IMG/VR virus record: IMGVR_UViG_3300037465_000011
Coordinates: 1-27,604 of that record
Source: a virus
Lineage: Duplodnaviria > Caudoviricetes
DNA: 27,604 nt
Reading direction: 5' to 3' (one strand)
In this document: one piece after another, positions 1 through 27,604 of the stretch
Layout: the number at the start of each line of letters is the position of its first letter
How positions within the stretch are numbered: the stretch's first letter is position 1
Made by a program: the position numbers and the translations under genes
The notes under the pieces: model-generated
Database searches by the model: none
The model's input: only the letters and a program-made list of their open reading frames with translations
What the model was told of the DNA's origin: nothing

Positions 1-852
1 GTCGTCCTGGACGTGTCCGATACGACTGGCAATCCGGCTGGGACCGGCAAGCGTCAGACGGCCGCCAACCTGTTCCAATTCGCCGGCCCCTACGCCGGCA
101 CCATCACCGCCGCCGACGTGGCAGGCGATACCACGACGTTCCCCATGCTCGCGACCGGCGCGACAGGGACGACGATCGCCGGCACCGACGCTGGGCTCAG
201 CTACGACGCCAGCACCAACACGCTGACCACGACGACGTTCGTGGGGTCGCTGACCGGCACTGCGAGCGGCAACGCACCTATTGACAGCCCGACATTCGCA
301 ACCGAGGTCCTGCTGCCAGATGGCAATGGATCGACAACTATGGCGTGGGGTTTCGCCAGTGACGATGACGGTACTGGCACAGGCTGTTACCGCAGCGCAG
401 CCAATACCGCCACTTGTCGCTCGAATGGCTCGACGAAACTCATATGGGACAATTCTGGTGTGACATGGGTAGGCCGGCTCTATGGCAATACTAACGGCAC
501 AATTGAGGGGTGGCTTGAGGTTGGGGCAGACGAAGCGGTCACGACAACCAAGACACCCGGAGCAGGCGAAGAGGGTGAGTGCTACACCAACACGGGCGAC
601 ACTGACGGATCGACAATCACACTCGAAAACAACCCGACGCAAGGCATCTGTCATTGCTTCATGGTCACCGTCGCGCAGACGATGACGATCGTGCCAAACA
701 CAGGGGAGACGCTGTACGAGGATGGCGATCAGTGTGTTGTGAGTCTGAGTTCTGCCACGATCGGAGTGGTTACGAAAATCTGTGCAGCAACAGGCGGTAG
801 TGGCGCAGTCTGGATGACACAGGCGCCGACAGCGTTTGTTTGCAACGACTGA
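1..852 (+). CDS. Tail fibre / virion-appendage-like protein, 5'-truncated by the window edge
   Basis: The frame is open from base 1 (gtc gtc ctg gac gtg...). The product is Thr/Gly/Ala-rich with fibre-shaft-like segments (LSYDASTNTLTTTTFVGSLTGTASGN, APIDSPTF) and a beta-rich, Cys-rich C-terminal domain. Confidence 0.6.
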   Translation, partial: VVLDVSDTTGNPAGTGKRQTAANLFQFAGPYAGTITAADVAGDTTTFPMLATGATGTTIAGTDAGLSYDASTNTLTTTTFVGSLTGTASGNAPIDSPTFATEVLLPDGNGSTTMAWGFASDDDGTGTGCYRSAANTATCRSNGSTKLIWDNSGVTWVGRLYGNTNGTIEGWLEVGADEAVTTTKTPGAGEEGECYTNTGDTDGSTITLENNPTQGICHCFMVTVAQTMTIVPNTGETLYEDGDQCVVSLSSATIGVVTKICAATGGSGAVWMTQAPTAFVCND

Positions 853-869
853 CGACGGAGGAAAGTCCC

Positions 870-1169
870 ATGCGCACTCTACTGCTGGGCCTCGCCATCA
901 TCACCACGCCAGCCTTCGCCAATCCGGGAGACACGGCGTGTCAGCGTCTCGGGGACGTGTTCGAGAACGTCGCAAATCGCACGCTCACCAGCCCTCAAGC
1001 AACCGTCGGAATGGATGCGCTGGCGGCGCAAGTCGGCGTTCCTGCCGGAGCTACGGCGGCCGTGAAATGCACCAGCATCCTCAGCCACATGCACGATCGA
1101 CTCAAGGCCGCAGTGGTCGCGAAGAAACTCGCCGATATACCACCGCCGACTTCCGAGGAAGTCGACTAA
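870..1169 (+). CDS. Small exported hypothetical protein (99 aa, Sec-type signal peptide)
   Basis: ATG at 870 with GGAGGA Shine-Dalgarno (SD) at 857-862. N-terminus MRTLLLGLAIITTPAFA ends in an AxA cleavage motif. The mature part has two Cys. Confidence 0.7.
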   Translation: MRTLLLGLAIITTPAFANPGDTACQRLGDVFENVANRTLTSPQATVGMDALAAQVGVPAGATAAVKCTSILSHMHDRLKAAVVAKKLADIPPPTSEEVD

Positions 1170-1430
1170 TTTTTTGCAACAGTCGCGGCCATCCGGCAGG
1201 CATCGAGTGCGACCGCCAACGTACTGGCGAACGGCAACAGTTCGGCGTCGGTGCTGGCCCCGGTGGGCGGCGTGCCGACGACGACCGGCTCGTGGCCGGC
1301 GGTGATCGAGGGCGTCGTCGTAGCCGGGGCGTCTCCCTCGGGGACGACGCGCGTGCAACTCGCGTCGGAGACGGCTGGGACAAGCGTTACGGTCAAGGCA
1401 GGTTCGTATCTACGCTACAGGAGTTTTTGA
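1170..1430 (+). pseudogene. Start-less ORF remnant encoding a fibre-like C-terminal beta domain
   Basis: 86 open codons in frame with, and directly after, the TAA of the 870-1169 gene: FFATVAAIRQASSATANVLANG...VIEGVVVAGASPSGTTRVQLASETAGTSVTVKAGSYLRYRSF*. It ends 1 nt before the next ATG and has no SD-associated start at its 5' end. Confidence 0.5.
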
Positions 1431-1431
1431 C

Positions 1432-1887
1432 ATGCGCATCGTGCTGAGCATCATACTGTGCGCGCTCGCGATCTACGTCGCCGTCGCACAAGAGGCGTAC
1501 ACCCTCAACGCCAGCGCCGGCAACGTCACGACGCTGACCGGAGTCATCACCAAGCGCAACGGCGACCTGTGTGCATCCTACGGTCAGGCTCGCACTTGCT
1601 CGCAGGCTACGATGTGTACGCTGGCCAGCGTCGCTGGCGGGGCTTCCTGTACGGCAGCAGCCGCACGGACGGCCGGGGTGCGCATCTACCCGCTGACGCT
1701 GAGCGGACGCGAGGAATTCACCACGTACCAGATCGCGCTGCCGAAGTTCGTCGAAATCGTCGGCGAGCAGGACGCCGAAACGCGGCGCAGCTTCTGCGAA
1801 TTCTGGCTCGCCGCCAACACCACGGCGCGCAACAGCGCCTGTTCTGCGATTGGCGCGAGTGCTGGTTGCGACCCCGTTTGTCCGTAG
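1432..1887 (+). CDS. Secreted cysteine-rich hypothetical protein (151 aa)
   Basis: AGGAG SD at 1419-1423; signal peptide MRIVLSIILCALAIYVAVA; 8 Cys in the mature region. Confidence 0.75.
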   Translation: MRIVLSIILCALAIYVAVAQEAYTLNASAGNVTTLTGVITKRNGDLCASYGQARTCSQATMCTLASVAGGASCTAAAARTAGVRIYPLTLSGREEFTTYQIALPKFVEIVGEQDAETRRSFCEFWLAANTTARNSACSAIGASAGCDPVCP

Positions 1888-1899
1888 AAGACCCAACAA

Positions 1900-2397
1900 A
1901 TGCCCACCACCACCCGCCGCTTTAGTTCCCACGGTCCCGTCCGCCGCAACCCCATGGGCCCGCCGCGCAACCCGCTCGGGCCGCTGACCACGCCGCCCGA
2001 CATCACGCCGACCTTCACCACTGCGCGCCCTGTCTACGGCCGTCCTGGCTCGTTCGACACCGGCGCGCGACCGCCCGGGCCGGTCACGCGACCGCCGCGC
2101 AGTATCCCGACAGCGTACGACGAGCCGCCGGCCTCGGGGGCCGGACCGGTGATGTATCCGGCCGTCCAGCCGCCGGCACAGCCGACTAACCACTGGATGA
2201 CGCGATTGCGGGACTCGATACCGCCCGGACCCTACGTCGATCCAGGCAACAAGCCAGACCCCATGGACGCGAAGCCGGTTACCAAACCGGCGCCGATTCG
2301 GCAGGCTCGTGCTACGCCGGCCTATGAGCCTGGACTCGCCGACCCCATGCTGGAAGGGTCGATATTCCGTGGCCGTCGTCGTTCGTGGAGGCCGTGA
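1900..2397 (+). CDS. Proline/arginine-rich, probably disordered hypothetical protein
   Basis: Fills the gap between neighbouring genes, and its TGA overlaps the next ATG (TGATG). SD is weak. Confidence 0.55.
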   Translation: MPTTTRRFSSHGPVRRNPMGPPRNPLGPLTTPPDITPTFTTARPVYGRPGSFDTGARPPGPVTRPPRSIPTAYDEPPASGAGPVMYPAVQPPAQPTNHWMTRLRDSIPPGPYVDPGNKPDPMDAKPVTKPAPIRQARATPAYEPGLADPMLEGSIFRGRRRSWRP

Positions 2398-2585
2398 TGG
2401 CTGCGCCCGACCTGTCCGACTTTTTCAGGCACAAGGATTTCAGCCCGACGCAGGCAAAGCTGATCCAGGACGCCATGCGTCATCAATTCGAGATACTGGA
2501 GCAGATGGCTCGGCCGATGCTGCTGTTCGTTGACGGGGAGGGCGATATGGGCCCGATGGGTCCGCCAGGGCAGACCAAGAGCTGA
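2397..2585 (+). CDS. Small hypothetical protein with a short collagen-like tail
   Basis: GGAGG SD at 2387-2391, ATG coupled to the upstream stop; ends GDMGPMGPPGQTKS. Confidence 0.6.
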   Translation: MAAPDLSDFFRHKDFSPTQAKLIQDAMRHQFEILEQMARPMLLFVDGEGDMGPMGPPGQTKS

Positions 2586-2587
2586 CC

Positions 2588-2956
2588 ATGCAGAACAAGG
2601 CATTCCGTTTCGGCCCGCTGGCCCTGACCACGACCACGACCACCAACATCCTGAATCCTCCTGCCGCTTCCGGTGGCGTGAATGCGGGGTCGAGCGCGCA
2701 GTACATCATCCTGCGGCGGATGCGCATCGTGAACAAGACCGGCAGCGCGGTCACGTTCTCGCTGTGGCTCGGAGCGACTGGCGCGAATGCCGCCGGAACC
2801 GAGATCATCGGCACAGCGTTGTCGATCGCGGCGAACTCGGCGTTCGATTGGTACGGCATGCTGCGTCTGGACGCTACCGATTTTCTAGTCGGCGGTGCGT
2901 CGGCAAACGCCGCACTCACGATCGAAGGCGAAGGCGAAATCGGCGTCGCCGGGTAA
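2588..2956 (+). CDS. Small beta-rich virion structural-like protein (122 aa)
   Basis: The pattern IILRRMRIVNKTGSAVTFSLWLG...SIAANS...LRLDATDFLVGGASANAALTIEGEG resembles small phage virion proteins. Codon bias is strong. Confidence 0.65.
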   Translation: MQNKAFRFGPLALTTTTTTNILNPPAASGGVNAGSSAQYIILRRMRIVNKTGSAVTFSLWLGATGANAAGTEIIGTALSIAANSAFDWYGMLRLDATDFLVGGASANAALTIEGEGEIGVAG

Positions 2957-2997
2957 CACGCGGGACACAACTAAACCAATCCCACAGGAATACGAAC

Positions 2998-3552
2998 ATG
3001 GCCATCACTCAGCGTCAGCGTCAGCTCAACAATGCAGTTCCCAATCGGATGACTCGCGAGGCCCTGGAAAACATGGCCGCCAACGAGTTCACCGACAACA
3101 GCACTGGCACCGCATCCACGACCATTGCGGCGGGCGTCGGCGTGACCACGGTTGCGCTGGCGATCCAACTCGCGGCGATGACAACCTCAGCGGCTGATCT
3201 CGTCACCAGCTACACACCGGGGTACGCGTTCAAGGTTCTGGCGGTTGACTTCGTGACGACGACGCTCGGCGCTGGCGCTGGCGCCTCGCAAGTGCTGAAC
3301 CTGGAAATCGGGGCGACCAACGTCACCGGCGGCGTGGTGACCATCACGCTGTCCAGTACGGACACGCTCGGCAAGATCACGGCCGGGACTGCGGTCACCG
3401 CTGCCAACACCGGAACGGCGTCCGACACGATTTCGGTCGAAGTCGCGGCCTCGGGTACGGTGTTTACTGGTGGGGCCGGGTTGCTGTTGCTCCGGATTCA
3501 GAATATGGATACAGCGAACGCCTTTGCGTCGCTTGCCGCAGAAATAACCTGA
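2998..3552 (+). CDS. Thr/Ala/Gly-rich structural (decoration/fibre-like) protein, 184 aa
   Basis: ATG at 2998 after ACAGGA SD. The track's upstream extension from 2530 overlaps other genes and is rejected. Composition is beta-rich and virion-like. Confidence 0.65.
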   Translation: MAITQRQRQLNNAVPNRMTREALENMAANEFTDNSTGTASTTIAAGVGVTTVALAIQLAAMTTSAADLVTSYTPGYAFKVLAVDFVTTTLGAGAGASQVLNLEIGATNVTGGVVTITLSSTDTLGKITAGTAVTAANTGTASDTISVEVAASGTVFTGGAGLLLLRIQNMDTANAFASLAAEIT

Positions 3553-3563
3553 GGCGATTGTCT

Positions 3564-4004
3564 ATGGCAGTGATGGGCCGGCCGTCTATCTACAGTGACG
3601 AACTCGCTGCGGAAATCTGCCGCAGGATCGTCGAGGGCGAATCGCTGCTTGCGATTTGCAGGTCAGAAGGTATGCCATGCGTATCGACGATCATGAAATG
3701 GCGTGCGGCCAAGCCGGAGTTTCGCGAGCAGTACCTCGCCGCGCAGCTAGATCGATCGGACACCCATGCTGAGGAAGCGCTCAAGATTGCGGACGACCCA
3801 GACATCCCGTCGGACCAGAAGCGGATCATGGTCGAAACGCGCAAGTGGGTTGCGACCAAGCAAAACCCGCGCAAGTACGGTGATCGAGTGATGAACGAAC
3901 TCACCGGAGCCGATGGTGGGCCGATCCAGCTTCGCGCACTCGACGACAAGCAACTGGACGCGGAGATCGCGCGCCTGAACGAACTCATCCCGAAGGAGAA
4001 GTGA
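3564..4004 (+). CDS. terS: Terminase small subunit (Sf6/P22-like)
   Basis: GRPSIYSDELAAEICRRIVEGESLLAICRSEGMP.STIMKW helix-turn-helix, ETRKW...PRKYGD, and a C-terminal ELTGADGGPI motif. GAGG SD lies 9 nt before ATG 3564. Confidence 0.9.
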   Translation: MAVMGRPSIYSDELAAEICRRIVEGESLLAICRSEGMPCVSTIMKWRAAKPEFREQYLAAQLDRSDTHAEEALKIADDPDIPSDQKRIMVETRKWVATKQNPRKYGDRVMNELTGADGGPIQLRALDDKQLDAEIARLNELIPKEK

Positions 4005-4005
4005 C

Positions 4006-4296
4006 TTGGAGATCACACTTTTGGCGGCGACCACGAGCGCCGCATCGGCGCAGGAGATCAACCTCACCAGCTACAAGGAAGGGGTCATTTCGGCCGACAA
4101 CTTGGCTGGTGCCGAGGAAGTTGACCTGTTCATTCGCGGCAAGGCGCTCACCGACAAGGATGGCAATGTGCAGAAGTTGACCGCCACGATTCCGGCGCTG
4201 GTGTTGACGGGGTACCGACACTACACCTTCAGTAAGGACGCGACGGCAGGAGCATGCGCGATCCATCTGGCGCTTGGTCCGGACGTGAACTCCTGA
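4006..4296 (+). CDS. Hypothetical protein (96 aa), possibly structural
   Basis: TTG start after AAGGAG SD; the stop overlaps the next ATG. Confidence 0.65.
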   Translation: MEITLLAATTSAASAQEINLTSYKEGVISADNLAGAEEVDLFIRGKALTDKDGNVQKLTATIPALVLTGYRHYTFSKDATAGACAIHLALGPDVNS

Positions 4297-5159
4297 TGTT
4301 CGCCTCGCGCGTCAAGGAGACCAGCACCACGACCGGCACGGGCTCGCTCACGCTTGCCGGCGCCGTGACGAACTTTGTGTCGCTGAACTCCATCTTCAGC
4401 AATGACACCACGGCCGCTGGCATCCCGTTCCAGTATTTCATCATCCAGCAGGATGGGAGTGAGTGGGAGTCTGGCATCGGGCACTTGACGGCATCGGACA
4501 CGATGGCACGCGATGTGGTCGAAACCAACAATTCCGGCACGGCGTCTTTGGTCGGCTTCAGCGCTGGGACCAAGTTCGTTGTCGCCACGCCGATCGGACG
4601 CGGGATCGTGCCGTGCATGCCGACGATCGACACGTCCGCGACGACGCGATGCGCGCAAAGCCTCTGGTTGCCATGGGAGATCAACAACACCACGGCGCTC
4701 GATGGCAATCGCGTGTACTACAACCTGTACCTGCACGCGGTCACTGATTCCGTGGACGCAATCCTGTACCAGATCATCGCGAGTCCGGGTGGGCGGACCT
4801 ACCGCGCCGCACTCTACACGGTGGCGCCGACTACCGGCCGGCCTGGGCGACGCATCGTGCTAGGAACAAGTGCCACGCCGGGCGCCAACGGCGTGCAGGC
4901 GTCCACGTTCACGGCGATGTTCTTGCCGCCTGGGTTCTACTACCTCGCGCTTGGCATGGACAGCACGGGATCGCCGACGCACCTGACCTACGAAGGCAAC
5001 GGCTCTGGCATCGGCGGCTCCATGCTGATGGGGCTCGACGCTTTGGCGTCGCCAGTCAAGGGCTACTACGAGTCCGGGGTATCCACGCCGCCAGTAACGC
5101 CCGGCACGCTGACTCAGTCGGTTGTGGCGCAGCCGGCACTCGTGTTCCGGGTGAGTTGA
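4296..5159 (+). CDS. Tail-fibre-like structural protein (287 aa)
   Basis: The N-terminus RVKETSTTTGTGSLTLAGA...WESGIG...FSAGTKFV matches a recurrent phage fibre N-terminal module, followed by a beta-rich C-terminal domain. TGATG coupling at both ends. Confidence 0.7.
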   Translation: MFASRVKETSTTTGTGSLTLAGAVTNFVSLNSIFSNDTTAAGIPFQYFIIQQDGSEWESGIGHLTASDTMARDVVETNNSGTASLVGFSAGTKFVVATPIGRGIVPCMPTIDTSATTRCAQSLWLPWEINNTTALDGNRVYYNLYLHAVTDSVDAILYQIIASPGGRTYRAALYTVAPTTGRPGRRIVLGTSATPGANGVQASTFTAMFLPPGFYYLALGMDSTGSPTHLTYEGNGSGIGGSMLMGLDALASPVKGYYESGVSTPPVTPGTLTQSVVAQPALVFRVS

Positions 5160-6628
5160 TGCTTGGGCTCAGCGATGGATCGTTCAACCCGAAGCAGGCG
5201 CTTGCGCACGCCCTGCGCGAGAAGGACCGGCGGCGGTCGCGCAACAAGCTCGCGTTGTACATGCCGGATGAGTACATTCCGGCGATCGGGAGCGTGCAGG
5301 AGTTCTTCCCGCGCGACCGCTACCCGAAGCACATGGATTTTTTCGCGGCGAGCAAGGAGCACCGCTTCATCGCGTTCCTCGCCGCGAACCGCGTCGGCAA
5401 GACTACCTGCGGCTGTCTCGCGCTGACCTACCACCTGACCGGCCTGTATCCGGACTGGTGGCCAGGTCGCAAGTTCGACTCACCGATTCAGGCTTGGGCC
5501 GTGTCCGACACGGCGGAGACGACGCGCAACAAGCTGATGAAAACGCTGTTGTATGGCGAGGAATATGAACTCGGTTCGGGGCTTATCCCGGCCGACCTCA
5601 TCGGGCGCATCGCGAAACCGTCAGGCCACATCGAAACCGTGTTGGTCAGGCATGTAACGAAGGGCTGGTCGGAACTCGGGTTCAAGGCATACGAGCAGAA
5701 ACGCAAGTCATTCCAGTCCGTCGAGCGCCATGTGATTCTGCTAGACGAGGAACCGCAGGATATTGGCATCTATAGCGAGTGCGTCACCCGCACCGCGACC
5801 TTCAACGGGCTGGTCATGCTGACATTCACGGCGCTGTGTGGCGTCACGCCTCTGGTGTTGAAGTTCATGCCTGAACTCGCCGGACTGAAGCCAGATACCG
5901 AGTCGAGGGCGCGCGCCGTCGTTATCTGCGGATGGGATGACATTCCGCATCTGACGCCGGCTCAGCAAAAGGAACTCGAGGCCGAGTACCAGCCGCACGA
6001 AATACCGGCACGGACAAAGGGCATCCCCGACGTCAGCATTGGCGCGGTGTACCCGATTCCGGAGTCCGTCATCAAGATCGACCCGTTTCCGATCCCCGAC
6101 CACTGGCCACGCTGCTTCGCGCTCGATCCTGGATGGGAGGACCCTACGGCCGCTTTGTGGACCGCATGGGATCGTGAGACGGACATCATCTACTTCTACT
6201 CAGAGCACTACCAGAAGATGAAGGAGCCTCCGATCCATGCGTCGGCGATCAAGGCGCGTGGTGCGTGGATTCCTGGGACCGGAGACTACGCGACCGACAT
6301 CAAGGACGGTCGCAGCACGCTCGACGTGTACCGCGACGAGGGGCTCAACATCACGCGCTGCCAGAAGTCCGACAAGGACGCACGCGTGATGGACTTGCTG
6401 ACAAGATTCAGCACAGGCCGTGCCCGCGTGTTTTCGACGCTTACCAATTTCTTCATGGAGTACCGCATGTACCACCGTGATGAGAAAGGTAATTTCTGCG
6501 GCCCCGACCACCTGATGAACTGCGCTGAGTACACGGTTCAAAGCGGCCTGAAGCTCGCCAAGACGAATATCGAGGCCAATCTGGACGGTGCTGACCGGCC
6601 GATGTGGGAGAAGTCCTTTGGCCTCTGA
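5159..6628 (+). CDS. terL: Terminase large subunit (P22 gp2-like)
   Basis: Walker A AANRVGKT, P22-like HLTGLYPDWWPGRKF, Walker B VILLDEEP, motif C LTFT, and RNase H-like nuclease motifs ALDPGW and DHLMN. Confidence 0.95.
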   Translation: MLGLSDGSFNPKQALAHALREKDRRRSRNKLALYMPDEYIPAIGSVQEFFPRDRYPKHMDFFAASKEHRFIAFLAANRVGKTTCGCLALTYHLTGLYPDWWPGRKFDSPIQAWAVSDTAETTRNKLMKTLLYGEEYELGSGLIPADLIGRIAKPSGHIETVLVRHVTKGWSELGFKAYEQKRKSFQSVERHVILLDEEPQDIGIYSECVTRTATFNGLVMLTFTALCGVTPLVLKFMPELAGLKPDTESRARAVVICGWDDIPHLTPAQQKELEAEYQPHEIPARTKGIPDVSIGAVYPIPESVIKIDPFPIPDHWPRCFALDPGWEDPTAALWTAWDRETDIIYFYSEHYQKMKEPPIHASAIKARGAWIPGTGDYATDIKDGRSTLDVYRDEGLNITRCQKSDKDARVMDLLTRFSTGRARVFSTLTNFFMEYRMYHRDEKGNFCGPDHLMNCAEYTVQSGLKLAKTNIEANLDGADRPMWEKSFGL

Positions 6629-8783
6629 GGTAGTGCTCGCGGTCGCCGAGATTCCGCCGCAGGCCATGCAGGAAATGGCCGCGATCGTCGAAGAAGCGAA
6701 GTGTTTGCAGCAGGAGAACGAGCGCGCGTTGTTGGTGAAGCTGAGCGGTAAGCGCGATGCGTGGGTGCGGGCGAAGCGTCCGATTGAGGAACGAATGATC
6801 GATGACCTGCGCCAGTACGAGGGCATGACGCGGCAGTCGAACACGAAGCAGTTTCCTTTCGACGCGGCTGGCGACACCAAGGCCAGCCCGCCGCGCATTC
6901 ACGCTACCCGCATCCGCACCGACATGATCGAGGCGCGTATCGCCGACATGTTGGTGCCGACCAACGATGAGTCGCAGTGGACGCTGACGCCGACTGAGGA
7001 ACCCGACATTGCCGGCGTCGATCCGAAAACGACACCGGAAGAACTCGACAAGCTGGCTGAGCAGGCGTGCGGACGAATGGCTGCGGTCATCAAAGACCAA
7101 CTAACCGAATGCAAGTTCAGTAGCAGCATCCGTGCGATGATCCGCGACGCTTGCCGCACCGGCAGCGGGCTCATCATGGGTCCCATGAACGCGATCCGTT
7201 TCAAGCGCAGGTTCACGGAAGAACTCGGCGTCATGCAGGTTACGATCGAGGAATCGCCGGTCCCGGAGATTCGGTACGGGAACCCTTGGTTCTTCTACCC
7301 GGAAATGGTCGAGTCCGCCGAGAAGGCGCAGGGCGCGTTCTACCTGCACCTAATGTCGCAGGTTGAACTGTCCGACTTCGTGAAGCTGCCGAACGTCCGC
7401 ACCGATGCGATCACTGCCCTACTACAAACCGAGCCAGATCTCGGCGAAGTTGGAACCAACATTCGTACACGCAATGATCGCCTTCCGTTCAAGGAAGCCG
7501 TCTCCGATCGATGGGCGGTGTGGCGTTACACCGGCGTGATGGATCGCGACGAACTGGAGTGTTTGGGCCTGCAACTCGGCGAAGGCCCCATGCCGATGGT
7601 GGACCTGTGGTTCTGCCAAGACTACGTTCTGAAGTGCAAGTTCAGGCCGATCCAAGGCGACTTCCGCATCCCTTACTACGTGTACTCGCCATTCCCGGCC
7701 GATGACACGATGTTCGGGTACAGCGTGCCGTACATGTGCCGTGACTCTCAGCGCGTTGTCGATGCGTCGTACCAGATCGCGTTGCACAATGCGTCCGTGT
7801 CAGCCGGACCCGTGGTGTTTGCACGGTCCAAGGCGTTCCCGAAGCCGAAGGCCGGGGAGTCCTACGAGATCAACGGCCCGAAGCTGTTTTGGGTCAACGA
7901 CAACGAACAGAGGCTAGACGATATCGTCAAGGTGGTCCTGATCGAGAACAACGTCGAGCAGGCTATGGCACTGATGGATCGCGCGCTGCAACTGCTGGAC
8001 GACGAGATCGGGCTGTTCAATTGGGTCAACAACGAAGTCAACAAGGCCGTTCAGACCAGCAGCGGGCTCGCGATGCTGATGAACGCGCAGAGCATTCTAC
8101 AGCGTCGCGCGGCGGCCGCGTTCGACGATCAAGTCGTTCCGGTGATCGAGCGCATGTACTGGTGGAACATGCTATACAACAAGCGCCGCGACATCAAGGG
8201 CGACTACAAGTGCGTGGCCAACGGCCAGTCGCAACTACTGGTCAAGGACATCAAAGCGAACCGCATGCAGGTGTTCATGCAGACGCTCGCCGCGAACCCA
8301 CGCTACCAGCCGTATCTCGATGCCTACGAAGAACTGATGATAATGGCGCAATTGATGGACGTGCCGAAAGACAGGCTCGTGATCGATCGCGAGAAGGCCG
8401 AGGCCAACATGCCGCAGCCGCCGCCAGACCCGCGCGTGGAGGTCGAGAAGATCAGGGCCGATGTGGTACTCAAGCAAATCGAGTGGGAGCGCGAGAAGGA
8501 AACGATGCGCTCCAGGACGGAACTGTTGCTAGCCGAGGGCAAGAGCCTGGAAGCCGAGGCCGCGATGGCGGCGCAGACGGTTCAGAAGCAGGACGACAAC
8601 GATACCAAGCTGCGCTTGGAGGACTTGCGGCAGCGGACCAAGGCGTACAGCGAGATGCTGAAGGACAGCCGTGAGCGTAGCGCACTTGCCGCGCACGTCA
8701 CGCTGGAAGCCGAGAAGCTGGCGAGCAAGGAAGCGGCCGACCGATTGGAGGTTCAGGTCGAGCAGCCGGCGCGGCTAGCGTGA
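6618..8783 (+). CDS. Portal protein
   Basis: About 720 aa directly after terL, with portal-like motifs (DACRTGSGLIMGP, NPWFFYP, MFGYSVP...DSQ, TSSGLAMLM) and a long coiled-coil C-terminus like the P22 portal barrel. The start is uncertain: TTG 6618 has a GGGAG SD, and ATG 6666 is an alternative. Confidence 0.88.
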   Translation: MASEVVLAVAEIPPQAMQEMAAIVEEAKCLQQENERALLVKLSGKRDAWVRAKRPIEERMIDDLRQYEGMTRQSNTKQFPFDAAGDTKASPPRIHATRIRTDMIEARIADMLVPTNDESQWTLTPTEEPDIAGVDPKTTPEELDKLAEQACGRMAAVIKDQLTECKFSSSIRAMIRDACRTGSGLIMGPMNAIRFKRRFTEELGVMQVTIEESPVPEIRYGNPWFFYPEMVESAEKAQGAFYLHLMSQVELSDFVKLPNVRTDAITALLQTEPDLGEVGTNIRTRNDRLPFKEAVSDRWAVWRYTGVMDRDELECLGLQLGEGPMPMVDLWFCQDYVLKCKFRPIQGDFRIPYYVYSPFPADDTMFGYSVPYMCRDSQRVVDASYQIALHNASVSAGPVVFARSKAFPKPKAGESYEINGPKLFWVNDNEQRLDDIVKVVLIENNVEQAMALMDRALQLLDDEIGLFNWVNNEVNKAVQTSSGLAMLMNAQSILQRRAAAAFDDQVVPVIERMYWWNMLYNKRRDIKGDYKCVANGQSQLLVKDIKANRMQVFMQTLAANPRYQPYLDAYEELMIMAQLMDVPKDRLVIDREKAEANMPQPPPDPRVEVEKIRADVVLKQIEWEREKETMRSRTELLLAEGKSLEAEAAMAAQTVQKQDDNDTKLRLEDLRQRTKAYSEMLKDSRERSALAAHVTLEAEKLASKEAADRLEVQVEQPARLA

Positions 8784-8902
8784 AGGACCATCCGCTACTC
8801 ACACTGATCCACGACGCGCACGATGCCAGTGCGCGCCGCAACAATGCCAGCAAGCTGGCACCGTACTTGTTCGTGGAAGGCCGTCTGCGCGCGTGGACTT
8901 AA
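8780..8902 (+). CDS. Possible 40-aa hypothetical protein
   Basis: GTGA overlap with the portal stop; fills the gap (MKDHPLLTLIHDAHDASARRNNASKLAPYLFVEGRLRAWT). No clear SD. Confidence 0.35.
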   Translation: MKDHPLLTLIHDAHDASARRNNASKLAPYLFVEGRLRAWT

Positions 8903-8919
8903 CTTCTAGGGGAAGTGAA

Positions 8920-9138
8920 ATGATTTTTGCCGCAACTCCGTTGCTGGTGTGCCTGACGCCGAGTCAGTGCATCGAAACCTTCTCGCACGTCATGGTGTGG
9001 CCCGTCGAGCGGCGCGTGGTGATCGACGCCAAGCATTACTACTGGACCTCGGTCCGTTACCGGACGTCACGCAAGACGATCGACGTGACCGTTGACCTTG
9101 CCACGTTGATGCGCGACGGACTGGAGTCGCCGCTGTGA
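8920..9138 (+). CDS. Hypothetical protein (72 aa)
   Basis: ATG at 8920 after AGGGG; the stop overlaps the next GTG. Confidence 0.55.
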   Translation: MIFAATPLLVCLTPSQCIETFSHVMVWPVERRVVIDAKHYYWTSVRYRTSRKTIDVTVDLATLMRDGLESPL

Positions 9139-9332
9139 AGATCAACGTGCACTCACCGGAGTGGGTTGCTGTTTCCGGCGAGGTTAAAGGCAAACTCGAA
9201 GAACTCAGGACGGCCTTGGAAGTGGGGCGGAATCCTCACGAGGACGACCTGTTAACCAAAGGGCAAATCCGGGCTCTGAAATGGGTTCTGGAATTGCCGG
9301 AGAGCGATGATGACGCACGATCCGAGTCTTGA
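9135..9332 (+). CDS. Small helical protein typical of the portal-scaffold interval
   Basis: GGAG SD and GTGA coupling. The W...KGQIRALKWVLELP pattern is common at this position in podoviruses. Confidence 0.7.
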   Translation: MKINVHSPEWVAVSGEVKGKLEELRTALEVGRNPHEDDLLTKGQIRALKWVLELPESDDDARSES

Positions 9333-10350
9333 GGAACGTCAACCCGTAGAGCAACAGCCCACAACCGAGCAACAGGAAGTCGAGCCGTCGCAACCAAGCG
9401 ACGAGGATGCATTTGCCGCTGTCGTCGAACGACTCGACAAGGCCGGCGGCGATGCCAAGAAGGCCCTTCGTACGAAGCCCGAGCCTGAGCCGGCACAGAA
9501 ACCTCTTGACAACAGAAAGGCGAAGACCGATAACGGGGGCGCAGCACCGGATACCGACGATGAGCCGTTCCACGGCTTCAACGCGCTACCGGACGAGGCC
9601 AAGCGCAGGTTTTTGGAACTGCGCGAGGGCTACTCGAAGTTGCAGCAGAACTACCGGGCGCAGCAGAACCAGCTCACCCCGGTACAGCGACAAGCCGCGA
9701 AACTGCTCGCCGAGAAACAAGCCCTCGAAAAGCAGATTCAGGCACTCAAGACCCAACAGGCTCCCGCGACGAAACCGGTCCCGGAGAAGTGGAAGCGGCA
9801 CGCCACCGAGTTTCCGGAAGATGCGGAAGCATTCGAGGAACGACTCGCCGCTGAGCGTGCCGAGCTAGAGAGCAAACTGAATCCACTGCTGGAATCAGTC
9901 GCAGCGCTCTCGAAGAAGCTCGACGAATCTTCGACCCGCGTCGCGGAATCCGAGGAACGAGCGTTCAAGCGTGAGCAGCGCTCCGCCGTAGATTCATGGG
10001 CCGCCGAGCGTGGGATCGACTGGATCGAAACCATGCGCAGCCCGGAATTCAAGGCATGGGCGGACGCAGAACTGGAGCCAGAGGAACTGGAGCGCATCGG
10101 TCCCAATGGTTTCGACGCGCGCTGGTACGTCCGTTACCTCAGTCGTTTCCAGGCCGACATCGGCCGAGCGGAATCCGTGAATGCGGCTACAGCCGCGGCC
10201 TCCGCGCAGAAGCGTCGCGTTCAAGAAGCCTTGGACGTGGACCCCAATCCGGCCGCACGACATGGCCCGACGCAAGTCAAAGCGCCGGCTGATCCTGAGG
10301 AGGAACGCTTCGCGGAAGTACTGCGCAAGCACGGACACAAGATCGACTAG
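9307..10350 (+). CDS. Capsid scaffolding protein
   Basis: Acidic/Pro-rich N-terminus, long coiled coil and SPEFKAW motif; located between portal and capsid. Confidence 0.8.
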   Translation: MMTHDPSLEERQPVEQQPTTEQQEVEPSQPSDEDAFAAVVERLDKAGGDAKKALRTKPEPEPAQKPLDNRKAKTDNGGAAPDTDDEPFHGFNALPDEAKRRFLELREGYSKLQQNYRAQQNQLTPVQRQAAKLLAEKQALEKQIQALKTQQAPATKPVPEKWKRHATEFPEDAEAFEERLAAERAELESKLNPLLESVAALSKKLDESSTRVAESEERAFKREQRSAVDSWAAERGIDWIETMRSPEFKAWADAELEPEELERIGPNGFDARWYVRYLSRFQADIGRAESVNAATAAASAQKRRVQEALDVDPNPAARHGPTQVKAPADPEEERFAEVLRKHGHKID

Positions 10351-10401
10351 AGGCCGCGCTAAGTGTGCGTGGCCGCTCCCTAAACCTGAGAGGACACGCA
10401 A

Positions 10402-11439
10402 ATGGCAATCCGCCAGTATCAGCAGTGGCCGGAGGGCAACACCGAAGTCCAGTACCTTGCGATGAAGCAGGTACTCGACCGGGCTCCGGCTTTCGTCTGC
10501 ATGGACATCGCGACCGACAAGCGGAAGATGAACCGCAAGTCAGGCGCTGCGGTGGCCCTGCGTCGGTGGGCGAACCCAGCCATCGACACCACCGCCAACA
10601 ACACCGGCATTTCCAAGACGCCGCGTGCGCTGGCTGCGGTCGATTTCACCGGCACCATGAACCGCTACACGGAGGCTTTTCAAGCCTCCCGCTACGAGTA
10701 CGACCTCCATCCGTGGGATTCAGTCAAGGGCGCGACGGACGTGCTCTCGGACTTCCTCATCCCCGAAACGATGGAGACGATCCGCTACAACGCCGCGAAA
10801 GCGATCACAACTATCCTGTACAACTCGGCCGCGATCACTTCGCGAGCTGCCGTCAACGGAACAATCTCGCTTGGTCGCATCCAGACCGCCGTCCGCGGCA
10901 TTCGCAACTACCGTGGCGAACCGTTCCGTGCTGCCGAAGTCGGGCAGGCCCGTGACGGCACCAGTCCGGTCGAAGCCGCGTACTACGGCTTCGTCCACAG
11001 CGACGCCGAGCCAGACCTTCGTGTCGTTCCCGGCTTCAAGACGGTGGCCGAATATCCAGGCGGCAAGGGCCTCGCGCATGAGTTTGGCTGTACGCAGAAC
11101 GTGCGCTGGTTCACGTCGCCGACCTTCGCGCCCTACGCGAATGCTGGGGCTGCCTCGACGACCCTGAAGGCGACCGGCGTCACCGGAACGTCGTCTGGCT
11201 CGGCCGACGTGTACCCGTTCATCATCGTCGCCAAGCACGCACTGACCTCGATCGACTTGTCCGGAACCGGCAAGGCCGGGTTCGGCAATGCGATGGTCAA
11301 CGTGCTCGACAAGGCCGACAAGTCCGACTACAACAACGACCGCATCATTGTCGCCTCCGATTGGTACGACCTCTGCATCGTCACGTCGAACGAATGGGGT
11401 TGTGTGATCGAGTGCGGCGTGACCCGCAACCCGACCTGA
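10402..11439 (+). CDS. Major capsid protein (N4-gp56 family-like)
   Basis: 345 aa with GAGAGGA SD. Motifs KSGAAVALRR, YYGFVHSD.EPDLR..PGF..VAEY, EFG...NVRW and DVYP.IIV.K.A are typical of N4-gp56-type capsids. Confidence 0.88.
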   Translation: MAIRQYQQWPEGNTEVQYLAMKQVLDRAPAFVCMDIATDKRKMNRKSGAAVALRRWANPAIDTTANNTGISKTPRALAAVDFTGTMNRYTEAFQASRYEYDLHPWDSVKGATDVLSDFLIPETMETIRYNAAKAITTILYNSAAITSRAAVNGTISLGRIQTAVRGIRNYRGEPFRAAEVGQARDGTSPVEAAYYGFVHSDAEPDLRVVPGFKTVAEYPGGKGLAHEFGCTQNVRWFTSPTFAPYANAGAASTTLKATGVTGTSSGSADVYPFIIVAKHALTSIDLSGTGKAGFGNAMVNVLDKADKSDYNNDRIIVASDWYDLCIVTSNEWGCVIECGVTRNPT

Positions 11440-11450
11440 GGTGACTGACC

Positions 11451-11939
11451 ATGGCAATCAAGTACAGCAGCCTTTTCGTCGAGTCGCCGCAGCACAGCGG
11501 CGTCTACGAGGACCGATCGCCGCGCCCAAACAAGGTCGGCGAAATCGTGCAGTTCAATGGCACACTGACCATTTCGGCAGCAGCGACCGCCGGCGACAAG
11601 TGGCGTTTCGTGAAAGTTCCGAAGGGCGCACGCCTGAAGGACTGGAACGCGGAATGGGGTGACCTCGATACCGATGGTACGCCGACGCTCGTACATGATT
11701 TCGGGTGGGAAACCACAGATCCCGACGCGTTCCTGAACGACAGCACGCTTTTCCAGGCCGCGGACAGCACGGCCGCAGGCAACTCCTACACGGAGAACGC
11801 CACGGAGTTGCTGTTCGATGCTGTTGCCACGACGGCCGAGGACTATCTGTCTGCAACCATCGTCACCGGCGCCGCGGCGCTGTCGGCGGCGGCGACCATC
11901 ACGTTTCGCGGGAGCTTCTACGTCCCGGCAATCACCTGA
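11451..11939 (+). CDS. Putative capsid decoration/cement protein
   Basis: GAGGT SD; 162-aa beta-rich protein immediately after the major capsid gene and before the terminator; GD...FVKVPKGARL pattern. Confidence 0.6.
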   Translation: MAIKYSSLFVESPQHSGVYEDRSPRPNKVGEIVQFNGTLTISAAATAGDKWRFVKVPKGARLKDWNAEWGDLDTDGTPTLVHDFGWETTDPDAFLNDSTLFQAADSTAAGNSYTENATELLFDAVATTAEDYLSATIVTGAAALSAAATITFRGSFYVPAIT

Positions 11940-11963
11940 TCGTTTCGCAGTGGCAGCCGTCAC

Positions 11964-11992
11964 GGGGGCGCCTGCGGGCGCCCTCTTTCTTT
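11964..11992 (+). terminator. Rho-independent terminator after the capsid genes
   Basis: GGGGGCGCC-TGCG-GGCGCCCTC 9-bp stem followed by TTTCTTT. Confidence 0.8.
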
Positions 11993-12005
11993 CACCGAGG
12001 GAATA

Positions 12006-12773
12006 ATGAACGAATCCATCGAATCACTCGCTGCTTCGCAGTTTTCGACCGTCGACCGTGCGCAGATGCGCGGCATTCTTGACACGCTCGGGGTCCAAGC
12101 CCCTGGCAACGCAGGGGTCGATTGGATGCGCCGCAAGGCGCTCGCGCATCTTGGCATGGCCACCGATCCAGGGTCCGCCACCCCTGACGCCACGCCACCG
12201 AACCGCGACAGCAAGCCGCTGGCCGACGCTGGGTTCACCAACGGGCCTGGCTGGCGCGGGCGCTGGCACATCGTCATCATCACCGCGGCCAGCCCGGAGA
12301 TCAAGTCGTGCCCGCTCTCGTGGGAGGGCTGGACGATCAACTGTCCGCTTGGCGTCGAGTACGAGCTTCCGGAACCGCACTTCAACCGGTTACGTGATGC
12401 GGTGGGCGGACTCGTGTCGCAGAAGCGCATCTCGGACCAAGAGACTGGCGACGTGCGGTATGACAAGATCATCACGCCGTTTCGGCAGTTCAACTACAAC
12501 TACCTCGGCGTGAAGCCGGGGACCGAGAATCTGCCGGTCAGCGCACAGGACTACTACCAGCGTCTTGCGCGCAAGAACAATCGATTCCTCAACGCCAAGC
12601 GATCGTCCCTGATCCGCATCTACTCCGCGCTGTACTCCGACGCCGACGTGAAGGTGCTGCGGCAGATGAAGGACGAGGACATTCGCTCGGAAATCCTGCG
12701 CTTCCTTGGTCCTGAATTCGAGGATTGCGACGGCGAGTTCGCCGACGAAGCAGTGGCTAGCCAGACGCTCTGA
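12006..12773 (+). CDS. Hypothetical protein (255 aa)
   Basis: GAGGGA SD, typical codon bias, and position between the capsid and adaptor genes. Confidence 0.75.
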   Translation: MNESIESLAASQFSTVDRAQMRGILDTLGVQAPGNAGVDWMRRKALAHLGMATDPGSATPDATPPNRDSKPLADAGFTNGPGWRGRWHIVIITAASPEIKSCPLSWEGWTINCPLGVEYELPEPHFNRLRDAVGGLVSQKRISDQETGDVRYDKIITPFRQFNYNYLGVKPGTENLPVSAQDYYQRLARKNNRFLNAKRSSLIRIYSALYSDADVKVLRQMKDEDIRSEILRFLGPEFEDCDGEFADEAVASQTL

Positions 12774-12783
12774 GGGCCAGTGT

Positions 12784-13509
12784 GTGACCACACGCCTTGT
12801 GCTGTGCCAGACCGTGCACAAGAAGCTGCGGGCCGACAAGAACCTGCCCGGCTCTGCGCCAACGTCCACGACGAGCCAAACCGGCCTTCTCGGCGAGATT
12901 GTGACGTTCGTGGATGATGCCTACGAAGCGATCCAGCAGCTTCTAGAAACGTGGAACTGGCGGCGGCTGCAAGGCACGTTCAACACGACGGCGAGTACGC
13001 GCTCTTACTCAACAGCGACCATCCAATCGTCGCTGCCAACGTTCGACATCCTGCTGCCGATGAACGGCCAGTATGGCGACCAGCGCTACATCCTGTGCCA
13101 CCTGACATCGACCGGGGTCGGGGATCAAACCCCGGTATTCTTCCGGCCTTATGAAGTTTGGCGCGGCTACTTCGACCAAGGAACACGGCCAACGGGCAAG
13201 CCGACGCACTTCACCTTCCGTCCTGACGGAACCTTGGAACTGGACCCGACACCGGATGCGATCTACACGCTGACCTTCGACTATCGCCGTACGCTACACG
13301 CTCTCGCGGCGGACAGCGATGAGCCGATCATCCCGGCGAAGTTTCAGGATGCGATCGTGTGGGGCGCGATCCTGGAGTATTGCGCGACCCGCGACAACGT
13401 TCAGGACTTGGAGCGCAAGGCCATGAAGGCATACGACGAGATCATGGGCATCATGCGATCGGAGTCGGAGCCAGAGCCTCGGTTCTACTACAACGCGTTC
13501 TTCGGGTGA
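12784..13509 (+). CDS. Head-tail adaptor / tail tubular protein A-like
   Basis: GTG at 12784 with GAGGG SD. Adaptor-like pattern LCQ.V...QTG...IV.FVDDAYEAIQ...WNW, G.PTHF...LDPTPDAIYTL.FDY, D.DEPIIP..FQDAIVWGA. Confidence 0.75.
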   Translation: MTTRLVLCQTVHKKLRADKNLPGSAPTSTTSQTGLLGEIVTFVDDAYEAIQQLLETWNWRRLQGTFNTTASTRSYSTATIQSSLPTFDILLPMNGQYGDQRYILCHLTSTGVGDQTPVFFRPYEVWRGYFDQGTRPTGKPTHFTFRPDGTLELDPTPDAIYTLTFDYRRTLHALAADSDEPIIPAKFQDAIVWGAILEYCATRDNVQDLERKAMKAYDEIMGIMRSESEPEPRFYYNAFFG

Positions 13510-13512
13510 CGC

Positions 13513-16500
13513 ATGGGCTTCAATGCGATCGCTATTTCCGACGGGCTCGACCTGGAGTCCGACAAGGTCACGGCGCCGCCAGGTAGCCTGCTGGCCGGCA
13601 TGAATTGGGAGTTTGGCCGACAGGCCGGTCCCACGACCATGGACGGGTTCATGCGCTACGACGGCGGCAGCAACGCTGCGTCGTACCGCATTGGTGTGTT
13701 CACTTCGGTGCTCACGTCACAGGTTGCCGCCTGCGCGGTGGGCGATCAGGTGCAACTGATCGAGTACCCCAGCGAGGTTCGCAATCCCAAGACCGGCCGC
13801 GTGGCCTACTTCAACGAAACGGCCGTAGGCCCGTTGTTCCAGTACACGATCTACGTGGTGTTCCCGCGCGGCATGACGTATCAGCGCAACGTCGCTGGCT
13901 TGTTCAACATCACGTCATCCACGACAGTTGGTAACTCGGCAACGTTCACGTTCAACCACGCTCGCGAGACCCTTCTAGGGCGCGTCAGCGACTACGACAC
14001 CTACATCAACACCATCGTCACTTCGGAGCGCGCTTCGGTCACGCACGTTCCAGGCCGATACGGAAGTCAGGTCATCGGCCTGTTCGGGTTTCACGACAGC
14101 GTCTATGCGGTACGCGATTACCCGGTGCTGGACGTGGTTTCGACAGGGTTTATCGATCCGGCGTTGAAGCCCCTCAACGGCGACTACCTGTTCAAGGCCG
14201 ATGGTTCACTGATCGGAACTTTGGCAAAGCTGGTGGAGGATCGTGGACCGGTGAACGTCGCCGGCAATCACGTTCGTCTGATCCTGCGAGACGTTACCAA
14301 CACGACTGCGTCTACGCCAGCACAACTGAGCGACGCTGCGGCAATCTACATCGCGGTCACCACTGACCCGCATCTTGTCGGCGGCGGGGGCATGGGTGTT
14401 GCCCTTGGCGAGCTACTCACCGGGGATGACTTCTCGACGTTCGGCACGTTTGATAAGACGGCTACGGAAACCGCAGAAACCGAAGCCGGGCTGTACCGCA
14501 CGGTCCAGACCGGGGGATGGTCGCGAACGGACATGCTGCGAGAAGTGCGGTTCCGCTCCGGCACCACCGCGCTACGCGACCTCGCGACCTACCAGCGCAA
14601 TGCATTCTCTTCGACCACCACAGGCGACGCCGCTGGCGGCGCTGTCACCTACAGCAACACGGGAGACGTATACGGCTCCATCGCCGACACGCAAACCGGA
14701 CTGACCGCGCAGTGGTACGACCTGAACTCTCTGTTTGCTGACGACGGCGTCGTTGCGACGACCGCTGGTTTCGGATCAACCACCAGCGCGAATGCGCAAC
14801 TCGTCGTCCGCGGGTTCGACTTCTCGTCGATCCCTGACAACGCCACCATCACCGGCATCGAAGTCAGTATTGAGCGGCGCAAGAACGGCGCAACGGCAGG
14901 GGAGTATGTGCGTGACTCGTTCGTCGGGCTGACCGGCATCGGCGCCGGAACGATCACTTGGCTCCCCGGCGTGACGTACTCGCCGGTTAACTACGCCGAT
15001 ACGGCGACGGATTGGCCAGCAGCGCTTACCGTCAAGACTTACGGCGGCCAGAACGACACTTGGGGCATCGTTTCGCTTCAGCCATCGCAGATCAAGGCGC
15101 CGAACTTCGGGGTTTACCTGAGCGCCTTCCTGTTCGGCGGCGACTTCACCATGACCGACGTTGCGGAAATCGACTTCATCCGCATGAAGGTCCACTACAT
15201 CAACGGCTCCAACAAGCTCTACGTGTTCAACGCGACGGCCAACACGGCCGTAGCAATCGAAGTAGTGCGGGTCCACAAGACGGCCGGAGCCTATGATGCC
15301 GCGATCGCGTCTGCGACCGCCGAGGGCGTGCTGACTTTGCGTTGCGCGCTCGACACGCACAAGCCTTTCTTGCTCGGCGACGGCATGACCGTCACGTCGT
15401 TGTCTGACGGCACTGGCACGAGCTACTGCAAGCTAGGCGGCCCCGACTTCGAGGTTATGCTGCCATCGCAAGCTCAAATGACCGCGGAGGACTCGCAATA
15501 CGTCGATTTCAAAGCGAACTTCTACGCGGATGACGCCTACGAAACCATCTATGTCGCCAATGGCGCCGGACCGGCTTTCGCATGGGACGAGCGACAGTTC
15601 ATCCGCATTCACACCGAGTTGGTGCCGAAGCTCAACAAGCCTCGCCACATCGTCAAGCACGGCGCGCATTTGGGCCTGTTCTTCAAGTCGGGGCTGGCGC
15701 TATTCAGTTCGATCACTGAAACCGGCCCCGACCCGCTCAACTTCGTAGCGACCGATGGTGCGCAAGCTCGCGAGTTCGGAGACCGCATCACCGGAGCGCT
15801 GCCGCTCAATGCCGACGCACTCGGCATCTTCTGCGAATCCCGCGTGCTGTCGCTTCGCGGGTTGACGGCAAGCTCGTTCATCGACTCCGTGATTGCTGCC
15901 AACAGCGGATGCATCGAGTACACCGCTGTGGACATGGGCGACAATTTCGTCATCTACACCAACAATTTCGGCATCACGAGCACGGTCCCGACCGACCGTT
16001 TCGGCGATTTCGAGCCTGGGCGGATCAGCGCCAAGGTGTGGTCGTGGCTGGCGCGGCGCGTGCAGCGCGACGAAGCGAGCGCCGAATTGCGGCCGGTGCG
16101 TGCGATTCCAGTCCGCAACAAGGGGCAGTACAGGCTGTATTTCGCGGATGGATACGTGCTGACGCTCACGTTGCGGGATCGCCCGAAGTTCACGACGCAG
16201 CGCCTTGCGGCATCGCTCGAAGTCGGGGCCGAGTACTGGCCGATCCGGACTGCATGCTCGTTCGTGTACAGCGACGGTCGCGAGCGCTTGTTCATGTCCA
16301 AGAACCAGAGCTACTACGACCCGATTCCAGGTTTGCAGGACGGCGGTCATCGCTACGTCTACGAATTGGACGCAGGACGTAGTTTCGACGGGACTCCAAT
16401 TGTCACCTACATCGTGTTCCAGTGGAACGCGATCGGCTCGCCTTGGCAGAACAAGAAGTTCGACATGTTCGCGCTGTACGGCTCCAGCTTCGGCTACAGC

Positions 16501-16767
16501 GACATGAACGTGAGTCGGTACAGCGACTACGAGGACGCGCTCGACCCCGGTTCCAACGTCGAAGCGCTGAGCTTCGGATACACCACGGATACGCCATCGT
16601 TGATCCCGCGTCCGGCCCGCACTACATGCTCGCTTGGGATCGAGGGGTACGAGGTTGCTGTGAGAGTAGATCGCACGTCGTCCACGCAGGCTCCGATGAT
16701 GATCTCCGCCATTGCCATGAACGTTTCCGGTCGCGGCGACACGCGCGGCCACACTCGCAACCGCTGA
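13513..16767 (+). CDS. Tail nozzle / tubular protein B-like with inserted domain(s), 1084 aa
   Basis: Follows the adaptor; N-terminal GLDL...PPG.L...NWE...GFMRYDG; beta-propeller-like C-terminal half; YELDAGRSFDG.PI motif. Confidence 0.72.
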   Translation: MGFNAIAISDGLDLESDKVTAPPGSLLAGMNWEFGRQAGPTTMDGFMRYDGGSNAASYRIGVFTSVLTSQVAACAVGDQVQLIEYPSEVRNPKTGRVAYFNETAVGPLFQYTIYVVFPRGMTYQRNVAGLFNITSSTTVGNSATFTFNHARETLLGRVSDYDTYINTIVTSERASVTHVPGRYGSQVIGLFGFHDSVYAVRDYPVLDVVSTGFIDPALKPLNGDYLFKADGSLIGTLAKLVEDRGPVNVAGNHVRLILRDVTNTTASTPAQLSDAAAIYIAVTTDPHLVGGGGMGVALGELLTGDDFSTFGTFDKTATETAETEAGLYRTVQTGGWSRTDMLREVRFRSGTTALRDLATYQRNAFSSTTTGDAAGGAVTYSNTGDVYGSIADTQTGLTAQWYDLNSLFADDGVVATTAGFGSTTSANAQLVVRGFDFSSIPDNATITGIEVSIERRKNGATAGEYVRDSFVGLTGIGAGTITWLPGVTYSPVNYADTATDWPAALTVKTYGGQNDTWGIVSLQPSQIKAPNFGVYLSAFLFGGDFTMTDVAEIDFIRMKVHYINGSNKLYVFNATANTAVAIEVVRVHKTAGAYDAAIASATAEGVLTLRCALDTHKPFLLGDGMTVTSLSDGTGTSYCKLGGPDFEVMLPSQAQMTAEDSQYVDFKANFYADDAYETIYVANGAGPAFAWDERQFIRIHTELVPKLNKPRHIVKHGAHLGLFFKSGLALFSSITETGPDPLNFVATDGAQAREFGDRITGALPLNADALGIFCESRVLSLRGLTASSFIDSVIAANSGCIEYTAVDMGDNFVIYTNNFGITSTVPTDRFGDFEPGRISAKVWSWLARRVQRDEASAELRPVRAIPVRNKGQYRLYFADGYVLTLTLRDRPKFTTQRLAASLEVGAEYWPIRTACSFVYSDGRERLFMSKNQSYYDPIPGLQDGGHRYVYELDAGRSFDGTPIVTYIVFQWNAIGSPWQNKKFDMFALYGSSFGYSDMNVSRYSDYEDALDPGSNVEALSFGYTTDTPSLIPRPARTTCSLGIEGYEVAVRVDRTSSTQAPMMISAIAMNVSGRGDTRGHTRNR

Positions 16768-16780
16768 AGGAGTACAAACC

Positions 16781-17569
16781 ATGCCAGGCGTCGGCACTCC
16801 AGTCGTCCGCGAAGAAGATATCCAGCCGCCAGAGCAAGCCGGAACCGGACTCCCTGGGCTCATGTTTTCGCAAGGGATTCGCTCGTCTCCGGTGCGCGCA
16901 CGGCCTGTGCGCGAACGACAGGTCGGGCCGAACGAGCTGGCATCGGAGCGCTACCGAGCCATTACCGCGAACGACAGTCCGCTGACGCGCATGGCGCGCA
17001 GTCGTGGTGCCGAGACTGCGGCGGCCAGAGGTTCCAGTGCCGGCAGCTACTACGCTGGCGCGGCCGAGCGCTCGCTCGGCGAAACCGCGATCCCGCTGGC
17101 GTTGCAGGAAGCCGAGACCTACGGCCGCACCGCTGCCGACAACATGGCAGCGCAGAACGAGCGAGGACTTGGCGAGTTGTCATCGGCGACGACGTTGGAG
17201 GCCACGGGTATCACCGCGGGGTCAGCGCTTGAACAGGCGCGGATGCGCATCGAAGCCGAGCGGCTGGCGCAGGAGCGTGAACAGGCTTTCCGGCGTGGCG
17301 AGCGTGAGGCAGAGTTCGAGTTCAGTCGCGAGAACCGCGACCTCTCGTTCGGGCGCGAGGATCGCCAGCGTGCTGAAAGCCGCGGCTGGCAGCGCGAGGA
17401 TGCCGACCGCGACTATCGCCGTGCCGTCGAGTCTGGCGTCGTCGGGCGCATCCTAGAAACCATCACCAGCGACCCCTCGTACTTCCGCGACCCGCAGGCC
17501 GCGATCGGCATGCTGGAACGCTACCGTAGCGAAATTCGTCGCATTCTTGGCCTGGACGTAGGAGGCTGA
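16781..17569 (+). CDS. Putative internal virion / DNA ejection protein
   Basis: AAGGAG SD; Ala/Gly-rich then Arg/Glu coiled coil; DSPL..MAR..G...AAARG.S.S...G pattern of podovirus pilot-type proteins. Confidence 0.6.
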   Translation: MPGVGTPVVREEDIQPPEQAGTGLPGLMFSQGIRSSPVRARPVRERQVGPNELASERYRAITANDSPLTRMARSRGAETAAARGSSAGSYYAGAAERSLGETAIPLALQEAETYGRTAADNMAAQNERGLGELSSATTLEATGITAGSALEQARMRIEAERLAQEREQAFRRGEREAEFEFSRENRDLSFGREDRQRAESRGWQREDADRDYRRAVESGVVGRILETITSDPSYFRDPQAAIGMLERYRSEIRRILGLDVGG

Positions 17570-17570
17570 C

Positions 17571-17927
17571 ATGCCTCTTGGCGTATATGCTGCCGTTGCT
17601 CTCGGCGGGGCACTGATCTCCGGATTCTTCAGCTCGCGCAGCGAATCGCAGCGGCAGCGGCTCAGCGATCGTCAGTCGCGAGAGCAGAACCAGACGGCAA
17701 TCTATCTCAATCGTCTTGGCCGGCAGGACACCTTGGCTGATCGACGGTATCGCGAGGAAGCTATCAGCGGTTACCGCAGCGACTACACCGGCGACAGGCC
17801 AAATGCCGCTCCGGCCCTGACTGATCCTGCGTTGGCGGGCGCCGTGAATCCGTACGGGAGCGCTGGATCGTCAGGCGGATCACCTGGAGGCCGCCCGCCA
17901 TCCATGGCCAAGCGCCGCGTGGCGTGA
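17571..17927 (+). CDS. Putative small internal virion protein
   Basis: AGGAGG SD; hydrophobic Gly/Ala-rich N-terminus (AAVALGGALISGFFS) followed by a Gln/Arg helix, as in T7 gp14/P22 gp7-type ejection proteins. Confidence 0.6.
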   Translation: MPLGVYAAVALGGALISGFFSSRSESQRQRLSDRQSREQNQTAIYLNRLGRQDTLADRRYREEAISGYRSDYTGDRPNAAPALTDPALAGAVNPYGSAGSSGGSPGGRPPSMAKRRVA

Positions 17928-17928
17928 A

Positions 17929-18435
17929 ATGCGCTTCATCGTCCTGTCGCTCCCGCGATCGCGAACGGCGTGGCTGGCGCACTGGCTAGGCGTCCCGCAT
18001 GAGCCGCTCGCGGAGTGCTCGTCGATATGCGACCTGGATTGCGAAGGCTTGGTTGACACGACGGCAGTCATGTTCTGGCGGACCCTGGTCAGAAAGTGGC
18101 CAGCCGCGGCGTTTGTGATCGTCAAGCGGGACCCCGACGAGGTTAGAGAGTCGCTGCGCAAGATCAAGGCTCCGTGCCTGGTTTCGATCGCGCTTACGCA
18201 CTTGCGTCGAGCCGAGAAGGAGTTGGGTCAGGCGCTAGTGGTTGACTACCGCGATATGAATGCACGACTCCCGGAAATCTGGCGGGTGTGCAAGAACACG
18301 CCTTTCGATCAAGCATGGACGATGCAGTGTGTGGCTCAGAACATACAATGCAACCCGATGGCGATGCGCCATCGGTTCGATCCGGCACGATTCAAGGCGC
18401 TTCAGGAGGAACAATGGCAACTGCTGACGGCATGA
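17929..18435 (+). CDS. Sulfotransferase-like P-loop protein (168 aa)
   Basis: FIVLSLPRSRTAWLAHWL resembles the 5'-PSB loop (PRSGT), followed by HEP; FVIVKRDPDEVRES resembles the 3'-PB motif (RDPxDxxxS). Confidence 0.65.
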   Translation: MRFIVLSLPRSRTAWLAHWLGVPHEPLAECSSICDLDCEGLVDTTAVMFWRTLVRKWPAAAFVIVKRDPDEVRESLRKIKAPCLVSIALTHLRRAEKELGQALVVDYRDMNARLPEIWRVCKNTPFDQAWTMQCVAQNIQCNPMAMRHRFDPARFKALQEEQWQLLTA

Positions 18436-18911
18436 ACGGCGACCCTCTGCACGAGTCCGCGCCGAAGTACAAGATGACACCTATTCCTGAGGACATGCCT
18501 CAGGAGGCTGCGGATTTCGTCGAGACGGTGCGCAACGCGATGGCCGAGGACGAGGCGCAGGAAGCAATTGTCGGATTATTGGAGCAGGCCAAGGACATTC
18601 CGACCGTAGCGGCGATGTTGTGCCTAGACACGATCAAGGAGGCCGGCGGATCGAGCTTGTCGCCCGACCTTCTCTACGGCGACGGCGTCGTTTCTGACTA
18701 TGTGATGGACATCATTTTTGCGGTTGCCCAGCGTCACGAGCTACCTGGGTTCGACGGCGACGAAGGCCGCGAAAACTACATGGCGGCGATGGATATCGTG
18801 GATGAGCAGGCGGCCCCGATATTCGATCAAGGCGGCGGCGACCAGCAGTCCCCGCAGGAAGCTCCGGATGCTGCGACTGACCCTGGGTTGATGGACGCGG
18901 AGGACTTTTGA
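18414..18911 (+). CDS. Acidic helical hypothetical protein (165 aa)
   Basis: ATG at 18414 after a strong AGGAGGA SD; overlaps the end of the previous gene by 22 nt. Confidence 0.75.
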   Translation: MATADGMNGDPLHESAPKYKMTPIPEDMPQEAADFVETVRNAMAEDEAQEAIVGLLEQAKDIPTVAAMLCLDTIKEAGGSSLSPDLLYGDGVVSDYVMDIIFAVAQRHELPGFDGDEGRENYMAAMDIVDEQAAPIFDQGGGDQQSPQEAPDAATDPGLMDAEDF

Positions 18912-18912
18912 C

Positions 18913-19893
18913 ATGGGCTGGGAAGTCGTTGGCGACACCCTGACGCAGATCGGGCTCGCCGGGATTCAGAACGAGTTTTACGACCGGCGCCGGCAAAAAG
19001 AGCTTGAGGACGCCGACAAGCGTCGCAAGCAGCAGATCACGGAGAAGGAAGCCGCCGAGCGGAAGAAAGCCGATGAGCTCTACAACGCGCTGAAGCCGAG
19101 GCTCGGCGACGAAGGTGCTCGCGCCGTTGCGTACGGCGGACTATCGGTGAATGAATGGCTGGCGACGAAGGAGCAAGACGACCCTTACCAGCAGTGGCTC
19201 AGTGCGTTGCCTGAAGCCGAGTTGGCGAAGGTGTATCGCATACGTTCCGGGCTCGCCCCGAAAGCCCAGGCGCCGAAGCCGTCGAAGCCGAGCTACGACA
19301 AGATCATCATGCCGGACGGGAACGAGGCGTATCACCCCAAGGGTGAGCCGCTGCCGAAGGGGGCTCGGTTCTACACCGCTGGTGGCCGCGGCGACAAGCC
19401 GAGCTACGACAAGATCATCATGCCGGACGGGAGCGAGGCGTATCACCCCAAGGGTGAGCCGCTGCCGAGGGGGGCTCGGTTCTACACCGCTGGTGGCCGC
19501 GGCGACAAAGAGGATCGAGGCTTCACTCGGAGTGAGGCGCTCGCACTGGCGAAGTCTGAAATCTCCGATCTCGAAATGAACGAGCGCGAGCGTCGTGGCT
19601 ACATCGAACGGCGCATGGCGACGCTCGGCTATAACAGTGACGGCAAGCGCGCGCCGGAAGGCGCGATGGACCGAGCGCGTGCCTACATCGCCGCCCTGAA
19701 TCGCTACATGAACGACGAAACGCCCGGGCTAGCTCGCGATCCGAACCTGCCCGCGCGCGCGCAACCATCCACTGCTGGCGGCCGCGGCTCATCGCCAGAA
19801 AACCCCATTGACGTAGCATCCCCGGAAGAAGCGTCGAAGCAACCGCCGGGTACGTGGATTCGCCTACCAAACGGTGAAGTCGGGCAAACCTGA
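18913..19893 (+). CDS. Putative internal virion / ejection protein (326 aa) with an internal duplication
   Basis: GGAGGA SD, charged helical sequence, C-terminal LPPGT-like motif (QPPGTWIRLPNG), and TGATG coupling to the giant gene. Confidence 0.7.
   Translation: MGWEVVGDTLTQIGLAGIQNEFYDRRRQKELEDADKRRKQQITEKEAAERKKADELYNALKPRLGDEGARAVAYGGLSVNEWLATKEQDDPYQQWLSALPEAELAKVYRIRSGLAPKAQAPKPSKPSYDKIIMPDGNEAYHPKGEPLPKGARFYTAGGRGDKPSYDKIIMPDGSEAYHPKGEPLPRGARFYTAGGRGDKEDRGFTRSEALALAKSEISDLEMNERERRGYIERRMATLGYNSDGKRAPEGAMDRARAYIAALNRYMNDETPGLARDPNLPARAQPSTAGGRGSSPENPIDVASPEEASKQPPGTWIRLPNGEVGQT
19285..19508 (+). repeat. Tandem 111-bp duplication (2 copies, 37 aa each)
   Basis: Copies start at 19285 and 19396 and differ at only two positions (aac/agc, aag/agg): KPSYDKIIMPDG[N/S]EAYHPKGEPLP[K/R]GARFYTAGGRGD. 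Confidence 0.95.
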
Positions 19894-22800
19894 TGGCCGC
19901 ATGGTGGGAGGACCCGTCGAAGTACCAGCCGGCGCCGGTCGCTGGGGCGAGCAAGCGGAAGTGGTGGGAGGACCCGTCGAAGTATGGCGAGCCGACCATG
20001 GGCGCACCGGAGCCCGTTCCGCTGTCGCAGGAGGAACGCGAGGCTGCCGACGACCCCGGGTTTTGGGGCACCACACGCGAACTCGCCAAGGCCAACCTTG
20101 AGACGCAGGTTGCCGGGCTGATGCGCGCCTCCGGCGAGGCTCCGCAGGCAGCCCGCGAGCGCATCGCCGCAGCCATGCCCAACACCGGCGATCCACGCGA
20201 GGACGCCACCCGCCTACTCCGCGCGCCCCTGAGCGTCGCCCGAGCCGCGTTCGACCTTCCGGCGATGGTAACGGAAGTCGCGATACCGGACTACTTCGCC
20301 GAACAACGCCGCATCGGCGAAGAACTCGGCGACCTTGCCTCGGCTACGCGCGAGAAAGTCGCCCCCTACACTGAAACCTGGGAAACCTCGCCGCCGCTGT
20401 ACGTGGCGCAGCAGGGACTCGCGCAGATTCCGACCATGGCCGGCGCCATGCTGGCGTCGCGTGTCAATCCGACGGCCGGCACCGCGGTGCTTACGGCGCT
20501 CGCTGGCGGTGCGTCCTACCAGAAGTCCCGCGAGGAAGGGCTGACGCCGGTCGAGGCGCAGGCCCGAGCGGCCGTGGAAGGGCCGGTAGAAGGCATCACC
20601 GAGCGCATCCCGTTCGCTGTGGCGCTAGGACGCGCAGGAGCGGCCCTGCGCGGCGTTGTCGGCGAGCGCGCCGCAAAGGTCATCACCGACAACATCGCCG
20701 CCCGCGTGGCCGCTACAGGCGCTACGGAGGCCACGCAAGAAGTGCTGGCCGAGTCCGTCAGCATGGCCTACGAAGCGGGCGAGCTTGGTCGCGACATTCC
20801 GGCCGATCAGGTTCTGAGTCGGCTGCGGGATGCCGGCTTGATCGGTGCGGCGATCGGCGGACCTCTAGGCGCGGCCGGTTACACCGCCGAACCGCAGCCC
20901 CGCGCCGCCGCCAGCCGGGAGCCCACGATCGACGACTACCGCGAGGCTGCCGCGTTTCTGACTCCGCGAGCCCGCGCCGAACCGGCTCCTGTACAGCCCC
21001 GCGCCGCCGTCCGCCAAGCCCGCCTCGACGCACTCAAGGCCGCCCGTGCCCGTACCGACGATCCGGCCACGCAAGGCTCCCTGGACGCCACCGTAGCCGT
21101 CGAAGAGGCCCGGGCGCGGCAAGAGGCCAAGCCGCTGCCTGTAGCGCCTGTAGCGGCTCCTGAGGGGACTAGCAAGGAACAAACCACGGGTGGGTTAATT
21201 CCCGAGTCCGATGACCTCTCCGCCCGCCTCCAATCCGAAATGCTGCGCCGCGCTCAAGCCGAGTTCGACGCCCGCGGCAAGGCACTCGCGGATGCGGCTG
21301 GCGGGCTCGCGGCGCCGGAGGCGGTGGAATCGCTGGTGTCGGAACTGGCGCAGCGGTATGGTGTCGAGCGTGGACAGATCACCGGCCTTCCCGACACTGC
21401 AAGCGATGGCGCGAGTGTGCGCCTCGAACCCGGACTTGAGCCTCAGCCTGGAGCGGCATCCGCCGTCAGCGCAGGGTCGGCCGGCGTACTACAAACTGTA
21501 CGCAGCGACGGATCGAGCCCGCCCGTTGTGGCAGGCCGAAATGCCGTGGCTGGAATGGCTCAAGATGAGCCTTTGGTACGCTCGGTCACTGCCCCGTACG
21601 CCACAGCCACCACTCCCGTAGATGGCGACCAAGCACGTCCGCCCGACGTTCCGGCTTCGCCGCGGCCGCTTCCTGTGGCTGCGGAGCAGCCTTTGGCTGG
21701 CGCCGCACTGGCGGCCGACGACGCTGGTGCTGTGGCGCCCCAAGTTCAGCCGCTCGACCCCGCCGCCCGCCGCGCCGCCGACTTCGAGCAGCGCCTAGCC
21801 GACCTCCAGGCCGGCGACAACCCTCTTACCGAGCAGCAGGTAGCGCGCGTCCGGGAGCGGATGCGGCGCGAGGAACCGATCGACTCCGTTACCGGCCTGT
21901 ACCAGCGCGGAGACCTTGTTCCAACGATCGATGTTGCGAAGGAGCGTAGCGCCACCGAGCCCGTCATCTACGTCGAGTCCGACATGGTGAACTTGGGCGG
22001 GCTCAACGAGAACCTCGGCAACAACCGCGCCGATCCGCACTTGCGCCAGTTCGCGCAGACGGTCAAGACTGCGCTCAAGAGGGCCGGCGGCGAGTCCGTC
22101 GTGATCCGCAAGGGAGGTGATGAAGTCGGGGCGATCGTCGTCGGCCTGACACAGCCGCAAGTCGAAGCGGCGATGGATCAGGCGCGCGTCGAGTTCGCGC
22201 AGTACGCACGCGACCAAGGTATCGACGCCGTGCCTCGCAAGCGCGGCGGCCCGCCGACCGGAACCGGCTTGCACTACGGCGTTTCCGTGATCCAGCCGAA
22301 CCTTGACGCGGACGCTATACTGAGTGAAGCCGACACGCTGGTGGAGGCTCGCAAACTAGGGGCGCCTTATGGGTCAGGAACGGTTGAAGCGGCTGGGACT
22401 GGACAAGGTGCCGGAGGCGCAACGTCGGGCGGTCTTGGACAGGATGTACAGCGAGCGCAAGTCGGAGAACGACCGGAAGCGGGCGGAGTACGAACGGCGG
22501 CAGAAGCCGAAGGGCTGAGCTATAGGCTACCTGTCGAACCGACCACGCAAGCCGGAACAGGCGTTCGGCCTGCCTCTACAACGGAATTGGCGCAGGGTGA
22601 CGTTCGCAAAGCCGCCGTCCGCTCCATCATCGAGCGCAAGCACGGCGCCCGATTCGCGCGCAAGGCGGTAGACGGCGGGCTGGTCCCCGAGATTCCCGAA
22701 GGCGCATCCGACGCCGACGTACTGGCGGCCGTCGAGCGCGACACCGTAGCCGCAGCCGTCGAGTCCGCGCAGGACACCGACGAGTACCGCAGCGGCAATC

Positions 22801-25800
22801 GCCGAGAGGCCGTCGAGCGCGCGCTGAACCGCATGGGCATCGCCATGTCCGCGATCGAGCGCGACTGGCGTCCCATCGTCGAGCGCGACTGGCGTCTCAT
22901 CGTCGAGCCTGCCGTCACCAAGCCCAAGGTTCCGCCGACCTCCACCAAGAACGAGACGATGCGGGCCGAGCGCGAGGAATCCGGGCGCGACCCGATCCTG
23001 CGCGAAGCCGCCCGCAGCAACGAGGAAACACTAGCGGCCGCCCGCGAGACACTGGCGAAGAACCCGAACGCTGGACGCGAAATCGTCGATCGGTTGCGCA
23101 ACAGCACCAGCGCCGATATCTCGCTCGACGACGAGGCCGTACTGCTGATCGAAAAGGTCACGCTGCGCAACCAGCGCAACGACGCCGCCGAGCGCGCATC
23201 GGACCAGAACGCTACCGAGGAAAGCCGCCGCGTCGCCAAGGAACAGTGGCAGGAGGCCGAGGAACGGATCAACGCGATTGACCAAGCCACGTACCAGTCC
23301 GGCAAGGAATGGGGGCGCCTGGGTCAGTTCCGACAGCGGATGTTGCGCGAGGATTTCACGTTCGAGGCGCTGGAACGCAAAGAACGTGTTCGCGAGGGGC
23401 GCCCGCTGACGCAGGAGGAATCGGCCAAGCTCAAGGAGCAGGCCGACAAGATCGCGGTGCTGCAAGCTCAGAACGAACGCACGCAGAAGGCACTTGAGGA
23501 TGCGCTGTTCCGCCAAGCGTCCGAGGACACGTACGACGCCATCGTGAAGCAGATGGCCGAGACGTTCGGCGGCAAGAAACGCAAGCGCCCGACGCTCGAC
23601 AAGCTCAAGCAGTGGAACGACGAGTCCAGGGCCGCGCTCGACAAGATGCTCGGTCGCTTGAGCGCTGGCGTCGATCCCACGGCATTCTTCCACCTGTCCC
23701 GCATCGGCCTGTACCAGTTTGCGAAAGGCTACGTGCAGCTTGTGGACTGGATGACGCAGATGAAGGTCGCGCTCGGCGTCAGGCTGTTCAACCTGTCGCG
23801 GCCGGCGCTGCCTGACGTGTACGCGGCGGCGAAGGCACTGGCGACGCCGGAGCAGCGTACCGCCGAAGCCGCCGCACCGAAGCCGGCCACTATCGTCGAG
23901 CAGATCGACCCGCAGAACCTCACGCACAAGGACGTGGCCGACCTCGCGCGAGCACACATCCGCGCTGGCGTGCATGGTGAGGCTGCGGTCATGAAGGCCG
24001 TGCACGCGGACCTCGCCAAGATCGTGGACGGCATCACCGAGCGCGACGTGCGGCGGCTGTTTACCGAGTACGGACAGGCCGCGTTCCCGAGTCGCGAAGC
24101 CGATCGCGTCGAACTGCGCGAACTTCGGGCGCTGGTGCAGTTACAGGAGTCGATCGACCGATTGGCTGAAGGACGGGACCCGTTGCGCTCAGGCCCGCAG
24201 CGCGACAAAGACACGCAGGCGATCCGCGAAAAGCGGATGCTGCTGAACGACATGCTGAAGGCTCGCGCGCGTGCGTCGGTGGCATCACCGGAGAAACTGG
24301 CGACGTACCAGGAAGCGCGCGCGAACAACCTCAAGCACCAGATCGAGGATTTGGAGAAGCAGATCGCGACCGGCGAGCGTCCGCAGCATGTTCCGCCACC
24401 GGAGCCGTCGCCGGAAGTGAAGCGGTTGACCGAACAGCGTGACGCACTGCGGCGGCGCATTCAGGAAATCGACGCGCAGAACAAGGGACCGCCGAAGGAA
24501 ACAGCACAGCAGCGATACTTGCGCCAGCGTGAGGAATCGCTGGCGGCGCAGATTGATGCGCTGACGAAGCGCGTTGCCGGCGAGTCTGCGGCGGCGAAGG
24601 ACGACACGCCGAAGCCGACGACACCGGAACTGGAGAGGTTGAAGGCGGCGCTGGATGGCCTACGCAAGCAACTGCGCGCGATCGAGCGTCCGCCTGCGAC
24701 GCCGGAGGCCCGCGCCAAGGCCGCGCGCCTGTCGCAGCTTCGCCAGCAGATCAAGGTGCTCGAAGAGCGTATCGCGACCGGCAAGAAGTCGGCGACAGGG
24801 CCGCGGCAAGACGTGCCGGACGCCGAGACTCAGGCGTTGATCGACCAGCGCGACGCACTGCGCGCCAAGATCAAGGCCGCAGAGGAAGCCGCGAATCCGC
24901 CGCTGACCGAGGAACAGCAGTACCAGCGCACACGCGCCAAGGGCCTGCAACGACTGCTGCGCGACGTACAGGCCCGCAACGCTGCCGGCGACTTCGCGCT
25001 CCGTGTGCGCCCGCCGCCGCGTGACCTCGACGCCGCGAACAAGGAAGCCAAGTACAAGCTCGATCAGGCCAAGATGGAGTTTGCGCGGTGGCAGTTCGAG
25101 ATGGAAATGCGCAAGCGACCGCTGTTGAAGCGCATCTTCGACGTAACCGTGGTGCAGCCGTTGAACCTCGCGCGTGCGTCCTTGATTGGTCTTGACCTGG
25201 CGGCTGTGCTGCGGCAGGGCGGCTTCATCGTGCTTGGGCACCCGATCCGCGGCGTCAAGGCGATGGTGCCGATGTTCCGCGCGATGGTGTCGGAGGTGCA
25301 GGCGCACGCGATCGAGGACGCCATCCACAACCGCCCGAACGCCGACCTGTACGAGAAGGCCAAGCTCGAACTGACGAAGCGCAGCAGCTTCAAGCTGTCG
25401 GAAATCGAGGAACAGTACCAGTCGCGGTGGCTGGAAAAACTGCCGTGGTGGACCGTCGCCGGACCCATCATGCGCGGCTCGCAACGCGCGTTCACGACGT
25501 TCCTCAACGTGTTGCGGGCCGACACCTTCGACGCGATGGCGGCAGGCCTGAGCCTGCGCCGAAAACCGACGCTCGACGAAGCCAAGATCATCGCGAACTA
25601 CGTCAACGTCGCGACCGGGCGCGGCAAGATCGGCACCAAGGGCACAACCGGAACCGGGCTCAACACCGTGTTCTTCGCGCCGCGGCTGGTGGCGTCGCGG
25701 TTCAACCTGTTAGCTGGTCAACCGATGTACGGCGGCACCGCCCGCACGCGTGCCTACATCGCCGCTGAATACGCGCGGTTCCTCATGGGCACGGCCGCGG

Positions 25801-26360
25801 CCATCGCGCTGCTCATGTGGGGGCTCAGCGATGACGACGACAAAGCCACGTTGGAGCTTGATCCGCGCTCGAGCGACTTCGGCAAGGTGAAGATCGGCAA
25901 CACGCGCATTGACCCGCTGGCTGGGCTGGCACAAGTTACCGTGTTCCTGTCGCGCGTGGCGACCGGCGTCACGATCACGTCGAAGGGCGAAATGAAGCCG
26001 CTGCGCAACGCCTACCGGCTGTTCGACGATGGCACTCGGACATGGCATGGCTACCGACTCAAGTATCGCGAAGTAGCCTACGGTGACGACACCACTTACG
26101 ACGTGCTGACACGATTCCTGCGCACGAAGCTGGCGCCGTTCCCTGGAACAATGGTGAACCTAGCCGTTGGGGAGAACGTGGTCGGGGAGCCTGTGGGGCC
26201 GGATGATGCCGCGCTGAGTCTCGTCACCCCGCTGTCGGTGCAGAACGTTGCCGACGTGATGGAAGAGCACGGTATGCCGAAGGGCTCGGCGATCACTATG
26301 CTGGAACTGCTCGGGATGAGCGTGAGTCACTACGACGCGCACGCCAAACGCAAGGAGTAG
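19893..26360 (+). CDS. Giant internal virion / DNA-transfer (polyvalent-type) protein, 2155 aa, containing a GGDEF-like domain
   Basis: Last and largest gene of the ejection cluster. It has an Ala/Gly-rich amphipathic N-terminal region (EG.TE...EA.QE), a GGDEF-like domain at about aa 664-821, helical repeats, and a C-terminal region with DPRSSDFGKVKIGNTRID. Confidence 0.85.
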   Translation: MAAWWEDPSKYQPAPVAGASKRKWWEDPSKYGEPTMGAPEPVPLSQEEREAADDPGFWGTTRELAKANLETQVAGLMRASGEAPQAARERIAAAMPNTGDPREDATRLLRAPLSVARAAFDLPAMVTEVAIPDYFAEQRRIGEELGDLASATREKVAPYTETWETSPPLYVAQQGLAQIPTMAGAMLASRVNPTAGTAVLTALAGGASYQKSREEGLTPVEAQARAAVEGPVEGITERIPFAVALGRAGAALRGVVGERAAKVITDNIAARVAATGATEATQEVLAESVSMAYEAGELGRDIPADQVLSRLRDAGLIGAAIGGPLGAAGYTAEPQPRAAASREPTIDDYREAAAFLTPRARAEPAPVQPRAAVRQARLDALKAARARTDDPATQGSLDATVAVEEARARQEAKPLPVAPVAAPEGTSKEQTTGGLIPESDDLSARLQSEMLRRAQAEFDARGKALADAAGGLAAPEAVESLVSELAQRYGVERGQITGLPDTASDGASVRLEPGLEPQPGAASAVSAGSAGVLQTVRSDGSSPPVVAGRNAVAGMAQDEPLVRSVTAPYATATTPVDGDQARPPDVPASPRPLPVAAEQPLAGAALAADDAGAVAPQVQPLDPAARRAADFEQRLADLQAGDNPLTEQQVARVRERMRREEPIDSVTGLYQRGDLVPTIDVAKERSATEPVIYVESDMVNLGGLNENLGNNRADPHLRQFAQTVKTALKRAGGESVVIRKGGDEVGAIVVGLTQPQVEAAMDQARVEFAQYARDQGIDAVPRKRGGPPTGTGLHYGVSVIQPNLDADAILSEADTLVEARKLGAPYGSGTVEAAGTGQGAGGATSGGLGQDVQRAQVGERPEAGGVRTAAEAEGLSYRLPVEPTTQAGTGVRPASTTELAQGDVRKAAVRSIIERKHGARFARKAVDGGLVPEIPEGASDADVLAAVERDTVAAAVESAQDTDEYRSGNRREAVERALNRMGIAMSAIERDWRPIVERDWRLIVEPAVTKPKVPPTSTKNETMRAEREESGRDPILREAARSNEETLAAARETLAKNPNAGREIVDRLRNSTSADISLDDEAVLLIEKVTLRNQRNDAAERASDQNATEESRRVAKEQWQEAEERINAIDQATYQSGKEWGRLGQFRQRMLREDFTFEALERKERVREGRPLTQEESAKLKEQADKIAVLQAQNERTQKALEDALFRQASEDTYDAIVKQMAETFGGKKRKRPTLDKLKQWNDESRAALDKMLGRLSAGVDPTAFFHLSRIGLYQFAKGYVQLVDWMTQMKVALGVRLFNLSRPALPDVYAAAKALATPEQRTAEAAAPKPATIVEQIDPQNLTHKDVADLARAHIRAGVHGEAAVMKAVHADLAKIVDGITERDVRRLFTEYGQAAFPSREADRVELRELRALVQLQESIDRLAEGRDPLRSGPQRDKDTQAIREKRMLLNDMLKARARASVASPEKLATYQEARANNLKHQIEDLEKQIATGERPQHVPPPEPSPEVKRLTEQRDALRRRIQEIDAQNKGPPKETAQQRYLRQREESLAAQIDALTKRVAGESAAAKDDTPKPTTPELERLKAALDGLRKQLRAIERPPATPEARAKAARLSQLRQQIKVLEERIATGKKSATGPRQDVPDAETQALIDQRDALRAKIKAAEEAANPPLTEEQQYQRTRAKGLQRLLRDVQARNAAGDFALRVRPPPRDLDAANKEAKYKLDQAKMEFARWQFEMEMRKRPLLKRIFDVTVVQPLNLARASLIGLDLAAVLRQGGFIVLGHPIRGVKAMVPMFRAMVSEVQAHAIEDAIHNRPNADLYEKAKLELTKRSSFKLSEIEEQYQSRWLEKLPWWTVAGPIMRGSQRAFTTFLNVLRADTFDAMAAGLSLRRKPTLDEAKIIANYVNVATGRGKIGTKGTTGTGLNTVFFAPRLVASRFNLLAGQPMYGGTARTRAYIAAEYARFLMGTAAAIALLMWGLSDDDDKATLELDPRSSDFGKVKIGNTRIDPLAGLAQVTVFLSRVATGVTITSKGEMKPLRNAYRLFDDGTRTWHGYRLKYREVAYGDDTTYDVLTRFLRTKLAPFPGTMVNLAVGENVVGEPVGPDDAALSLVTPLSVQNVADVMEEHGMPKGSAITMLELLGMSVSHYDAHAKRKE
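19902..19984 (+). repeat. 23-bp direct repeat encoding WWEDPSKY twice
   Basis: tggtgggaggacccgtcgaagta occurs at 19902 and 19962. Confidence 0.9.
21358..21621 (+). CDS. Candidate overprinted ORF A (+1 frame, 87 aa) nested in the giant gene
   Basis: MVSSVDRSPAFPTLQAMARVC...AYYKLYAATDRARPLWQAEMPWLEWLKMSLWYARSL. The host frame loses its G/C third-position bias here. The start is uncertain. Confidence 0.5.
   Translation: MVSSVDRSPAFPTLQAMARVCASNPDLSLSLERHPPSAQGRPAYYKLYAATDRARPLWQAEMPWLEWLKMSLWYARSLPRTPQPPLP
21622..21798 (+). CDS. Candidate overprinted ORF B (+1 frame, 58 aa)
   Basis: ATG immediately follows the TAG of ORF A (TAGATG); MATKHVRPTFRLRRGRFLWLRSSLWLAPHWRPTTLVLWRPKF... Confidence 0.35.
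   Translation: MATKHVRPTFRLRRGRFLWLRSSLWLAPHWRPTTLVLWRPKFSRSTPPPAAPPTSSSA
21882..22356 (+). other. GGDEF-like (diguanylate cyclase fold) domain within the giant protein
   Basis: DSVTGLYQR, ESDMVNLGGLNENLGNNRAD..L, IRKGGDEV (GGDEV at 22113-22127), GLHYGVS and ADTLVEARK are all in canonical order and spacing. Confidence 0.85.
22369..22518 (+). CDS. Candidate overprinted ORF C (+1 frame, 49 aa) directly after the GGDEF domain
   Basis: AGGGG SD 6 nt before ATG; MGQERLKRLGLDKVPEAQRRAVLDRMYSERKSENDRKRAEYERRQKPKG. Codon bias switches to this frame. Confidence 0.6.
   Translation: MGQERLKRLGLDKVPEAQRRAVLDRMYSERKSENDRKRAEYERRQKPKG
22855..22908 (+). repeat. 24-bp in-frame tandem duplication (ERDWR[P/L]IV x2)
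   Basis: tcgagcgcgactggcgtc[c/t]catcg twice, plus a partial tcgagc. Confidence 0.9.
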
Positions 26361-26463
26361 CAGCAGCGGCAGCTGTGGTGGACGCCGTATCAACCGCGCG
26401 CACGTCAGGCACAGCGGTACATACGGTCCCATGCGCGCTGACGTTCCAGCGACCGGCGCGCCG

Positions 26464-26757
26464 TCACTTCGGCTTCCTCCGCTCGGCCTTGCGGGCGGCG
26501 AGTAGCCTGTCGACGGCTTTGTGCAACCGTGTCAGTTCCTGGCCGTAGATGCTGCCGGAGGTTGCCCGAGTACTGAACGCCACGGCTGCGCGCACGAGCC
26601 AACGCTCCGCCTCCGCTACCGTCGTCCGCCGCTGATCCGCGCGGCTGCTGCGCTTGTGCGTCTGCACGTCGGCGAACTTGCCGCGCTTTCGGACGGCGTA
26701 GAGCTTGGTGCCGGTCTTGCTGCGGTGCGTGGTGCGGGTCACGGTCTTGCGCTTCAT
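26464..26757 (-). CDS. Small, very basic hypothetical protein (97 aa)
   Basis: ATG at 26757 overlaps the stop of the upstream gene; MKRKTVTRTTHRSKTGTKLYAVRKRGKFADVQTHKRS... Confidence 0.65.
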   Translation of the reverse strand: MKRKTVTRTTHRSKTGTKLYAVRKRGKFADVQTHKRSSRADQRRTTVAEAERWLVRAAVAFSTRATSGSIYGQELTRLHKAVDRLLAARKAERRKPK

Positions 26758-26978
26758 GGCACGTACTCGCGTTGGCACAACTCACCCGGCCGCTGCACGT
26801 AAACGGAGGCGCCGACGTTCCATGCGTTAGGGTGGCGCTTGCCGATGCTGCCACCGCCTATCGGACGCATCACCGTGCGCTGGTCGCCGAGCGTGCAGAC
26901 GAGCGCGTTAGGCGATGGCGGTGAGTTGCAGGCGGTCATGGCCAGCGCGGCGGCGGTGAGCAGCATGATCCGGTTCAT
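26754..26978 (-). CDS. Putative lipoprotein (74 aa)
   Basis: MNRIMLLTAAALAMTAC is a signal peptide with a lipobox-like MTA-C. ATG 26978 is internal to the track's 135-aa ORF. Confidence 0.65.
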   Translation of the reverse strand: MNRIMLLTAAALAMTACNSPPSPNALVCTLGDQRTVMRPIGGGSIGKRHPNAWNVGASVYVQRPGELCQREYVP

Positions 26979-27161
26979 TTCAGGTCCGCCGCGAACAAGA
27001 GCCCGGCGATGATCCACACGACGTGGACGCAGATCAACACAAAGCCGCGCATCCCGAGTCTCCCACGGCAGCCACCATGTCCAGCCCCATCCGGCGTACA
27101 GGACCAGCACGACAAACGCGGCGACGAGCATGCAGATGCCGAGCAGGCGCAAGCCGCTCAC
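26975..27161 (-). pseudogene. Small two-transmembrane protein gene apparently split by a frameshift near 27055-27062 (or two tiny genes)
   Basis: TM1 (LLGICMLVAAFVVLVLYAGWGW) is in one frame. TM2 (MRGFVLICVHVVWIIAGLLFAADLK*) is in the +1 frame and ends in an ATGA overlap with the lipoprotein start. Confidence 0.5.
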
Positions 27162-27379
27162 GACGCCGCATCCTTCGTTAGGTCCGGCACCGCAATTCCA
27201 TCACGCCCGATCCGCAGCAACTCATCCTCGGTCGCCCACGACGCATCCAGTTCCGGCGTCAGTTCCTTGCGCACGGACGCCTCGGCCTCGCTGCGGCTGA
27301 AGGCGCGACGGTAGTGGACCGCGCCGGTATCGCGGACGCGGACGACGACGGTGCGGGCGATCTTGGTGCGCTTGCTCAT
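27158..27379 (-). CDS. Small phage hypothetical protein (73 aa)
   Basis: AGGA SD and GTGA overlap with the downstream gene. Confidence 0.7.
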   Translation of the reverse strand: MSKRTKIARTVVVRVRDTGAVHYRRAFSRSEAEASVRKELTPELDASWATEDELLRIGRDGIAVPDLTKDAAS

Positions 27380-27603
27380 GATGATGCTGTCCTAGGTTGG
27401 TGGTTGGGATTGTTCGACTTCGGCTCACGTTTGCCGATGATGACGACGATCAGCCCCGGCACGCGCTTGCGAATCATGATGCGGCGTCCTTGCGCGGCCG
27501 CGCGCGCACGTAGGTTACTGCGCCAACGGCAGATGTTCGGCGCGAGACTGCGCGGGACGCAGAAGCCGTGGCCGAGCGGTAGCGTCAGCCACGGCCAGTA
27601 GCA
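27376..27603 (-). CDS. 3' part of a small basic, possibly DNA-binding phage protein (truncated by the window edge)
   Basis: Open frame ...CYWPWLTLPLGHGFCVPRSLAPNICRWRSNLRARAAAQGRRIMIRKRVPGLIVVIIGKR...ASS*, with an ATGA overlap with the next gene. It is not in the ORF track. It resembles small YP(F/W)..L..G.SF.VP phage proteins. Confidence 0.55.
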   Translation of the reverse strand, partial: CYWPWLTLPLGHGFCVPRSLAPNICRWRSNLRARAAAQGRRIMIRKRVPGLIVVIIGKREPKSNNPNHQPRTASS

Positions 27604-27604
27604 G

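Follow-up and report, generated by a model that had tools for sequence, protein, structure and literature searches.

Within a giant phage gene, a +1-frame gene encodes a conserved candidate partner of a GGDEF-fold domain

The window analyzed here, a 27.6-kb virus record (27,604 nucleotides) whose sequence occurs in freshwater metagenome runs, contains a giant gene with a second gene nested inside it. The nested gene, ORF3, starts within a few codons of the end of a GGDEF-fold domain and encodes a 49-residue peptide in the +1 frame. ORF3 is a real gene, under selection in its own frame and tied to one clade of GGDEF domains. Domain and peptide probably constitute a two-part module in which the peptide binds and inhibits the domain, in the manner of an immunity protein. 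An effector-immunity-like pair hidden in one gene had been suspected in an initial annotation of this DNA. For ORF3 that suspicion stands because of the co-occurrence of the two parts, selection in the +1 frame, a Shine-Dalgarno-like (SD) site, the eCIS-type architecture of relatives, free and orphan peptide homologues, and a predicted complex; for two upstream +1 ORFs it does not. The features are listed in Table 1.

Table 1. Features of the giant gene and its nested reading frames
Feature	Position	Strand	Basis
Giant 2155-aa ORF	19893..26360	+	ORF call; end of podophage-like structural module
ORF1, 87 aa, +1 frame; open from 21211	21358..21621	+	Low-GC3 linker; weak SD
ORF2, 58 aa, +1 frame	21622..21798	+	No SD; ATG abuts the ORF1 stop
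Helical hairpin before the GGDEF domain (main frame, aa 623-659)	21759..21869	+	AlphaFold2 model
GGDEF-fold nucleotidyltransferase domain, distinct clade	21879..22355	+	Pfam, fold matches, column counts
SD-like site, 6 nt before the nested ATG	22358..22362	+	Sequence; anti-SD duplex energy
Nested gene ORF3, 49 aa, +1 frame; short helix and long helix	22369..22518	+	Conservation, +1 selection, predicted complex

The genes upstream of the giant ORF on the same (+) strand encode terminase, portal-like, major head, and adaptor proteins. Such a late or virion-gene neighborhood is a feature of the polyvalent proteins of Iyer et al. (2017, PMC5512222), which the GGDEF-bearing giant of the window resembles in standing beside virion genes; the text of that paper already includes GGDEF among phage polyvalent-protein domains and proposes packaging and injection. 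Judged from its gene position and that precedent, the 2155-aa protein is likely an internal, ejected protein of the polyvalent type. GGDEF is its only recognized Pfam domain. At least two distinct domain types were found in 6 of 8 related giants scanned, and the domains of its relatives include LPD1/3/5/38/39, ART-PolyVal, InPase, SNF2 helicase, and methylase. The C-terminal half is 33-49% identical to other GGDEF-bearing giants and 34% identical to a giant lacking the domain. No integrase or repressor was recognized among the 28 window proteins scanned, nor any sigma-70-like promoter in 19500-27604. Two DNA runs gave 11 variant sites, of which one lies in ORF2 and none is listed in ORF1 or ORF3. 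Elsewhere in the window, a sulfotransferase-family gene (PF17784, E 2.9e-6) was noted at 17929-18435 among tail-region genes, and the main frame carries a short tandem duplication downstream of the nested gene (22860-22910, two copies of a ∼7-residue unit).

Relatives of the domain were collected by DNA pattern scans blind to the peptide (loci L001-L127). With duplicates and chance matches set aside, the collection, which includes the window, comprised 77 ORFs with 94 distinct domains. A nested peptide was present in 31 of 35 long single-domain ORFs, so the co-occurrence with the domain that the initial annotation proposed to test among homologues held for ORF3; neither ORF1 nor ORF2 had homologues in the collections searched. 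In three of the four misses (L028, L077, and L118) the corresponding position is occupied by an SD-led +1 ORF with a divergent sequence, and the fourth (L105) has a 40.9-bit copy of the peptide 4 kb downstream. Among long tandem-domain ORFs the peptide was nested in 5 of 7, with no call in the other 2. Short single-domain ORFs (n = 15) gave 4 nested and 2 free copies, with no room for one in 1 case, and short tandem ORFs (n = 10) gave 1 nested and 3 free. No peptide was called in 14 short non-lipoprotein ORFs carrying the domain. A clade domain adjoined 68 of 70 profile matches, and with ORF3 itself as a phmmer query, domain-adjacent +1 peptides ranked first (best E 2.5e-4). The profile behind the class counts had been built from these same peptides, which gives weight to two independent checks. 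A profile from 20 viral peptides, with the window left out, gave ORF3 14.3 bits (E 0.054 among 25,112 segments). A reverse DNA scan for the peptide gave 23 loci, 17 of them directly behind a domain (one being a partial, 14-bit domain match); its 16 previously unseen contigs comprised 10 domain-adjacent copies and 6 orphans. The single giant homologue without the domain (L151, n = 1) has no comparable ORF.

The 51 aligned family members share the consensus MSxExRLxRLGLxHL, and the long helix of the ORF3 peptide spans residues 16-45. Selection in the +1 frame, for which a test had likewise been proposed, was found when the ORF3 family was examined in seven non-overlapping close pairs (domain identity 63-99%), none of which contains the window's own copy. 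Over the first 30 codons, synonymous and non-synonymous changes numbered 47 and 42 in the +1 frame versus 4 and 79 in the main frame; within the domain, the main-frame figures for these pairs were 404 and 294. Amino acid entropy, calculated over 40 of the 43 nested rows, was 1.43 bits in the +1 frame versus 2.47 bits in the main frame. An SD-like motif precedes 40 of the 43 nested copies, versus 409 of 2036 other +1 ATGs. At ORF3 the anti-SD duplex energy is -5.6 kcal/mol, compared with -5.8 for the major head gene, and the site falls outside the strict 4-mer list. A crude but supportive measure, the main-frame signature of the peptide in protein-only matches, was seen in 43 of 81 versus 263 of 4050 in the background. 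One +1 ORF that resembles the peptide and follows a domain (L123) ends after 10 codons and is possibly a decayed copy.

Gene callers had been expected to miss the nested gene, and they do: in an exact look-up among called proteins the window's peptide was absent, whereas free copies were present in 7 of 7 cases, as hypothetical or unnamed proteins. No family in Pfam, NCBIfam, or PHROGs fits more than 3 of the 51 members even at E 0.1, and the ESM Atlas match of ORF3 (0.75) lies below the usable range. The idea that +1 is a naturally permissive frame for the peptide was discarded, as the free copies (14 genes) have 29 stops in each alternative frame. The main frame over ORF3 encodes a Gly/Ala-rich spacer that needs only to stay open, and hence domain and partner can move between giants as a block. 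In a quick unrooted tree the gene has changed between nested and free at least three times; a free gene may have been swallowed by read-through, or a nested gene released.

Free peptide genes lie downstream of the domain at nine loci (L079, L084, L094, L113, L120, L139, L141, L142, and L146). At L141, L142, and L146 the order is an eCIS_core protein with this domain at its C-terminal end and then the free peptide gene. A further bacterial relative (P0063) has the domain C-terminal in a fusion with a trafficking domain, unlike the internal domain of the window. Orphan copies with no domain nearby account for 6 of the 23 reverse-scan loci (L143, L144, L147, L149, L150, and L132); genes for plasmid Rep, integrase, or DNA methylase are found nearby, and L143 directly follows an AHH nuclease/Imm11 gene pair. 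The orphans are possibly a protective stock against incoming effectors. Nested +1 copies were also observed inside bacterial multi-domain proteins (L055 and L069 from Variovorax, L051 from Trinickia, L063 and L066 from Nocardia), between or after tandem domains; each of the five genomes searched had a single copy.

Co-folding of the ORF3 peptide with the domain, a check proposed in the initial annotation, gave a score of 0.79 against 0.17 for the best control. Of 157 solved complexes, 116 attain the score mark used, as do 2 of 215 mismatched pairs, a calibration only roughly valid for the alignments used here. At least 92% of contacts are shared between prediction runs, and partner pLDDT is at least 80. 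The peptide is predicted to bind along the last helix of the domain with the catalytic Asp-Glu in the interface, which includes D743/E744 and the conserved peptide residues R5, R8, and L9; the best-resolved predicted contacts involve variable residues, and an Arg-to-Asp/Glu pair is not named in the output. The model supports binding, and inhibition does not follow from it. Mimicry by the peptide of the helical hairpin N-terminal to the domain (modeled with helices 6-23 and 30-42, pLDDT about 95) was rejected at an HHalign probability of 0.4%.

The same co-occurrence, selection, and predicted binding would fit a positive partner: an activator, a folding or packaging chaperone, or a dimerizer whose 30-residue helix joins two GGDEF halves, a task that falls to coiled coils in canonical cyclases. 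The long helix at 16-45 suits such a role, the fold matches of the domain include SiaC-SiaD, a complex of an activator with its cyclase, and GGDEF enzymes act as homodimers, as stated for GacA (PMC6456294). We nevertheless consider a positive partner unlikely. It leaves the orphan genes with no domain to assist, one of them in a toxin-immunity array; it does not account for peptide genes placed right behind eCIS-core C-terminal domains or for catalytic residues in the predicted interface; and tandem-domain proteins need no dimerizer, yet 9 of 17 keep the peptide. In tandem forms (L131, L139, L141, and others) an intact GGDE is often paired with a degenerate copy, which suggests a pseudo-dimer with one catalytic half-site.

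The domain itself had been noticed from the letters alone as GGDEF-like, and a Pfam match covering aa 663-821 of the giant protein (E 1.1e-9) agrees. Its model is confident (pLDDT 96), and its fold matches the diguanylate cyclases DgcB, WspR, and PleD, with a Foldseek E of 8e-12 to DgcB. Protein searches revealed a distinct clade with the motif NLGGLN...GGDE, or more fully DxxNLGGLN ... RxGGDE ... HPK, in which the catalytic acidic residues are retained; a profile search gave 252 representatives at E up to 1e-30. Locus searches that used the domain as a single-protein query gave no relative, and tblastn against annotated phages gave 1 weak match for the domain and 0 for the C-terminal half of the giant. 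The window domain carries D697, N705, D714, R739, G741-G742-D743-E744 (conforming to R-x-GG[DE]E), and K821, whose roles, such as the metal-binding Asp and the guanine-binding Asn/Asp, we take to be those of their PleD counterparts. Among 51 rows the metal-binding Asp is conserved in 50, Asn in 51, Arg in 49, GGDE in 49-51, and the C-terminal Lys in 47. The position of the DxFK lysine is Gly in 49 of 51, with an invariant NLGG where the canonical enzymes have FFK, and the chemistry may therefore differ from that of a standard cyclase.

At the guanine-reading position, which we presume to be equivalent to position 347 of GacA, the clade has Asn in 34 of 51 rows and Asp in 17, the window among the latter. 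It thus differs from Hypr GGDEF enzymes such as GacA, for which the available text of PMC6456294 gives Ser/Thr at position 347 as the criterion. The clade shares the fold and catalytic acidic residues of that enzyme and of PleD, WspR, and DgcB, and is unlike canonical cyclases in lacking a sensor domain and RxxD I-site, in having NLGG for FFK and an HPK insertion, and in possessing a dedicated small partner. No Arg is among the top residues of the I-site column, and the Pfam scan matched no sensor domain in the window's giant. In GacA, losing the I-site increased output 30-fold (PMC6456294). From its residues, the domain is likely an active, unregulated enzyme of uncertain product.

Nine solo lipoprotein-like proteins of about 270-450 aa carry this GGDEF clade (L058, L059, L065, L072, L073, L075, L081, L082, and L111), and none has the peptide beside it (0/9). 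The six placed in the tree form one branch, and all nine probably reflect one event. At L058 and L065 the gene adjoins three reverse-strand genes that we take to resemble twitching-motility ATPases.

We regard it as quite improbable that the nested gene is real and the domain, rather than being a toxic synthase, acts by nucleotide binding or degradation or by synthesis of a decoy signal harmless to growth, with a peptide that only tunes it. The invariant NLGG, the frequent Asn at the guanine-reading Asp position, the degenerate second domains of tandem forms, and a lipoprotein-like branch expected to lie apart from the cytoplasmic NTP pool are all in keeping with that account. It is opposed by the conservation of the metal-binding Asp, Asn, Arg, GGDE, and C-terminal Lys in 47-51 of 51 rows and by the toxin-like gene contexts (eCIS-core; AHH nuclease/Imm11 array).

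The three +1 ORFs that the initial annotation had listed are present, all offset by +1 from the main frame, and the fall in main-frame GC3 that it described in the linkers is real. Elsewhere GC3 is about 0.7-0.97; it drops to 0.55 at aa ∼500-580, recovers in the domain, and drops again to 0.38 at aa ∼820-860. A further dip to 0.60 at aa 401-440 (21093-21210) has stops in both other frames and no promoter-like site. In a test of openness by synonymous resampling at genome codon usage, the probability of no stop was 0.20 for ORF1 (over an interval including its own stop codon), 0.64 for ORF2, and 0.72 for ORF3, and the longest +1 run (140 codons) was shorter than the simulated mean (169). The +1 z-scores of the three ORFs, with local third-base composition modeled, were 2.3-3.4, against a mean of 1.84 (S.D. 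0.72, maximum 3.12) in 35 background windows, so that none stands clearly apart from background. The dips and the openness prove nothing alone. Openness and codon statistics were set aside as gene evidence, as they fail to separate real from shadow ORFs; as far as the sequence comparisons go, only conservation distinguishes ORF3 as real from the unsupported ORF1 and ORF2.

Placement in linkers was only partly right. The last ∼14 codons of ORF2 overlie the pre-domain helical hairpin, and the ORF1 start at 21358 is only an internal ATG of a 136-aa ORF that begins at 21211. For ORF1, no homologue was found in related loci or the protein collection, and its ESM Atlas match (0.79) is below the usable range; for ORF2, none was found in related loci or viral contigs. 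Related loci have no upstream ORF in common, and at the protein level the upstream linkers of the five architecturally closest giants are unrelated. ORF1 and ORF2 are unsupported as genes and lie outside the portable unit, which comprises the domain and the downstream peptide and not, as had been proposed, a cassette flanked by three ORFs. Coding-likeness in the +1 frame at aa ∼490-600 reaches a log-likelihood ratio of +0.25 (background mean -0.68, maximum -0.12); with this, the abutting stop and start, and such genes in other giants, ORF1 and ORF2 could be lineage-specific nested genes. In five giants (L004, L006, L007, L011, and L067) eight more SD-led, coding-like +1 ORFs were seen in linkers away from the GGDEF end, three of them in L006. 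Across 40 giant ORFs, SD-led ATG ORFs number 43 in +1 and 1 in +2, an asymmetry partly expected from base composition. Translation of all three +1 ORFs into regulators of the domain is very improbable: the GC3 dip with raised coding-likeness over aa ∼490-600, the ORF1 stop that abuts the ORF2 ATG, and lineage-specific nested +1 genes of other giants speak for it, and against it stand the absence of ORF1 and ORF2 homologues and of a common upstream ORF, the unrelated linkers, weak or no SD, openness expected by chance, and a variant at 21632 (n = 1) that is silent in the main frame and alters ORF2.

Precedents exist for each ingredient. Lambda Rz1 is a lysis lipoprotein whose gene is fully embedded in the +1 frame of Rz and which cooperates with the Rz product. 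ORF3 resembles it as a small +1-embedded gene whose product works with that of its host gene; the proteins are unrelated, and for the peptide here the predicted role is inhibition of an enzyme domain in the cytoplasm. Small phage peptides reported to bind YfiN (PMC8085984) likewise act on a diguanylate cyclase, but their target is a host enzyme, whereas the ORF3 peptide is predicted to target the phage's own domain. Polymorphic toxin-immunity pairs, including DUF4157/eCIS-core toxins, combine a trafficking domain, a C-terminal enzyme, a small conserved downstream gene, and orphans (10.1101/2021.10.19.465003), and their conserved small gene directly 3' of the enzyme domain is present here, nested in the window. 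Unlike in those pairs, the phage enzyme lies inside a giant protein, and the gene of its partner is embedded entirely in another frame. The main text of that paper does not mention GGDEF, and the text of PMC5512222, as distinct from its supplements, mentions no nested partner gene. GGDEF in polyvalent proteins, toxin-immunity pairs, and nested phage genes are thus known; for the partner of this clade, or for a polyvalent gene with an immunity-like gene inside it, we found no description in full-text searches, mostly judged by abstracts, and the supplements of PMC5512222 and 10.1101/2021.10.19.465003 might list the clade.

For the immunity-type module we infer a course of events in which toxicity, inhibition, product, and injection each have a part. 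Ribosomes would start at the internal SD and ATG on the same late mRNA, and the inhibitor made alongside the giant protein would keep the enzyme quiet during assembly. The giant protein would then be packaged and ejected without the small protein, and in the newly infected cell nothing would restrain the enzyme, which has neither sensor domain nor I-site. It might produce c-di-GMP or a related dinucleotide and so disturb host signaling or defense.

A broader scheme is conceivable, although we hold it with considerable reserve. Phage ejection proteins and bacterial eCIS-type toxins would share one GGDEF-derived effector clade, possibly making a non-standard dinucleotide, with its immunity gene hidden in the +1 frame of the carrier. 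Polyvalent giants would be disguised operons with several nested +1 genes, and bacterial orphan peptides would shield against the injected enzyme.

The module offers an answer to the question of how a phage can assemble virions that carry a potentially harmful enzyme and still spare the producer cell, and it would explain why these GGDEF domains could resist cloning alone. It also points to a class of genes inside giant phage genes that standard annotation misses, provides, for a GGDEF-fold enzyme, a putative small inhibitor that can be tested, and connects a candidate phage effector to bacterial eCIS-core toxin candidates.
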